Assembly: GCA_942491855.1 (NCBI GenBank)
Contig: CALOCL010000003.1
Coordinates: 39,497 to 103,496 of the forward strand
DNA from: an uncultured Bacteroidales bacterium
GTDB taxonomy: Bacteria; Bacteroidota; Bacteroidia; Bacteroidales; GCA-2711565
DNA: 64,000 bases
Direction: 5' to 3'
Below the pieces are notes generated by a model that was not told the DNA's origin, made no database searches, and worked only from the letters and a program-made list of their open reading frames with translations. This document shows, in pieces, positions 1-64,000 of this stretch (the stretch's first letter is position 1; each line of letters opens with the position of its first letter). The position numbers were made by a program, and so were the translations under genes.

Positions 1-647
1 AAGAATCGGATAATTATCAGGTAACTAAAAACGTAATAAATGAAATTGTAAGGTTAAATGCTGAAACTAAGATTTCTGATGAGTTACTGCAAATTTTGCT
101 GAAAGATGAGATTTATAAGTTAAATGTAAATGATGAAATCATGTTTGATTTCCAAACTTTATGCAAAAACAATACATATATATCTAACCTTAATGATTCA
201 TACCAAACATACAAAAAAATTCTGCCTGGTATGCCTGTTTCAGATTTTAGATTTATTGACCAAATGGGGAAAGTTTATACCTTATCAGATTTCAAAGGAA
301 GCTACCTATATATTGATGTGTGGGGTCTTTACTGTTCTCCATGCTTAAAAGCGATGCCTAAGTTCAATGAAATAAAAAACTTTTTTAAAGGGAAAAAGAT
401 AAACTTTATTGGGGTTTGTAGAGAATTACCTAAAAATAAAGATAGATGGATTAAGAGAATGAGAGAATACAATGTAATGGGTCTTCAATTTTTACCCGAG
501 AATGAAAAACAATTTTTAAAAGATTATCTAATCGGAGAAATTCCACGCTATATACTCATCGATAAAGAAGGGCGTTTTATGAATGCTAATGCTACTAAGC
601 CTTCAGATGAGTTATTAAATGAATTATTAAAAATTAAGGATTTATAA
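1..647 (+). CDS. TlpA/ResA-like thiol-disulfide oxidoreductase (thioredoxin fold), 5' end outside window
   Basis: The frame of ORF 96..647 stays open back to base 3, so the gene is cut by the window edge. CxxC motif in WGLYCSPC preceded by DFKGSYLYIDVW, a typical redoxin layout. Confidence 0.8.
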   Translation, partial: ESDNYQVTKNVINEIVRLNAETKISDELLQILLKDEIYKLNVNDEIMFDFQTLCKNNTYISNLNDSYQTYKKILPGMPVSDFRFIDQMGKVYTLSDFKGSYLYIDVWGLYCSPCLKAMPKFNEIKNFFKGKKINFIGVCRELPKNKDRWIKRMREYNVMGLQFLPENEKQFLKDYLIGEIPRYILIDKEGRFMNANATKPSDELLNELLKIKDL

Positions 648-721
648 TAAGTGATATCGAGAATGCCGGAACTATCAATTTACTGCAAGTAGAAATAAAT
701 GTTAATTGGTCAAGGAACATT

Positions 722-2941
722 ATGAAAAAACAAATCTATATATTCATTTTAGTGATACTTATTATTTTAAATTTTAAATATGGGTTATCTCAAGAGAAAT
801 CAATTTCCGAAGTGCTTACACCTATTTATAATAAGTTTGGGATTGATTCTACCATAAAGACTTACTTGTTATTGAAGAATGAAGAAACTCAAGTATATGA
901 TTTTACAGAAAATCAATTAAATAATTTGGGGATCATTCTAATAAGAGAGGAAAAATTTGAAGATGCAATAAAGATCTTCGATTTGAATTCTTCTATGTTC
1001 CCTAATTCATGTAATGCAATTAATAATCTTGCCCGGGCTTATTTCTATTCTAAAGACTATTCTACTTCAAAGAAACTCTATGAAAAGGCCCTTAAACTCG
1101 ATTCTAATAATGTAGCAAAATATCAAATAGAAAGTATTTATAATGTATTAAATTATGATAAAAGGGAGTTCAATATTCCAATGCGGGATGGTGTTAAATT
1201 GCATACTCAAATCTACATTCCAAAAGATCAATCTAAAAACTATCCATTTTTAATAAATAGAACTAGTTACTCAACTTTTCCTTATGGTACATTTCCATAC
1301 AATTACAAAAATAAATTAGGTCCTACATGGGGATATAATCAAGAAGGATTCATTTTTGTTTATCAAGATGTAAGAGGAAGGTTTTTGTCTGAAGGAGAGT
1401 ATACGGAAATGAAACCATATAATCCTAATAAGGCAGAAGATGAGTCAGATGAGAGTTCGGATGTTTATGATACAATAGAATGGTTATTAAGGAATATTTC
1501 TAATAATAATGGTAAAGTTGGGCTATATGGCTACTCTTATCCTGGCTTTTATTCATTGATGGGACTTATTGATCCACATCCAGCACTAGCAGCTGTTATC
1601 CCTAAAGCCCCTATAGTCGACTGGTTTAAAGGTGATGATTTTCATCAAAATGGTGCATTCATGCTTCTTGCAGCATTAAATTATTTCAGGAGATGGGGGC
1701 ATGATAGCATAAGAAATACTACAAAAGTTCCAAATCCTATCTTTTCATTTGATCAAGAAGATTTATACACATACTTGTTAGAAAAAGGTTCTGCAAAGAA
1801 TATAGGAACTATTCTACTTAATAATAAAGTTCCTTTCTGGGATGATTTAATGCAACATGGAAACTATGATGATTTTTGGCAGACACGAAATGTTTCAGCA
1901 AATATTAATAAAGTAAGTATCCCTGTCTTAAATGTCGGTGGTTGGTTTGACAGAGAGAATATATATGGAACCTTAAATTCATTTAAAACCATTGAAAGTA
2001 AAAACCTAAAGAATAAAAATTCAATAATTGTAGGGCCTTGGTTTCATGGAGGATGGTATTTTGCTAATAACAGTGATTATCTTGGAGCATCAGATATTAA
2101 TGTAAAACAAAAAAGCACTGTTGAGATTTATAAAGATTTGGAAAAGAAATTCTTAAATTATAATTTAAAAAACCAAGGAGGAAATTCTGCTTCGAAAGCA
2201 TCTATGTATGATATTGGAATAAATAAGTGGAGATATTTTAATCAGTGGCCACCGAAAGAATTTGAAAGAAGGCAATTGTTTTTCGATAAGAATCAGACCC
2301 TTAGCTTTGATCAACCTCTTTCAAGAGAATCAAGCTCGAAATATATAAGTGATCCTTTAAATCCTGTTCCTGTAATGGGAAAAGTAATGCCTGATTTAGT
2401 TCCTGAACATGTGATTTGTGACCAGCGATTTGCAGAAAATCGTAAAGATGTTCTGGTTTTTCAAAGTGAAATACTGAAAGAAAACCTAACAGTTATTGGC
2501 CCAATTCAAGCAAATTTATTTGTGTCAACTTCTGGAACAGATTCTGATTGGATTATTAAAGTCATTGATCAATTCCCAGAAGATGTAGATGAATATCAAA
2601 ATGATGGTGAAAAGAGAGCTAATATGAAAGGATATAAAATGCTTTTAAGATATGGAGTTATGAGAGGAAAATTCAGAAATAGTCTTGAGTTTCCAGAACC
2701 ATTTATTCCAAATCAAATCACAAGTGTAAATTTCGAACTAAATGATGTTTGCCATACTTTTAAGAAAGGTCATAGAATAGTCATTTATGTTCAAAGCTCT
2801 ATGTTCCCCGCAATCGATAGAAACCCACAAATATTTACAGATATATATTCTGCTAAACCGAATGATTATAAGTCTGCTACTAATATACTATTTCATTCTA
2901 AAAAGCACTCATCTCATATAGCTTTTAAAATTCTAAAATAA
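722..2941 (+). CDS. CocE/NonD family hydrolase (peptidase S15-like) with N-terminal TPR-like module, exported
   Basis: 739-aa ORF with hydrophobic N-terminus and a TPR-like stretch (NLARAYFYSKDYSTSKKLYEKALKLD). S15 signatures FNIPMRDGVKLHTQIYIP and nucleophile elbow GLYGYSYPG, then a long C-terminal beta-sandwich-like region. Confidence 0.85.
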   Translation: MKKQIYIFILVILIILNFKYGLSQEKSISEVLTPIYNKFGIDSTIKTYLLLKNEETQVYDFTENQLNNLGIILIREEKFEDAIKIFDLNSSMFPNSCNAINNLARAYFYSKDYSTSKKLYEKALKLDSNNVAKYQIESIYNVLNYDKREFNIPMRDGVKLHTQIYIPKDQSKNYPFLINRTSYSTFPYGTFPYNYKNKLGPTWGYNQEGFIFVYQDVRGRFLSEGEYTEMKPYNPNKAEDESDESSDVYDTIEWLLRNISNNNGKVGLYGYSYPGFYSLMGLIDPHPALAAVIPKAPIVDWFKGDDFHQNGAFMLLAALNYFRRWGHDSIRNTTKVPNPIFSFDQEDLYTYLLEKGSAKNIGTILLNNKVPFWDDLMQHGNYDDFWQTRNVSANINKVSIPVLNVGGWFDRENIYGTLNSFKTIESKNLKNKNSIIVGPWFHGGWYFANNSDYLGASDINVKQKSTVEIYKDLEKKFLNYNLKNQGGNSASKASMYDIGINKWRYFNQWPPKEFERRQLFFDKNQTLSFDQPLSRESSSKYISDPLNPVPVMGKVMPDLVPEHVICDQRFAENRKDVLVFQSEILKENLTVIGPIQANLFVSTSGTDSDWIIKVIDQFPEDVDEYQNDGEKRANMKGYKMLLRYGVMRGKFRNSLEFPEPFIPNQITSVNFELNDVCHTFKKGHRIVIYVQSSMFPAIDRNPQIFTDIYSAKPNDYKSATNILFHSKKHSSHIAFKILK

Positions 2942-3080
2942 AAAATAATTTTTATGAAAACATATTGCTTTTTACTCTTGTATTATTTTTTTGTTTTTCA
3001 GGATTTAAAGACACTTCGGGCGAGAAATAGCAGTATATTATGAAATTTTATATTAAAAAATGAAAGGTGGTAAATATGTA
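2714..3080 (+). repeat. Direct repeat copy 1 (last 75 codons of the S15 gene, spacer, first codons of a small ORF); partner at 11887..12265
   Basis: Manual alignment: about 20 substitutions in 228 coding nt. Spacer blocks TTTTCAGGATTTAAAG and GAAATAGCAG are shared, as is GGTAAATATGT at the small-ORF start. Confidence 0.85.
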
Positions 3081-3219
3081 ATAACAAAAAAAATCTAATT
3101 TTATTGAATGTTACTATTCTGCGTTGTTAAATCTCCATAAAACACATAGTGCTGGTTTTTATACGATTAAAGACATGAAATCAGCAAGTGGCTTTAGTAA
3201 TGTATGTTATGATGAATGA
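3060..3219 (+). pseudogene. Frameshifted paralogue of small ORF 12244..12534
   Basis: ATG 3060 gives MKGGKYVITKKI* with the stop right after an A8 run (3086-3093). Removing one A gives MKGGKYVITKKSNFIECYYSALLNLHKTHSAGFYTIKDMKSASGFSNVCYDE*, which parallels KGKYVITKHSPILF...STGFFHL...FRVVCH of the 12244 ORF. Confidence 0.55.
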
Positions 3220-3357
3220 GAAAATTTATATATTAAAAGCAACCCAGAGTGTAATTCGAACATTATTGAAAATTTTTAGTTAGACAGGATACAATAGGAC
3301 TGCTTATTAAGCGACATTACATCTAAAATTATAATCATTAAAAGAGATGAACATAAG

Positions 3358-4833
3358 ATGAAAATTCTAGGTAAAAGTACTATTATTATAATCACTTGTC
3401 TATTATTCACATTATTAACTGGATGCCTTCTAAATGAGAATAAGTCAAAAGACAAAAAGATTAAAGACTTAATGGATCAATACCACGATCTAGGTCAGTT
3501 TAACGGTTCTGTTCTGGTTTCGAAAGGTGATAATATTATTTATAAGAGTGGGTATGGGCTAGCAAATAGAGAATGGAATACTTATAATGATCCTGAAACA
3601 AAGTATAGACTGGGCTCCATTACTAAACAATTTACGGCTGCCATTATTCTAAAATTGGTGGAAGATGGCAAACTAAGCTTAGATCAGAAGATTATTGAAA
3701 TCCTTCCAAATTTTAATCAAGAAAGCGGTTTAAAGGTAAGCATACATCATTTACTAACCCACACATCAGGGATTCCCATGCCTCAATTATCTCGTGAAGA
3801 ATATGATGACATTTTTCAAAATAAACAAAGTACCGAACAACTTATAAAAAAATTATGCAATGAAGACTTAGCATTTAATCCAGGCTCAGAATTCAGATAT
3901 AGTAGTGCAGGTTACATAATCTTAGGTGCCATCATTGAACGAATAACAGCAAAAACTTGGGAAGAAAGCATCAAGGAATATATTCTTGACCCTTTAGAGA
4001 TGAACGATACAGGTGTTGATGATTACGAAAAAATTATTCCTAAAAGAGCTTCCGGATACCAAACCAATTATGGAAATGGTAACGCTCACTTTAAGTATAT
4101 GCCAAGTTCCTTTTCATCGGGTGCATTATATTCTACGGTTGAAGATATGCATAAGTGGTTTGTGGGATTGTGCAACAATAAAGTAATTTCCTCAAATCTG
4201 AAAGATTTAATGTTTTCAAAACATATTGGAAAACACCCTAGATATTTTGGATACGGGTGTTTTGTGGATGAGGTTGAGGTTAATGATTCAATAGTCAAAA
4301 TGATTTCTCATGCTGGAGATGTACATGGTTTCAGTGCCATCATTCTAGGAAACCCTCAAAATCAGGAGGCGGTTGTTCTTCTTTCTAATCAAGAAGGTAC
4401 TCACTATTACGAAATCGCTAATAATCTATTCAATATTCTAAATGACCTTGATGTTGATACACCAAAAAAATATGTTGCGGATGTATTAAGAGAAACCATT
4501 TATGCATCTGGAATTGAAATGGCCAAAAATAAATATTATGAAATGACAGAACTAGGATTTGAAAATTTCAATACTGACATTAGTGAATTGATTGAATTAG
4601 CCCAAGATTTGCAATATACCGGTAAGATTAAGGAGTCAATTGAAGTATTGAATATTACCTCCAGCTTACATCCTGATTCATATTATGTATTCGAATGCCT
4701 TGGTGAAGCTCTCTTTATTGAGAAAAACTTCAAATTAGCAATTCAGAATTTTAAGAAATCTTATACATTAAACCCTGAGAATATAAACGCTTTACATAAG
4801 ATTAATGAAATTGAAAAGATGATTGAAAAATAA
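3358..4833 (+). CDS. Beta-lactamase-fold serine hydrolase (S12-like) with C-terminal TPR-like tail, lipoprotein
   Basis: 491-aa ORF with lipoprotein-type signal (LLTGC). SxxK motif in LGSITKQFTA, YSSAGY (YxN-like) motif, TPR-like helical repeats at aa ~400-491. Confidence 0.85.
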   Translation: MKILGKSTIIIITCLLFTLLTGCLLNENKSKDKKIKDLMDQYHDLGQFNGSVLVSKGDNIIYKSGYGLANREWNTYNDPETKYRLGSITKQFTAAIILKLVEDGKLSLDQKIIEILPNFNQESGLKVSIHHLLTHTSGIPMPQLSREEYDDIFQNKQSTEQLIKKLCNEDLAFNPGSEFRYSSAGYIILGAIIERITAKTWEESIKEYILDPLEMNDTGVDDYEKIIPKRASGYQTNYGNGNAHFKYMPSSFSSGALYSTVEDMHKWFVGLCNNKVISSNLKDLMFSKHIGKHPRYFGYGCFVDEVEVNDSIVKMISHAGDVHGFSAIILGNPQNQEAVVLLSNQEGTHYYEIANNLFNILNDLDVDTPKKYVADVLRETIYASGIEMAKNKYYEMTELGFENFNTDISELIELAQDLQYTGKIKESIEVLNITSSLHPDSYYVFECLGEALFIEKNFKLAIQNFKKSYTLNPENINALHKINEIEKMIEK

Positions 4834-4851
4834 TAATTAAAAAACAGAAAA

Positions 4852-6075
4852 ATGAAAACTTTTTTTATACCAATGTTTATCTTGTTTTCTGGATTTAGTT
4901 TGATCGCTCAAATTCCGAATGACCCATTTTTTAAATACCAAATTACAATGAATGGGTTTCAAGATGATACAATCTCTATTCCACTTTATAATAATCGCAA
5001 GAAAAACAAAGATTTAAGAGTAAATCCTGAATTTCTATTGAATTTTACTAAAGTCTGGGAAATAACAACAGGAAGTAAGAAAGTTATTGTTGCGCTTTTA
5101 GAAGATGGTTTTTTTTATGAACATGAGGATATAATTGATAATATTTGGGAAAATCCTGGAGAGATTGGATTAGATAAAAATGGGCTTTCTAAGGATGCTA
5201 ACGGAATTGATGATGACCAAAATGGTTATGTGGATGATGTCATGGGTTATGATTTCATTTTTAATGATCCTGATCCAGACCCTTATATTTATGATGGAAT
5301 GGATAGAAATTCAATCCAACCAGCGTGGCATAGCATAGGTATTATGGGTATTATTGGGGCAAAAGGCAATAATCGAATTGGAATAGCAGGAATAAATTGG
5401 GATGTTTCTATGATGCTATTAAAAATTGGTGCACAGGGATTAAGAATGAATGAACTCGATCCCTTAAAACCAGAAAGAATTGCTAAAGCAATAAAATATG
5501 CAGTTGATAATGGAGCAAGAATTATTAATTGGTCAGGATTTATAAATCACAAAGATTCTACATCAATAAGTAAAATATCAGAGGCTATAAGATATGCTGA
5601 AGATAATGGAGTCCTACTTGTAACTTCTGCTGGGAATTATTACAAAAACATTGACAAACTAGAGAATTTTATAGTTCCAACTGGTTTAAAATTTTCTAAT
5701 ATAATTAGAGTAGGGGAAATTGATTTTGATGGTACTATTACTAAGCGAGTAACTATGCGTGGAGATACCTTAGGATCATCCTATGGTAAAAATTCTGTAG
5801 AAGTAGCTGCAATTGCAAAACATTTTACTACAAATCTGTATAATAATATTAGTACTTATAGAATAGTACCGGGAGGAACATCTAATTCAGCACCAGTTGT
5901 TACAGGCATAGCTGCTCTTATGCTATCAGTAAATCCTTCCTTAACTCCCCAAGAAATTAGAAAAATAATTATTAATACAGCTAAACCTGTTGTTGAACTA
6001 GATGAATATTTTATTTCTGGAGGAATTGTAAACCCCTTGAAAGCTGTGTTAGAGGCGATAGAATCAAAAAGATAA
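4852..6075 (+). CDS. S8 family (subtilisin-like) serine peptidase, exported
   Basis: 407-aa ORF with signal peptide. Triad contexts VALLEDG (Asp), WHSIGIMGIIGA (His) and GGTSNSAPVVTG (Ser). Confidence 0.8.
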   Translation: MKTFFIPMFILFSGFSLIAQIPNDPFFKYQITMNGFQDDTISIPLYNNRKKNKDLRVNPEFLLNFTKVWEITTGSKKVIVALLEDGFFYEHEDIIDNIWENPGEIGLDKNGLSKDANGIDDDQNGYVDDVMGYDFIFNDPDPDPYIYDGMDRNSIQPAWHSIGIMGIIGAKGNNRIGIAGINWDVSMMLLKIGAQGLRMNELDPLKPERIAKAIKYAVDNGARIINWSGFINHKDSTSISKISEAIRYAEDNGVLLVTSAGNYYKNIDKLENFIVPTGLKFSNIIRVGEIDFDGTITKRVTMRGDTLGSSYGKNSVEVAAIAKHFTTNLYNNISTYRIVPGGTSNSAPVVTGIAALMLSVNPSLTPQEIRKIIINTAKPVVELDEYFISGGIVNPLKAVLEAIESKR

Positions 6076-6119
6076 TTACAATATCGCATAATTTATCAAG
6101 TTTAAATCTAATAATTATT

Positions 6120-8048
6120 ATGAAAAGCTATAAAAATATCATTAAAAGATTAGGTTTGTTTTTTTTCTTTTTAATAGTCCTATTAATTCTTTTTCCCATA
6201 GTAATATCTGTTTTTAAGCTAACTCCTGATTATACTAAAAAATATACTATAGCTGGCTTTCCTATTAACACAATTAAATATATACAATTGGACAAGGAAA
6301 CAAATATTTGGATTAGTGTATGGTTGCCAGAAAATTTAAGTGCTAATAAAAAAATTTCAACACTAATTGAAACAAGTAGGTATGCTGAACATTTTGAAAT
6401 GGGATGGTTTTATAAAAGCTTGCAAGTTTTATCATTAGAGGATGATAACAGTTTCAAATCTGCTAAACCCAAGTTAGATAATGGATATGCTTACGTGTGG
6501 ATTCAATCTCCCGGATCATGCCAATCAAGTGGAGCTCGAAATATTGAATATCCCCCAAATGAAATTGATGCAATAAATACTGTAATTGAATGGATAATTA
6601 AGCAACCATGGTCAAATCAGAAGGTAGGAGCAATAGGTGGATCCTATTCTGGAACAACAGCAGAAATGAGTTGTGCTACAATGCATCCTGCACTTAAGGT
6701 CGTAGTATCTAAAGCACCTGATTTTGATCCTTATCAGGTAAATGCGCAACCAGGTGGATTGATGTCAGAAACATTTATAAAGACCTGGGCCAATATGATA
6801 TATAAAATGGATCAAAATGATGTTGTTGGAGTTGTAGAAGCGATTAATGGTGAAATGTCATTTATAGAAAAGATTATTCTTAAATCTCAGGTAAAAAAGT
6901 TAAAAGAACCTAACGAAGAGGATATTGATATTTATAACTTAGCTATAGAAAATCATAAAAATAATATTAAACCTGAAGAGCTTATTAAACTAATTGAATT
7001 TAAAGACCTTAGTGATACAAGGAGATCTAATCTTTCAATTGGTGATATTGCATTATATAACTACAAGGATAAAATTGAAGAAGCACAGGTGAACACATAT
7101 ACTTTAGTTGGATGGATGGATGCTGCTGTTGCCGAAGGAGCTTTACAAAAATATTTAACAATAAATTCTCCACAAGTTCTTACAATTTACCCAACAGGTC
7201 ATGTTTTAAGTAAATTGTCTGATCCATATGATACCTTGAAAACATTTAGTAAAAATGAAAAGGAAACCTTTGAAAATAATTATTGGAGTTATCTTGATAA
7301 GAATTTAAATTCTTGTTGTGAGAAAGAAGGAAGGAAAATTCGGTATTTCACATATGGAATTAATAAATGGCAAGAAACAACTGTATGGCCACCCAAAGGG
7401 GCTGAATATAAAAGATGGTACTTTAACGAAAATAATTCTTTAAAAACATCCAATCCATTAGTAAACAATGGCCTTGATAAATATATAGTTGATTTTACTG
7501 CAACTACAGGATCTAAAAATAGATGGATATCACAAATGGGGAAACATGTTATTTATAATGATAGAACAAATGAAGATACGAAGTTATTAACTTATACAAC
7601 TGATCCTTTAATTGAAGATATAGAAATAACAGGAAGTCCTACTGTAACATTATTTGTCTCCTCAACACACAAAGATGGGTCTTATCATATTTATCTTGAA
7701 GATATTACTCCGAATGGAGAAGCAATTTATTTAACAGAAGGTCTTTTAAGAGCGATTCATCGAAAGGAGTACCCCATCGAAGATGCACCTTATGTTCCGC
7801 TGGGAGTTTATCATTCATATTCTCAGTTAGATACAACATCCTTAGTTCCTGGGGAAGTTACCAAAATCAAAATATCATTATATCCGATTTCAACGGTATT
7901 TAAAAAAGGACATTCAATAAGGGTTTCAATTGCAGGCTATGATGCTTCAATGCAAAGCAAATATCCACAAGAGGGAACTCCAGTATTAAATGTTGAACGC
8001 AATTTGTTTTATAAATCAAATATTGAGATGCCAGTGATAAAAAGATAA
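6120..8048 (+). CDS. CocE/NonD family hydrolase (S15-like), membrane-anchored, highly diverged from 722..2941
   Basis: 642-aa ORF with N-terminal TM anchor (LGLFFFFLIVLLILFPIVISVF) and nucleophile elbow GAIGGSYSG. Size and C-terminal domain pattern match S15 hydrolases. Confidence 0.75.
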   Translation: MKSYKNIIKRLGLFFFFLIVLLILFPIVISVFKLTPDYTKKYTIAGFPINTIKYIQLDKETNIWISVWLPENLSANKKISTLIETSRYAEHFEMGWFYKSLQVLSLEDDNSFKSAKPKLDNGYAYVWIQSPGSCQSSGARNIEYPPNEIDAINTVIEWIIKQPWSNQKVGAIGGSYSGTTAEMSCATMHPALKVVVSKAPDFDPYQVNAQPGGLMSETFIKTWANMIYKMDQNDVVGVVEAINGEMSFIEKIILKSQVKKLKEPNEEDIDIYNLAIENHKNNIKPEELIKLIEFKDLSDTRRSNLSIGDIALYNYKDKIEEAQVNTYTLVGWMDAAVAEGALQKYLTINSPQVLTIYPTGHVLSKLSDPYDTLKTFSKNEKETFENNYWSYLDKNLNSCCEKEGRKIRYFTYGINKWQETTVWPPKGAEYKRWYFNENNSLKTSNPLVNNGLDKYIVDFTATTGSKNRWISQMGKHVIYNDRTNEDTKLLTYTTDPLIEDIEITGSPTVTLFVSSTHKDGSYHIYLEDITPNGEAIYLTEGLLRAIHRKEYPIEDAPYVPLGVYHSYSQLDTTSLVPGEVTKIKISLYPISTVFKKGHSIRVSIAGYDASMQSKYPQEGTPVLNVERNLFYKSNIEMPVIKR

Positions 8049-8057
8049 ACTAAAAAA

Positions 8058-8226
8058 ATGAGATATATTATGGAAGAGCAGAAAGCAAGTTGAATAAGCG
8101 AAAAAACACCAAGAATGAAACTTTAATTGCAAGAAAAAAACAATATCAAAGAAATCAATTAACTTAGAATTAATACTCTCTTAGATTTTAACTGCTAAAA
8201 AGTTTAAATTTCGCTGGTGACGTACA
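8058..8226 (+). mobile_element. Relic of an IS3-family element: last ~35 codons of orfB plus right inverted repeat
   Basis: Translation 8060-8164 EIYYGRAESKLNKRKNTKNETLIARKKQYQRNQLT* parallels DVYYGRGEQILNERKKLKNQAFIYRRNEYKKF of the intact orfB (10559..11560). The downstream AATACTCTCTTAG and terminal GACGTACA (ends 8226) match the intact IRR at 11567-11615. Confidence 0.8.
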
Positions 8227-8379
8227 TCACTACAAATATGGATTTTCAATCTGCAATCTATTGCCTAGCTTGCAATTGATTTTTCAGCTAGATAAATACT
8301 GTAACAAGAGCGTTTTAAGCTCGTTTATATTATTAGTATTTAAAAAGAATTTTTGATTTTAAATTTTAACACCTTAATA

Positions 8380-9726
8380 ATGATGATTAGAAGAACTATA
8401 ATTACGATAATCCTTTTCACTTTTGGATTATCCAACCTTGTCTTTTCCCAAAACCCAACTATAAATAATGTGGTATTTTCGAGGAGTGAATTAATTGAAG
8501 ATCTAAATATGCTGCGAGACACCCTGAAAGTTCATCCCAAATTGTATGAGTTTACCAATAAATATGAGTTTGATAAAATCTATCAAAGCATCAAAAATCA
8601 GCTCAAAGATGGGATGACTGCCGACGATTTTTTAAAAATCGCCTATCCATTGGTTGAACGAATTGGATGTGGACATTCGTCACTTTTCCCACCAATGAGT
8701 TATATTGCTAATCCTGAAGGAAAGACGATCCCTTTAGATATAAAAATTGATCAGGATGATATTTATATACTTTCAACATTTCCTGAAGGACTAATTCCAA
8801 GCGGGAGTAAATTACTTGCTATAAATAATAGGTCTTCAAAGGAAATTATTGCAAAACTTATGGATTATGTTTCGGTGGATGGCCTAAACAATCTTTCGGC
8901 CAAAAAATTCGGAGCTGAAAAAATGTTTGGAATGATATATCCCAAGTTTTTTACTCCTACCAACAACTATAAAATTCATTATCAGCTACCTTTCTGCGAA
9001 ACAACAGAAGAAATCATTTTAGAATCCTATAGCATTAAAGAAATCTGGATGCCTAAAATGAGTATTAAGAATCCATTCAGCTATAAATATCGAGAAGACC
9101 TAAATGCACTTATCCTTACTATAAAATCTTTCTATTTTAATGGAAATAACGACGAATTTTATACCTTTTTAGAAGAAGCTTTTGCAAAAGCTAAAAATGA
9201 AAAGATTGAGAATATTATTTTAGATTTACGAGGCAATGGTGGAGGCGATCCCTTGGCTGCAGGGCGTTTATTCTCCTACCTCATCCCAAAACCCCTAAAA
9301 TATTTTTCTGATGTTTTCTCTGATAAATATGCAAAGCTTGCCACGTCGATAAAACTTGCTGCGAATCACTTTGATGGTGAACTTTATACCTTAATTGACG
9401 GAGGAGGGTTTTCGACAACAGGTCATTTCGTATCCTTACTTAAATATCTTCAGATTGGAAAAATTATCGGTTCGGAACTAGGATCTACCTTTACTTGTAA
9501 CGATAATTGTATTTATGTAACTTTAAAAAACACTGGATATTTGGCAAAAATTGCACGATCAACTTTTTCAACCGCCGTTGAAGGAATGAGAGCAGATCAG
9601 GGGGTACTTCCCGACGTTCATGTTGCATTCTCTATCAAAGACTATGTCGATGGTGTTGATTCAGAAATAGAAACAATTAAAAAAATGATCATTAAACGAA
9701 AACAGACTAGATTAAAATCTAATTAA
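8380..9726 (+). CDS. S41 family peptidase, exported
   Basis: ORF 8353..9726, with the likely ATG at 8380 (MMIRRTIITIILF signal). S41 signature ILDLRGNGGGD and downstream GGGFSTTGH. Confidence 0.8.
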   Translation: MMIRRTIITIILFTFGLSNLVFSQNPTINNVVFSRSELIEDLNMLRDTLKVHPKLYEFTNKYEFDKIYQSIKNQLKDGMTADDFLKIAYPLVERIGCGHSSLFPPMSYIANPEGKTIPLDIKIDQDDIYILSTFPEGLIPSGSKLLAINNRSSKEIIAKLMDYVSVDGLNNLSAKKFGAEKMFGMIYPKFFTPTNNYKIHYQLPFCETTEEIILESYSIKEIWMPKMSIKNPFSYKYREDLNALILTIKSFYFNGNNDEFYTFLEEAFAKAKNEKIENIILDLRGNGGGDPLAAGRLFSYLIPKPLKYFSDVFSDKYAKLATSIKLAANHFDGELYTLIDGGGFSTTGHFVSLLKYLQIGKIIGSELGSTFTCNDNCIYVTLKNTGYLAKIARSTFSTAVEGMRADQGVLPDVHVAFSIKDYVDGVDSEIETIKKMIIKRKQTRLKSN

Positions 9727-10184
9727 ATTAAATAGATACAGTGAAAAAATCAGAATTCGTATCTGATAAAAAAGAAAGATGAATATTCGAGGATTATATT
9801 TAATGTTAATACTGGTTTTTTCTAGTATTCAATAACATAATAATTAACCGGTTTTTAATTAATGTGACAGAACCATAAAAAGAGGTAATATGAAAATTAA
9901 ATATTTAAATAAGTTATTCTATTCACATAGAAGCATCAGACTTATATGGGCTATTTTAGCTGTGATGATATTGATATTTGCCGGAGAGTTAATATTCGTT
10001 GATTCGTTTGTCAAGTTATTACCAAAGTTAGGATTATCATAAGTTACAGGTGTTATTGCTAATAATTGGTCAGAATCTTTAGGGGAGTCGTTGAAAAGAA
10101 TCATATGTAAATCGTCAGCATAAAGTGGACTGATTTAGACAAAAACTAAGAGAGTGTTTTCCAAATCTTTAAATTTGATATGTT

Positions 10185-10538
10185 ATGAAAACACAGAAGA
10201 GACAAACTAGCGAGAATTACATCAAAGAGATTCGCAGAAAAACCAGAAGGATCTTTAGCTCTGAACAGAAACTTCAAATTGTTATGGAAGCATTAAGAGC
10301 AGAGACCTCTATTGCTGAATTATGCAGAAAGTATGCCATTAATGAATCCCAATTTTACAAGTGGAACAAAGAGTTTTTAGAAGCTGGCAAAAAACGATTG
10401 GCAGGAGATACGACAAGAGAAGCTACCAGCGATGAAGTATCGGAACTTAGAAAAGAAAACCAACGGTTAAAAGAACTGGTTGCTGATTTAGTACTTCGAT
10501 ACGATATTGTAAAAAAAAGCTTATCCATGCTGGATTAA
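10185..10538 (+). CDS. IS3-family transposase OrfA (HTH)
   Basis: 117 aa. HTH region SIAELCRKYAINESQFYKWNKEF followed by a leucine-zipper-like ELRKENQRLKELVADL. Confidence 0.9.
   Translation: MKTQKRQTSENYIKEIRRKTRRIFSSEQKLQIVMEALRAETSIAELCRKYAINESQFYKWNKEFLEAGKKRLAGDTTREATSDEVSELRKENQRLKELVADLVLRYDIVKKSLSMLD
10511..10518 (+). promoter_or_regulatory. Programmed -1 ribosomal frameshift site (A-AAA-AAA-A) joining OrfA to OrfB
   Basis: A8 run read as GTA AAA AAA AGC in the orfA frame. The -1 frame is open from here (KKKLIHAGLTVKFKKYM) into orfB. Confidence 0.75.
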
Positions 10539-10558
10539 CTGTAAAATTTAAAAAGTAT

Positions 10559-11560
10559 ATGCGTTTTACAGTATCAGAAAAACAAGAAATCATCCATATG
10601 GTGGTTCGCTCAGAGCTTGGGGTAAATAGAACACTCAAGCAGATTGGTATTAATAAAAGTACCTTCTACAATTGGTATCATGCTTATAGCCAATATGGAG
10701 TTGAAGGATTAATACCGAATAAAAGATGCTCCAATCGTCAATGGAACAGTATTCCTCAGGAACAAAGGAATCTCGTTGTTAGATTTGCATTGGATTACCC
10801 AGAGTTATCATCGAGAGAATTAGCCTACAAAATAACCGATGAACAACAAATATTTATCTCTGAATCGAGTGTTTATAGAATCTTAAAAGCACGAGGGTTA
10901 ATTACTGCTCCAGCTCATATTTTTCTTAGTGCAGCTGACGAGTTTACCACCAAGACAAGCTTTATTCATCAGATGTGGCAAACCGATTTTACCTACTTTA
11001 AAATCCTGGGTTGGGGCTGGTATTACCTGAGTACCATTTTAGACGATTACAGCAGATATATCGTACACTGGGAGCTTTGTTCTAATATGAAAGTTGAGGA
11101 TGTGAAAAGAACAATAGATAGAGCTATTGTAAAAGCTAAAATCATCAGCAAACAAAGGCCTCGGCTACTATCAGATAATGGTTCTTGTTACATCGCAGCA
11201 GAATTGAAATCGTATTTGAAGGATTATCATCAAATGGATCAGGTTCACGGAAAACCTAATCACCCACAAACACAGGGAAAAATCGAGCGCTATCATAGAA
11301 CGATGAAAAATGTGGTGAAACTTGATAATTACTATGCTCCTGAAGAACTGGAAAGAGCTTTGGAGAAGTTTGTTTATCGCTATAATAATGAGCAATATCA
11401 TGAATCAATAAACAACTTAACCCCAGCAGATGTATATTATGGGCGAGGTGAGCAAATTTTAAATGAACGTAAAAAACTAAAAAATCAAGCCTTTATATAC
11501 AGAAGAAATGAGTACAAAAAATTTAAAAAATTAACTAAACAAGTAAATTATTATCTTTGA
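10559..11560 (+). CDS. IS3-family transposase OrfB (DDE/rve integrase core)
   Basis: 333 aa. WQTDFTYF (first D), LLSDNGSCY (second D) and GKIERYHRTMK (E) form the DD(35)E pattern. Confidence 0.9.
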   Translation: MRFTVSEKQEIIHMVVRSELGVNRTLKQIGINKSTFYNWYHAYSQYGVEGLIPNKRCSNRQWNSIPQEQRNLVVRFALDYPELSSRELAYKITDEQQIFISESSVYRILKARGLITAPAHIFLSAADEFTTKTSFIHQMWQTDFTYFKILGWGWYYLSTILDDYSRYIVHWELCSNMKVEDVKRTIDRAIVKAKIISKQRPRLLSDNGSCYIAAELKSYLKDYHQMDQVHGKPNHPQTQGKIERYHRTMKNVVKLDNYYAPEELERALEKFVYRYNNEQYHESINNLTPADVYYGRGEQILNERKKLKNQAFIYRRNEYKKFKKLTKQVNYYL

Positions 11561-11771
11561 AATTAAAACCTAAATACTCTCTTAGGAAAAGTCCAAATTA
11601 GTTTGAAGACGTACAATATAATCAAAATTGAAATTGCTTACACTTAATGTGTCCGTAAATATTTTGTAACCTGCAGTTTGTGCATACATCCTATTAAACA
11701 TATTGGCCATAAACTAATACGAGTTTGATAAATTAAACTATTCACACTAACAACATTGAGTCTTATTGGTC

Positions 11772-11860
11772 TAGCTGAAGTTTGTTTCAGCTAAACCTGC
11801 CTGACGAAGGCTGTGGGCTGGTCTTAATTGCTTCGTGCTTCGCACCCCTGTAATTAAGAC
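11772..11860. other. Two adjacent stem-loops in an unassigned, locally GC-richer 270-bp segment (possible structured RNA or element relic)
   Basis: Hairpin 1: TAGCTGAA-gtttgt-TTCAGCTA (11772-11793). Hairpin 2: GTCTTAATT (11821-11829) pairs with AATTAAGAC (11852-11860) and encloses GTGC-ttc-GCAC (11835-11845). Confidence 0.3.
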
Positions 11861-11883
11861 TTATTTGATTCTATGAGGATCTA

Positions 11884-12114
11884 CACCAAATTACAAGTGT
11901 AAATTTCGAACTAAATGATGTTTGGCACACTTTTAAGAAAGGTCACAGAATTGTAATTTATGTTCAAAGCTCTATGTTCCCGGTAATCGATAGAAACCCA
12001 CAAGTATTTACAGATATATATTCTGCTAAACCGAATGATTGTAGGTCTGCTACTAATATACTATTTCATTCTAAAAAACATCCAACTAATATAACTTTTA
12101 AAGTTCTTAAGTAA
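11884..12114 (+). pseudogene. 5'-deleted fragment (last ~76 codons) of a paralogous CocE/NonD hydrolase gene
   Basis: Translation HQITSVNFELNDVWHTFKKGHRIVIYVQSSMFPVIDRNPQVFTDIYSAKPNDCRSATNILFHSKKHPTNITFKVLK* aligns with the C-terminus of the 722..2941 product. An upstream in-frame stop and loss of similarity occur before 11884. Confidence 0.85.
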
Positions 12115-12243
12115 AAAATAATTTTAATAATAACACTTTGTTTTTTCTTTTGTAATGCTGATTTTTTTTGATTTTCAGGATTTAAAGATGCCTTGAGTAA
12201 GAAATAGCAGTGTCCAATCAAATCTTTACTTAAAAAATGATTG

Positions 12244-12534
12244 ATGAAAAAAGGTAAATATGTGATCACAAAGCATTCTCCAATTTTATTTATTCAAGGA
12301 ATCAAGCATAGTGAAATAGATTCTAATGCATGTAGTACAGGATTTTTTCATCTAATCGAGGATCCAAAATCCGATGAAGAGTTTCGGGTTGTTTGCCATT
12401 CGATGTCTTCTGTTTTGGGTTCTGGATTCGATTTCTTAGTCTTTGTCTTTACTCCGACTCTTCTTCCCGTTGTTCGCTTCAATAAAGATGTACATTTATT
12501 GTGTAATAATTACCCGTTTCAAATTAAACAATAG
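12244..12534 (+). CDS. Hypothetical small protein (96 aa)
   Basis: ATG at 12244. The N-terminal ~55 aa have a decayed paralogue at 3060..3219, which argues this part is or was coding. No family recognised, and the C-terminal half is hydrophobic and low in complexity. Confidence 0.45.
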   Translation: MKKGKYVITKHSPILFIQGIKHSEIDSNACSTGFFHLIEDPKSDEEFRVVCHSMSSVLGSGFDFLVFVFTPTLLPVVRFNKDVHLLCNNYPFQIKQ

Positions 12535-12569
12535 TTTATAATAGGCTGTAATATAACAAGTTGAAAGTT

Positions 12570-12585
12570 TGGCATTAAGATTGAT
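12570..12585 (+). promoter_or_regulatory. Sigma-54-like -24/-12 element TGGCAT-N5-TTGAT upstream of the FtsX permease gene
   Basis: TGGCATTAAGATTGAT has GG-N10-GA spacing identical to the element at 35009-35024 and lies 34 nt upstream of ATG 12619. Confidence 0.4.
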
Positions 12586-12618
12586 TTACTGAGAAAGCAT
12601 CAATTAAAAATATACATA

Positions 12619-14952
12619 ATGTTTAGAAATTATTTGATAATTATCTTAAGGAATTTTAAACGAAACTTCACATTTTCCTTAATCAATATTTTAGGCCTTA
12701 CTATTGGTCTAATAGTAAGTGTTTTGATTCTATTATATGTTGTAAATGAATTAACATATGATTCCTATCACAAAGACGCGAATAGAGTATACAGAATAAC
12801 TACCAAGATGGATATTGCTCAAATGAATGCACAGATGCATGACAATAAAGCAGTAGCACCTTTAGGTCCATTCTTAGTAGCTGGGTATCCAAAAATAACA
12901 GAATATACTAGAATCTCAGAAAAAGAGAACATTCAATTCTTACATAATAACAATCTATATAAAGAAGAAATATTTTACGCTGATTCGAGTTTTTTTGAAA
13001 TATTTACCGTCAACTTTCTTTATGGAAATCCAAGGAGTGCTTTAGTTGAACCAAATTCAATAGTTATAACCAAAGCAATTGCAGATAAATTTTTTGGAGA
13101 ATCAAATCCTTTAGGGAATTTTATCATTACCGATAAGAAAGAGCAATACAAAGTGACAGGTGTTGTAGAGTCCATTCCCGAAAACTCTCATTTTAAATTT
13201 GATATTCTTACTTCATTTTCCAAATTAGGCAGAAAGGATTCTTGGAATAACATCAATGACAAATACTCGACATACATTAAAATAGCATCAGATTATACTC
13301 CTTCAGAAGTTGATGTGGCGCTTTTACAAATAATTAAAGATCATTTATCAAGCAATCCAATGTTTGAGATATCCCTTTCCTTAGAACCTTTACAAGAAAT
13401 ATATCTTTATTATGGAGGAGGTGGAAATCTATCTAGGATCTTGTTATTTTCTGCCATTGGAATTTTCGTCTTACTAATTGCAAGTATAAATTTCATGAAT
13501 CTAAGTACAGCCCAATCAGCTACCAGAATGAAAGAAGTTGGGGTGCGAAAAGTAATTGGAGCCTATCGCAAGCAATTAGTCATGCAGTTTCTAGCTGAAT
13601 CTATTGTTTTTTGTTTGCTTGCTCTATTCCTTGCTCTGACAATTGCTGAATTATTAATCCCATCTTTTAATGGGTTTTTGCAAAAAAACTTAAAGATTAA
13701 TTACATTACTCAGTGGCCTCTAACCCTGGGATTTATATTCTTGGCCCTTTTTGTTGGTTTCTCAGCTGGAAGTTATCCTGCATTCTTTTTATCCTCTTTT
13801 AAACCTATAACAGCACTCAAAGGAAAATTTGTTGTTGGTACAGGCCAAAGTATATTACGAAATATTCTAGTTACATTTCAGTTTACAGTTTCCATATTTC
13901 TAATCTGCAGTACAGGCATTATTTACATGCAACTTAATCATATCAATAATACAGATCTAGGGTTTAAAAAAGAAGGTATAATGGTAATTGATTTACATAC
14001 AGGAAATGTAAACCCCGATTATTTAAAAAACGAGTTACTAAAATTACCTGAAATAGAGCAATTAACACTTGCGTCTAATTTTCCCTTTTTTGGCTTGAAT
14101 ATTACAAGCTTTCAAACAGAAGAATCTGAACAAGAATTTCAAGGATCCTTCAGCAGTGTTGATTTTAATTTTATCGACCTACTAGGTCTCGAAATAATTA
14201 AGGGCAGGCAATTTCTGAAAGAAAATTCAACTGATGATAAAAGTATAATTATTAATGAAACATTAGCAAAAGAACAAAATTGGGAAAACCCAATTGGCAA
14301 AACAATAAAGTACAAGGATGAGGATTATCGCGTTATCGGTGTAGTTAAAGATTATCACTATTCTCCTTTACACAATCGAATAAAACCAATATTTCTAATA
14401 TTATCTGATTTCTATATTTCAGAGGTTGGCTTAAAAATAGCTACTGATAATATTCAAGAAACAATCAAAAAAATTGAATCTGTATATAAAGATGTTGATG
14501 ATTCCGGAGAATTCAATTTCAGTTTCATGGATGAAAAAATCAAGAAAATGTATTTAGAAGAAAATCGTACAGGTAAAACTTTTATACTATTTACAATATT
14601 GGCCATATTCATTGCATCCATGGGGTTATATGGTTTAGCATCATTTGTAGCTAAACAGAGGACCAAAGAAATTGGCATAAGGAAGGTTTTAGGCTCAACG
14701 ATTAACGAAATTGTGATTAACCTTTCAACAGATTTCCTAAAACTGATATTAATAGCTACAGTAATAGCGATTCCAACATCCTGGTATTTTACAGAAAACT
14801 GGCTTCATAATTTTGCATATCAAGTGGGAAATCGCTGGTGGATTTTCGTTCTCTCAACAGTAGTTGCAGTTTTTATTGCATTTATCACAATACTTCATCA
14901 ATCTCTTAAAGCAGCAAAAGCAAATCCTGTAGATACTATTCGACATGAATAA
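12619..14952 (+). CDS. FtsX/MacB-like ABC transporter permease (no adjacent ATPase)
   Basis: 777 aa. N-terminal TM, MacB-like periplasmic domain, and two FtsX 4-TM modules each preceded by a conserved loop (EVGVRKVIGAYRKQL and EIGIRKVLGSTINEI). Confidence 0.9.
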   Translation: MFRNYLIIILRNFKRNFTFSLINILGLTIGLIVSVLILLYVVNELTYDSYHKDANRVYRITTKMDIAQMNAQMHDNKAVAPLGPFLVAGYPKITEYTRISEKENIQFLHNNNLYKEEIFYADSSFFEIFTVNFLYGNPRSALVEPNSIVITKAIADKFFGESNPLGNFIITDKKEQYKVTGVVESIPENSHFKFDILTSFSKLGRKDSWNNINDKYSTYIKIASDYTPSEVDVALLQIIKDHLSSNPMFEISLSLEPLQEIYLYYGGGGNLSRILLFSAIGIFVLLIASINFMNLSTAQSATRMKEVGVRKVIGAYRKQLVMQFLAESIVFCLLALFLALTIAELLIPSFNGFLQKNLKINYITQWPLTLGFIFLALFVGFSAGSYPAFFLSSFKPITALKGKFVVGTGQSILRNILVTFQFTVSIFLICSTGIIYMQLNHINNTDLGFKKEGIMVIDLHTGNVNPDYLKNELLKLPEIEQLTLASNFPFFGLNITSFQTEESEQEFQGSFSSVDFNFIDLLGLEIIKGRQFLKENSTDDKSIIINETLAKEQNWENPIGKTIKYKDEDYRVIGVVKDYHYSPLHNRIKPIFLILSDFYISEVGLKIATDNIQETIKKIESVYKDVDDSGEFNFSFMDEKIKKMYLEENRTGKTFILFTILAIFIASMGLYGLASFVAKQRTKEIGIRKVLGSTINEIVINLSTDFLKLILIATVIAIPTSWYFTENWLHNFAYQVGNRWWIFVLSTVVAVFIAFITILHQSLKAAKANPVDTIRHE

Positions 14953-14999
14953 AAAATAATCAATTCAATTTAATCTTAACAAACTTTAATTTTAAAACA

Positions 15000-15716
15000 A
15001 TGAAAAAAAGTATTCTAATATCAATATGCATCTATTTTTTAACTAGCCAGATAAATCTTTACGCTCAAGATAATAGTTCTGGAATCATTACATATTTAAA
15101 AAATACAGATATGCATGCATCTACTAAAAATGAACAGGTTAAAGCAATGATACCCCAATTTAGTGAATGTCAAATAATACTAAGTTATATGGATCGCTTT
15201 GCTCGTACTGAAAAAGTAGAAGGTAACTCTGAAGGATTTAGAACTTTTTATTTCGGTCTTTCTGATAATTGTATTTATGATTATAAAGAAAATATTTATC
15301 ACAATTTTGTTTGGTTACCAACAGGTAATTTTCTTGTAACTGGTAAAATCAAGGAAAGCAGTGCTGAAATAAAAACTGAAATAAAAGAAATTTTAGGTTA
15401 TTCATGCCGCAAAGCAGTTATCAAAACAGAGGACAAGGATATTGAAATTTGGTTTACTGATCAGATACCTGTACAAGTTTCACCTATGGGAGATCTAGGT
15501 GTTTCAGGGGCAGTCCTTGAAATCAATTCAATTAGTAGTCATACAACCTATACAGCTGCTTCTATTGACTTTAAGCCTATTGAAAGTAGTTTATTTATAA
15601 TTTCCGATGATATTAATAAAAAATATAAAAGAATGAGTTTTGAAAAATTCGATGAGATGATTAAAAACTTGAAAAAAGCTAAAAAAGGAAAAAAAGCTTA
15701 CACAATATCAAATTAA
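15000..15716 (+). CDS. GLPGLI family protein
   Basis: 238 aa with signal peptide. C-terminal region ILGYSCRKAVIK...EIWFTDQIPVQVSPMGDLGVSGAVLEI matches the W-T-x-x-IP / GP-x-GLPGLI-type pattern of this Bacteroidota family. Confidence 0.65.
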   Translation: MKKSILISICIYFLTSQINLYAQDNSSGIITYLKNTDMHASTKNEQVKAMIPQFSECQIILSYMDRFARTEKVEGNSEGFRTFYFGLSDNCIYDYKENIYHNFVWLPTGNFLVTGKIKESSAEIKTEIKEILGYSCRKAVIKTEDKDIEIWFTDQIPVQVSPMGDLGVSGAVLEINSISSHTTYTAASIDFKPIESSLFIISDDINKKYKRMSFEKFDEMIKNLKKAKKGKKAYTISN

Positions 15717-15801
15717 CATTTATCTTGTGCAAATAGCGGTCATAATTCTCATAAATTAGCTATTCTAATAAGGAGATAGTAATAGATTTTAAGAAATAAG
15801 T

Positions 15802-16163
15802 ATTCTTCTTCCATAAGATAATGCATCACTCATAAAATCAACAGACCATGTTTGATTGAGTGTAGTAGGTACAATTAGTGGTTCTTTTACTCTTGAAGGC
15901 AAGCGCCTTTTTCGTTTTCTACGGATATTTAACCCCATACTTCTATAAACCCTTAAGACACGCTTCCTGTTCCATTTTAAGCCTTCATTGCGTATGCGGT
16001 TGTAGTACTCATCAAAACCTCGTGTGGGGTGTTTCTCTGCCAGCTCATTAAGCCTGTCAATGACCGCTGTGTCATCCCGTTTGTTTTGATAGTACCACAT
16101 GGAGCGATGTAAATCAACCACCAAGCACGCCCTGTTTACACTTATTTGATATTCTTCTTGCAA
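15802..16163 (-). pseudogene. 3'-truncated IS3-family transposase OrfB
   Basis: ORF 15789..16163 matches the first 121 aa of the 277-aa OrfB at 27764..28597, then runs into unrelated flank. Confidence 0.9.
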
Positions 16164-16195
16164 ATAGCTTACCCGCTCTTTCTTTTCACAGGGCT

Positions 16196-16462
16196 TTAGA
16201 ACTTTTTTCCAAGTACGTCTTTTAACATCTCGTGGTCAAGACTAAGATCTGCATACATCCGTTTTAAACGCCTGTTCTCTTCTTCCAGTTCCTTGAGCTT
16301 TTTTAATTGATGGCTATCCATCCCGGAATACTTTTTCTTCCAATTATAGAATGTAGCTCTTGATATGCCATAGTCACGGCACAGATCTTTTACTTCTCTG
16401 CCAGCTTCATACTCCTTCAGTATCTTGATAATCTGGCTTTCACTAAATTTAATTCTTTTCAT
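16196..16462 (-). CDS. IS3-family transposase OrfA (copy in truncated element)
   Basis: 88 aa, identical to the product of 28630..28896. HTH region VKDLCRDYGISRATFYNWKKKY. Confidence 0.85.
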   Translation of the reverse strand: MKRIKFSESQIIKILKEYEAGREVKDLCRDYGISRATFYNWKKKYSGMDSHQLKKLKELEEENRRLKRMYADLSLDHEMLKDVLGKKF

Positions 16463-16527
16463 AATGACAATTTAAAGTTAAACATTTTGTCTAATTTTAA
16501 ACTGTCCGATTTTTAGGGAAGGCTACA

Positions 16528-17072
16528 TGGATACTTACAAAACCAAGTATCCCTTCAATATTTTAGAAGATAAACGTCAAAATGAACTCAATGATTTTCT
16601 GGATAAAATTGCAAAATACCAGGCAACGAAAATTTTAGTTTAATGGAACAGAATAAAATCAGAAAGTATTACAAACGTCAGGTATCAAGCCTTTTTGGGC
16701 GGTAATTTTGATTTGAGTAAAAAAACGAATGAAGTGTATCTGTAGCCTTCCCTAAAAATGTAGCCTTCCCTAAAAACCGTTCAAACCCTATGTGAGTAAC
16801 TGTTCATGCTTAACAGAAACGAAAACCGATTAAAAAATCATCAAGCCTATTTAACAAACATACTGGAAGGAGCCGGGGATAATTATCTGGGATCAGATGC
16901 CACCGCTAATTGGTATCGCAGAAACCTGAGAATTTTCGCTGACGCCTATGATTTAACCAATTTCGATCAACAAGAACGACTCTTGTTGATTTATGAATCG
17001 GGGTATGTATGGAAACTTCGGCAATTATTCACCGATTCGCCCGACTACGATTATGTGGAGGTAAATATTTAA
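16528..17072 (+). pseudogene. Disrupted hypothetical gene (resembles DUF5694-type Bacteroidota proteins)
   Basis: The fragment DTYKTKYPFNILEDKRQNELNDFLDKIAKYQATKILV-stop(TAA 16641-16643)-WNRIKSESITNVRYQAFLGGNFDLSKKTNEVY abuts IS ends on both sides. The C-terminal part (16806..17072, ...WYRRNLRIFADAY...LLLIYESGYVWKL) resumes after the solo IS-end doublet. Family assignment is from memory only. Confidence 0.6.
16741..16776 (+). repeat. Solo doublet of the 18-bp IS terminus TGTAGCCTTCCCTAAAAA, inverted relative to the truncated IS copy
   Basis: Two perfect tandem units (16741-16758, 16759-16776). They are followed by CCGTTCAAACCC instead of the IS interior sequence TCGGACAG. Confidence 0.9.
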
Positions 17073-17188
17073 AATTATACAAGTCTAAATTATTTTTTGA
17101 TTTGTCTTATTCACAATTGACACAAGTCTTATTTTTTTTGTCAAACTTCATTTTTCAATTAAACGTATCTTCGCAAAAAGTTTGTTTT

Positions 17189-18478
17189 GTGAATAAAGAA
17201 ATCCTTCGCATAGCTATTCCCAATATCATTAGCAATATTACCATCCCACTACTGGGCATGGTTGATTTAGCAATACTTGGGCATCTAGAATCTGGCATCT
17301 ACATTGGTGCTGTGGCCTTAGGTAGCATGATTTTCAATTTTATCTATTTTGCTTTTGGCTTTTTGCGAATGAGCACTTCTGGCTTTACTGCCCAAGCATT
17401 TGGAGCTAAAAACAATCAGGAAATCATCCTAACTTTAAGCCGAGCCATCACTGTGGCGCTAATCGGAAGCTTTTTTATCATCGCCCTGCAATTCCCCATT
17501 GCTTTATTAGGATTTGAATTAATCGCAGGAAGTCCGGAAGTTGAGACATTAGCCAAGGAATATTTCCACATACGCATTTTTGCCGCTCCGGCAGCCATCA
17601 GTTTGTTTGCCATCACAGGATGGTTTTTGGGAATGCAAAATGCACGTTATCCTATGATTATTGCCATTGTCATTACCATCCTAAATTTATTTTTCAACTT
17701 GATTTTCATCTATGTTTTAGGAATGAAAGCTGACGGTGTTGCATGGGGAACACTCATTGCGCAGTATTCCGGTTTGGGCTTGGCGATTATTCTTTTCTTA
17801 AGGAAATACCGATCTTATTTAAAATACTGGAACTATCAGTCCATGATGAAGCTGGTTGCGCTCAAACGCTTTTTTATGGTTAACCGAGATATTTTTATCC
17901 GAACCATGTTTTTGGTAATAACCCTTTCGTTCTTTACTGCTGAATCAGCCAAACTAAGTGATGAAATTTTAGCAGCCAACACTATTTTATTGCAGTTTTT
18001 CTTTATTTATTCATACTTAATCGATGGTTTTGCTTATGCTGCAGAGGCTTTAGTAGGTAAGCAAATTGGAGCCAGAGATAACACCAAGTTGAAACAAACC
18101 ATTCGGAATTTATTTAAATGGGGATTAGGAATCAGTTTGGTTTTTACGGCTGTGTATTTTTTAAGTGGCAAAAGCATACTTTACATCATCACCAACGATT
18201 CAAGTGTAATAAAAGATGCCACTCCTTATCTTCCATGGATGGTGAGTATTCCTCTACTCACTTTTGCGGCCTTTATTTGGGATGGCATTTTTATTGGGGC
18301 AACCGCTTCTTCCTCACTGCGAAATTCGATGTTTATTTCAAGCGTAACTATTTTCTTTCCTGTTTATTATTTAATTGGAAAAGATTTAGGAAACCATGGT
18401 TTATGGATGAGCCTGATGCTGTTTATGCTTTCTCGCGGCTTAGTTCTAACACTTTTTTCGCATAAAATTCGAGTTTAG
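17189..18478 (+). CDS. MATE family efflux transporter (DinF-like)
   Basis: 12-TM protein. The opening NKEILRIAIPNIISNITIPLLGMVDLAILGH is typical of MATE. ORF-track start 17009 overlaps the upstream pseudogene, and an in-frame GTG at 17189 fits the family N-terminus. Confidence 0.85.
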   Translation: MNKEILRIAIPNIISNITIPLLGMVDLAILGHLESGIYIGAVALGSMIFNFIYFAFGFLRMSTSGFTAQAFGAKNNQEIILTLSRAITVALIGSFFIIALQFPIALLGFELIAGSPEVETLAKEYFHIRIFAAPAAISLFAITGWFLGMQNARYPMIIAIVITILNLFFNLIFIYVLGMKADGVAWGTLIAQYSGLGLAIILFLRKYRSYLKYWNYQSMMKLVALKRFFMVNRDIFIRTMFLVITLSFFTAESAKLSDEILAANTILLQFFFIYSYLIDGFAYAAEALVGKQIGARDNTKLKQTIRNLFKWGLGISLVFTAVYFLSGKSILYIITNDSSVIKDATPYLPWMVSIPLLTFAAFIWDGIFIGATASSSLRNSMFISSVTIFFPVYYLIGKDLGNHGLWMSLMLFMLSRGLVLTLFSHKIRV

Positions 18479-18649
18479 AACTGATAAAAATGAATTTTGA
18501 ACACCAAAATTTCTCATTTAAGGGTTCATACTAAAAAACATTTAAACTTTCCAAGCCTTTAATCTCAGCCCCTATCAGCCTTACTTACAAAGCATAACTG
18601 AACAATCAAAACTACAAATAGTACTTTAGATCGCCTATTAATTTATTAT

Positions 18650-18680
18650 TTTTAGTACTTTGTCTTGCATAGTACTAAAA
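18650..18680. promoter_or_regulatory. Inverted repeat TTTTAGTACT-N11-AGTACTAAAA, candidate PadR operator
   Basis: Perfect 10-bp arms directly upstream of the padR-like gene. A third AGTACT box lies at 18620-18625. Confidence 0.35.
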
Positions 18681-18699
18681 AATGAGTTATGTTTGTATC

Positions 18700-19035
18700 A
18701 TGAATATTGAAAAAACAAAAGCACAGATGAAGAAAGGGGTTTTGGAATTATGTATTTTATCCATAATTACCGGAAAAGAAGTGTATGCCTCCGATATTCT
18801 GGAAGAATTAAAAACTTCCGAGCTCATTGTCGTAGAAGGTACACTTTATCCCCTCCTCACCCGATTAAAAAATGATGGCTTGTTGAGCTATCGTTGGGAA
18901 GAATCAAAATCAGGCCCTCCTCGTAAATATTATGAGATTACCGAGATCGGAAAAAAGGTCTTAACGGAATTAGATGTCAGTTGGAAAGAATTGGTAAAAG
19001 CAGTTCAAACCCTAACTAAAATCAAAAAAGTATAA
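18700..19035 (+). CDS. PadR family transcriptional regulator
   Basis: Winged-helix signature EGTLYPLLTRLKNDGLLSYRWEESKSGPPRKYYEIT. ORF-track start is 18682; the ATG at 18700 (MNIEKT) is more likely. Confidence 0.9.
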   Translation: MNIEKTKAQMKKGVLELCILSIITGKEVYASDILEELKTSELIVVEGTLYPLLTRLKNDGLLSYRWEESKSGPPRKYYEITEIGKKVLTELDVSWKELVKAVQTLTKIKKV

Positions 19036-19057
19036 AAATTTAAAACACCATAAGAAG

Positions 19058-20731
19058 ATGAAAAAAACATTCACGATAAATATAAGCGGAATAATTTTTC
19101 ACATTGATGAGGATGCCTATTCAAAATTGAATGCTTATCTGAGTAGTATTAAATCACACTTCAACAATTTGGAAGGTAAGGAAGAAATCATTTCAGATAT
19201 TGAAAGTCGTATCGCTGAAATACTTCAATCAAAACTCAACGATGCCAAACAGGTAATTGTTTTGGCTGACATTAATGAGGTTATAGGAATAATGGGACAA
19301 CCCAGCGATTTTTCGGATGAGGAAGAAGAACCCGTAAAACAATCCTACAGTTATCAACAAACCGGATACAAACGATTGTATCGAGATCCTGAGAATAAAA
19401 TGATTGGCGGTGTAGCTAGTGGAATTGGGGCCTATTTGCATGTTGACCCACTATGGATTCGAATTTTATTTATCATTTCATTATTCACTACCCTGGGTGC
19501 TTTTATCTATATCATTTTATGGATCGTTGTTCCAGAAGCACTAACGACTTCCGAACGATTAGAAATGAAGGGTGAAAAGGTCAATATTTCGAATATCGAG
19601 AAATCGATTAAAGATGAATTTGATCACTTAAAAGGAAAGATAAATGACTTAACACAACAAGCCAGAGAGACCGTTAAAAAAAAAAGTGATATACCAAAAA
19701 CCATATTCGAGGACATCCTAGAATTATTTATAAATATTGCCAAAGCATTTTTTAAAGGCTTCGTGATCCTGCTCGGTATCGTGATCATGGTCACCGGACT
19801 TTCTCTTATTCTCGCTTTTGTAGCAGCATTTTTTGGACGAGGTTTATTCATATTTGATGGCCCCGAAATGGGAGTTTTACCCGCCTTCCAACTGATGGAT
19901 CTGTTCTTGAGCAGTTCAGGAAATATCGGATTATTAAAAGTTGGATTGTTCTTTCTGATAGGAATACCTTTAATTATGTTGATGTATGCAGGAATCCGCA
20001 TGATCTTTGGATTTGACAGAATCAGGCATTTGGGATCAACAGCCTTTGTACTTTGGCTCATCGGACTGGCATTAACCATTTCGTTCTCGTACAAAATGTT
20101 CCATAATTTCAGGTATGAAGTTGAGGATAAGGAAGAATACGCTATTGAACAACCAGACGGAAATGAAATCTTTTTATCTACCTCTGATTCTTATGATAAT
20201 TCCTACTACGCTTTCGATGATTTTATCGAACTGGATGATTTGGAAATTGCCATTGCCAAAGATGGATATTACATCAATCAAGCAAGATTGGAAATTCGAA
20301 AAAGCAATACCAATAGGGTTAGTTTGATTAAGCATTCAACGGCCAGAGGTAGGTCTGGTTTCGATGCCAAAGAAAGAGCTGAACAAACTGAATATCATTT
20401 TAAACAAGTTGGAAACCGTTTCATTTTCGATGATTTTTACAAAATTCCCAGAGATGTAATTTGGGCAGATCAGGAGATTTGGTTAGAATTGCGTGTGCCG
20501 GAAGGGATGAAAATTCAGATGGACGACAACATGTACCATTTGCTTAAAAATCGTTCAAGGTATTACTACTACAGCTGGTCTGATCGCGATTACATTATGA
20601 CTGAAGACGGACTCGAGAGATTAAATAAGGCAAAAGAAAAAAAGAAGGATTCTATTCAAAAAGGTTATTCAGGATTAAACAGTATTTCAAATAATTTCAT
20701 TGGATGGTCATTTAATTTCTTTCTCAAGTAA
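19058..20731 (+). CDS. PspC domain-containing membrane protein
   Basis: 557 aa. PspC motif MIGGVASGIGAYLHVDPLWIRILFII followed by several TM segments, directly downstream of PadR. Confidence 0.85.
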   Translation: MKKTFTINISGIIFHIDEDAYSKLNAYLSSIKSHFNNLEGKEEIISDIESRIAEILQSKLNDAKQVIVLADINEVIGIMGQPSDFSDEEEEPVKQSYSYQQTGYKRLYRDPENKMIGGVASGIGAYLHVDPLWIRILFIISLFTTLGAFIYIILWIVVPEALTTSERLEMKGEKVNISNIEKSIKDEFDHLKGKINDLTQQARETVKKKSDIPKTIFEDILELFINIAKAFFKGFVILLGIVIMVTGLSLILAFVAAFFGRGLFIFDGPEMGVLPAFQLMDLFLSSSGNIGLLKVGLFFLIGIPLIMLMYAGIRMIFGFDRIRHLGSTAFVLWLIGLALTISFSYKMFHNFRYEVEDKEEYAIEQPDGNEIFLSTSDSYDNSYYAFDDFIELDDLEIAIAKDGYYINQARLEIRKSNTNRVSLIKHSTARGRSGFDAKERAEQTEYHFKQVGNRFIFDDFYKIPRDVIWADQEIWLELRVPEGMKIQMDDNMYHLLKNRSRYYYYSWSDRDYIMTEDGLERLNKAKEKKKDSIQKGYSGLNSISNNFIGWSFNFFLK

Positions 20732-20771
20732 AAATTTCAATGCTCGTTTATTACTTAATTCTGCGTTTTCT

Positions 20772-21566
20772 TTAGGTAAACTGACGACAGTAGCGATAGA
20801 GTTCTTCTATCGCTACTGTATTTTTACTAAACTGGCATTCTTTTAATTTTTTATACTCAAAGTATTTTCCTGTAAGATTTTTTAAATCCGGATTGGTGGC
20901 CAACCAAACCGGTGTTTCAGCTCCTAATTCAGGAGACTCATGCCCTCCGAATCCTAAATTATTGCTTAACTTAGAATTAACCTCTCCGGGATGGCATGAA
21001 TTAACCGTTATTCCTTTACTCATAAAAAGTTCAGCAAAAGCAACTGAAAGCATTCGATTAGCCTGTTTTGATTGTCTGTAGGCTGCATTATTGTTGTAGG
21101 ATCGATGTTCGAATTGAAGATCATTCAGATCCAAATCCCCAGCCCAGTAACTTGCCACATTCACAATTCGGCTATCCTCCTGATTAATCATAAATTCATT
21201 AAAAAAGTGCATCATCCGGAAATAGCCCAAAACATTGCATGCAAATTGCAATTCAATTCCTTCGGTAGTCACCCTGCGATCGCGTGGTGTTGTTGAAGCA
21301 TTATTGATAAGGACATGTAATGGGCCATTCCAATTTTTGTAGAGCTCTTTTATAGAAGAAAGGTTTGATAGATCAACAATCTCGTACCAAACAACGGCAT
21401 TCGGATTAAGTGCCTGGATAGTGGTAACTGCTTCTTCAAGCCGACGCTCGCTCCGCCCAACAAGAATAACTTCATAATTTAAAGAAGCTAATTTTCGAGC
21501 AATAGCAAAGCCAATTGCGCCGTATGCTCCTGTAACAATCGCTGTTTTTTGAATTAATTTTCCCAT
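20772..21566 (-). CDS. SDR family oxidoreductase
   Basis: TGAYGAIGFAIA (TGxxxGxG cofactor motif), NNAS, and YRQSK (YxxxK catalytic motif). Confidence 0.9.
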   Translation of the reverse strand: MGKLIQKTAIVTGAYGAIGFAIARKLASLNYEVILVGRSERRLEEAVTTIQALNPNAVVWYEIVDLSNLSSIKELYKNWNGPLHVLINNASTTPRDRRVTTEGIELQFACNVLGYFRMMHFFNEFMINQEDSRIVNVASYWAGDLDLNDLQFEHRSYNNNAAYRQSKQANRMLSVAFAELFMSKGITVNSCHPGEVNSKLSNNLGFGGHESPELGAETPVWLATNPDLKNLTGKYFEYKKLKECQFSKNTVAIEELYRYCRQFT

Positions 21567-21704
21567 TCAAAATTTGATCTTATCCCGAATATAATGAATC
21601 TCACCTACTTAAGTCAATATTTGTTAATAAGTTGCCGCTATTGTGAATTTTTTATTTATAATCATTTTAATTAGCTTTGCTCTGAATTGAAAGACCAGTT
21701 AAGA

Positions 21705-24119
21705 ATGACGGAAATAAAGGACGGAAAAAGTTTTTTAAAACACCTTAGTAAGGAGGAAATTTTAAATGATTTTCGCATTGCGAATGAAAGCCGTCAGGTG
21801 AGTATTTTAGGCAGGCGTGAAGTATTAACAGGGAAGGCTAAGTTCGGAATATTTGGAGATGGGAAGGAAATTCCACAATTAGCTATGGCGAGGGTTTTCC
21901 AAAAAGGCGATTGGCGTTCGGGCTACTATCGCGATCAAACCTTTATGTTCGCTGCTGGCATGATGAGCTTGGAAGAGTTTTTTGCACAACTTTATGGCGA
22001 TCCCGATCAGAAATTTAACCCCGGCACTGGTGGCCGTTTAATGAATAATCATTTTTCTACGCATACCATCGATAAAAATGGGGAATGGCTCAAGCTTTCA
22101 GAATTAAAAAATTCTGCCACAGACACCTCTCCTACTGCCAGTCAAATGCCCCGATTGCTGGGTTTGGCTCAGGCTTCAAAAATGTTTAAAGAAAATCCTC
22201 AATTAAAAAATCACAAACAATTTTCAAATAAAGGGAACGAAGTGGCTTTCGGTACGATCGGCGATGCAAGCACCTCCGAAGGACAGTTTTTTGAAACCAT
22301 TAATGCGGCAGGTGTTCTGCAAGTACCAATGGCTATTTCAATCTGGGATGATGGATGGGGGATTTCTGTTCCCAATAAATTTCAAACCACTAAAAGCAAT
22401 ATTTCAACTGTACTCAAGGGATTTGAAAGAAATGAAGATGGAGATGGTTTTATCTTTGTACATGCCAAAGCCTGGGACTATCCCGATTTAATTCGCAAGT
22501 ATGAGGAAGGGATAAAAATTTGCAGGAATAAACATATTCCGGTATTTTTTCACATCACCGAAGCCACTCAGCCACAAGGACATTCCACCTCAGGATCGCA
22601 TGAACGTTACAAAACAAAAGCACAGCTTGAACTGGAGAAGGAACGGGATGGTATTAGGGTGATGAGAGCATGGCTGATTAATTCGGGAATTGCCACAGAA
22701 CAAGAAATTGTTCAGATTGAAACGAATGCCATCAAGCGTGCTAAAGAGGCTAAGAAAAATGCCTGGAATAATTTCCAACAACCGATTAGAAAGAAACAAC
22801 AGGAATTTTTAAAAATGGTGAATGTTACAAGCTGTAACTGCGCCAAAACGGATAAAATAGAACGAATAAAAACAGACTTATCGAAAGTTGGCGAACCCAT
22901 TTATAAAGATTTGATGTCTTCCGGGAAGAAAATTCTGCGCCTCATTTGTAATTCGTGTAGTAATCCGGAAAATTCGTTAAAAATAAATGTTACCAATTGG
23001 TTGAATAAGGAAATGATTGATAGTCAGGATAAATTTAACTCCCAATTGTACAGTCAATCAAAACCTAAAGCCAAAGAGATTAAAGCTGAGTATGGAGAAA
23101 ATCCGGATTCAATTCCCGGGCGTGAAATTCTTCAAAAAAACTTCGATTACATTTTCAACAAGTATCCCGAGTCATTGATCTTCGGAGAGGATGTTGGAAA
23201 AATTGGAGGGGTGAATCAATGCCTTGAGGGTTTGCAGAAAAAATACGGAGCCTTAAGAATAGCTGATACAGGCATCAGAGAAGCAACCATCATAGGTCAG
23301 GGAATTGGATTAGCCATGCGAGGTTTACGTCCCATCGCCGAAATTCAATACTTCGATTACCTGCTTTATGGTTTACAGTTGTTAAGTGATGATTTGGCTA
23401 CCCTGCGTTATCGAAGTAGAGGCACTCAAAAGGCACCGTTAATCATTCGAACAAGAGGCCATCGATTAGAGGGCATCTGGCATTCAGGTTCACCATTGAG
23501 CATGGTGATTAACTCAGTAAGGGGCATGCACGTGCTGGTTCCCAGAGATATGACCCAGGCTGCAGGTTTTTACAATGCCATGATGGTTTCTGATGATCCT
23601 TCTTTGATTATTGAGCCTTTAAATGCCTATCGAATCAGGGAAAAATTACCATCAAACATTGGCGAATTTACGGTAATACCGGGTCAGGCAGAAATCCTAA
23701 AAGAAGGGACAGATCTTACTTTGGTTACTTATGGTTCCTGTGTAAGAATCGCACAAGACGCAGTAAAGCAACTCGAAGAATTCGATATTGATATTGAATT
23801 AATCGATGTACAATCCCTCCTGCCATTTGACACCAATCAATTAATCAGGAAATCGATAGGTAAGACCAATAAAGTTCTTTTTTTCGATGAAGACGTTCCG
23901 GGAGGTGCAACTGCCTTCATGATGCAAATGGTTTTAGAAGAGCAAAAAGCATTTGAATTGTTAGATGCTGAACCTAAAACATTAACAGCTAAAGCACATA
24001 GAGCAGCTTACAGTACAGATGGAGATTATTTTTCAAATCCGAACGCAGAGGACGTTTTTGACACCATCTACAACATGATGCACGAGTATAACCCAATAAA
24101 GTATCCAAAGATTTTTTAA
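21705..24119 (+). CDS. Fused alpha/beta E1 component of a 2-oxoacid dehydrogenase (TPP-dependent)
   Basis: The N-terminal half is E1-alpha-like (GTIGDASTSEGQFFE). The C-terminal half is E1-beta/transketolase-like (IADTGIREATIIGQGIGLAMRGLRPIAEIQYFDY). The first ATG is at 21705; ORF-track start 21687 is TTG. Confidence 0.85.
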   Translation: MTEIKDGKSFLKHLSKEEILNDFRIANESRQVSILGRREVLTGKAKFGIFGDGKEIPQLAMARVFQKGDWRSGYYRDQTFMFAAGMMSLEEFFAQLYGDPDQKFNPGTGGRLMNNHFSTHTIDKNGEWLKLSELKNSATDTSPTASQMPRLLGLAQASKMFKENPQLKNHKQFSNKGNEVAFGTIGDASTSEGQFFETINAAGVLQVPMAISIWDDGWGISVPNKFQTTKSNISTVLKGFERNEDGDGFIFVHAKAWDYPDLIRKYEEGIKICRNKHIPVFFHITEATQPQGHSTSGSHERYKTKAQLELEKERDGIRVMRAWLINSGIATEQEIVQIETNAIKRAKEAKKNAWNNFQQPIRKKQQEFLKMVNVTSCNCAKTDKIERIKTDLSKVGEPIYKDLMSSGKKILRLICNSCSNPENSLKINVTNWLNKEMIDSQDKFNSQLYSQSKPKAKEIKAEYGENPDSIPGREILQKNFDYIFNKYPESLIFGEDVGKIGGVNQCLEGLQKKYGALRIADTGIREATIIGQGIGLAMRGLRPIAEIQYFDYLLYGLQLLSDDLATLRYRSRGTQKAPLIIRTRGHRLEGIWHSGSPLSMVINSVRGMHVLVPRDMTQAAGFYNAMMVSDDPSLIIEPLNAYRIREKLPSNIGEFTVIPGQAEILKEGTDLTLVTYGSCVRIAQDAVKQLEEFDIDIELIDVQSLLPFDTNQLIRKSIGKTNKVLFFDEDVPGGATAFMMQMVLEEQKAFELLDAEPKTLTAKAHRAAYSTDGDYFSNPNAEDVFDTIYNMMHEYNPIKYPKIF

Positions 24120-24149
24120 TAATTTTACATTAAAAATTATCAATCAAAC

Positions 24150-25130
24150 ATGAAATCAAGCACCATCATTTTATTTCTTCTACTAGGATTCAGTTCTTCA
24201 GGTCTTACGCAGGAGAATTACAAATCTACTACCGCTAAAAACGGAGAGGGAATTATGAGCTTGCTTAGAAGAAATGGATTGGATCCTGTAAAATTTTTAG
24301 AGGAATTTAAGGAGATCAATAAGCCGAAATTGAATAAAAAGAATGAGCTGGTGGCCGGTGCTAAGTATTTACTGCCCGGCTCTACAACATCCGAAACTTA
24401 CGCCATATTTGGAAAAGAATTCGAAATGGTTCCAATACTTGATCAGCAGTTAAAAGGAGCTACATATTACCTTATTAGCGGGCATGGCGGACCCGATCCG
24501 GGGGCAGTTTCCATTGTTGGAAATCAGCAGGTTTGCGAAGATGAGTACAACTACGATATTACACTTAGGCTTGCCAGAAAACTGATTCAACATGGAGCCC
24601 TGGTTTATTTAATTACCCGAGACATTAATGATGGGATTAGAGATCAACGTTTTTTACATGCCGATCACGATGAGCTTTGTTATCCTGACAAAAAAATGCC
24701 ACGAAATCAGCTTTTAAGACTTCGCCAAAGAACCAATGCCGTAAATAAATTATATCTGGCCGATAGAGATAGGTTTCAAAGAGTAATCATTACACATATG
24801 GATTCGCGAGAAAAAAGTGAAGACCTGGATGTTTATTTCTATTACGACAAGCGTAGCAAAAGTGGTAAAAAGTTATCGAATATCTTACTCAATAAACTGA
24901 AAGAAAAGTATAACGAACATCAACCAGGCAGAGGATATGACGGAACAGTTACAACACGAAATCTTTATGTATTGCAAAATACCTATCCCACAGCCACCTT
25001 TATTGAACTTGGTAATATGAATCACAAACAAAACCAGAAACGATTCTTAATTGCGGATAACCGTCAGGCTTTAGCAAACTGGCTTGCCGAAGGTTTAATT
25101 CAGGATTTTAATGAGGATGAATCCAAATAA
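24150..25130 (+). CDS. N-acetylmuramoyl-L-alanine amidase (Amidase_3 type), exported
   Basis: Signal peptide, motif LISGHGGPDPGAV, downstream ITHMDS and FIELGNMNH. Confidence 0.8.
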   Translation: MKSSTIILFLLLGFSSSGLTQENYKSTTAKNGEGIMSLLRRNGLDPVKFLEEFKEINKPKLNKKNELVAGAKYLLPGSTTSETYAIFGKEFEMVPILDQQLKGATYYLISGHGGPDPGAVSIVGNQQVCEDEYNYDITLRLARKLIQHGALVYLITRDINDGIRDQRFLHADHDELCYPDKKMPRNQLLRLRQRTNAVNKLYLADRDRFQRVIITHMDSREKSEDLDVYFYYDKRSKSGKKLSNILLNKLKEKYNEHQPGRGYDGTVTTRNLYVLQNTYPTATFIELGNMNHKQNQKRFLIADNRQALANWLAEGLIQDFNEDESK

Positions 25131-25140
25131 AATTTGAAGA

Positions 25141-25881
25141 TTAAATTTGAGCCTCAAGTTTGGCTTCTTCCATGATTACCTCATAAACATAACCAGCACC
25201 AAAATCTTTATTTAAATTGATTACACCGGTAAAAGTAACCACATCACCTACTTTTACAACATCGGCAGTAGTAATGGTTAAATCAAATGCTTCTCCTGTA
25301 CCTGAACCATCCTGGATGTGAACCCAGTTTTTGCCCATAATTGCTTCGTTGTATTTAACAACCTCACCTTTAATTTTAACGGTTTTACCTTTAAAACTTT
25401 GTGGGTTTGCAAACAATTCACCTAAGGTAATTCCACCTTCAGCCTTCTCAACTTTAATTTCTTTTTTTACAGCCTCCTGAATCATTCCATAAGGTACTGG
25501 AGATGCGTTTGCAGGAGTTTGCAGTGAACCCGGTTCGAATCCAACTTCGTTCAGAAAATAAACCAGTTCAAATGTTTTACCAAGTTCTTTACTTTCAAAA
25601 TTTTCCATGGCCAAACCATCCGTGAAATATACTACTTGATCTACGGAAAAATCTTGCTTTGTACAAGCCACCCAAAAAGTTTCTTTATTTTCTTCAACCA
25701 ATAAATAACTATAAACAGAGGTCTGAAGGACTACTTTCACTGTTGCTTTATGCTGACCAGCAGCTTTTGTAACAGTAGTTTCGACTGCTTCAACTGAATC
25801 AGCATTGGTTGATCTTAATTTACAATCAGTTACAGATACAAACAATATCATTAATAGGAAATAGTTTTTGAATTTCATCAT
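25141..25881 (-). CDS. Hypothetical lipoprotein with C-terminal OB-fold-like domain
   Basis: Lipobox LFVSVTDC. The C-terminal FKGKTVKIKGEVVKYN...WVHIQDGSG...DVVTFTG pattern resembles tRNA_anti-like OB folds. Function unknown. Confidence 0.55.
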   Translation of the reverse strand: MMKFKNYFLLMILFVSVTDCKLRSTNADSVEAVETTVTKAAGQHKATVKVVLQTSVYSYLLVEENKETFWVACTKQDFSVDQVVYFTDGLAMENFESKELGKTFELVYFLNEVGFEPGSLQTPANASPVPYGMIQEAVKKEIKVEKAEGGITLGELFANPQSFKGKTVKIKGEVVKYNEAIMGKNWVHIQDGSGTGEAFDLTITTADVVKVGDVVTFTGVINLNKDFGAGYVYEVIMEEAKLEAQI

Positions 25882-26319
25882 TATAAGTTTAGTAGTATAG
25901 TTAAAAATTAGCATTGCCATTACTCATCAATGCTTGCCAAAAATAGTTATTTTTTTAAATACTAAAGGAGAAAGTAAGATGATATATTTCAGATTTCCGA
26001 TTAACTTTTGCCAAAAATCAGTACAAGCCTTCGTTTACTATATTTACCTGAGTAGAAAGAATTATGACCAATTACATACATCAATACTCTTATATTCAAT
26101 AACATATGAAGTTTGACATAAATTACTTTTTCAGAAAAAATATTAAACATTTAATGAGCAACGGTTTACTACACCTTCAATTGCTTTTTCAATTTAGCCC
26201 AAGTATTAAAACAAAAGGGCTCTCTTTTCATTATTTATTATAGCACAAACATACACCGGTCACCCTCATATATAGGTATATGGAAATATATTTCAAAATA
26301 CATAAATTAATTTTACATC

Positions 26320-26340
26320 ATACATAGCTTAACTATGTAT
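26320..26340. promoter_or_regulatory. Perfect palindrome ATACATAG-cttaa-CTATGTAT, candidate PadR operator
   Basis: 8-bp arms, 20 nt upstream of ATG 26360 and just upstream of a TATATTTG -7-type box (26348-26355). Confidence 0.4.
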
Positions 26341-26359
26341 TTTTATTTATATTTGCAAT

Positions 26360-26692
26360 ATGAATAATTTATTTATACATAAATGGACGGCTCAGGTTAA
26401 GAAAGGAGTACTTTCTTTTATCGTATTAAATCTTTTAAAAGAAAGCACCTATTATGGATATGAACTAATTGAAAAAGTGAAAATTAGTACAGATATGGAT
26501 ATTGCTGAAGGAACTTTATATCCTTTGTTGATAAAATTAAATAAAGAGAATCTGGTCACTTCAAAATGGGTAGAACAAAAGTATGGGATTCCTAGAAAAT
26601 ATTATTCATTATCTGAAGAAGGAAAAATCACCCTTCAGAAGATGAAAGAATACTGGTTACTTATGAGTGATTCTATTCAAAAAATATCGTAA
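26360..26692 (+). CDS. PadR family transcriptional regulator
   Basis: 110 aa with EGTLYPLLIKLNKENLVTSKWVEQKYGIPRKYYSLS. Confidence 0.9.
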   Translation: MNNLFIHKWTAQVKKGVLSFIVLNLLKESTYYGYELIEKVKISTDMDIAEGTLYPLLIKLNKENLVTSKWVEQKYGIPRKYYSLSEEGKITLQKMKEYWLLMSDSIQKIS

Positions 26693-26694
26693 AG

Positions 26695-27270
26695 ATGCAG
26701 CATATTAAATTATCATCAACAACATCTCAGCGCATTTATAATAATTATCTGAAGAGAGTTAAAAAATGCATTGAAATTTTATCTGAAACGGATAAAGAAG
26801 ATATCCTAATGGAATTAAACAGTCATATTTTTGAGGGCATGCAAAGGTTTTCGAACGAATCCGAAGCTGATAAACTACTTATAATTATTGAAAAACTTGG
26901 TATTCCTGAGGAATTCTTAAAACCAATTACTGCTGAAAAGAAAATTGAACAAGCCATCCGAACATTTAATCCAAAACATATATTTCAAGGATTAGTTTTA
27001 AATTTAAAAAATAGTTTAAAATACAGTATTTTTTCAGTTCTATATTTATCATTATTTGCGTTTGTATTTCTTATAGCTGCAAAGATTATTTTTCCTTCAC
27101 AAACAGGTTTGTTCTATTTAAATGGCAAATTTGTGGCCCTAGGCTTTACGAGTAATGCTGAATCAATGAATGAAGTTCTAGGTTTTTGGTTTATCCCATT
27201 ATCCATAATAACAATTGTACTGCTTTATACATTTATAACCTTATTTCTTCGATTTACTAAGAAGAGGTAA
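26695..27270 (+). CDS. Membrane protein of the DUF1700-like type found after PadR genes
   Basis: 191 aa with a soluble helical N-terminus then TM segments. Its start lies 3 nt after the padR stop. Confidence 0.55.
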   Translation: MQHIKLSSTTSQRIYNNYLKRVKKCIEILSETDKEDILMELNSHIFEGMQRFSNESEADKLLIIIEKLGIPEEFLKPITAEKKIEQAIRTFNPKHIFQGLVLNLKNSLKYSIFSVLYLSLFAFVFLIAAKIIFPSQTGLFYLNGKFVALGFTSNAESMNEVLGFWFIPLSIITIVLLYTFITLFLRFTKKR

Positions 27271-27763
27271 AAATTTTTATATGATTACATAGTATAACAA
27301 TGTATTTTAAAAAAATAACAATAATGAAAAAAACGATATTATTAACATTATTCTGTACAGCATGTTTTTTTGTAATGCACAAATAAACAAACAGATATTT
27401 GCTAAACCACTTGATAACATAAATGTTATCGTAATGAAATTAGATGGGAATACAATCATTGAAAGCACACAATCAAATAAAATTAATATACTCTCCTTTT
27501 AAATAAGAGTGGCAGTGTCTGGGGATGGCGAAAACCAATGAAAAGAAATCTATTTGAAATAAAAAGCAAAGAATCTAATGACACTCTATTTGTATCAACC
27601 CCATTCTTTTTTAATTATACAAGTATCGGAATAAATACTTATAAAGAAACGATAGAGAATATAATCCGAATTTCAAGTAATAAGAATATAATTATACAAG
27701 AAGTAGACAATTTGACCTTCAAAGGTGAATTTGCGATGTAAACTTACCCTTTATCGGACAACA

Positions 27764-28597
27764 CTAATATAGACATTTCTCGGTTATTTTATTGTTTTTT
27801 CTCAGGAAGTTAACTTCCTGAGAAAAAGTTTCTGCATACTTTTTCGGACTCATCTTATTAAGCGAACTATGTGGATGATAGTTGTTATAGTCCTCCATCC
27901 ATTGTTCAATAAGTATTTTAAGTTGGCTAATGTTATCAAAAAGATAGGCATCTAGTATATCTTCCCTAAACAGTCTGTTGAATCGTTCAATGTAAGCATT
28001 TTGAACTGGTTTTCCCGGTTGGATATACTTAATCTCGATTCCCTGGAACTCGCACCAGTTAGTAAATACCCTGGATATAAATTCAGGACCATTATCAACA
28101 CGGATACTTTTAGGCTTCCCTCTGAAAAATATTACTTCTTTCATGACACGGATCAGTTGTTCTGCTGGGAATGAAAAGCCTGGTTCTACGGCAAGGGCTT
28201 CCCGGTTATAATCATCAATAATATTCAAAATACGGATTCTTCTTCCATAAGATAATGCATCACTCATAAAATCAACAGACCATGTTTGATTGAGTGTAGT
28301 AGGTACAATTAGTGGTTCTTTTACTCTTGAAGGCAAGCGCCTTTTTCGTTTTCTACGGATATTTAACCCCATACTTCTATAAACCCTTAAGACACGCTTC
28401 CTGTTCCATTTTAAGCCTTCATTGCGTATGCGGTTGTAGTACTCATCAAAACCTCGTGTGGGGTGTTTCTCTGCCAGCTCATTAAGCCTGTCAATGACCG
28501 CTGTGTCATCCCGTTTGTTTTGATAGTACCACATGGAGCGATGTAAATCAACCACCAAGCACGCCCTGTTTACACTTATTTGATATTCTTCTTGCAA
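27764..28597 (-). CDS. IS3-family transposase OrfB (DDE/rve)
   Basis: 277 aa with WSVDFMSD (D), RVDNGPEF (D) and NAYIERFNRLFRED (E). The annotated start is TTG, so expression as an OrfAB fusion is expected. Confidence 0.9.
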   Translation of the reverse strand: MQEEYQISVNRACLVVDLHRSMWYYQNKRDDTAVIDRLNELAEKHPTRGFDEYYNRIRNEGLKWNRKRVLRVYRSMGLNIRRKRKRRLPSRVKEPLIVPTTLNQTWSVDFMSDALSYGRRIRILNIIDDYNREALAVEPGFSFPAEQLIRVMKEVIFFRGKPKSIRVDNGPEFISRVFTNWCEFQGIEIKYIQPGKPVQNAYIERFNRLFREDILDAYLFDNISQLKILIEQWMEDYNNYHPHSSLNKMSPKKYAETFSQEVNFLRKNNKITEKCLY

Positions 28598-28629
28598 ATA
28601 GCTTACCCGCTCTTTCTTTTCACAGGGCT

Positions 28630-28896
28630 TTAGAACTTTTTTCCAAGTACGTCTTTTAACATCTCGTGGTCAAGACTAAGATCTGCATACATCCGTTTTA
28701 AACGCCTGTTCTCTTCTTCCAGTTCCTTGAGCTTTTTTAATTGATGGCTATCCATCCCGGAATACTTTTTCTTCCAATTATAGAATGTAGCTCTTGATAT
28801 GCCATAGTCACGGCACAGATCTTTTACTTCTCTGCCAGCTTCATACTCCTTCAGTATCTTGATAATCTGGCTTTCACTAAATTTAATTCTTTTCAT
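28630..28896 (-). CDS. IS3-family transposase OrfA (HTH)
   Basis: 88 aa: MKRIKFSESQIIKILKEYEAGREVKDLCRDYGISRATFYNWKKKY plus the coiled-coil LKELEEENRRLKRMYADL. Confidence 0.9.
   Translation of the reverse strand: MKRIKFSESQIIKILKEYEAGREVKDLCRDYGISRATFYNWKKKYSGMDSHQLKKLKELEEENRRLKRMYADLSLDHEMLKDVLGKKF
28636..28642 (-). promoter_or_regulatory. Programmed -1 frameshift heptamer A-AAA-AAG
   Basis: Minus-strand sequence GGA AAA AAG TTC TAA at the end of orfA. The -1 frame reads GKKVLKPCEKKERVSYLQEEYQIS into orfB. Confidence 0.8.
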
Positions 28897-28943
28897 AATG
28901 ACAATTTAAAGTTAAACATTTTGTCTAATTTTAAACTGTCCGA

Positions 28944-29015
28944 TTTTTAGGGAAGGCTACATTTTTAGGGAAGGCTACATTTTTAGGGAAGGCTACATTT
29001 TTAGGGAAGGCTACA
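28944..29015. repeat. Four perfect head-to-tail copies of the 18-bp IS terminus TTTTTAGGGAAGGCTACA
   Basis: Units at 28944-28961, 28962-28979, 28980-28997 and 28998-29015, with no spacers. Confidence 0.95.
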
Positions 29016-29225
29016 GCGAAACTAAAAGTTAATAACTCCAGAAAAACAAACTACCAATCAATTAAAAAATCAGAAACAAAAATATTGAAATGTACAGCAA
29101 ATAAAAATTTAATAATTAATGGTGAGTTAAAGAAAAATGATTATGAATTTAGGGGATTGGGGATTAATTGTATCAGTTTAGATGCGAATAAAATCAAGAT
29201 AGATATACACTAAAATAAAAATATC

Positions 29226-31163
29226 ATGAATAAATATGTACAAAAATCAAAGACGAGATTTAACAATAAATCTAAATTAGTATTTATAATAAGTCTACTA
29301 TTAAATTTTTCTTTTACATTTTTAGTTCATCAAAAACCAATGGCTAACAAGCAAGAAGAAGCTAGTCAAATTGAAACTTTAGATGATTTAAAATTAGAAA
29401 TTGAAAAAATCTTAAGGAATACAAACACACCTGCTGTTGGTATTGCATTAATAGATGGGAACGGGTCTCAATGGATTGGAAGTATAGGGAAAGCAAATGT
29501 TGAAGATAATATTGATGCGGATGAAAATACAATGTATCGTATAGGTTCAACTTCAAAAATATTTGTCTCTTTGGCAATTCTTAAATTGCAACAGGAAGGG
29601 TTGATAAGCCTAAAAAACAAGGTAAAGGATCTAGTGCCAGAAATTGAATATGAAAACAAATGGGAAGCGAGCTCTCCTATTCTTGTCGAACATTTGCTTG
29701 AACACACTACTGGTTGGGATGATATTCACATAGCAGAATATGCGCATAACGATCCCAACCCAACTAGCTTAAAAGAGGCATTAGATTTCCACCCAGATTC
29801 AAGAATATCACGTTGGATACCCGGAACACGCATGTCTTATTGTAATTCTGGCCCATGCGTCGCAGCTTATATTGTTGAAAAAATAACGGGCGAAACTTTT
29901 GAAGACTATATTAAGCATAATTTTTTTCAACCCTTAGGGATGGAAGAAATGACATACTTTGCTTCAGATGCTGTTAGACAACATGGAGCAACACTCTATG
30001 CTAATGGGAAAGCTGAAAAATACTGGCACTATCTCTTACGTGCATCAGGCTCAATTAATGCTAGTCCAAAAGACATGGCTAAAATGCTTAATTTCTTTAT
30101 TAATAGAGGCCGTGTAAATGACTCACAGATCATAAGCGAAACTTCTTTAAAACGAATGGAAACACCCTCAACATCATTAGGAGCCAAAGCTGGTATGGAA
30201 AGTGGTTATGGATTAAATAATTATTCTTCTACTCATAAATCTTTCATTTTCAGAACGCATGGTGGTGGCGTTCAAGGAGGAAATACGTCCTTTTCCTACC
30301 TCCCGAAATATAATTCAGGTTATGTTATGATGCTCAATTCTGGTAATATTAGTGTTTACTATAAAATGAATAAACTTATACGCGATTACCTAACAAGAAA
30401 CTATTCTGCAAATGACATTACCCCAGATACAACTTTAACAAAAAAGCATGCACAAATTTCCGGATATTACCTACCCATAAACCCAAGATCGCAAATAACA
30501 TATTTTATAGAAAGAATTATAAATGCACAACACGTTTGGTATAAAAATGATAGTATTTTTAGGAAGAGCTTAATAGAAGGTCAAGTCTATAAATATCTTC
30601 CAGCAAAAGGTTGCCGATATAAAAGAGCTGAAAGTGGGCTAATTGACATGGTTCAAGCAGAAGATCCTTTAGCCGGTGATGTAATTCATGTCAACTGGGA
30701 AGTTCTAAAACAGGTTTCTCCCATACTAGTTTATGGTCAATTTATCTTAAGTGCATTATGGTTAATCATGATGTTATCAAGTATTATTTGGGGATTCTTT
30801 TGGTTGATACGTTTTTTGATAAACAAAAAAACTAAAAAACTTACTATTAAAGTGCAATTATGGCCACTTATTTCGAGTTGGTTCATAATGTTAGCAATAA
30901 TAGTTTTAATAAGTGTTATCGGAAATATCTCACTTTCATTTGAGCAGTTAGGTAACGTTAGTGTAATTTCTGTAAGTATTATGTTACTAACCATTGGCTT
31001 TGCACTGTCTTCCTTATGGTCAGTAATTCTCATTATAAAAAACCGGCAGCTCAAGTTAAATAGATATGTTTATTGGTATTCGGCTATTTTATCAAGTTTA
31101 CATTTAATTGTGAGCTGTTACTTAACTTGGCATGGTATCATAGGCATACAAACATGGGCCTAA
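29226..31163 (+). CDS. Beta-lactamase-fold serine hydrolase fused to a C-terminal 4-TM domain
   Basis: 645 aa. SxxK in IGSTSKIFVS and YCNSGP (YxN). The C-terminal ~150 aa form four hydrophobic helices. Confidence 0.85.
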   Translation: MNKYVQKSKTRFNNKSKLVFIISLLLNFSFTFLVHQKPMANKQEEASQIETLDDLKLEIEKILRNTNTPAVGIALIDGNGSQWIGSIGKANVEDNIDADENTMYRIGSTSKIFVSLAILKLQQEGLISLKNKVKDLVPEIEYENKWEASSPILVEHLLEHTTGWDDIHIAEYAHNDPNPTSLKEALDFHPDSRISRWIPGTRMSYCNSGPCVAAYIVEKITGETFEDYIKHNFFQPLGMEEMTYFASDAVRQHGATLYANGKAEKYWHYLLRASGSINASPKDMAKMLNFFINRGRVNDSQIISETSLKRMETPSTSLGAKAGMESGYGLNNYSSTHKSFIFRTHGGGVQGGNTSFSYLPKYNSGYVMMLNSGNISVYYKMNKLIRDYLTRNYSANDITPDTTLTKKHAQISGYYLPINPRSQITYFIERIINAQHVWYKNDSIFRKSLIEGQVYKYLPAKGCRYKRAESGLIDMVQAEDPLAGDVIHVNWEVLKQVSPILVYGQFILSALWLIMMLSSIIWGFFWLIRFLINKKTKKLTIKVQLWPLISSWFIMLAIIVLISVIGNISLSFEQLGNVSVISVSIMLLTIGFALSSLWSVILIIKNRQLKLNRYVYWYSAILSSLHLIVSCYLTWHGIIGIQTWA

Positions 31164-31237
31164 GTATGTATAATTTGTAAATATTGATTTTTTTATGAAA
31201 TGACAATAAATAATCTTTTTATGTAAAACAGTAAATC

Positions 31238-32039
31238 ATGAAAAATAATAACAAACACATTTTTGCTTTTTTATCAATCACAATAATTATTAGTGCAATC
31301 TTAAATTATTTCATTATAAAAAGTGGGGGTTTAAAAAGCGCAGGGGAAATACTGATAATATCTATCATGTGGACGCCAGGTATAGCAGCATTATTAACAC
31401 TAATAATTTTCAAACAATCACTAAAAAAAATATTATGGAAAATCGGCAAGCCAAAATATCTACTTCAAGCTTATTATATTCCTTTGATTTATATTTCGGC
31501 AGCCTATCTACCATTGTGGTTATTTGGTTATTACGATTCGAATAAACAACTTACAATTCAGAGCATTTTGATTCCATTATTTGGGGCATTCATAAATATT
31601 ATTGCAACTCTTGGGGAGGAGATCGGATGGAGAGGATTTTTGTTTCCAGAACTCGAAAAAAAAAATGAACTTTACAAAAGCTGCTATATTAACTGGATTT
31701 ATATGGGCAATTTGGCATATCCCTGGATTATTAATGACTGATTATGGAAATAATGCTCCATGGTACACAGCATTGCCTATCTTTATTATAATTTTAACAG
31801 CCATAAGCTTACCCATTGCATATCTATGTAAAAAAGCAAATAGTATATGGCCTGCAGTATTATTTCATGCTGCACATAATTCATTTATCCAAGCGTTTTA
31901 CGATCCTTTTTCAATAAAAAATGAGGTAACTCAATTCCTAATAGGAGAAACTGGATTAGCCTTATTAATCACATCGTTGATATTACTATTTACCTATATA
32001 AAAAAGAGTAAATGCTTTTTAAAAATAACTCTTCAATAA
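31238..32039 (+). pseudogene. CPBP family intramembrane glutamic endopeptidase (CAAX/Abi type), frame broken in an A10 run
   Basis: ORFs 31238..31741 and 31602..32039 overlap across A10 (31656-31665). The EExxxR motif GEEIGWRG is in the first ORF; FIWAIWH and FHAAHN motifs are in the second. Confidence 0.8.
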
Positions 32040-32189
32040 TATTTCATAAATTATTGGTTTCTATTAGAAAAATCAGGGGTATGGGATGTTTTTCAATTTC
32101 CATATTTAATTACTCAAAGGAATGAACTTGAAAATTGCATTTTAATATTACAGATGAACACTTTTACTCTTCATGGTAAGAAATACTAA

Positions 32190-33533
32190 TTAGTTTACAC
32201 CGAAAGTTAATACAAACAAAGCGCCTCTTCCGTTATTAGAATGCGCGGAAATACTTCCTCCCAGCATAATCATCACTTGTCGTGCTAAACTTAAACCAAT
32301 ACCTGAGCCTTCAGAGCGAGTAGTGAAAAATGGGATAAATATTTTATCTAACAACGCTTCATCAAACCCAATACCTGTATCTCGAACCTCAATCTGAATC
32401 CTATTGTTTAAGGTCAGGAAGGCTTTGACCGAGATTTTTTTCTCTTTACTTTCATTTAAAGCCCACACCGCGTTTTTAATTAAATTGATTAATACTTGTT
32501 CGATTTGTTCTCGGTCTGCATTTAACATCAAATTATTGGGCTCGATGCTACAGCTAAATTCGATTTTTGATTGTTCGAAAATTTCTTCAAATAAAATGGT
32601 GAGTTCATTCATCAAATCCTTTACCGGAACCTCAGTGATTTGAGGTAACGGAAGAATAGCAAGGTTTCTGTACTTTCTAACAAAATCCATCATCCCCTCA
32701 CCCCTGTTCTTAATCGTTGACAAACCTTTATCGAGTTTACTTTTCATTTTTGATTCGGAAACATCCTCTTTTTTAATCAAATCCGATAAGGAATTGGCCA
32801 AAGAAGTAATTGGTGACACTGAATTCATAATTTCATGAGTTAAAATCCGAATCATTTTCTGCCATGTTTCAGTTTCTTTTAAATCCAACTCAGGCTTAAT
32901 ATTTTGTAATGAAATCAGGTTTAATTCTTCGTCTGCAATTTTATACTTTGTAACACTTGCCGCCAATTGTAAGCTTTCTGTGGCTCTGTTTAACTCAAGT
33001 AACTGTTGCTGTCCGGGTAACAAATGTTTAAGAAATTTACTCAAATTTGGATGAAGATAATCGAGTGTGAAGATATTTTTCAATCGGGTTAAACCAAATA
33101 TTTTCAGGGCCTCTGAATTTATAAATCTTATTGAGCCTCTGGAGTCGAATGCAAAAATCCCAATTCCTACGTGCTCGATAACTGCTTTAAAATATTCGTC
33201 CTGTTCTTCACGTTTTAAAACAACTTCTTTAAAATGCCTTGACAGTTTATCCAGTTGCGCATTCAGTTCAGAAAACTCACCTGAGCCATTATCGGCTGTA
33301 AAAACCACATTGTAATCATCTGTTTTTACCGACTCGAAAAACAAAGAAAGTTTTCGATTAATTTTATTGATATAACGAAGCAGTAACGCAATTTGAGCAA
33401 CAGTGAGTAGGATTAAAAATAGTTGAACATAGAGCAGATTGGATTCATTAATTAATAGAAGAAAAGTAAAACCGGTGATAAATATTAGGATAATTCGGAA
33501 AACAACCCGGGCAAAAAAACGATTATAAACCAT
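32190..33533 (-). CDS. Sensor histidine kinase (NtrB-like partner of the sigma-54 activator)
   Basis: Two N-terminal TM segments and a PAS-like segment. H-box LTHEIMNSVSPI and ATPase boxes NLIKNAVWAL, DTGIGF, GSGIGLS. Overlaps the regulator gene by 11 nt. Confidence 0.9.
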   Translation of the reverse strand: MVYNRFFARVVFRIILIFITGFTFLLLINESNLLYVQLFLILLTVAQIALLLRYINKINRKLSLFFESVKTDDYNVVFTADNGSGEFSELNAQLDKLSRHFKEVVLKREEQDEYFKAVIEHVGIGIFAFDSRGSIRFINSEALKIFGLTRLKNIFTLDYLHPNLSKFLKHLLPGQQQLLELNRATESLQLAASVTKYKIADEELNLISLQNIKPELDLKETETWQKMIRILTHEIMNSVSPITSLANSLSDLIKKEDVSESKMKSKLDKGLSTIKNRGEGMMDFVRKYRNLAILPLPQITEVPVKDLMNELTILFEEIFEQSKIEFSCSIEPNNLMLNADREQIEQVLINLIKNAVWALNESKEKKISVKAFLTLNNRIQIEVRDTGIGFDEALLDKIFIPFFTTRSEGSGIGLSLARQVMIMLGGSISAHSNNGRGALFVLTFGVN

Positions 33534-34881
33534 ACTTTTTCATTTTATTGTAAATGGTTTGACGTGTGATACTCAATTCTCTCGCTGCCCTGATCATACT
33601 TCCGTTGTGTTTTTTAATAGCCGCTAAAATGGCCTGTTTTTCAATTTCTTCTAAACTTCCAGTGGGTAGCTGAGCAGATTGTTTGCCTTCAATATCTATA
33701 TCCTTATCAGTTAAAATGCCATCCTGATTCAGGATAACACATTTCTCAATTAAGTGTTCCAGTTCTCTGATATTACCAGGCCAATCATAGGTTTTTAATT
33801 TTTGAATAAAAGAAGGTGTCAGTTTCAATTTATCTCTTTTGTACTTAGCACTAAACTTCTCTAAAAAACTTTGAATTAAGGTTTCAATATCCTCAATTCG
33901 GTTTCTGAGTGCGGGAATTTCGATAGTGATGGTATTTATTCTGTAGAATAAATCTTCTCTGAATTCATTTTTACCAATTAACGCTTGTAAAGGCTGATTT
34001 GTGGCTGTAACCAGTCGAATATCTAAATTTTCAACCTGATTGGAACCCAATTGTGTAATTTTTTTTTCCTGTAACGCGGCAAGTAGTTTCATTTGTAAAT
34101 TCAGGGAGAGATTCCCTATTTCATCCAGAAACAAGGTTCCTCCCTTCGCAGTACTCATTCTACCCGGTTTATCTGTTTTAGCATCGGTAAATGCACCTTT
34201 CTTGTACCCGAACAATTCACTTTCAAACAAACTTTCGCTAAGCGATCCAAGATCGACTGTCACGAAGGCTTCATTTTTCCGATTTGATTGTAAGTGAAGT
34301 TCACGAGCTAGTAAGCTCTTACCTGTTCCGTTTTCGCCTGTTAATAGTACATTTGCATCTGTTGGGGCTACCTTTTTGATGGTCTCCAAAACCTTTTTAA
34401 AGGCAGGTGCTTTCCCAATTATTTCATCCTTTGAACGTGCAATTTCTTCCTCTAAATATTTTTTTTGCATTTTTAACTTAGAGGTGGTTTTTTGAGCCAG
34501 ACTAAGCTTGACTGCCGTCTTTAGTGTAGCAGTTAATTTATTATTATCCCAGGGTTTAAGTACGAAATCACTGGCACCTTCTTTCATTGCATTAACAGCA
34601 ACATGAACATCACCAAAGGCAGTAAACATGATTACTTCAATGCTTTCATCCAATTCTTTAATCTTTTTCAACCAAAATATTCCTTCATTGCCGGTGTTAA
34701 CCTTGGTCGAAAAATTCATATCCAAAAGTATTACATCAGGATGTTTTGATTGGATGACATTGGGTAATAGATTAGGATTATTGATAGTTAACAACTCATT
34801 GAACTCATCCTCCAACAAAACTTCTAATGCACTTAGTACATCTTTGTTATCATCTACAATTAGAACTACACCTGCGATCAT
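33523..34881 (-). CDS. Sigma-54-dependent Fis-family response regulator (NtrC-like)
   Basis: REC domain (LIVDDNKDV, DVILLDMNF), AAA+ domain GENGTGKS, GAFTDA (GAFTGA variant), ESELFGY, and a C-terminal HTH ARELSITRQTIYNKMKKYG. The first in-frame ATG is at 34881. Confidence 0.9.
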   Translation of the reverse strand: MIAGVVLIVDDNKDVLSALEVLLEDEFNELLTINNPNLLPNVIQSKHPDVILLDMNFSTKVNTGNEGIFWLKKIKELDESIEVIMFTAFGDVHVAVNAMKEGASDFVLKPWDNNKLTATLKTAVKLSLAQKTTSKLKMQKKYLEEEIARSKDEIIGKAPAFKKVLETIKKVAPTDANVLLTGENGTGKSLLARELHLQSNRKNEAFVTVDLGSLSESLFESELFGYKKGAFTDAKTDKPGRMSTAKGGTLFLDEIGNLSLNLQMKLLAALQEKKITQLGSNQVENLDIRLVTATNQPLQALIGKNEFREDLFYRINTITIEIPALRNRIEDIETLIQSFLEKFSAKYKRDKLKLTPSFIQKLKTYDWPGNIRELEHLIEKCVILNQDGILTDKDIDIEGKQSAQLPTGSLEEIEKQAILAAIKKHNGSMIRAARELSITRQTIYNKMKKYGL

Positions 34882-34925
34882 ATGATATGCAATTACATCC
34901 AAATGTAAATAAAATTGACAAACAA

Positions 34926-34944
34926 CTGTAAAATATTTTTACAG
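34926..34944. promoter_or_regulatory. Perfect palindrome CTGTAAAA-tat-TTTTACAG, candidate activator binding site (UAS)
   Basis: 8-bp arms, 65-83 nt upstream of the -24 element. A weaker TGTAAA-N5-TTGACA lies at 34907-34923. Confidence 0.35.
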
Positions 34945-35008
34945 TACTGAATAAAAAAAGAAGAGTAAAACTTGCTTTACAATCTAATATTCAGTGAATA
35001 GCAGATGA

Positions 35009-35024
35009 TGGCACATCATTTGAC
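35009..35024 (+). promoter_or_regulatory. Sigma-54-type -24/-12 promoter TGGCAC-N5-TTGAC
   Basis: TGGCACATCATTTGAC matches the TGGCAC-N5-TTGC consensus except for C to A at -12. It lies 31 nt upstream of ATG 35056, in the spacer shared with the divergent NtrC-like gene. Confidence 0.6.
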
Positions 35025-35055
35025 TATGGTTTAGTTCATTATTAAACCAAAAGTG

Positions 35056-37479
35056 ATGATCAAAAACTATTTTAAAACTGCTTTAAGAAACATTGTGAGA
35101 AATAAACTATTCACATTTCTAAACATTTTAGGCCTTTCATTAGGTCTCGCAACCGCTATCCTTATTTTATTTTGGGTTCAGGATGAACTGAGTTATGATC
35201 GATACCACAATAACTCAGAGAATATTTATAGGGTGACCGGGGACTTTGTTTTGAGTGGAAACAGAACACATACTGCAGTGGCTTCCCCTCCAATGGCTAT
35301 GACAATGATACAGGATTACCCAGAAGTAATGAATGCCTGTCGACTCAGACAAGTTGGTTCAAGAATATTAGGTGTTGGTAATGTCAGATATAAGGTGGAT
35401 GAAGTAACCTATGCCGATTCTACCTTTTTTGAGCTCTTCAATATACCTGTACTCGAAGGCGATAAAAATAACTTGCTCAACCAACCCAACCTGATTGTAT
35501 TAAGCAGAGAGACGTCAGAACGATTTTATGGGGATAAAAACGCCGTTGGAGAATTAATTAAGGTCGGTTCTAGAACATATATGGTTTCCGGAATTTACGA
35601 TAACATCCCCGAGAATACACATTTTCATTTCGATATTCTATTCTCGATGCCAAGTTTAGAAGATAGCTTCAGTCAAATGTGGCTTAACAATAATTACCAC
35701 ACATATATCGAGGTTCATCCAACGACAGATATCGAGAAGTTAGAAGATCAGATGCAGGAAATGGTTGTTAGATATTTGGGGCCAGATATTGAAAGATTTG
35801 TTGGAAAAACACTGGATGAATTTATAGGTGACGGTTCAGCAGCTTATCATTTACAAAAGCTAACGGATATTCACTTAAAGTCAGACTTAATAGCTGAACT
35901 TGAAGTAAACAGCGATATCAGTAATGTTTATATTTTTTCATTCATCGCACTATTCATTTTGATTATTGCCTGCATTAACTTTATGAATATGGCGACAGCC
36001 CGTTCAGAAGGGCGTAGCAAAGAGGTTGGGATTAGAAAAGTTGCCGGTGCAATCCGTGGTCAAATTATCTTTCAGTACCTTTTAGAATCATTTGTTATTA
36101 CCTGTATATCCTATTTTCTAGCCATGATATTGGTTGAGGTCTATTTACCAAGTTTTAATGCACTTTCTGACAAATCAATAAACATTCAGTATTTTGAACC
36201 ACAAACCTTATCGGTTTTACTGTTAATTATTTTATTCACTAGTCTATTGGCTGGTAGTTACCCCTCATTTTACCTTTCCTCTTTCCAACCTATTGTAAGT
36301 TTAAAAGGTGGCATTAAATCAGGTAAATCAAGTGGCAGATTAAGAAATATTTTGGTTGTCGTTCAATTTTTTACGACCATCATCCTTATCAGCAGTAGTA
36401 TTTTTGTTTACAAGCAATTAGGTTTTATTCTTACAAAGAAACTTGGGTTCGAAAAAGAACAGTTGTTATGCCTTCACAATATGAATGCGCTTGGTGATAA
36501 GTCTGAACTTTTAAAACAAGAGTTATTAAACTACCCGGAAATCATCAATGGAACAATATCCTCTTTTTTACCCGTACCTTCCAGCTCAAACAACTCAGTG
36601 GTTTTCCCTGATGGAGATCAAACCAAGTTAGTTACTTTTTACCAATGGGTTGTTGATGAAGATTATGTTGAAACCTTTCAGATGAAATTGGTTGAAGGAA
36701 GAAATTTATCGAATGAATATGGGACAGACTCATTGTCGGTGGTGGTTAACCAGGCAGCTCTTAAACAATTTGGTTGGGAGACCGCTAAAGGTCATTTTAT
36801 ACAACTATATCTGGACGATGATGGCAATACTGCAGATTATAAGGTTGTAGGTGTACTTGAAGACTTCCATTTTGAATCACTTAAAGATCCGATAAATCCA
36901 ATGCTAATGAGCCTTGGCAACCTAATGGGGTTGAGTAATACTGGCTTTTATTTGACCTTAAGATATGATGCTCAAAACACTGAAAAAGTCATCCGTTTAT
37001 TAGAAGATAAGTGGGCTGAGTTTGTACCCAATTATCCATTTGAATACTCGTTTATTAGCGACCGTTTTAACAGCATGTATGATCAGGAGAATCGAATGGG
37101 TGAAATTATGAAGATTTTTACCATACTGGCAATTATAATCGCTTCACTGGGTTTATTTGGGCTAACTGCTTTCATTGCTGAGAAGAGAACCAAAGAGATT
37201 GGTATCCGAAAAGTGAATGGCGCAAGTTTTATGAATATATTCATGCTCTTTACAAAAGACATTGCCAAACTTATAATCATAGCATTTATTCTCGCAGTAC
37301 CTTTAACCTGGTACGTCATGGACAATTGGCTAAACAACTTTACCTATCGTATTCAAATAAATTGGATCGTATTTATTGGTGCTGGTATCATGGCATTCAT
37401 ATTAGCCATCATTACCATTTCTTATCAGGCGATTAAAGCTTCTTCACAAAATCCGGTAGATTCATTGAAATACGAATAA
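35056..37479 (+). CDS. FtsX/MacB-like ABC transporter permease (no adjacent ATPase)
   Basis: ~807 aa with the same architecture as 12619..14952. Loops EVGIRKVAGAIRGQI and EIGIRKVNGASFMNI. Confidence 0.9.
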   Translation: MIKNYFKTALRNIVRNKLFTFLNILGLSLGLATAILILFWVQDELSYDRYHNNSENIYRVTGDFVLSGNRTHTAVASPPMAMTMIQDYPEVMNACRLRQVGSRILGVGNVRYKVDEVTYADSTFFELFNIPVLEGDKNNLLNQPNLIVLSRETSERFYGDKNAVGELIKVGSRTYMVSGIYDNIPENTHFHFDILFSMPSLEDSFSQMWLNNNYHTYIEVHPTTDIEKLEDQMQEMVVRYLGPDIERFVGKTLDEFIGDGSAAYHLQKLTDIHLKSDLIAELEVNSDISNVYIFSFIALFILIIACINFMNMATARSEGRSKEVGIRKVAGAIRGQIIFQYLLESFVITCISYFLAMILVEVYLPSFNALSDKSINIQYFEPQTLSVLLLIILFTSLLAGSYPSFYLSSFQPIVSLKGGIKSGKSSGRLRNILVVVQFFTTIILISSSIFVYKQLGFILTKKLGFEKEQLLCLHNMNALGDKSELLKQELLNYPEIINGTISSFLPVPSSSNNSVVFPDGDQTKLVTFYQWVVDEDYVETFQMKLVEGRNLSNEYGTDSLSVVVNQAALKQFGWETAKGHFIQLYLDDDGNTADYKVVGVLEDFHFESLKDPINPMLMSLGNLMGLSNTGFYLTLRYDAQNTEKVIRLLEDKWAEFVPNYPFEYSFISDRFNSMYDQENRMGEIMKIFTILAIIIASLGLFGLTAFIAEKRTKEIGIRKVNGASFMNIFMLFTKDIAKLIIIAFILAVPLTWYVMDNWLNNFTYRIQINWIVFIGAGIMAFILAIITISYQAIKASSQNPVDSLKYE

Positions 37480-37493
37480 TTAAATCTCCAGTA

Positions 37494-39893
37494 ATGATCA
37501 TAAATTACCTAAAAACAGCATTAAGAAACATTGCAAGAAATAAATTATTTACATTTTTAAATATTTTAGGGCTCTCACTAGGTCTGGCGACAGCTATCCT
37601 TATTCTATTTTGGGTACAGGATGAATTGAGTTACGATAAGTATAACAAAAACGCAAAAAACATTTATCGAATCACCAGTGATTATCAATTACCAGGAGAA
37701 AAATTTAAAGGGACTACAACATGTCCGCCAATGGCAGGAACATTAATTAATGATTACCCTGAAATACTAAATGCATGCAGATTCAACAGAAACATTGGTG
37801 GAAATTTAAGCGTTGGAGATAAGAAATTTAGCATTTCTAATCTTGCCTACGTCGATTCAACATTCTTTGATTTGTTCAGTGTTGCTCTATTAAAAGGAGA
37901 TAAAAAAAACCTTTTAAACCATCCAAACTATCTGGTATTGAGCGAAACAACTGCAAAACAACTATTTGGAGAAAAGGATCCCATCGGAAAATTAGTCACA
38001 GTGGGAAATGAATCTTTTTTGGTCAAAGGTATTTATGCTGATATTCCGGAAAATTCTCATTTCCATTTCAATATTTTGTTTTCAATCTCAAGCTTGAAAG
38101 CTAGTTTGAGTCCGGTTTGGTTGGACAATAATTATTACACTTATATTCTTTTGTATCCTGAAGCGGATCCTGAAAAGCTAGAACAACAAGTACATGAAAC
38201 GGTCATGAAACATATTGGTCCGGCTCTTGAAAATGCAACCGGACAAACGATGGATAAATTAATTGGAGATGGTTCCATTTCATTTGAGCTTCAAAAGTTA
38301 ACCGACATTCATTTACATTCCCATTTGATGGGAGAACTAGATGTAAATGGGAATCTTTCAAATGTTTATATCTTTTCTTTTATCGCTCTTTTTATTCTGA
38401 TTATAGCTTGTATCAATTTCATGAATATGTCTACAGCTCGATCCGAAAGTCGAAGCAAAGAAGTTGGTATTCGCAAAGTTTCAGGCGCAGCAAGAGGTCA
38501 AATTATTTTTCAATTTCTACTCGAATCATTCATTATTACGTTGCTATCCTACTTTTTCGCAATGATTTTAATTGAGATTTATCTACCCAGCTTCAATACG
38601 CTCTCAGGAAAAAACATTAACATCAACTATTTCGAGCCTTTTACTCTTTTCATCCTCTTCGGCATAATTATTTCTACCAGTTTCATATCAGGGAGCTACC
38701 CTGCATTCTACCTATCTTCATTTCAACCTATCGAAACTATGAAAGGAGCTTTAAAGGGCGGCAAATCGAGCGGAAGACTCAGAAATGTATTAGTTATTAT
38801 TCAATTTTTCACAACAATTATTCTAATCAGTAGTAGCATTTTTGTATACAATCAATTAAAATTTATTCAAACAAAAGAACTGGGATTTGACAAGGAGCAA
38901 CTAATATGTATTGGTAATTTAAATGCCTTAGATGATAAAGCCAATAATTTTAAACAAGAACTACTAAACCATCCCGAAGTAATTAGTGCAACCATTTCTT
39001 CCTTCTTGCCGGTACCTTCCGCCGGGTATCATGACGCTGTTTATCCGGATGGTGATAAAAATAATATGGTGGGGTTGTATCAATGGTTTGTGGATGTGAA
39101 TTATATTGAAACCCTTAGGATGAAGATTAAAACGGGAAGAAACTTCTTAGAAGAATCCGGAACTGATTTGCAAGCGGTACTGATTAATGAGAAGGCACTA
39201 AAGCAATTTGGATGGGAAACATTTGAAGGACATTTTATTACCAGAAAATCAAGCCAAGAGGCAACTAAATACAAAGTTATTGGTGTGCTGGAAAATTTCC
39301 ATTTCGAATCCTTGAAAAAAACAATTTCACCAATGATTATGCAATTAGGAGAAGGTGGGTATTATTTAACAATGAGGTACAATGCCACCAACGCCCAAGA
39401 CATCATTCAATTATCGGAGAAAAAGTGGAAAGAATTTGCACCGAATGATCCATTTGAATATTCTTTTGTTGATGATCGCTTCAATAATATGTATTCTCAG
39501 GAACAACAAGTTGGTAAAATCATGAAAACATTCACCTTTCTGGCAATCATAGTTGCATCTCTTGGTTTGTTTGGATTGGCCGCATTTATTGCCGAAAAAA
39601 GAACCAAAGAAATTGGAATCAGAAAAGTGAACGGAGCCAGTTTGATAAATATTTTTATGTTATTCACTAAAGATATCACCATACTAATTCTAATTGCTTT
39701 TATTCTGGCCGTGCCATTAACATGGTACATCATGAATCAATGGTTAAATAATTTCACCTATCGGGTCGATATAAACTGGCTGGTATTTTTGAGCGCAGGA
39801 TTACTTTCTTTTGTGATTGCAATGCTAACTATTTCGTACCAAGCTTTCATGGCCTCTTCGCGAAATCCAATTGAATCCTTAAAATACGAGTAG
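37494..39893 (+). CDS. FtsX/MacB-like ABC transporter permease, tandem paralogue of 35056..37479
   Basis: 799 aa. The N-terminal 45 aa are nearly identical to the upstream paralogue (NYLKTALRNIARNKLFTFLNILGLSLGLATAILILFWVQDELSYD). The start is 14 nt after the upstream stop. Confidence 0.9.
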   Translation: MIINYLKTALRNIARNKLFTFLNILGLSLGLATAILILFWVQDELSYDKYNKNAKNIYRITSDYQLPGEKFKGTTTCPPMAGTLINDYPEILNACRFNRNIGGNLSVGDKKFSISNLAYVDSTFFDLFSVALLKGDKKNLLNHPNYLVLSETTAKQLFGEKDPIGKLVTVGNESFLVKGIYADIPENSHFHFNILFSISSLKASLSPVWLDNNYYTYILLYPEADPEKLEQQVHETVMKHIGPALENATGQTMDKLIGDGSISFELQKLTDIHLHSHLMGELDVNGNLSNVYIFSFIALFILIIACINFMNMSTARSESRSKEVGIRKVSGAARGQIIFQFLLESFIITLLSYFFAMILIEIYLPSFNTLSGKNININYFEPFTLFILFGIIISTSFISGSYPAFYLSSFQPIETMKGALKGGKSSGRLRNVLVIIQFFTTIILISSSIFVYNQLKFIQTKELGFDKEQLICIGNLNALDDKANNFKQELLNHPEVISATISSFLPVPSAGYHDAVYPDGDKNNMVGLYQWFVDVNYIETLRMKIKTGRNFLEESGTDLQAVLINEKALKQFGWETFEGHFITRKSSQEATKYKVIGVLENFHFESLKKTISPMIMQLGEGGYYLTMRYNATNAQDIIQLSEKKWKEFAPNDPFEYSFVDDRFNNMYSQEQQVGKIMKTFTFLAIIVASLGLFGLAAFIAEKRTKEIGIRKVNGASLINIFMLFTKDITILILIAFILAVPLTWYIMNQWLNNFTYRVDINWLVFLSAGLLSFVIAMLTISYQAFMASSRNPIESLKYE

Positions 39894-39918
39894 TTACCGG
39901 CAAATGTAAAATTCAATT

Positions 39919-39948
39919 AGACCTTGAGCATTAAACAGGGTCTTTTTT
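39919..39948 (+). terminator. Rho-independent terminator
   Basis: AGACCTTG-agcattaaa-CAGGGTCT followed by T6. Confidence 0.7.
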
Positions 39949-40044
39949 GTTTACATCTAGATTTATTCAATAAGAGCTTGCAAAACGCCCGATTATTATC
40001 GAACTTTGGTCGATATCTTAAAACAAACTTAAAACCTGATTGTC

Positions 40045-40641
40045 ATGAAAAGTAAACTTGTTAAAAGCACTTTAATCATTGTCGCAATGGTTCTTATTTC
40101 AACCCAGTTATGGGCACAAGAAAAACCTTTCCGTATTGGTGTGAAAGCTGGCTTTCCCAATGTTTTAAGCGGAAACATTGAATTCGTAACACCTCTAGCC
40201 AATGAGCGGTTAGCACTAATGATCGATTATTCAAAATTTGCATTTAGCGTAGAAGGTGTTGAACTTGACTATTCGTATTTTGAAGGAGGAATTAATTATT
40301 ATCTGCGTCGTGAAGGTCATGGACCGTATGTTTCGGTAAGTTATACTAATATGAGCCTGGATTTGTTTTATGATGATGTTGAGTCTGATGTTACCAACGG
40401 ATTAATTGGTAGCGCTTCAACGGATATTGGACTGAACACCTTAAGTATAAAACTCGGTGCAAAATGGGGTGGGTTATTTTATTTCAGGCCGGAAATTGGC
40501 TATATGTTTACGGCATTACCCAACACTGTTGAAATAGAAGTTGATTTTGTTGGAGCACCCACAGAAATCCATGTAGAAGAAGTACCTACTTCCATTGCCG
40601 GTGGACTCATTTTTAATATCGGTTTTGGTTTTTCATTTTAA
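40045..40641 (+). CDS. Small outer-membrane beta-barrel protein
   Basis: 198 aa with signal peptide (LWAQE), an alternating hydrophobic strand pattern and a terminal GFGFSF. Confidence 0.6.
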   Translation: MKSKLVKSTLIIVAMVLISTQLWAQEKPFRIGVKAGFPNVLSGNIEFVTPLANERLALMIDYSKFAFSVEGVELDYSYFEGGINYYLRREGHGPYVSVSYTNMSLDLFYDDVESDVTNGLIGSASTDIGLNTLSIKLGAKWGGLFYFRPEIGYMFTALPNTVEIEVDFVGAPTEIHVEEVPTSIAGGLIFNIGFGFSF

Positions 40642-40669
40642 TTTATAATACGCCTTAATTTTAATTGTC

Positions 40670-41185
40670 ATGAAACGCATTCTGATTATTTTCTCTATCA
40701 TCCTTTTACCTGTTTATTTAATAGCCCAGGTTCAAAATATTAAGAGTAAAAAGGAGATTCGTGCAGAAAAAAAAGCAAAAATAGAACAGTCGGTTAAATC
40801 TTTGCTGAAATCTAAGCATTTCACGTTTGTTGTTAGAACTGCCAATCCGATGGTCGGGCCGACGATTGCGCTTACATCTGACTATGATATTAAAATTACC
40901 AAAGATTCAACTTATAGCTTCCTGCCCTATTATGGAGAAGCATATCAGGTGAAATATGGGAATACAGATGGGGGCATAAAATTTGAAACAGTCATGTACA
41001 ATTATGAAATTGAGTTTAATGACAGAACCAGCTTTTATGAAATTAAATTTGAAGTGATCGACCCCATCGAAACCTTTAAGGTTAATTTAAACATTTCTTC
41101 ATCAGGCTACGGAAATCTTAAAATTATCAGTAATACACGTCAAGCCATCAGTTATGATGGAATTTTGGATATGCTACTTGAATAG
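40670..41185 (+). CDS. DUF4251-like exported protein
   Basis: 171 aa with signal peptide and an FLPYYGEAY motif. Size and pattern are as I recall for DUF4251. Confidence 0.5.
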   Translation: MKRILIIFSIILLPVYLIAQVQNIKSKKEIRAEKKAKIEQSVKSLLKSKHFTFVVRTANPMVGPTIALTSDYDIKITKDSTYSFLPYYGEAYQVKYGNTDGGIKFETVMYNYEIEFNDRTSFYEIKFEVIDPIETFKVNLNISSSGYGNLKIISNTRQAISYDGILDMLLE

Positions 41186-41186
41186 T

Positions 41187-41963
41187 TTATTCAAGGTAGA
41201 GATTTAAAAATTTAATCACCTGTTCCCAATATTTATCATTTCCTTGGTGTGCTTCCCAAAGAGCGCGAGAGCCATGGTATCCATCGAAATCGGGAACATA
41301 ACTCATCTTGTATTTTGAGGGGATAGACTCGTAAATTCCTTTCCAGTTATTTTCCTCATTTTTTGATGAAGTAATAAATACAGGCATCTGCAGGTTTGCA
41401 GCAAATTCAGGAATGCTTTTATCTTCGAAGGTGAAATATTCACCTGGTGAAAATGCCAAAACACCATCAAGCAACTCCTGATTTTTCTCAGCCAATACAA
41501 AACTGAGTGCAGCAGAATAAGAACTACCCCATATTAAAACTGTTTTTGGGTCGAATTTTTCATAAACATAATTAAGCGCTGCCTGTAAGTCGGGGTATGC
41601 ATCGGGAAAGTTCATCGCTAAGCCTTTATCTTTTGCTCTCGCTGCGGTTTCATTTTTTATCTCTCTAACCAAATTTCCGGAACGTTGATCAATTGCCAGA
41701 CAGTTAAATCCCAATCTATTCAACTTGGGTGCAATTTCTCGGTAAGATCCTCTACTCCACCCTGCCTGATGAAAAAGAAGAATAAAACGAGATAATGCTT
41801 CATCCGTTAAATATAAATCTGCCGTAATCTTTAACTCATCCAGCGAAGGGAATTCAATGGTTTGTCCTTTAAAATCGGTTGTTTGAGCATTGACCGAATT
41901 TGGCAATATCAATATTGTGATCAAGATCAATTTAAAAAACCGGATGGCATATCTTTCTTTCAT
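41187..41963 (-). CDS. Alpha/beta hydrolase, exported
   Basis: 258 aa with signal peptide, nucleophile elbow IWGSSYSAA and a C-terminal GYHGS. Confidence 0.75.
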   Translation of the reverse strand: MKERYAIRFFKLILITILILPNSVNAQTTDFKGQTIEFPSLDELKITADLYLTDEALSRFILLFHQAGWSRGSYREIAPKLNRLGFNCLAIDQRSGNLVREIKNETAARAKDKGLAMNFPDAYPDLQAALNYVYEKFDPKTVLIWGSSYSAALSFVLAEKNQELLDGVLAFSPGEYFTFEDKSIPEFAANLQMPVFITSSKNEENNWKGIYESIPSKYKMSYVPDFDGYHGSRALWEAHQGNDKYWEQVIKFLNLYLE

Positions 41964-41985
41964 AATTTCAATTTTTATAAAAATA

Positions 41986-42780
41986 CTATTTATTTTTTAT
42001 AATCAATCCAACCAGTTCTTTCAGAAGCTTGGCAGCTAAAGCGGCAGTGATTCCAGCTGGGTCACGATCAGGGTTTAATTCAACAATATCTGCACCAACA
42101 ATTGGATTTTCAATTTGATGCAAAATATCAATTACCTGTCGTGTAGTTAATCCACCGGGTTCGTAATGCGAAACACCAGGTGCAAATGCAGGGTCAAATC
42201 CGTCTAAATCAATGGAAATGTAGAGAGGTAAATCAAATTTCAATGGCTTCATTTTCTCAACATCCTTCATCATGATAATTTCTATCCCAAATTTCTCGGC
42301 TTGCGCCTCAAGGTGAGGTGACATATTTCTGATTCCAACCGAAACCATTCTGCCAATCATGCCAGACTCCATTATCCGAGCAAAAGGGCAGGCATGTGAA
42401 AATCGATCTCCTTCAAACTCATCATAAATATCAGGATGGGCGTCAAAATGTAAGACATCAATTTTTGTGTAAACGGTTTTTAATGCCTGTGTAATTGGAT
42501 ATGTCAAAGAATGGTCTCCTCCCAGAAATATGCTTGGGTTTTTTAAGTTAATTTTTTGTACTATCTGAGAGGCGATTTGGTGGTAATCTACGATTTTCAG
42601 GTCACCATGATCAAGAGTTTTAAAATCCTTTAAAATATCAAATCCTGTTTCGCTCATAAAATTTGAAGAACCATCATGCAAACTTTTTCTTATTTGCTGA
42701 GGCGCTTTTGCTGTTCCTTTTAAATATGATGATTTATCATCAAATGGCAATCCAAGAATGTTTAATTGATTTTTTTTCAT
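41986..42780 (-). CDS. Ureohydrolase family enzyme (agmatinase-like)
   Basis: Mn-binding motifs GGDHSLTYP, HFDAHPD and SIDLDGFDPAFAPGVSHYEPGG. The probable start is MKKNQL at 42780. Confidence 0.85.
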   Translation of the reverse strand: MKKNQLNILGLPFDDKSSYLKGTAKAPQQIRKSLHDGSSNFMSETGFDILKDFKTLDHGDLKIVDYHQIASQIVQKINLKNPSIFLGGDHSLTYPITQALKTVYTKIDVLHFDAHPDIYDEFEGDRFSHACPFARIMESGMIGRMVSVGIRNMSPHLEAQAEKFGIEIIMMKDVEKMKPLKFDLPLYISIDLDGFDPAFAPGVSHYEPGGLTTRQVIDILHQIENPIVGADIVELNPDRDPAGITAALAAKLLKELVGLIIKNK

Positions 42781-42908
42781 CGAATAAAATATTGATCTGT
42801 ACAAAGATAATTTTTCATACTAACAGTTCTAAAATATTTAATAAAAGCACGGGATTCAAGCCCAAATTCTTGCTTTAAATTCCTTACATTTATAAAAAAA
42901 ACTTATCG

Positions 42909-44150
42909 ATGAGCCTCCGCAGCAGATTTAAATCAATTGGACCCGGCATCCTTGTAACAGCAGCCTTTATCGGCCCAGGTACAATTACTACTTGTACCTT
43001 AACCGGAGCAAGTTTCGGCTATGCCTTGTTATGGGGATTACTATTCTCCGTCTTTGCTACCATCATTCTACAAGAAATGACTGCTCGATTGGGTATTATT
43101 GGGCGCCTTGGACTCGGTGAAGCCTTGCGTCAACAATTCAAAAATCCAATTACAAAAGCTGTTGCTGTAATTTTAGTACTATCAGCTATCTTTATTGGAA
43201 ATGCCGCTTACGAGACAGGCAACATTTTAGGTGCATCCTTGGGCTTAGAAGAGATGACAAAATATTCTGGCATCGAATTCAATAATGGTTTCGTTTTAAA
43301 GATATGGGGCCCCATCATCGGAATTCTTGCATTTCTTCTTTTAATCCTTGGAAATTATAAATACCTCGAACGTGCGCTGATTGCACTTGTGCTCATCATG
43401 AGTGTTTCGTTCATTGCAACCATGATTATTATTGGACCTGATTTACCACAGCTACTTAAAGGTGTTTTCATTCCTAAATTGCCTCCAGGAAGTACATTGA
43501 TGCTAATTGGTTTAATTGGCACCACTGTTGTTCCCTATAATTTATTCCTTCATGCCTCTACCGTGCAGGAAAAGTGGAAAGACAAAAAAGACTTAAAGGT
43601 TGCACGTGTTGATTTAGCACTTTCAGTGATTTTAGGCGGTATGATTTCAATGTCCATTGTGATCACTTCAGCTGTGGCATTTTTTGGCACCAACACCGAA
43701 ATCCGAGGTGCTGCAGACCTTGCTACACAGTTAAAGCCATTTTTAGGCGACTGGGCAGGCATTTTCATGTCCATCGGCTTATTCGCCGCTGGAATCTCAT
43801 CAGCTATCACTGCACCCCTTGCTGCAGCCTATGCGACCTCTGGAATTTTAGGATGGAAAACTGAATTAAAATCGAAACGATTTAAAGCAGTTTGGATGAC
43901 CATCTTGTCCATAGGCATTGTTTTCTCAGCCATGGGCTTCAGTCCGATAAAAGCCATCATGTTTGCGCAGGTTACGAATGGAATTTTACTGCCAGTTATT
44001 GCCATCTACCTTTTAATCATCATGAACAGCAAAAAGATATTGGGCGAGAACTCAAATCGGTTATTTCAAAATATTCTGGGCTTGTTAATTGTATTAATCA
44101 TGGTCGTTCTTGGAGGCAAAAGTATTCTTCTGGCATTCGGTTTATTATAA
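42909..44150 (+). CDS. NRAMP-family membrane transporter (YcsG-like, associated with 5-oxoprolinase genes)
   Basis: 413 aa, ~11 TM, N-terminal IGPGILVTAAFIGPGTITT. Sits immediately upstream of pxpA, as ycsG does in Bacillus. Confidence 0.8.
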   Translation: MSLRSRFKSIGPGILVTAAFIGPGTITTCTLTGASFGYALLWGLLFSVFATIILQEMTARLGIIGRLGLGEALRQQFKNPITKAVAVILVLSAIFIGNAAYETGNILGASLGLEEMTKYSGIEFNNGFVLKIWGPIIGILAFLLLILGNYKYLERALIALVLIMSVSFIATMIIIGPDLPQLLKGVFIPKLPPGSTLMLIGLIGTTVVPYNLFLHASTVQEKWKDKKDLKVARVDLALSVILGGMISMSIVITSAVAFFGTNTEIRGAADLATQLKPFLGDWAGIFMSIGLFAAGISSAITAPLAAAYATSGILGWKTELKSKRFKAVWMTILSIGIVFSAMGFSPIKAIMFAQVTNGILLPVIAIYLLIIMNSKKILGENSNRLFQNILGLLIVLIMVVLGGKSILLAFGLL

Positions 44151-44160
44151 ATTTTAAAGG

Positions 44161-44928
44161 ATGAAGAAAGTAGATATTAATTCAGATTTAGGAGAAAGTT
44201 TCGGCAATTATAAAATTGGAAACGATGCAGAAGTGATGAAGTATATCAGCTCTGCAAACATTGCATGTGGATTTCATGCAGGTGATCCCTTAGTTATTCA
44301 AAACACCATTAAACTGGCACTTGAAAACCATGTTGCCATTGGTGCTCATCCGGGTTATCCCGATCTGATGGGATTTGGACGACGATCGATGAATTTAAGC
44401 CCCAAAGAAATAAAAGCCTACATGCTCTACCAGGTTGGAGCACTTAAGGCAATGACAGAAGCCATGGGTGGGAAATTACAACATGTAAAAGCTCATGGAG
44501 CCTTGTACAATGACGCATCAGCCAACAAATCTATTTCAACTGCTATTGCAGAGGCAATTTATTTAATTGATCCTGAGCTCATTTTTATGGGATTGGCAAA
44601 ATCAGAAATGCTGGTGGTTGCTAAAAAACTTGGTCTAAAAACTGCAAGCGAAGTATTTGCTGATCGAGCTTATATCAAATCCGGCACCTTGGTTTCACGA
44701 GCGATTCCCGGAGCTGTGATTCACGATTCAAACATATGTAACAAGCGGGTTTTAAAAATGATTAACGAAGGGAGCGTAACTGGAATTGATGGAGTTGAGA
44801 TACAAATTGATGCCGAAACCATTTGCATTCACGGCGATAATCCTTCAGCCATTGAAATGGCTAAATCTTTAAGAGAATATTTAGAGAAAAATAAAATAAC
44901 GATTCAAGCATTAAGTAATGACAAGTAG
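44161..44928 (+). CDS. pxpA: 5-oxoprolinase subunit A (LamB/YcsF family)
   Basis: INSDLGESFG, ACGFHAGDP and VKAHGALYN motifs. Confidence 0.85.
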   Translation: MKKVDINSDLGESFGNYKIGNDAEVMKYISSANIACGFHAGDPLVIQNTIKLALENHVAIGAHPGYPDLMGFGRRSMNLSPKEIKAYMLYQVGALKAMTEAMGGKLQHVKAHGALYNDASANKSISTAIAEAIYLIDPELIFMGLAKSEMLVVAKKLGLKTASEVFADRAYIKSGTLVSRAIPGAVIHDSNICNKRVLKMINEGSVTGIDGVEIQIDAETICIHGDNPSAIEMAKSLREYLEKNKITIQALSNDK

Positions 44929-45613
44929 CAGCGTAAAAATCATCCTATCCGGAGATTCCGGAATAATCGTAAGATTTGGAAATTCCATAACCGAAGAAAT
45001 CAACAAAAAAGTTCACAACCTTCAATTAATGCTTGAAAGCATGAAGACCGAAGGAATTACAGAAATGGTGCCGGCCTACACCGACTTGCTAATTTTATAC
45101 AATCCTTTGGTTAATTCGTACAAGAATATGATCCAGGCAATTGAGAAAGCGATTGATACCCCAAGCCCATCCAATACTCAAACTCAAAGATTGATTGAAA
45201 TTCCGACCTGTTATGAAGGTGAATATGGTGAAGACCTGAAAGAGGTTTCAGAAAATACAGGACTTTCAGTAGCAGAAATAATTAAAATTCATTCTTCAAC
45301 TCAATACCTGGTTTACATGCTTGGCTTTACTCCTGGTTTTAGTTATTTAGGTGGAATGGATGAAAGAATTGCATGCACCAGAAAAAAAATCCCACGACAG
45401 GTTATCCCTGCAGGCTCAGTTGGAATAGCAGACAAACAAACCGGAATTTACCCCATTGAAAGTCCGGGAGGTTGGCAATTAATCGGAAGAACTCCCCTAA
45501 ATCTTTTCGATCCTGATCGGGAAGAAGTATTTCTTTGTAATGCAGGAGATCGATTACAATTTGTACCAATCACAAAAAAAGAATTTGAATTACTAAAAAA
45601 AGATCAGAATTAG
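44918..45613 (+). CDS. pxpB: 5-oxoprolinase subunit B (KipI / allophanate hydrolase subunit 1-like)
   Basis: 231 aa. YMLGFTPGFSYLGG, and IPAGSVGIADKQTGIYPIESPGGWQLIGRTP typical of the cyclophilin-like KipI fold. Overlaps pxpA by 11 nt. Confidence 0.85.
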   Translation: MTSSSVKIILSGDSGIIVRFGNSITEEINKKVHNLQLMLESMKTEGITEMVPAYTDLLILYNPLVNSYKNMIQAIEKAIDTPSPSNTQTQRLIEIPTCYEGEYGEDLKEVSENTGLSVAEIIKIHSSTQYLVYMLGFTPGFSYLGGMDERIACTRKKIPRQVIPAGSVGIADKQTGIYPIESPGGWQLIGRTPLNLFDPDREEVFLCNAGDRLQFVPITKKEFELLKKDQN

Positions 45614-45615
45614 TC

Positions 45616-46548
45616 ATGGGAAAGCTTAAAATCATCAACAGTGGAATGCTAACCAGCATTCAAGATTTTGGAAGATATGGATATCAAAAATTCGGGATGC
45701 CAATTTCTGGTGCAATGGATACACATTCGATGCAACTGGCTAATTGGTTGGTTGGAAATGATAGAAATGAAGCGTGTTTTGAAATTACTTACCTCGGGCC
45801 GGAAATTGAATTTCTGACCGACACCACCATTGCCATCAGTGGAGCCATGATGCATGCAACGGTCAACGATGAGCCTGTTAGAATGAATGCAACAATTCAG
45901 ATTTTTGAAGGAGATCGATTAATTATGGGGGCGGTAAAAAAAGGGATGAGAGCTTACTTATCCATTGCCGGCGGTATTTCAGTGACAGAAGTGATGGGAA
46001 GCAAGTCGACTTATTTAAGAGGGAAAATTGGAGGATTTAAAGGACGTAAAATAGAAAATGGCGATGAAATTGAAATTGGTAAAAATGCTGAGCTACCATA
46101 CAAAGAAGTCCCGGGACAACTTTTATTTATCTATCCTTCCGTTCAAACCATTCGGATTATTCGAGGAACAGAAATTGATCGTTTTACAGAAAAAGGCTTA
46201 AAAACTTTTTTGAATTCTAAATACACCGTTAGTAATGAAAACGACAGGATGGGATATCGCTTATCCGGACCTGCAATTGAGCATAAAAATGGAGCTGATA
46301 TTATTTCTTCAGGAATTGTAAATGGAAGCATACAGGTACCAGGTCATGGCGAGCCCATTATCATGATGGCTGATCATCAAACTGTTGGTGGATATACCAA
46401 AATTGCGAATGTGATAACGGTTGATCTTCCTATTCTGGCACAAATGAAAGCCGGTGATAAAATAAAATTTAAAGAAATTAAACTTGAAGAAGCCCAGGAT
46501 TTACTGGACAAGCAAAATCAAAATATCGAAAAATTATATCAACTATAA
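45616..46548 (+). CDS. pxpC: 5-oxoprolinase subunit C (KipA / allophanate hydrolase subunit 2-like)
   Basis: 310 aa with TSIQDFGRYGYQKFGMPISGAMD, MGYRLSG and ADHQTVGGYTKIA. Confidence 0.85.
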   Translation: MGKLKIINSGMLTSIQDFGRYGYQKFGMPISGAMDTHSMQLANWLVGNDRNEACFEITYLGPEIEFLTDTTIAISGAMMHATVNDEPVRMNATIQIFEGDRLIMGAVKKGMRAYLSIAGGISVTEVMGSKSTYLRGKIGGFKGRKIENGDEIEIGKNAELPYKEVPGQLLFIYPSVQTIRIIRGTEIDRFTEKGLKTFLNSKYTVSNENDRMGYRLSGPAIEHKNGADIISSGIVNGSIQVPGHGEPIIMMADHQTVGGYTKIANVITVDLPILAQMKAGDKIKFKEIKLEEAQDLLDKQNQNIEKLYQL

Positions 46549-46551
46549 AAT

Positions 46552-47673
46552 ATGATTTCACAAAAAGCTAAATCACTGATCTCAGGAATTTTCATTCTAA
46601 CTTTAATAATTCAAACCAATCATTTACTGGCAGAAGAAAATGAAGTTAAACTTGAAATCCATCTAACACAAGAAGTGGCTTCGGGCTTTGTACACCTGGC
46701 ACTGAATTGTGTACAAAAAGAGTATCCCAATAAAACAGGTCACGTAATGAATGATGTTACTGATGTTTTAACTCCATCACAAATGCATCCGGCATTTTAC
46801 GGTTGCTACGACTGGCACTCATCAGTACATGGGCACTGGATGCTGGTCCGTATTCTTAAGCTATTCCCAGAAATTCCTGAAGCTGCCGAAATCCGTCAAT
46901 CTTTAAACAAAAATCTTAGTGCAAGAAATATTTTAAAAGAAGTTGAATATTTTAATCAGGAAGGTCGTAAATCTTTTGAGCGAACCTACGGCTGGGCCTG
47001 GTTATTAAAACTTGCCGAAGAATTGCATGGATGGGAAGACATAGATGGACGAAACTGGGAAAAGAATCTGTTACCACTTACCAAACGGATCATAAAAAGT
47101 TATACCGACTTTCTACCAAATCAAACTTACCCTGTTCGTACCGGAGTGCATCCTAATTCTGCTTTTGGGATTTCTTTTGCACTGGATTACGCTATGAAAG
47201 TTAAAAACGAAAGCTTTGCTGATTTTTTAATCGAAAGAAGTAAGACTTACTACCTGAAAGACAAAAACGGACCAGCTATCTGGGAACCGGGAGGTGAAGA
47301 TTTTCTTTCTCCTGTTTTAGTGGAAGCCGACTTAATGTATCGGGTGTTAAACCCAAAAGATTTTACCCAATGGTTTCATGATTTTTTACCAGGATTTAAA
47401 ACTCAGGAATATAAAAATCTTACCTCGCCCGCCATCGTATCTGATCGAAGTGATCCCAAAGGCGTACACCTTGATGGTTTAAATTTAAGTCGTGCCTGGT
47501 GCATGCTCGGAATATCAAAAGCTTTACCTGACGGAGATCCGGTTAAGGAAATTTTATTAAAAGCGGCAAATGTACATGCAAACAGTGCTTTGTTGAATGT
47601 AGCTACCGGAAGTTACGCAGGGGAGCATTGGCTCGCCTCCTATGCAGTTTATATGCTTTCGCTGAAACAATAA
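46552..47673 (+). CDS. DUF2891 domain protein, exported
   Basis: 373 aa with signal peptide and HPAFYGCYDWHSSVHGHW. The start is 3 nt after the pxpC stop. Confidence 0.7.
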   Translation: MISQKAKSLISGIFILTLIIQTNHLLAEENEVKLEIHLTQEVASGFVHLALNCVQKEYPNKTGHVMNDVTDVLTPSQMHPAFYGCYDWHSSVHGHWMLVRILKLFPEIPEAAEIRQSLNKNLSARNILKEVEYFNQEGRKSFERTYGWAWLLKLAEELHGWEDIDGRNWEKNLLPLTKRIIKSYTDFLPNQTYPVRTGVHPNSAFGISFALDYAMKVKNESFADFLIERSKTYYLKDKNGPAIWEPGGEDFLSPVLVEADLMYRVLNPKDFTQWFHDFLPGFKTQEYKNLTSPAIVSDRSDPKGVHLDGLNLSRAWCMLGISKALPDGDPVKEILLKAANVHANSALLNVATGSYAGEHWLASYAVYMLSLKQ

Positions 47674-47697
47674 ATGTGAATCAATCAGACTTTTAAA

Positions 47698-47732
47698 CCT
47701 CCGAGTGTCTTAAATACTCGGAGGTTTTTTTT
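47698..47732 (+). terminator. Rho-independent terminator
   Basis: CCTCCGAGT-gtcttaaat-ACTCGGAGG followed by T8. Confidence 0.85.
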
Positions 47733-47752
47733 ATCTTTCGCAATTAATAATC

Positions 47753-47834
47753 TCATTTCGCCCGAAGGGAGAAATTCTAAATAATTTTGACTTTTTATGG
47801 CGATTTCTCAGTCGTTTCACTCCTTCGAAATGAC
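47753..47834. repeat. Pair of inverted short palindromic units (REP-like) between convergent genes
   Basis: Unit 1: TCATTTCGCCCGAAGGGAGAAAT (47753-47775). Unit 2: GATTTCTCAGTCGTTTCACTCCTTCGAAATGAC (47802-47834). They share the TCATTTCG and GAGAAAT ends in opposite orientation. Confidence 0.4.
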
Positions 47835-47847
47835 AAATAAAAGTTGA

Positions 47848-48594
47848 CTACCAACTCTTAAGTTTCGCAGCATCAACCTTTGAAATTAAAGCCCTGGCCA
47901 AAACGAGGGTTGTATCGATTAAAGGGATACCATTAAAATATTTATCAGGATAAGCCAATGGCAATTCGGTACAACCTAAAACAATCACCTGAGCTCCTTT
48001 ATCCATTAAAGAATGAAAAGCTCTCTTTAAAATATCCATTGACTCGGGACTGATTTTTTCAGGATCGGATTTAATGCCATAAACCGGATGATAAATAGAC
48101 TGATGAACTTCCTCAACTTCAGTTTCTGAAACGTTTATCACTTCTAAACCAAATTTTTCAATTCGGTTATACTGTTTGGTTTTATAGGTACCCGATGTTC
48201 CAAGTATGCCAATTTTTTTAAACTCGGGGAATTGAGCCAAAATAAATTTTCCAACTTCTTCAATCAAGTGGAGTAGCTCAATCCGGGCATTCTCTTTTTC
48301 TAACTGTTGCTTAACCACTCCAAAAATTTCAGGGGCATGGGCCGAATTACATGGTAATCCGGCTACAGTAGCACCTAAATCATCTAACTTCAACAAAATT
48401 TTTGAAATTGCGTAAGCCGGATTTTCATCGATAATTCCTAAAATATATTCCGTTCTATCCCCAATAAATTCAGGCGTTGAAAACAAAATCTGAGAAATGT
48501 GATCCTGATCTTTACCGGCAATGGTTTGGTTCACTATTTTTTTTGAGAGATAGATTCCGGCTATGGGACCCATACCTCCAACAATTCCAATCAT
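47848..48594 (-). CDS. Aspartate/glutamate racemase family protein
   Basis: 248 aa with IGIVGGMGP and the two catalytic Cys contexts GLPCNSAH and LGCTELP. Confidence 0.85.
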   Translation of the reverse strand: MIGIVGGMGPIAGIYLSKKIVNQTIAGKDQDHISQILFSTPEFIGDRTEYILGIIDENPAYAISKILLKLDDLGATVAGLPCNSAHAPEIFGVVKQQLEKENARIELLHLIEEVGKFILAQFPEFKKIGILGTSGTYKTKQYNRIEKFGLEVINVSETEVEEVHQSIYHPVYGIKSDPEKISPESMDILKRAFHSLMDKGAQVIVLGCTELPLAYPDKYFNGIPLIDTTLVLARALISKVDAAKLKSW

Positions 48595-48820
48595 TCCTTT
48601 TTTAATTTTTACTTATCATTTGCTGCAATAATATTATTAGGTAAAACTTTGATCTTTGGCATTCGTCGATAATTTGATCGTTCGAAATTGAACCATTGAA
48701 AATATTCCTAAATTAGTACTGAACTTTTTCATTTTAAGTTAGATATTAAATAATATATGAATTAAAATTATCAATTTTATTGCAAATATTAACCAAACCA
48801 TGAATTTTAAACTTATTAGT

Positions 48821-50353
48821 ATGAACAAATCGAAAATAACTTTTATTTTGATTATTTTAAGCACATTTTTGTTATCATGTGTAAGTGATCAAAAATCCAA
48901 AAAATATAAAATTGGAGTTGCAACTTTCTCTCATGAAACCTGTACTTTTTGTCCAACACCCACCGGAATTGAGGAATTTGAATACTACGGTGCACCGTTA
49001 AAAGGTGATGAAGTACTGCAAGCTGGCAATTACATTGAAGGTTTCGTTAACCAATCAAGTGAATTTGAACACCTGGAACTAGTTGGATTGACTTCTCCAA
49101 GAGATGCTAAAGGAGGTTCTTCGGGTAGTTGGATCACGCAAGAGGCATTCGATAAATATGTCGGCTTAATGGCTAAAGATTTGGAAGAACAGAGTCCATT
49201 CGATGGTGTTTATCTTTCGTTACACGGCGCTATGGCAGTAACAGGTATTCCAAAACCTGAGGCTGAAATAGTTCGACGATTAAGGAAAGTAGTTGGCAAT
49301 ATCCCCATTTTTGTTACCCTCGATCTTCATGCCAACGAAGATCATGAATTATGTGATGCAGCAGATGCTGTTTTTATCATTAAACGATATCCTCACTACG
49401 ATGCCTTTCTACAAGGTGAACGTGCTGCCCGTTTGATGAATCTCACATTGAATGGAAAGTATAAACCAACCATGGCCACCAGAAAACCAGGAATTATTAC
49501 CCCAAGTGTCTATCAGGGAACCGGTGTTTCTCCTGCTATGGAAATTATGGAAAAGGCCAGAAGGATTGAGGAAAGATATCCCGGCGTTTATGTTTCTGTA
49601 GCTTTTGGCTTTGCTTATGCAGATGTGCCGGATGCTGGGGCAACCATCATGGTCGTCACGAACGACAATCAGAAATGGGCTGATGAAATTGCCGATGACA
49701 TGAATGATTTTATTTGGCGACAACGATTGGCCTTTGCGGGCAAAAAATTACCTAAAACTGAAGAGGGTGTTAAATTGAGCATTGCTGCTGCAAAGGCTGG
49801 CAAAAAGCCAGTTGTTATTGCTGATCACGCTGACAGAACCGGGAACTCAACCCATATCCTGGAGCAATTGATGAAACAAGGTGGAGAAAATTTCTGTATT
49901 GCAACCATTTCTGATGTCAGGGCAATTGATAAATTAGAAGCTAATGCCAATAAAGCAGGAGACATCGTTGAGTTGGAGATTGGAGGATATGAAGACGAAT
50001 ATGCAGGAAATCCTGTTAAGATTAAAGGTGAGCTTGAGTTTTACAACAATGTCGGCCGATTTAACAAAAAGGTTGCAGTACTTAAGTTTGGGAAGAACAA
50101 CCGTGTTATCATTACTCCAGTTTTACATCAAATCACAACACTTGGGATTTTTCAAGAATTAGGTTTAGAACCTAAAAAAATGTATATCATTTCGTTAAAA
50201 TCAAGAGTGCATTTCCGCAGAGGATTTTATGAATCAGGCTTTGCCGGATCAATTTTTGAGATTGATGCACCCGGATTGGGGCCAGCTGACTTAACTACTA
50301 TTGAATACAAAAACATACCCAAGGATATTTATCCTGTTTACAAAAGGGATTAG
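48821..50353 (+). CDS. M81 family metallopeptidase (MlrC-like), lipoprotein
   Basis: Lipobox FLLSC. N-terminal IGVATFSHETCTF and HGAMAV, LDLHAN motifs typical of MlrC N-/C-domain proteins. Confidence 0.8.
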   Translation: MNKSKITFILIILSTFLLSCVSDQKSKKYKIGVATFSHETCTFCPTPTGIEEFEYYGAPLKGDEVLQAGNYIEGFVNQSSEFEHLELVGLTSPRDAKGGSSGSWITQEAFDKYVGLMAKDLEEQSPFDGVYLSLHGAMAVTGIPKPEAEIVRRLRKVVGNIPIFVTLDLHANEDHELCDAADAVFIIKRYPHYDAFLQGERAARLMNLTLNGKYKPTMATRKPGIITPSVYQGTGVSPAMEIMEKARRIEERYPGVYVSVAFGFAYADVPDAGATIMVVTNDNQKWADEIADDMNDFIWRQRLAFAGKKLPKTEEGVKLSIAAAKAGKKPVVIADHADRTGNSTHILEQLMKQGGENFCIATISDVRAIDKLEANANKAGDIVELEIGGYEDEYAGNPVKIKGELEFYNNVGRFNKKVAVLKFGKNNRVIITPVLHQITTLGIFQELGLEPKKMYIISLKSRVHFRRGFYESGFAGSIFEIDAPGLGPADLTTIEYKNIPKDIYPVYKRD

Positions 50354-50386
50354 TAGCAAACGAACTAATCAATAAAATGATAAGTG

Positions 50387-50421
50387 AAAAAGGGCGACAA
50401 CTTCTAAGATGTCGCCCTTTT
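50387..50421. terminator. Bidirectional stem-loop terminator between convergent genes
   Basis: AAGGGCGAC-N12-GTCGCCCTT, flanked by an A-run upstream and a T-run downstream. Confidence 0.7.
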
Positions 50422-50427
50422 CATTGT

Positions 50428-51540
50428 TTATTCTTTGATAATTTCAAGAACTTCTTTAATTGGAATGGCTTTTACAGTATGTCCTCTATCTCCAGATGTT
50501 GTGGTTGCCATAAATAAAGAATTGTAAACGGCTTCTTGAGTGGCTTCCTCTACTGCCTGGAATAAAGCTGTCATGGCACCATTAACAAGCAATGGAGGCA
50601 CCTCAAATGTTTTCTTTTCACTTTGATAAGGGATGCGATAGGCCGTTGAAAAGGCAATGGCAAAATCGCCGGATGAATTAGACATTACGTTAGTGGTTCT
50701 TCCCATTCCGATAAAAGCACGCCTTGCCAATCTTTTTAAATTCCGAGGCGATAATGGTGCGTCTGTTGCAATCACAATCATGCAAGATCCATCTTCTGTC
50801 TTCTTTATTTCATTCGCTTTAATCTTAGTTGTAACAGGTACGCCATTTAAGTATAGTTCTCTTCCAAAATTAGATTGAAGTAAAACTCCAACAGTATATT
50901 TTTTCCCATCAATAGGAACCGTCACTCTTGAAGCCGAACCTATTCCTCCTTTAAAACCTAAAGCTGTAGTACCTGTTCCTGCACCTACACAACCTTCATC
51001 AAATACACCAGTTTTGGCATTTTCAATAGCCTTAACAATATGTTCACCTTTGATATGTTGACCTCGGATGTCATTCAAAAATCCATCATTTGTTTCACCT
51101 ACCACAGCATTAACCGATCTCACATCTTCATTTCCTTTTTGGTTAAGAGTATATTTAACGAGGGCTTCAACTCCTGTTCCAACGCTTAAGGTATTCGTTA
51201 GAATAATTGGAGTCTCAATGTTACCAAGCTCCTCAACTTGAGTAAATCCCGCCAATTTCCCAAAGGCATTAAAGCAGAAAATTCCGGCAGGTACCTTACC
51301 CTGAAATATATTACCATCATGAGGTAAAATTGCGGTAACACCTGTTCTAATATTAGTCTCTTGCTTCAGTGTTAAATGCCCGACCTTGACACCTTCAACA
51401 TCGGTAATCATATTTAAAGACCCTTTTTGGAGTGTTCCAACGTCAATACCAAAATCGGAAACTCTGCCCCTCTTTTCTTGAGCAAATAAAGCAATATTAA
51501 TACAAGTAACTAAAATAAATAATGTGGTGATTTTTTTCAT
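50428..51540 (-). CDS. P1 family peptidase (DmpA/BapA-like aminopeptidase), exported
   Basis: Signal peptide from MKKITTLFILV. GVTAILPHDGN, and GAGTGTTALGFKGGIGSAS containing the self-processing/nucleophile region. Confidence 0.8.
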   Translation of the reverse strand: MKKITTLFILVTCINIALFAQEKRGRVSDFGIDVGTLQKGSLNMITDVEGVKVGHLTLKQETNIRTGVTAILPHDGNIFQGKVPAGIFCFNAFGKLAGFTQVEELGNIETPIILTNTLSVGTGVEALVKYTLNQKGNEDVRSVNAVVGETNDGFLNDIRGQHIKGEHIVKAIENAKTGVFDEGCVGAGTGTTALGFKGGIGSASRVTVPIDGKKYTVGVLLQSNFGRELYLNGVPVTTKIKANEIKKTEDGSCMIVIATDAPLSPRNLKRLARRAFIGMGRTTNVMSNSSGDFAIAFSTAYRIPYQSEKKTFEVPPLLVNGAMTALFQAVEEATQEAVYNSLFMATTTSGDRGHTVKAIPIKEVLEIIKE

Positions 51541-51765
51541 GATAACTCTTTTAAACATTCTTTCTTTTAACATAAAACCATACATATAAGCTAACTACAA
51601 TTTTGTTCGAAAGTTAAGAAATAAATTCAAGGATTTATGATATATATCATTGGTTAATCAATTATCGGCTTATCTTATTATGTATATATTTGTATATCTA
51701 ATTATGTTGATGAAAAAACCACTAAATAATTGAATCAAACTCAAAATCAAACAAAACTAAATCTT

Positions 51766-53034
51766 ATGAAACGATCACAATTTTTAAGAAGCAAATTAAT
51801 AATGCTAACACTCGTACTTGTACTTGCGAGTAGCAATGCTTTTGCAACAGACGGCTATTTTGGAGCTGGTTATGGTACTAAAAGTAATGGAATGGCTGGC
51901 GCAGGAATTGCCTTGTATCAAAATTCACTTTTTGGAGCAAACAATCCTGGAGCCTTAGTATTTTTAGGAGATAAATATGGTATCAGTTTAGCCGCTTTTA
52001 ATCCCATACGTTCTTACGATATTACCGGAAATCCAAGTGGGTATCCTAATACATTCGGGCTAGCACCTGGTAAAGTAGAAAGTGAATCAAATTTATTTAT
52101 TATGCCTGCTTTAGCAGCTAACTGGATGTTAAATGATGAAAGTGCTTTTAATATTTCTTTATTCGGGAATGGCGGAATGAATACTGACTACCAAACGGCC
52201 ACTTTCCATGGGTCAAACCCAACCGGTGTAAACCTAATGCAAATGTTCGGAGCCTTTACCTATTCTCGCAAAATCAGTGAGAACTGGAGTGTTGGATTAT
52301 CTGCAATTGCAGCATGGCAATCGTTCGAAGCCCAAGGCTTAGAGGCATTTGGCGGATTTTCTATGGATGGAACAAAATTAACAAACAATGATGCCAGCAC
52401 AGCCTTTGGCTTTGGAGCAAAAATTGGTATTTACGGTATCATCACTGAAGATTTAACTTTTGGTGCCACTTACCAATCAAAAATTTCAATGGGTGAATTT
52501 GATGAGTACGCTGGATTATTTGCCGAAAATGGAGACTTTGATGTTCCTGCTACTTGGACAGCTGGTATCGCTTACGAATTCGTACCTGAAAAATTGGTTC
52601 TCGCTTTAGATTTCAAACAGATTTTTTATAGCAAAGTGGCATCCATTGCAAACCCAATGATGGGTGCAGCTGGCCCAAATTTCCCAATGGGAACTGCTAC
52701 CGGAGCAGGTTTTGGCTGGGAAGACATGACCATCATTAAAGCTGGTGTTGAATATTCAGTCAGTGATGATTGGACTTTAAGAGCCGGATATTCACACGGA
52801 ACTAACCCGGTACAAGAAAGTGAAGTGATGTTCAACATTTTAGCACCCGGAGTTATTGATGACCACATTACTTTTGGTTTTTCAAAGAAAATGGGGAAAA
52901 ACGAATTAATTTTTGCCGTTGTGCATGCGTTAGAAAATACAGTTACAGGTCCTAACCCAATGGAAGCACCTGATCAGCAAACTATTGGTTTAAATATGAG
53001 TCAATGGATTTTTGAAATTGGATTTACATTCTAA
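51766..53034 (+). CDS. FadL/TodX family outer-membrane channel for hydrophobic compounds
   Basis: Signal peptide ending NAFA, the TDGYFGAGYGTKSNGMAGAGIA opening typical of the family, and a terminal aromatic (GFTF). Confidence 0.8.
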   Translation: MKRSQFLRSKLIMLTLVLVLASSNAFATDGYFGAGYGTKSNGMAGAGIALYQNSLFGANNPGALVFLGDKYGISLAAFNPIRSYDITGNPSGYPNTFGLAPGKVESESNLFIMPALAANWMLNDESAFNISLFGNGGMNTDYQTATFHGSNPTGVNLMQMFGAFTYSRKISENWSVGLSAIAAWQSFEAQGLEAFGGFSMDGTKLTNNDASTAFGFGAKIGIYGIITEDLTFGATYQSKISMGEFDEYAGLFAENGDFDVPATWTAGIAYEFVPEKLVLALDFKQIFYSKVASIANPMMGAAGPNFPMGTATGAGFGWEDMTIIKAGVEYSVSDDWTLRAGYSHGTNPVQESEVMFNILAPGVIDDHITFGFSKKMGKNELIFAVVHALENTVTGPNPMEAPDQQTIGLNMSQWIFEIGFTF

Positions 53035-53055
53035 ATAAAGCATCTAATAATTTAA

Positions 53056-53083
53056 AAGGCTGTTCAGTTGAACAGCCTTTTTT
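53056..53083 (+). terminator. Rho-independent terminator
   Basis: AAGGCTGTT-cagttg-AACAGCCTT followed by a T-run. Confidence 0.85.
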
Positions 53084-53166
53084 CGTTTTACTAATCCTTA
53101 TTCAAAACTTGCCACAACTAGCCAGGAATATTTTTTAGTATATTTGCCCGAACTAAAAAAATACAG

Positions 53167-53958
53167 ATGTTCGATTTCCATAAAGACAAAGCCAGGTATT
53201 TTGATATGCAGTATCGCAATTCTAAGGAATACATAATTCCATTTGTTGAACCGTATCTTGATTTGAGCAAGAATCTTAATATTTTAGAAATCGGTTGTGC
53301 GGAGGCAGGTGTTCTTAAGGCTTTTCTAGAAACTGGACAACATTGTACTGGCATTGAACTGAATGCTGGAAGAGTTTTAGATGCGAAGACCTTTTTAAAA
53401 AGAGAAATCGAGTCAGGAAAGGCAGAAATTATCAACAAAAATGTTTTTGAGATTGATACGGAAGATTTTGAATTGAAATTCGATTTAGTCATTTTAAAGG
53501 ATGTAATTGAACACTTCCCAAATCAAGAGAAATTTATTCAAGAGCTAAGTAGATTTCTTAATCCTGATGGACATATATTTTTTGGTTTCCCTCCTTGGCA
53601 AATGCCTTTTGGCGGACACCAACAAATATGTAAAAATCGTTTTGCAAGTCTATTTCCGTACTACCACCTTTTTCCTAAATTTTTATATCGAATCGCACTA
53701 AAGATATTTGGAGAGAGAGAAGATACTATTAACGAACTTTTCGAAATAAAGGACTGTGGGATTTCAATAGAAAGATTTGAGAAAATTGTAAAATCCAAAG
53801 ATTTTCATGTTGTGAATAAAACTCATTTTTTAATCAATCCAATTTATAAATACAAGTTTAATTTAAAAATCAGAAAACAAATTAAATTGATAAGTGCCAT
53901 CCCCTATCTGAGGAACTTCTTTACCACAGCTGTTTACTACCTCATTAAAAAAAATTAA
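53167..53958 (+). CDS. Class I SAM-dependent methyltransferase
   Basis: Motif I ILEIGCAEAG, an acidic post-I residue (GIELN) and DLVILKDVIEHF. Confidence 0.8.
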   Translation: MFDFHKDKARYFDMQYRNSKEYIIPFVEPYLDLSKNLNILEIGCAEAGVLKAFLETGQHCTGIELNAGRVLDAKTFLKREIESGKAEIINKNVFEIDTEDFELKFDLVILKDVIEHFPNQEKFIQELSRFLNPDGHIFFGFPPWQMPFGGHQQICKNRFASLFPYYHLFPKFLYRIALKIFGEREDTINELFEIKDCGISIERFEKIVKSKDFHVVNKTHFLINPIYKYKFNLKIRKQIKLISAIPYLRNFFTTAVYYLIKKN

Positions 53959-54707
53959 AAGTTTAAAACATTTTTTAACGCTTTGTATCCATTAGCACTT
54001 ACTTTTAGTTTTGAAGCATCTTTAAGAATAGCAACATAACAATCTTTCTCATAGCGCTCAATTTTATCCAATTCATTCACGTTTAAAATAAATGAGCGGT
54101 GAATTCGAACAAACTGCTCGGGATTCAAATGGGTCTCAAAAAACTTCATTGTTTTCTCTTTCAAATAGGTCCTTCCTTCCGAATGAATTTTTACGTAATC
54201 ATCATCAGATTGCAAATAACTTATTTTCTCGACAGGTAAAACCTTAATATGATTGCCTGACCTAATTGCAATTCTGTTTAATTCTTCGATTGAATCATCA
54301 ATTGTTTCGATAATTTTATGATTGGATTGCGAAGTAATTTCTGCATCTTCAGATTGCGAAATTATCTTATCAATTGCCTGGGCAAATCGATCTTTCGAAT
54401 AAGGTTTAAGTAAATAATCAATGGCATTTTGCTCAAACGCCTTGATGGCAAACTGATCAAAAGCTGTTGAAAAAACGATAAAAGGCTTTGAATCGATTAA
54501 CTCAAGAATCTCAAATCCTGTTAACTTTGGCATTTGGATATCCAAAAAAACAACATCAGGTTTTAACTGGTTAATTAACTGTACCCCCTCCAAACCATTA
54601 CTTCCTTCACCAATTATTTCGAATGCATTATATTCTGATAAATACTCACGAACCAACGATCGGGCTGGTTCTTCATCATCAATAATTAAACATTTAAATG
54701 TTTTCAT
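53955..54707 (-). CDS. LytTR family response regulator
   Basis: REC domain (CLIIDDEEPAR, DVVFLDIQMP) plus a C-terminal LytTR domain (FVRIHRSFILNVNELDKIE). Confidence 0.9.
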   Translation of the reverse strand: MKTFKCLIIDDEEPARSLVREYLSEYNAFEIIGEGSNGLEGVQLINQLKPDVVFLDIQMPKLTGFEILELIDSKPFIVFSTAFDQFAIKAFEQNAIDYLLKPYSKDRFAQAIDKIISQSEDAEITSQSNHKIIETIDDSIEELNRIAIRSGNHIKVLPVEKISYLQSDDDYVKIHSEGRTYLKEKTMKFFETHLNPEQFVRIHRSFILNVNELDKIERYEKDCYVAILKDASKLKVSANGYKALKNVLNF

Positions 54708-55764
54708 TTTTAATTTTATATGGAATAAATAATTCTACTTTAAAAAAATTGTCAATTTTGTAAGTCTTTAGTAATTGATCATGTTTATAAATCAATCGTA
54801 AGCGATCCTTAATATTTTTCAACCCAATGCCTGCCCCCTTTCGTTGTATGGCATCTCCATCAAAATTATTGGTGATTGTAATTAAAAAATGATCTTCTTG
54901 CATTTTACATTCGGTTGTGATATGCACTGTTTCAGCACTTTCATAAACACCATGTTTGACTGCGTTCTCGTAAAGCGGCTGCAAAATCATAATGGGGATC
55001 ATTTGTTTTTCACAATCCATACTAAATTTAAAATCGAATTGAAGCTTGTCCCCAAAACGAACTTTTTCAATTTCAAGATATCGGGTGATATTCTCAATTT
55101 CCTTTCCGAACTCACTAAAACGCAGATTATCTTTGGAAACGGTATACCTTAAAAAATCGGAAAGTTTGATGATCATATCTCGGGCTTTCTCTCCATTAAC
55201 AACCGTAAGCGAACTAATTGAATTAAGACTGTTAAACAAGAAATGTGGATTTATCTGAGATTTTAATAAGTTCAACTCACCTTCTACAATGGTTTCTTTC
55301 AACTGGATTTCATTTTTGTGACGGGCCTGTAAATCACGATAGTAAATGATGAGGTAATAGATAAGGGCATTTATTGAGTAAAAGAATACGGCGCTAATCA
55401 CTCGCCAGGGAACCGATTGTTTCAGTAAAGATTGATATTCGACTTCCGAAACCAGCGACCTGGCAATGTACGAGCCCAAACTGATCCAAATGATATTGAT
55501 AATCGTCACGGAAGTGATGTGATTAAAAATGACACTATACAGATTTGAACTGGTTGGTTTTGAAAAACTCACAGCAAACCATAATGACAATCCAAAAAAA
55601 GCAAACAAAGTATTAAATACCAATGTATCAGTAAGAGCGACTTCTATACTTTGATTATAAAAGCCGAACAAAAAGAAAAAATGGATTCCCATGATAAGAA
55701 CCCAAATCATTACATATAAGATGAATGAACGTATCGATTTAAAAACTGGATGATCAATAATCAT
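54694..55764 (-). CDS. Sensor histidine kinase (LytS/His_kinase type)
   Basis: Multiple N-terminal TM segments, H-region QINPHFLFNSLNSISSL and an ATPase region GAGIGLKNIKDRL. Confidence 0.9.
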   Translation of the reverse strand: MIIDHPVFKSIRSFILYVMIWVLIMGIHFFFLFGFYNQSIEVALTDTLVFNTLFAFFGLSLWFAVSFSKPTSSNLYSVIFNHITSVTIINIIWISLGSYIARSLVSEVEYQSLLKQSVPWRVISAVFFYSINALIYYLIIYYRDLQARHKNEIQLKETIVEGELNLLKSQINPHFLFNSLNSISSLTVVNGEKARDMIIKLSDFLRYTVSKDNLRFSEFGKEIENITRYLEIEKVRFGDKLQFDFKFSMDCEKQMIPIMILQPLYENAVKHGVYESAETVHITTECKMQEDHFLITITNNFDGDAIQRKGAGIGLKNIKDRLRLIYKHDQLLKTYKIDNFFKVELFIPYKIKNENI

Positions 55765-55770
55765 AGCTGA

Positions 55771-56496
55771 TTAATAGCTTTTAATTTCACCTCCGCCAAA
55801 AATGCAGGTCCCTTTTATAATTAACATCTTTGAATCATCGGCTCCTTGTTTTATGATGGTTCGTTTATCGCTAAAGCCACCAAATATCGAAACCACATCG
55901 ATTCTTACATTCCAATCGGCCGGAACAACCATACCTACTCCACCGAATATGCAGTGAATTTCAAGAACATTCTCTCCTTCATTTAAAATGGCTTGAGTCA
56001 TATCTAGTTCTGAACCTCCAAAAATATTGTTCAGCTCTCCACCTTTGAAAACCTGATTCGCGATTCGTCTCTTAGATCCCCCGAACACATTAAACTCACT
56101 AATATAGCCGCTATCAAGTGGTCTCTCTCTGCGATTAACATTCCAATCCGATCTTCGACGCCCAAGAAAAATCAATGAGACACCAACACCTATAAGCAAT
56201 ACAGGCCAAAATAATTTAACGAAACTGAATGAAAATCGAAACACATCGGGTATGAGAAAGAATGCACCTATTCCAATTAAAATAATTCCTGTCGTTTTAT
56301 TTTCTCTGCTAACAAGATTGATCAATCCAATTGCGATTAATAACATTTCCCAAGAAAAGAATATCCGTCTGGTATGATATGGTAAGTATCCAAAATTAGA
56401 GGCCATTAACAGCGCTCCAATTACAACTACGATAATTCCAAAAGTAACTTTTTTCATACGCTTACTATCTGAGTAATTTTCCGTGAACTTTTCCAT
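55771..56496 (-). CDS. LiaF/DUF2154-like membrane protein (cell-wall stress module)
   Basis: Four TM segments followed by repeated FGG-containing beta-strand motifs (VFGGSKR, IFGGSEL, IFGGVGM, IFGGFSD, IFGGGEI). Lies upstream of the HK-LytTR pair. Confidence 0.7.
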   Translation of the reverse strand: MEKFTENYSDSKRMKKVTFGIIVVVIGALLMASNFGYLPYHTRRIFFSWEMLLIAIGLINLVSRENKTTGIILIGIGAFFLIPDVFRFSFSFVKLFWPVLLIGVGVSLIFLGRRRSDWNVNRRERPLDSGYISEFNVFGGSKRRIANQVFKGGELNNIFGGSELDMTQAILNEGENVLEIHCIFGGVGMVVPADWNVRIDVVSIFGGFSDKRTIIKQGADDSKMLIIKGTCIFGGGEIKSY

Positions 56497-56644
56497 TGAA
56501 TGAATTTTTAAAGTTAGTAATTTTAGATGAAGCAAAGATATATCGCAAGTACTTTTCTGAAAAGCATGAATCGGTAAATTGCCGAATAAGTACGGTGTAT
56601 GCTTTTTTTATATATTTACTTTAAAGATTTAAACCCACTTGACA

Positions 56645-57955
56645 ATGAAGAATATCCTTTTTTTTATCGCTATTTTATTCACCATCAATCTGAGTGCTCA
56701 ACAAACTTTACTTCAATCTGGTCCCATGTTAGGGTATTCCGAAATGAAGGAGACTGTCATTTGGATTCAAACAACAGAAAAAGCGGATGTACAAATTGCT
56801 TATTGGAAGGATGAAGATCAAAAATTTTGGACCTCAAAACACGAAACAAAAAAATCAGATGCATTCACTGTAAAATTAATCGCCAACCAAATAGAACCCG
56901 GCAACACTTATCATTACCAGGTTTTTATTAATGACGAGCCTCTGAAATTAAATTATCCAACCACTTTTCAATCCGCACCCCTCTGGAAATACAGAGGCGA
57001 TCCTCCAGAATTTTCTTTAGCTACAGGTAGCTGTGCCTACATTAATGAAGAACAGTATGATAGACCAGGAAAACCCTATGGTGGTGATTACGAAATTTTT
57101 GAAGCAATACATCACAAAAAACCAGATTTAATGATTTGGTTGGGAGATAATTTATACTATCGAGAAGCCGACTGGAATTCATGGACAGGAATTTTGCATC
57201 GAAATACACATACCCGTTCCACTTCAGAATTACAACCACTTTTGGCCTCAACCCATCACTATGCCATTTGGGATGATCATGACTACGGCCCGAATAACAG
57301 CGATCGGGGCCTATGGAATAAAGATCAAACCTACGACGCATTTAAGCTTTTCTGGCCCAATCCATCCTTTGGAATTACCAATGCAAAAGGCGCTATCAGT
57401 TTTTTTCAATGGGGTGATGCCGATTTTATTTTACTCGATAACCGAACTTATCGATCTCCAAATAATTTAAAGGAGAACCATAAAACAATTTTGGGTGCTA
57501 CTCAGTTGCAATGGTTAAAGGATGTTTTAGTAAGCAGCGAGGCAACCTTCAAGATAGTAGCAATGGGAGGCCAATTGCTAAACAGTGCTGAAGTTCATGA
57601 AACTTATTCAAATAATGGGTTTAAAGATGAAAGAAATGAAATTATAAAATTCATTTACGATCATAACATAAAAGGTGTGGTGTTTCTTAGTGGTGATCGG
57701 CACTTTACCGAGCTAAGTTTGCTTCAGGAAGAAGGAAAACCGAATATTTACGACCTCACAACTTCATCTCTTACAGCAGGTGTAAATACAAATGGAGGCG
57801 AGGAAGTTAACAAATATCGAATCCTGAATACCTTAGTGATGAGGCATAATTTCAGTCTTTTAAAATTCACTGGCCCTTTAAATGATAGAAAGTTGATCAT
57901 TGAGAATTATGATTTTTTGGGTAGAAAAATGTGGGATTACACTATCCCTGAATAA
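56645..57955 (+). CDS. PhoD-like alkaline phosphatase/metallophosphatase, exported
   Basis: Signal peptide, WLGDNLYY, WDDHDYGPNN and LSGDRHF. Confidence 0.8.
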   Translation: MKNILFFIAILFTINLSAQQTLLQSGPMLGYSEMKETVIWIQTTEKADVQIAYWKDEDQKFWTSKHETKKSDAFTVKLIANQIEPGNTYHYQVFINDEPLKLNYPTTFQSAPLWKYRGDPPEFSLATGSCAYINEEQYDRPGKPYGGDYEIFEAIHHKKPDLMIWLGDNLYYREADWNSWTGILHRNTHTRSTSELQPLLASTHHYAIWDDHDYGPNNSDRGLWNKDQTYDAFKLFWPNPSFGITNAKGAISFFQWGDADFILLDNRTYRSPNNLKENHKTILGATQLQWLKDVLVSSEATFKIVAMGGQLLNSAEVHETYSNNGFKDERNEIIKFIYDHNIKGVVFLSGDRHFTELSLLQEEGKPNIYDLTTSSLTAGVNTNGGEEVNKYRILNTLVMRHNFSLLKFTGPLNDRKLIIENYDFLGRKMWDYTIPE

Positions 57956-58619
57956 CTTTTTTCGCTCTTAAAAACTCTCTTTTCCCAATCGGTCCAGGGA
58001 GTTTCTCTAAGGTAAAACCGGCTGATCTTAAAGCTCGTTTCACCGTTCCTTTCACCGAATAAGTAACCAGTATCCCATCTTGTTTCATCGAATCATAAAT
58101 TTTCCGAAAAACTTCTACACTCCATAATTCAGATTGAACATCGGGTGCAAAGGCATCAAAATAAACCAAATTAAAATAATTTTCGGGAAGCGATATGTCT
58201 TCAATTTTTTGTTTAAGCTTTTGTAATCTGAAATTAGGAAACAGTTCTTGACACTCATTCCATTCAAGTTCATGAATTCGTTTCAAATTCTCAGTGCTAT
58301 TTTTACTTTCAATCAACGCATCAAAGTTTAATTTAAGCAAAAGTTCTGCCTCAACAGGAAAGGGTTCGACACCCCAATAATCGATTAAAACCTTATTTTG
58401 AAATGATTGCTCAAGACTAAGAAAAGCATTTAAACCTGTTCCGAATCCAACCTCAAGCAGGTTGATATCTTTACAGTTTTGTATTTGAGGCCTCAAACCT
58501 GCTTCTATAAAAATATGTTTCGATTCCTGAATCGCACCAAAAGTTGAATGATAATGTTCATTCAATACTACATTGTACAAGGTATGAGAACCATCTTCTG
58601 TGACAACCAATTTAATCAT
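57942..58619 (-). CDS. mnmD: tRNA U34 (5-methylaminomethyl-2-thiouridine) methyltransferase, stand-alone MnmC methyltransferase domain
   Basis: 225 aa with VTEDGSHTLYN...EHYHSTFGAIQESKHIFI and LEVGFGTGLNAF. Confidence 0.7.
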   Translation of the reverse strand: MIKLVVTEDGSHTLYNVVLNEHYHSTFGAIQESKHIFIEAGLRPQIQNCKDINLLEVGFGTGLNAFLSLEQSFQNKVLIDYWGVEPFPVEAELLLKLNFDALIESKNSTENLKRIHELEWNECQELFPNFRLQKLKQKIEDISLPENYFNLVYFDAFAPDVQSELWSVEVFRKIYDSMKQDGILVTYSVKGTVKRALRSAGFTLEKLPGPIGKREFLRAKKVIQG

Positions 58620-58698
58620 ATGCGAAGATACGCATTAAAGCATTTTACAGCCGAATTGGAGATATTTTTAAATTTACGGTATAAAAAAGAAAAACTTC

Positions 58699-59409
58699 AT
58701 GTTAAAAGACATTAAACTACATCGTATTTTATTTATCGATATTGAAACCGTACCTGCATACCCCAGCTATGCTGAAATGCCTGATAATTTTCAATTATTG
58801 TGGGATCAAAAGGCCGAAAGATTAAAAAAAACGGATAAAGATACGCCTGATCAAATCTATAACAAAGCAGGAATTTACGCTGAGTTCGGGAAAATCATTT
58901 GCATTTCTGCTGGTTACTTTTACAATGAAGAATTCAGACTAAAGTCATTTTATTCGGATGATGAGAAACTTTTGCTCACAGCGTTTAATGAATTATTAAA
59001 CAGTCATTTTAGCAGCCGCCAACATTTACTATGTGCCCATAATGGTAAGGAGTTTGACTATCCTTACATTGCCAGGCGCATGCTCATCAATGGAATTCAA
59101 CTTCCCTCTATTCTCGACATGGCTGGTCAAAAACCCTGGAACATTCCTCATCTTGATACCATGGAATTGTGGAAATTTGGCGATTACAAACACTATACAT
59201 CACTGGCATTACTTGCTTCAATTTTTGATATTTCCACTCCAAAAGACGATATTGACGGAAGTGATATTGCGAGAGTTTATTGGCAGGATCATGATTTGGA
59301 ACGTATTGCCAAGTACTGTCAAAAGGATGTTTTAACCGTAGCTCAACTTTTCCTAAAATACCAAAACAAAACCCTACTCGATCAAAATCAAGTGGTAGTT
59401 ATTCCTTAA
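58699..59409 (+). CDS. 3'-5' exonuclease, PolB-exonuclease-like (RNase H fold)
   Basis: ILFIDIETVP (ExoI), CAHNGKEFDYPYI (ExoII) and YCQKDVLTVAQL (ExoIII-like). Confidence 0.75.
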   Translation: MLKDIKLHRILFIDIETVPAYPSYAEMPDNFQLLWDQKAERLKKTDKDTPDQIYNKAGIYAEFGKIICISAGYFYNEEFRLKSFYSDDEKLLLTAFNELLNSHFSSRQHLLCAHNGKEFDYPYIARRMLINGIQLPSILDMAGQKPWNIPHLDTMELWKFGDYKHYTSLALLASIFDISTPKDDIDGSDIARVYWQDHDLERIAKYCQKDVLTVAQLFLKYQNKTLLDQNQVVVIP

Positions 59410-59536
59410 TTATTATTTAGAATATTTTTGAATTAAATCTTGTTGTTAATTTCCTAACATCTGTTTAGCAAGGCTCATATAATTATTTTATATTTGCCTA
59501 ACTATCTAATTACCTATTAAAAAAATCAATTCAATT

Positions 59537-60763
59537 ATGAAAAAACTTTCGATATTATTTTTTGTCATTCTGCTGCCTGTTTTGATGATGGCGCAAGATC
59601 AATCAAAATTTGGGATTAAATTTACGGGTTTTGTTAAGAGTGATATTTACTACGATTCACGTCAGGGAGTTTCTGCTCGCGAAGGACATTTTTATTTATA
59701 TCCAATGAATGAATCCCTGGATGTAAATGGTGTTGATATCAATGGAAAATCCACCTTTAACATGTTGAGCATCCAAACAAGGCTTACAGGAGTAATTACA
59801 GGCCCTGATGCTTTCGGTGCAAAAACCTCAGCCTTGATTGAAGGAGCATTCTTTGGTCACACAGCACCTGACATTAACGGTTTCCGCTTACGACACGCAT
59901 TTGCCAAACTTACTTGGGATAACACAGAACTTTTGGTAGGTCAGTTTTGGCATGCCATGTTTATTACTGATTGTTTTCCGGGCACGGTTTCCTTTAATAC
60001 CGGAGCCCCATTTCAGCCATTCTCACGAAATCCACAAATTAGATTTACTCAAAAATTTAATGATGTAAAAATGATTTTCACTGCCATGTCGCAACGCGAT
60101 TTCACAAGTACAGGACCAGCGGGTGCAAGTACAGCTTACCTAAGAAACAATGTTATACCAGAATTAAATTTGACGCTTCAGTACAGCACAAAAGGAGAAA
60201 ATGGAAACTCATTCTTAGCAGGAGTCGGGGCTGATTACATGTCAATTATTCCAATGATTGAATCTGAGGCCGGATTAGCAGTGGATGAACCTGTAACAGG
60301 ATTCTCAACCATGGCTTTTATGAAATTCACTACCAAAGATATTACAGTGAAATTTGAAGGAGTATTGGGACAAAACACCACTCATCTTACCATGTTGGGT
60401 GGTTATATAGGTTATGTTGAAACTAATCAATTTCAAGAATTTTCACCTATAAAAACTGCTTCAATGTGGACAGACATTCATAGTAATGGCAAGAAAGTTC
60501 AAGTAGGTTTGTTTGCTGGGTTTACGAAAAACCAAGGTTCAGATAAAGACAACCGAAATGCATTTTTTAGCCGCGGGTCAAATATTGACTACATCTATCG
60601 TTTCTCTCCACGAATCAATTTTAATTCTGGGAAAATGCGTTTCTCTGGTGAGATTGAATACACAACAGCTGCATATGGAAACCCTATAGAAGACAGTACC
60701 ATTGCTAACAGCAATGAAGTTAATAACTTACGTTTATTAATTGGTGTTTACTACTTTTTTTAG
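59537..60763 (+). CDS. Outer-membrane beta-barrel porin-like protein
   Basis: 408 aa with signal peptide (MMAQD), a beta-strand-rich pattern and a terminal YYFF. Confidence 0.55.
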   Translation: MKKLSILFFVILLPVLMMAQDQSKFGIKFTGFVKSDIYYDSRQGVSAREGHFYLYPMNESLDVNGVDINGKSTFNMLSIQTRLTGVITGPDAFGAKTSALIEGAFFGHTAPDINGFRLRHAFAKLTWDNTELLVGQFWHAMFITDCFPGTVSFNTGAPFQPFSRNPQIRFTQKFNDVKMIFTAMSQRDFTSTGPAGASTAYLRNNVIPELNLTLQYSTKGENGNSFLAGVGADYMSIIPMIESEAGLAVDEPVTGFSTMAFMKFTTKDITVKFEGVLGQNTTHLTMLGGYIGYVETNQFQEFSPIKTASMWTDIHSNGKKVQVGLFAGFTKNQGSDKDNRNAFFSRGSNIDYIYRFSPRINFNSGKMRFSGEIEYTTAAYGNPIEDSTIANSNEVNNLRLLIGVYYFF

Positions 60764-60818
60764 AGAAATGAATTAAGCTTTAAAATTTGCGCTTACTTTG
60801 TAATAATTATATTGTCAA

Positions 60819-60850
60819 CTCCCTTCAGTTTCCTGAAGGGAGTTTTTTTA
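60819..60850 (+). terminator. Rho-independent terminator
   Basis: CTCCCTTCAG-tttc-CTGAAGGGAG followed by T8. Confidence 0.9.
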
Positions 60851-60902
60851 TCTTTATCAATTAGATCATCTCAAACTAAGCTAATATTCATTACTACTCA
60901 AA

Positions 60903-62342
60903 ATGGAAAAACACCTTTTATCAAAATCAACATTTATTCGAAGTACGCAATGTTTAAAATCACTTTATTTACACAAACGCAGGCCTTTTTTACGTGATAG
61001 ATTATCGGCAGAACAATTGGCCAAGTTTAAAAGAGGAACAGATGTTGGAATACTCGCCCAGCATTTATTTCCAGGAGGTGCGGATTTACAACCTAAATCA
61101 CCGGCTCAATACAGAAAGTCGGTGGTAGCAACTGGTGAACAATTAGAAACCAAAGATGATTTTACCATTTACGAGGCCTCCTTCCAAAGTGATCAAATCC
61201 TAATTATTCTTGACATTTTAGAACAAAAAGAAGGAAAAATTTATGCTTATGAAGTAAAAAGCTCACTGGCCATTTCTGAAACTTACCTAAAAGATGCAGC
61301 TTTGCAGTTCTATGTAATCGAGGAATCTGGTACCAAGATCGAAGATTTTTTCATTGTTTACATCAACGAGGATTATCAATTTACAGAGGATGAACTAGAT
61401 TTAAATCAATTCTTTAAAATTGAATCGGTCCTAAATAAAGTATTGGAACTTCAATCTTACATAAAAAAGCAGATCCCAAAAGCAAAAGAAACTTTAACCT
61501 TGAAGCACTCTCCTGAAATAAGTATTGGGCCTCAGTGCCATTCTCCCTATCCTTGCGACTTTAGGCGACATTGCTGGAAACATTTGCCCAAAGAATCAAT
61601 TTTTGATCTGCCTTTTCTATCAGAAGCTCAGAAATTTGAGATGCATTCCAAGGAAATCTTCGAAATTTATGAAGTTGAAAATTATTTCAATTTGAGTGAG
61701 ATTGAAAAGATTAAATTAAATTGTCATTTGAACCAGAATACTCATTTTAACAACTCAAAGATTAAAAGCTATATCGATGAAATCAATTATCCAATAAATT
61801 TTATCAATCTGTCGAATATCTCCTCTGCTGTGCCCAGATGGAAAAACTGCAAACCTTTCGAGCCTATCCCATTTCATATTTCGATTTTAACTTTATCTGA
61901 AGATCAACAGTACAGCACATCATCATTTATGCTTAGTTCAGATGAAACTTCTCCAAAAGAAGCGATTGGAAGCTACCTTACAGAAGCAATGAGTCCTAAT
62001 TCCAGCATTGTTATTTTCGATCAAAAGGAAATACTGAAAAAGATTCCGGGGTTTACAGAAGAATTCCAAATCAATGATTTGGTTGATTTGATAAGTGAGA
62101 ATGTTGTTTATCATCCAGGAATTACAGAACAGATTAGTCTTCAAGACATTAACACTGAATTACTAAAAAACAAAAGAAATAAGAGCATGCTTAGTCAACT
62201 TCAGGTTCATCAAAAATTGAATACTTTTCTGGATGATGAAGATGAACAAAAAAACATCATAAAAGAAGTTGAACAGAGTGGTGAAGCAAATAACCAGGTA
62301 ATGCTTGAATTTTGGAAGATACTCCAAGGAATTGTTGAATAA
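60903..62342 (+). CDS. DUF2779-like protein with N-terminal PD-(D/E)xK / Cas4-type nuclease features
   Basis: 479 aa. The opening LSKSTFIRSTQCLKSLYL, YAYEVKSS (ExK) and the Cys cluster CHSPYPCDFRRHC are as I recall for DUF2779. Confidence 0.65.
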   Translation: MEKHLLSKSTFIRSTQCLKSLYLHKRRPFLRDRLSAEQLAKFKRGTDVGILAQHLFPGGADLQPKSPAQYRKSVVATGEQLETKDDFTIYEASFQSDQILIILDILEQKEGKIYAYEVKSSLAISETYLKDAALQFYVIEESGTKIEDFFIVYINEDYQFTEDELDLNQFFKIESVLNKVLELQSYIKKQIPKAKETLTLKHSPEISIGPQCHSPYPCDFRRHCWKHLPKESIFDLPFLSEAQKFEMHSKEIFEIYEVENYFNLSEIEKIKLNCHLNQNTHFNNSKIKSYIDEINYPINFINLSNISSAVPRWKNCKPFEPIPFHISILTLSEDQQYSTSSFMLSSDETSPKEAIGSYLTEAMSPNSSIVIFDQKEILKKIPGFTEEFQINDLVDLISENVVYHPGITEQISLQDINTELLKNKRNKSMLSQLQVHQKLNTFLDDEDEQKNIIKEVEQSGEANNQVMLEFWKILQGIVE

Positions 62343-62426
62343 TAGACACTTAAGGGGTAATATTTTTTTATTAACAATAGGCATATTTTTATCAACTAAA
62401 GCTTCATATTTTTATATATTTGACCC

Positions 62427-63959
62427 ATGGAAGATGCTTCAAAGAAGAGAATAGAAAGTTCACGAAAACGGACTAAACAATCAGGTCAAACAGGTGGGCT
62501 TTGGGAACATGGAAAAGTTCCACCACAAGCTACTGACCTAGAGGAAGCTGTTCTTGGAGCAATCATGCTGGAAAAAGATGCCTTAACCCAGGTTATCGAC
62601 ATTCTCAAACCTGAAGTATTTTACAAAGAATCACATAACATTATTTTTGCCGCAATCTCTCGTTTATTCGGTAAATCAGAGCCCGTTGATATTTTAACCG
62701 TAACCAATGAATTAAAAAACAGTGGTGAACTCGAAATGGTGGGCGGCCCTTATTACATCACTCAATTAACAAACCGAATTGCTTCCGCAGCGAATGTTGA
62801 ATATCATGCAAGAATTATTTCACAAAAATTCATTCAACGCGAATTGATTCGAATTTCTTCAGAAATTATTAAAGACGCTTTTGAGGATACTACTGATGTT
62901 TTTGATTTGCTGGATAGAGCCGAACAAAATCTATTTTCGGTAAGTGAAAGCAATTTAAGACGTAGTTACGATGATATGCAGTCATTGGTTACTGATGCGA
63001 TAAAAGAAATTGAAGCCGGTAAAGGTCAGGAAGGTCACCTCAGAGGAATTGCTTCGGGTTTTACCGATTTGGACAGGGTTACCAATGGCTGGCAAAAATC
63101 TGACTTGGTCATTTTAGCCGCCCGTCCGGGTATGGGTAAAACTGCTTTTGTACTTTCTATGGCGCGTAATGCGGCCATTGATTTCAACAAAGCGGTTGCA
63201 TTTTTCTCCTTGGAGATGTCATCTATCCAATTGGTTACACGTCTTATCTCTAGCGAAACTCAACTATCAGCCGATAAACTGAAAAAAGGGAATCTGGAAA
63301 GTTACGAATGGGAGCAACTTCATTCTAAAATCAGCAATCTTACGGAAGCAAAACTGCTGATTGATGATACTCCGGCATTAACAGTTTTCGAACTCCGTGC
63401 CAAATGTCGTCGATTAAAAGCCCAGCACGATATCCAAATGGTGATTATCGATTACCTACAGTTAATGAGTGGAAGTGGAGATTCCAAAGGAAACAGGGAA
63501 CAGGAAATTAGTACCATTTCACGCTCGCTTAAAGCGCTCGCAAAAGAATTAGAGATTCCGGTCATTGCATTATCTCAGTTAAGTCGTGCCGTTGAAACCC
63601 GTGGCGGGTCAAAAAAACCCATTCTTTCAGATTTACGTGAATCGGGTGCCATTGAGCAGGATGCGGACATGGTAATGTTTATTTATCGACCCGAATATTA
63701 TAAAATTGAAGTTGACGAAGACGGTAACTCTACGGCGGGAATTGCAGAAATCTGTATCGCAAAACACCGTAACGGTGCCCTAAAAGATGTTCCACTGCGA
63801 TTCATTGATAAGTTTGCTAAATTCGCTGATCTTCATACCGATGGAGATGGGGAAGCGTATACAGGATTCGATGCCAACGAAGATTTTGATGCAGGAATTC
63901 CAACCCGTACCATTCCTTCAAAAATGAATGATATGAGTGAAGACGATATTCCATTTTAA
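62427..63959 (+). CDS. dnaB: Replicative DNA helicase DnaB
   Basis: 510 aa. N-terminal domain PPQATDLEEAVLGAIML, Walker A ARPGMGKTAF, Walker B MVIIDYLQLM, and RecA-like motifs ALSQLSRAVE and DADMVMFIYR. Confidence 0.95.
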   Translation: MEDASKKRIESSRKRTKQSGQTGGLWEHGKVPPQATDLEEAVLGAIMLEKDALTQVIDILKPEVFYKESHNIIFAAISRLFGKSEPVDILTVTNELKNSGELEMVGGPYYITQLTNRIASAANVEYHARIISQKFIQRELIRISSEIIKDAFEDTTDVFDLLDRAEQNLFSVSESNLRRSYDDMQSLVTDAIKEIEAGKGQEGHLRGIASGFTDLDRVTNGWQKSDLVILAARPGMGKTAFVLSMARNAAIDFNKAVAFFSLEMSSIQLVTRLISSETQLSADKLKKGNLESYEWEQLHSKISNLTEAKLLIDDTPALTVFELRAKCRRLKAQHDIQMVIIDYLQLMSGSGDSKGNREQEISTISRSLKALAKELEIPVIALSQLSRAVETRGGSKKPILSDLRESGAIEQDADMVMFIYRPEYYKIEVDEDGNSTAGIAEICIAKHRNGALKDVPLRFIDKFAKFADLHTDGDGEAYTGFDANEDFDAGIPTRTIPSKMNDMSEDDIPF

Positions 63960-64000
63960 GCTATCCAATCTTAGATTACATACATCTTTAATAATTTCCA

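Follow-up and report, generated by a model that had tools for sequence, protein, structure and literature searches.

The stretch analysed (the window, 64,000 nucleotides in its entirety), from a Bacteroidota bacterium, carries on its forward strand a gene for a replicative DNA helicase that extends beyond the usual end of such proteins, with the following features:

62427..63959, + strand: dnaB, replicative DNA helicase, 510 aa plus stop (ORF list; Pfam, TIGR00665)
62520..62822, + strand: DnaB N-terminal domain, aa 32-132 (PF00772, E = 1.1e-32), helical in the AF2 model
63045..63830, + strand: RecA-like C-terminal ATPase domain, aa 207-468 (PF03796, E = 2.6e-109, model 1-255 of 255)
63837..63908, + strand: variable acidic linker of the DnaB tail, aa 471-494, HTDGDGEAYTGFDANEDFDAGIPTR (column identity 4-58%; pLDDT <50)
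63909..63932, + strand: conserved motif 1, T-I-P-S-K-M-N-D, aa 495-502 (conservation in 112 homologues)
63939..63956, + strand: conserved motif 2, the SSB-tip-like C-terminus E-D-D-I-P-F with free carboxylate, aa 505-510 (conservation; likeness to SSB tips)
63957..63959, + strand: TAA stop codon of dnaB (read from the sequence)

Judged by its domain content, the product of the ORF at 62427-63959 is a bona fide DnaB. Its TIGR00665 score of 552 bits exceeds the cutoff of 385, with the match to that model running out at residue 470, and its Walker A motif GMGKT shows no variation across the homologue alignment. The nearest solved structures (PDB 2r6a, 2vye, 2q6t and 6bbm) are all DnaB proteins, with alignments that reach residue 472 of the query at most, and the last strand predicted in the AF2 model lies at 465-468. 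The two-domain build and 40-55% identity over residues 30-470 are shared with the canonical DnaBs of E. coli, Geobacillus/Bacillus, Vibrio and Aquifex, whose models and structures, however, end at the equivalent of about residue 470 and lack a Pro-Phe tip. Residues 471-510 (about 40 aa) thus fall beyond all DnaB models and solved structures. The E. coli protein has about 10 residues past the equivalent point, making the present DnaB longer by about 30 aa, and an E. coli-type DnaB in the survey (locus L144) ends in NYAGPQYDDE. Since neither an OB fold nor PF00436 was found in the protein by the Pfam domain search, it is not an SSB and has only the tip in common with one.

The C-terminal sequence runs ...FADLHTDGDGEAYTGFDANEDFDAGIPTRTIPSKMNDMSEDDIPF-stop. 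The preliminary description had reported an extension of about 45 aa at 63828-63959; its existence stands, although that interval comprises codons 468-510 plus the stop and so begins ahead of the tail start at residue 471, leaving a length of about 40 aa. As had been proposed, the extension is acidic (11 D/E vs 2 K/R in the final 42 residues, with a net charge of about -9 and aromatic residues set in acidic context as TGFD, EDFD and DIPF) and is predicted to be intrinsically disordered, with pLDDT values of 36-43 and no secondary structure over residues 472-510 of the AlphaFold2 model, against a whole-protein mean of 78.5. Phe510 is the true C-terminus and bears the free carboxylate, because its TTT codon runs straight into TAA, and homologues likewise carry the tip at their extreme C-terminus. 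The final five residues, DDIPF, are also those that close E. coli SSB (DDDIPF; PMC5872125), in agreement with the earlier identification of the terminus as an SSB tip motif. DnaB is the only protein with an acidic-x-Pro-Phe end, none being present among the window's other stop-to-stop ORFs of at least 60 aa.

Per-column conservation in an alignment of 112 close homologues is concentrated in two islands at the end of the tail. The linker (aa 471-494) differs in length between lineages and has only 4-58% identity per column. Motif 1 comprises T495 (97%), S498 (99%), M500 (91%), N501 (92%) and an acidic residue at 502 (91%), and motif 2 comprises acidic residues at 505, 506 and 507 (91, 96 and 75%) followed by P509 (99%) and F510 (97%), with position 508 (-2 from the end) occupied variably by V, I, P, A, S, Q and others. 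Near-fixed islands next to a drifting linker mark the two as short linear motifs under purifying selection. The C-terminus is Pro plus an aromatic residue in 104 of 150 DnaB representatives of 50%-identity clusters, against an expected chance rate of about 0.2% (our own estimate from residue frequencies, not computed by a tool), and the terminal aromatic survives in proteins with as little as about 45% overall identity, even as the linker drifts. Because the tip is conserved in this manner, the DDIPF match lies far beyond chance.

The tail is not a peculiarity of this genome. A Pro-Phe/Tyr end is present in 48 of the 62 named Bacteroidia genomes and an aromatic last residue in 58; the 14 that lack the Pro end in DEF, PDF, TDF, ADF and similar. 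Two Bacteroidia loci (L044 and L060) have the aromatic in penultimate rather than last position, and one Prevotellaceae tip (L066) has none. Pontibacter and Hymenobacter DnaBs retain the tail, as do both Balneolia loci the tip, and DnaBs of the Ignavibacteria/Kapaibacteria/Chlorobi lineages have an aromatic end in 118 of 120 cases. The S-[KR]-[ML]-N-like block of motif 1 is present in 58/62 Bacteroidia genomes, and it is absent from the 120 Ignavibacteria/Kapaibacteria/Chlorobi-lineage tails and the two Balneolia loci. No extension was found in eight Clostridia/Bacillota loci, one delta-proteobacterium, Melainabacteria or Gemmatimonadaceae, the Clostridia DnaBs stopping 5-15 residues past the core. 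Among the lineages sampled, this survey shows the tail confined to the Bacteroidota/Ignavibacteria/Chlorobi/Balneolia group. The extension is thus kept in close and distant orthologues alike, in Bacteroidota and in their sister lineages, and on the strength of these comparisons it is a superphylum-wide trait. Hundreds of independent assemblies encode the tail with its protein sequence conserved, which rules out an annotation or frameshift artefact.

The likeness to SSB extends to the SSBs of the clade itself. The ssb gene of this genome was not found in the window, either by tblastn with E. coli SSB or by a scan of all ORF C-termini, and the comparison was made with 120 Bacteroidota SSBs retrieved with a query devoid of any tail. 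A DDLPF end is present in 114/120 of these proteins, which places the helicase tip in the same class as the SSB tip of its own clade and upholds the assignment first made against E. coli. The proposal thereby survives both computational refutations named in the preliminary description, a non-conserved extension and a different SSB tip. The only same-locus pair found (L005) has an SSB ending in DDDPLPF and a DnaB ending in PIDSPF. The two tips differ at -2, where Leu is near-invariant in SSB and present in only 4 of the 52 Pro-Phe/Tyr DnaB tips from named genome loci, and motif 1 of the SKMN type has no counterpart in the Bacteroidota SSB tails. That the match to E. coli DDIPF is exact is incidental, as the local SSB has Leu and position -2 of DnaB varies. 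In B. subtilis, at least 12 proteins, PriA, RecQ, RecG and DnaE among them, use the SSB tip as a hub (PMC3000357). The number of partners that the helicase tip has to satisfy is probably smaller, since its -2 position is free to vary, in contrast to the nearly invariant SSB tip.

The tail shares with the SSB C-terminus an extreme C-terminal acidic-acidic-hydrophobic-Pro-Phe sequence with free carboxylate on a disordered acidic linker, but it is borne by a hexameric helicase rather than an OB-fold ssDNA binder and adds a helicase-specific T-x-P-S-K-M-N motif missing from SSB tails. Its closest precedent is the tail of T7 gp4, likewise an SF4 hexameric helicase with an acidic tail and an aromatic end, whose cognate SSB has a similar tail (gp2.5 in T7, SSB in Bacteroidota). 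The gp4 tail projects from the C-terminal face to the polymerase. Acidic C-terminal tails of gp4 contact basic patches of gp5, and removal of 17 residues lowers processivity from 17 kb to about 5 kb (PMC12593628); a DTDF peptide stands for the gp4 tail on gp5 in PDB 6P7E, and the gp2.5 tail has been docked with this peptide as template (PMC12339929). The T7 system differs in being that of a phage, with a 17-residue tail that has no Pro ahead of Phe (DTDF) and a partner, gp5/thioredoxin, unrelated to bacterial Pol III, polymerase binding by such a tail being known for T7 only; the present DnaB is a cellular chromosomal helicase, and its tail is found across a whole bacterial superphylum. No earlier description of an SSB-like tail on a cellular DnaB was found in the searchable literature, which leaves out most subscription journals, and docking of a fork partner by a cellular DnaB itself appears to be undescribed so far. 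The preliminary remark that the trait had not been described for DnaB therefore appears to hold for cellular DnaB and needs qualification for helicases of this kind, gp4 being a well-studied precedent.

These comparisons suggest, with moderate confidence, that the tail is a flexible docking peptide which plugs into pockets of the SSB-tip type on one fork protein or a few. The DnaB hexamer displays six tails on its RecA (C-terminal) face, which leads at the fork and meets the loaders and the leading-strand polymerase. The tip would enter the type of site by which SSB-interacting proteins take the SSB C-terminus, where a hydrophobic pocket receives the terminal Phe and a basic rim the carboxylate and aspartates. 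Such binding could link the helicase straight to one fork protein or a few, after the model of the gp4 tail, which holds T7 DNA polymerase and mirrors the T7 SSB tail. Candidate partners, given without a data-based ranking, are the Pol III core or clamp loader, PriA, primase and DciA, and no gene for any of them lies within the window. We infer that the tail may recruit SSB partners or compete for them, as the preliminary description had envisaged. The likeness of the two tips could also be convergent, acidic aromatic-ended tails being a generic solution.

To our knowledge, E. coli and B. subtilis are the only species in which the coupling of the helicase to its partners and its reloading after fork collapse have been worked out in detail, and their loaders and adaptors are missing from most bacteria, among them the Bacteroidota, the dominant group of the human gut. 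A strictly conserved SSB-type peptide on the helicase offers a concrete handle for finding its direct partner in this superphylum. Docking by such a peptide would carry the T7 principle, in which helicase and SSB present the same tail to the same partner, from phage to cellular replisomes, and would bring a competitor into the SSB interaction hub, which is itself pursued as an antibacterial target.

A rather improbable alternative is that the tail is an element for loading the helicase at oriC or at restarted forks, either making up for a Bacteroidota DciA reduced to its bare domain or letting PriA seize DnaB directly. Its SSB-like appearance would be exploited in the case of PriA, which has a pocket for the SSB tip, and convergent in the case of DciA. 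Bacteroidota are not known to have DnaC/DnaI or PriB/DnaT, which would favour such a role. PriA is a known binder of the SSB tip (PMC3000357). About 84% of Bacteroidetes DciA homologues belong to 'Group 4', which consists of the domain only, those of rhodothermaeota, chlorobi and calditrichaeota are domain-only too, and V. cholerae DciA needs its disordered C-terminus to bind DnaB (bioRxiv 10.1101/2022.01.24.477630). The lineages with bare DciA largely coincide with those bearing the DnaB tail. The correlation is, however, imperfect, as Cytophagia DciA is extended (bioRxiv 10.1101/2022.01.24.477630), yet the DnaBs of Pontibacter and Hymenobacter are tailed; bare DciA is also found in Chloroflexi and Thermotogae, two groups outside the tail survey. 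The V. cholerae-type DciA extension resembles the tail as a disordered segment for contact between helicase and partner during loading, but it belongs to the loader rather than the helicase and has no sequence resemblance to the DnaB tail; the link between its absence from most Bacteroidetes DciA and the tail is just a phyletic coincidence so far. It is quite unlikely that the SSB-like tip is the missing link for loading in bacteria without DnaC/DnaI and PriB/DnaT, with PriA (at stalled forks) or bare-domain DciA/DnaA (at oriC) grabbing the helicase by its own SSB pocket. A single site would then serve for the hand-over of both SSB-coated DNA and helicase, and Bacteroidota/Chlorobiota would use adaptor-free loading and restart, unlike E. 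coli or B. subtilis.

It is also doubtful, and on balance unlikely, that the acidic tail folds back onto DnaB's own basic or DNA-binding surfaces, or onto the SSB OB fold, as an autoregulatory DNA mimic that gates ssDNA entry, blocks off-target DNA binding or aids SSB displacement before loading. The tails of SSB and T7 gp2.5 do likewise on their own DNA-binding clefts, binding of the SSB C-terminus to its own OB domain being known (PMC3936761), and the charge of about -9 with aromatics in acidic context would suit this role. Mere charge mimicry, however, would need neither a near-invariant Pro-Phe nor the T/S/M/N pattern of motif 1, and in the AF2 monomer the tail is undocked on the core, with pLDDT below 50 throughout. 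That the tail is a tolerated low-complexity extension without specific function, its SSB likeness fortuitous, is extremely improbable and already disfavoured by conservation: it would fit the low conservation of the linker, in sequence as in length, and the altered tips of a few lineages, but the terminal aromatic persists in 58/62 Bacteroidia and 118/120 sister-lineage proteins while the linker drifts.

Two further assignments of the tail were considered and dropped. A beta-clamp-binding motif of the QL[SD]LF type has a Gln/Leu pattern that the tail lacks, and an acidic context is atypical of it. A secretion or degradation signal does not fit a cytoplasmic DnaB whose tip is unlike any known bacterial C-terminal degron. 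Phages with known Bacteroidota hosts gave a mixed picture: the DnaB of Cellulophaga phage phi39:1 is without a Pro-Phe tip, and that of Riemerella phage CRP5 ends in KDAF.

The forward-strand gene at 62427-63959 encodes a canonical replicative helicase, a DnaB that scores 552 bits against TIGR00665 (cutoff 385) and contains two Pfam domains:

62427-63959, + strand: dnaB, 510 residues, reading frame ending in ...KFAKFADLHTDGDGEAYTGFDANEDFDAGIPTRTIPSKMNDMSEDDIPF followed by TAA
aa 32-132: DnaB N-terminal domain (Pfam)
aa 207-468: DnaB_C, complete domain (Pfam)

Because Pfam, the TIGR00665 model (which stops at residue 470) and the alignments to all solved DnaB structures (Geobacillus, Bacillus, Thermus, E. 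coli, Vibrio, Aquifex and others, reaching only query residue 467-472) end at about 467-472, the tail was set at residues 471-510; the acidic C-terminal extension of the preliminary description exists, with a length of about 40 aa and not 45. The last 42 residues include 11 D/E versus 2 K/R. In an AlphaFold2 model with 25 diverse homologues as input, mean pLDDT was 78.5 for the whole protein versus 36-43 for residues 472-510, which are predicted without secondary structure, the final structured element being a strand at 465-468. This confirms a disordered acidic tail ending in an SSB-like tip, including the disordered linker proposed earlier. The N-terminal 27 residues (62427-62507), which are basic (7 K/R) and poorly conserved, are also predicted to be disordered (pLDDT below 50), with a charge opposite to that of the tail.

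All of the nearest 120 homologues (identity 70-100%, several bearing Bacteroidales or Bacteroidota MAG labels) have a tail of similar length, truncated ones excepted. Alignment of 112 of these, starting at the AKHRNG motif, gave a linker (471-494) with per-column conservation of only 4-58% and two near-fixed islands, the first comprising T495 (97%), S498 (99%), M500 (91%), N501 (92%) and an acidic residue at 502 (91%), and the second acidic residues at 505, 506 and 507 (91%, 96% and 75%), P509 (99%) and F510 (97%). Position 508 is unconstrained and most often Q in the window's clade. A linker that drifts around fixed islands is typical of short linear motifs in disordered regions, and by its conservation the match at the tip exceeds chance. 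HMMER, run exhaustively over 1.84 billion proteins in 50%-identity clusters, returned the 150 best DnaB representatives (45-69% identity, many with inteins). The C-terminus is Pro followed by an aromatic residue in 104 of them and an acidic residue then Phe in several others. The tail is therefore kept in close and distant DnaBs, a point on which the preliminary description had made its proposal depend. Many of these proteins (P0261-P0271, P0274, P0275, P0279, P0288-P0290, P0378 and others) are 640-1300 aa long and give split matches, as intein insertions would, and the acidic Pro-Phe tip is still present in most intein-suspect representatives.

A DnaB-alignment scan of GTDB species genomes, with each gene read to its stop codon, gave 80 named loci, including 62 from Bacteroidia (Bacteroidales, Flavobacteriales, Cytophagales, Chitinophagales and Sphingobacteriales). 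Bacteroidia DnaBs end in Pro-Phe or Pro-Tyr in 48 of 62 cases and in an aromatic residue in 58, and 58/62 also keep, ahead of the tip, a block resembling S-[KR]-[ML]-N.

DnaB C-termini of named Bacteroidia
Bacteroides faecis: ...TEGPLPF
Phocaeicola plebeius: ...PIGDVPF
Flavobacterium sp. SLB02: ...DDDDSDVPF
Chitinophaga pinensis: ...FSGQVPF
Hymenobacter ginsengisoli: ...FGEEPPF
Chryseobacterium sediminis: ...DDDDDFPF
Polaribacter aquimarinus: ...DDDDVPF

The two motifs adjoin in the window's clade (PSKMNDMSEDDIPF) and lie 20-45 residues apart in Flavobacteriaceae and Bacteroides. The upstream one (63909-63932, aa 495-502), T-x-P-S-[KR]-[ML]-N-[DE], is near-invariant in Bacteroidia DnaB (loci L001-L063), and no counterpart was found for it among known binding motifs. 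Seven Flavobacteriaceae tails (L010, L011, L013, L014, L017, L022 and L049) share a third, recurring element, ...P-S/T-x-[DE]-A-F-G..., located after the SKMN block and before the tip.

Beyond Bacteroidia, the DnaBs of two Balneolia loci end in ...DDDSPF and ...DEDAPF, and that of a 'Chlorobiota' MAG in ...VPPDPF. With the latter as query, 120 relatives were recovered, the named ones being Kapaibacteria, Ignavibacteria and Chlorobi; 118 have an aromatic end and 68 a Pro-Phe end, usually preceded by acidic residues. The SKMN motif is absent from all 120, from the two Balneolia loci and from SSB tails. No tip was found, the stop lying 5-15 residues past the core, in eight Clostridia/Bacillota loci, a delta-proteobacterium, Melainabacteria and a Gemmatimonadaceae locus. 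By this distribution the acidic, Phe-terminated tail is an old trait common to the Bacteroidota/Ignavibacteria/Chlorobi/Balneolia group, and SKMN a later addition in Bacteroidia. The Ignavibacteria/Kapaibacteria-type DnaBs (P0424-P0543) have their own post-core element, [FY]-[DE]-E-P-P-P, directly after ...ARFENL and followed by an acidic run and terminal Phe. The dnaB of a Rhodothermales MAG (L043, about 4330-4500) continues into a 942-aa fusion with the downstream gene and its +1 frame ends ...GGGSDAF-stop, so that a frameshift error is likely.

On IMG/VR contigs classed as viral (L081-L160), 29 of 80 DnaB homologues end in Pro-Phe/Tyr after acidic residues, as in NDEDIPF, DSKDLPF, DEDDEMPF and DKSDLPF; the closest ones (L081-L084) may be host fragments. 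Cellulophaga phage phi39:1 DnaB (L161, 2740-2979) has no Pro-Phe tip but contains ...DPREAFGP..., and that of Riemerella phage CRP5 (L162, 2691-2870) ends in ...KDAF.

No ssb gene was found within the 64-kb window. A Bacteroides-like OB domain without its tail, a query unbiased towards any tip, returned 120 SSBs (named ones Bacteroidales, Flavobacteriales and Bacteroidota), ending in DDLPF (114/120), EDLPF (1/120) or DDLPY (1/120); a different tip in this organism's own SSB had been raised as a possible objection, and the clade's SSB tip proved to be of the same class. In the sole same-genome pair found, a Crocinitomicaceae MAG (L005, 2336-2776) where ssb directly precedes a co-oriented dnaB, the tails are ...HLDDDPLPF (SSB) and ...NRPIDSPF (DnaB). 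From these counts and this pair, the DnaB tip belongs to the motif class of the local SSB tip without being a copy: in Bacteroidota SSB the -2 position is invariably Leu, whereas only 4/52 named DnaB loci ending in Pro-Phe/Tyr have Leu there, the rest having V, I, P, A, S, T or M. The earlier equation of DDIPF with the E. coli SSB tip stands for the class, its exact identity being incidental as the -2 position varies. At the sequence level the DnaB tip has every feature of an SSB-Ct-type docking peptide, with partner binding as its putative function. The protein itself lacks an OB fold and so is not an SSB.

Many genome-maintenance proteins dock on the SSB tip, and in published complexes they recognise its terminal Phe side chain, free carboxylate, preceding Pro and acidic residues, the very elements that the DnaB tail conserves. 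In E. coli, many partners bind the hexapeptide DDDIPF (PMC5872125), and in B. subtilis no fewer than 12 proteins, PriA, RecG, RecQ and DnaE among them, are brought to forks by the SSB C-terminus (PMC3000357). In the preferred explanation, which has about an even chance of being correct, the leading face of a Bacteroidota DnaB hexamer would present six flexible docking peptides of the SSB type, directly tethering one or a few fork proteins to the helicase; the relaxed -2 position fits a tip with fewer partners to serve than SSB has.

The closest precedent is the phage T7 helicase-primase gp4, which belongs to the same helicase superfamily as DnaB. Its acidic C-terminal tails bind basic patches of the polymerase at the ring's C-terminal face, and processivity falls from 17 kb to about 5 kb when 17 residues are removed (PMC12593628). 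PDB 6P7E shows the polymerase gp5 with the gp4 tail peptide DTDF, which serves as a stand-in for the tail of the T7 SSB, gp2.5, likewise acidic and Phe-terminated (PMC12339929). Bacteroidota DnaB carries an extra helicase-specific motif in its tail.

The tail may instead be a loading handle grasped by DciA, DnaA or PriA, an unlikely alternative, because the lineages in which DciA is bare, without the disordered DnaB-binding extension of V. cholerae DciA (about 84% of Bacteroidetes homologues and most rhodothermaeota, chlorobi and calditrichaeota; bioRxiv 10.1101/2022.01.24.477630), are largely those carrying the tail; the correlation is imperfect, as Cytophagia DciA is extended, yet the Cytophagia DnaB tail is kept. 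An autoregulatory DNA mimic, folding back on DnaB or binding the SSB OB fold, is rather improbable, since the tail is predicted undocked in the AlphaFold2 monomer and mimicry by charge alone would not need an invariant Pro-Phe. A tail without function is hardly credible given its conservation. Docking, including partner recruitment, is plausible and held up in both the conservation and the SSB-tip comparison, its mode of binding and any candidate partners being putative. The tail is a T7-style arrangement, a helicase carrying an SSB tail, here in the replicative helicase of the chromosome and across an entire bacterial superphylum; a full-text literature search of incomplete coverage, which leaves absence unproven, turned up no account of this kind of tail in cellular DnaB.

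The window is otherwise ordinary chromosome, with peptidases (including two S15 X-Pro dipeptidyl-peptidase genes), two beta-lactamase-family genes, a LytTR two-component system, a PspC/LiaF-type module and three MacB-PCD/FtsX ABC permease paralogues of about 780-810 aa (12619-14952, 35053-37479 and 37494-39893, two of them adjacent). Three same-strand genes (58699-62342) immediately precede dnaB:

58699-59409, + strand: PolB-exo-like/RNase-H-fold 3'-5' exonuclease
59537-60763, + strand: 408-aa ORF with no Pfam match
60903-62342, + strand: DUF2779 protein with a Cys-rich CHSPYPCDFRRHCW stretch, directly upstream of dnaB

A DUF2779 homologue (33% identity) also lies just upstream of dnaB in another Bacteroidales MAG (L003).
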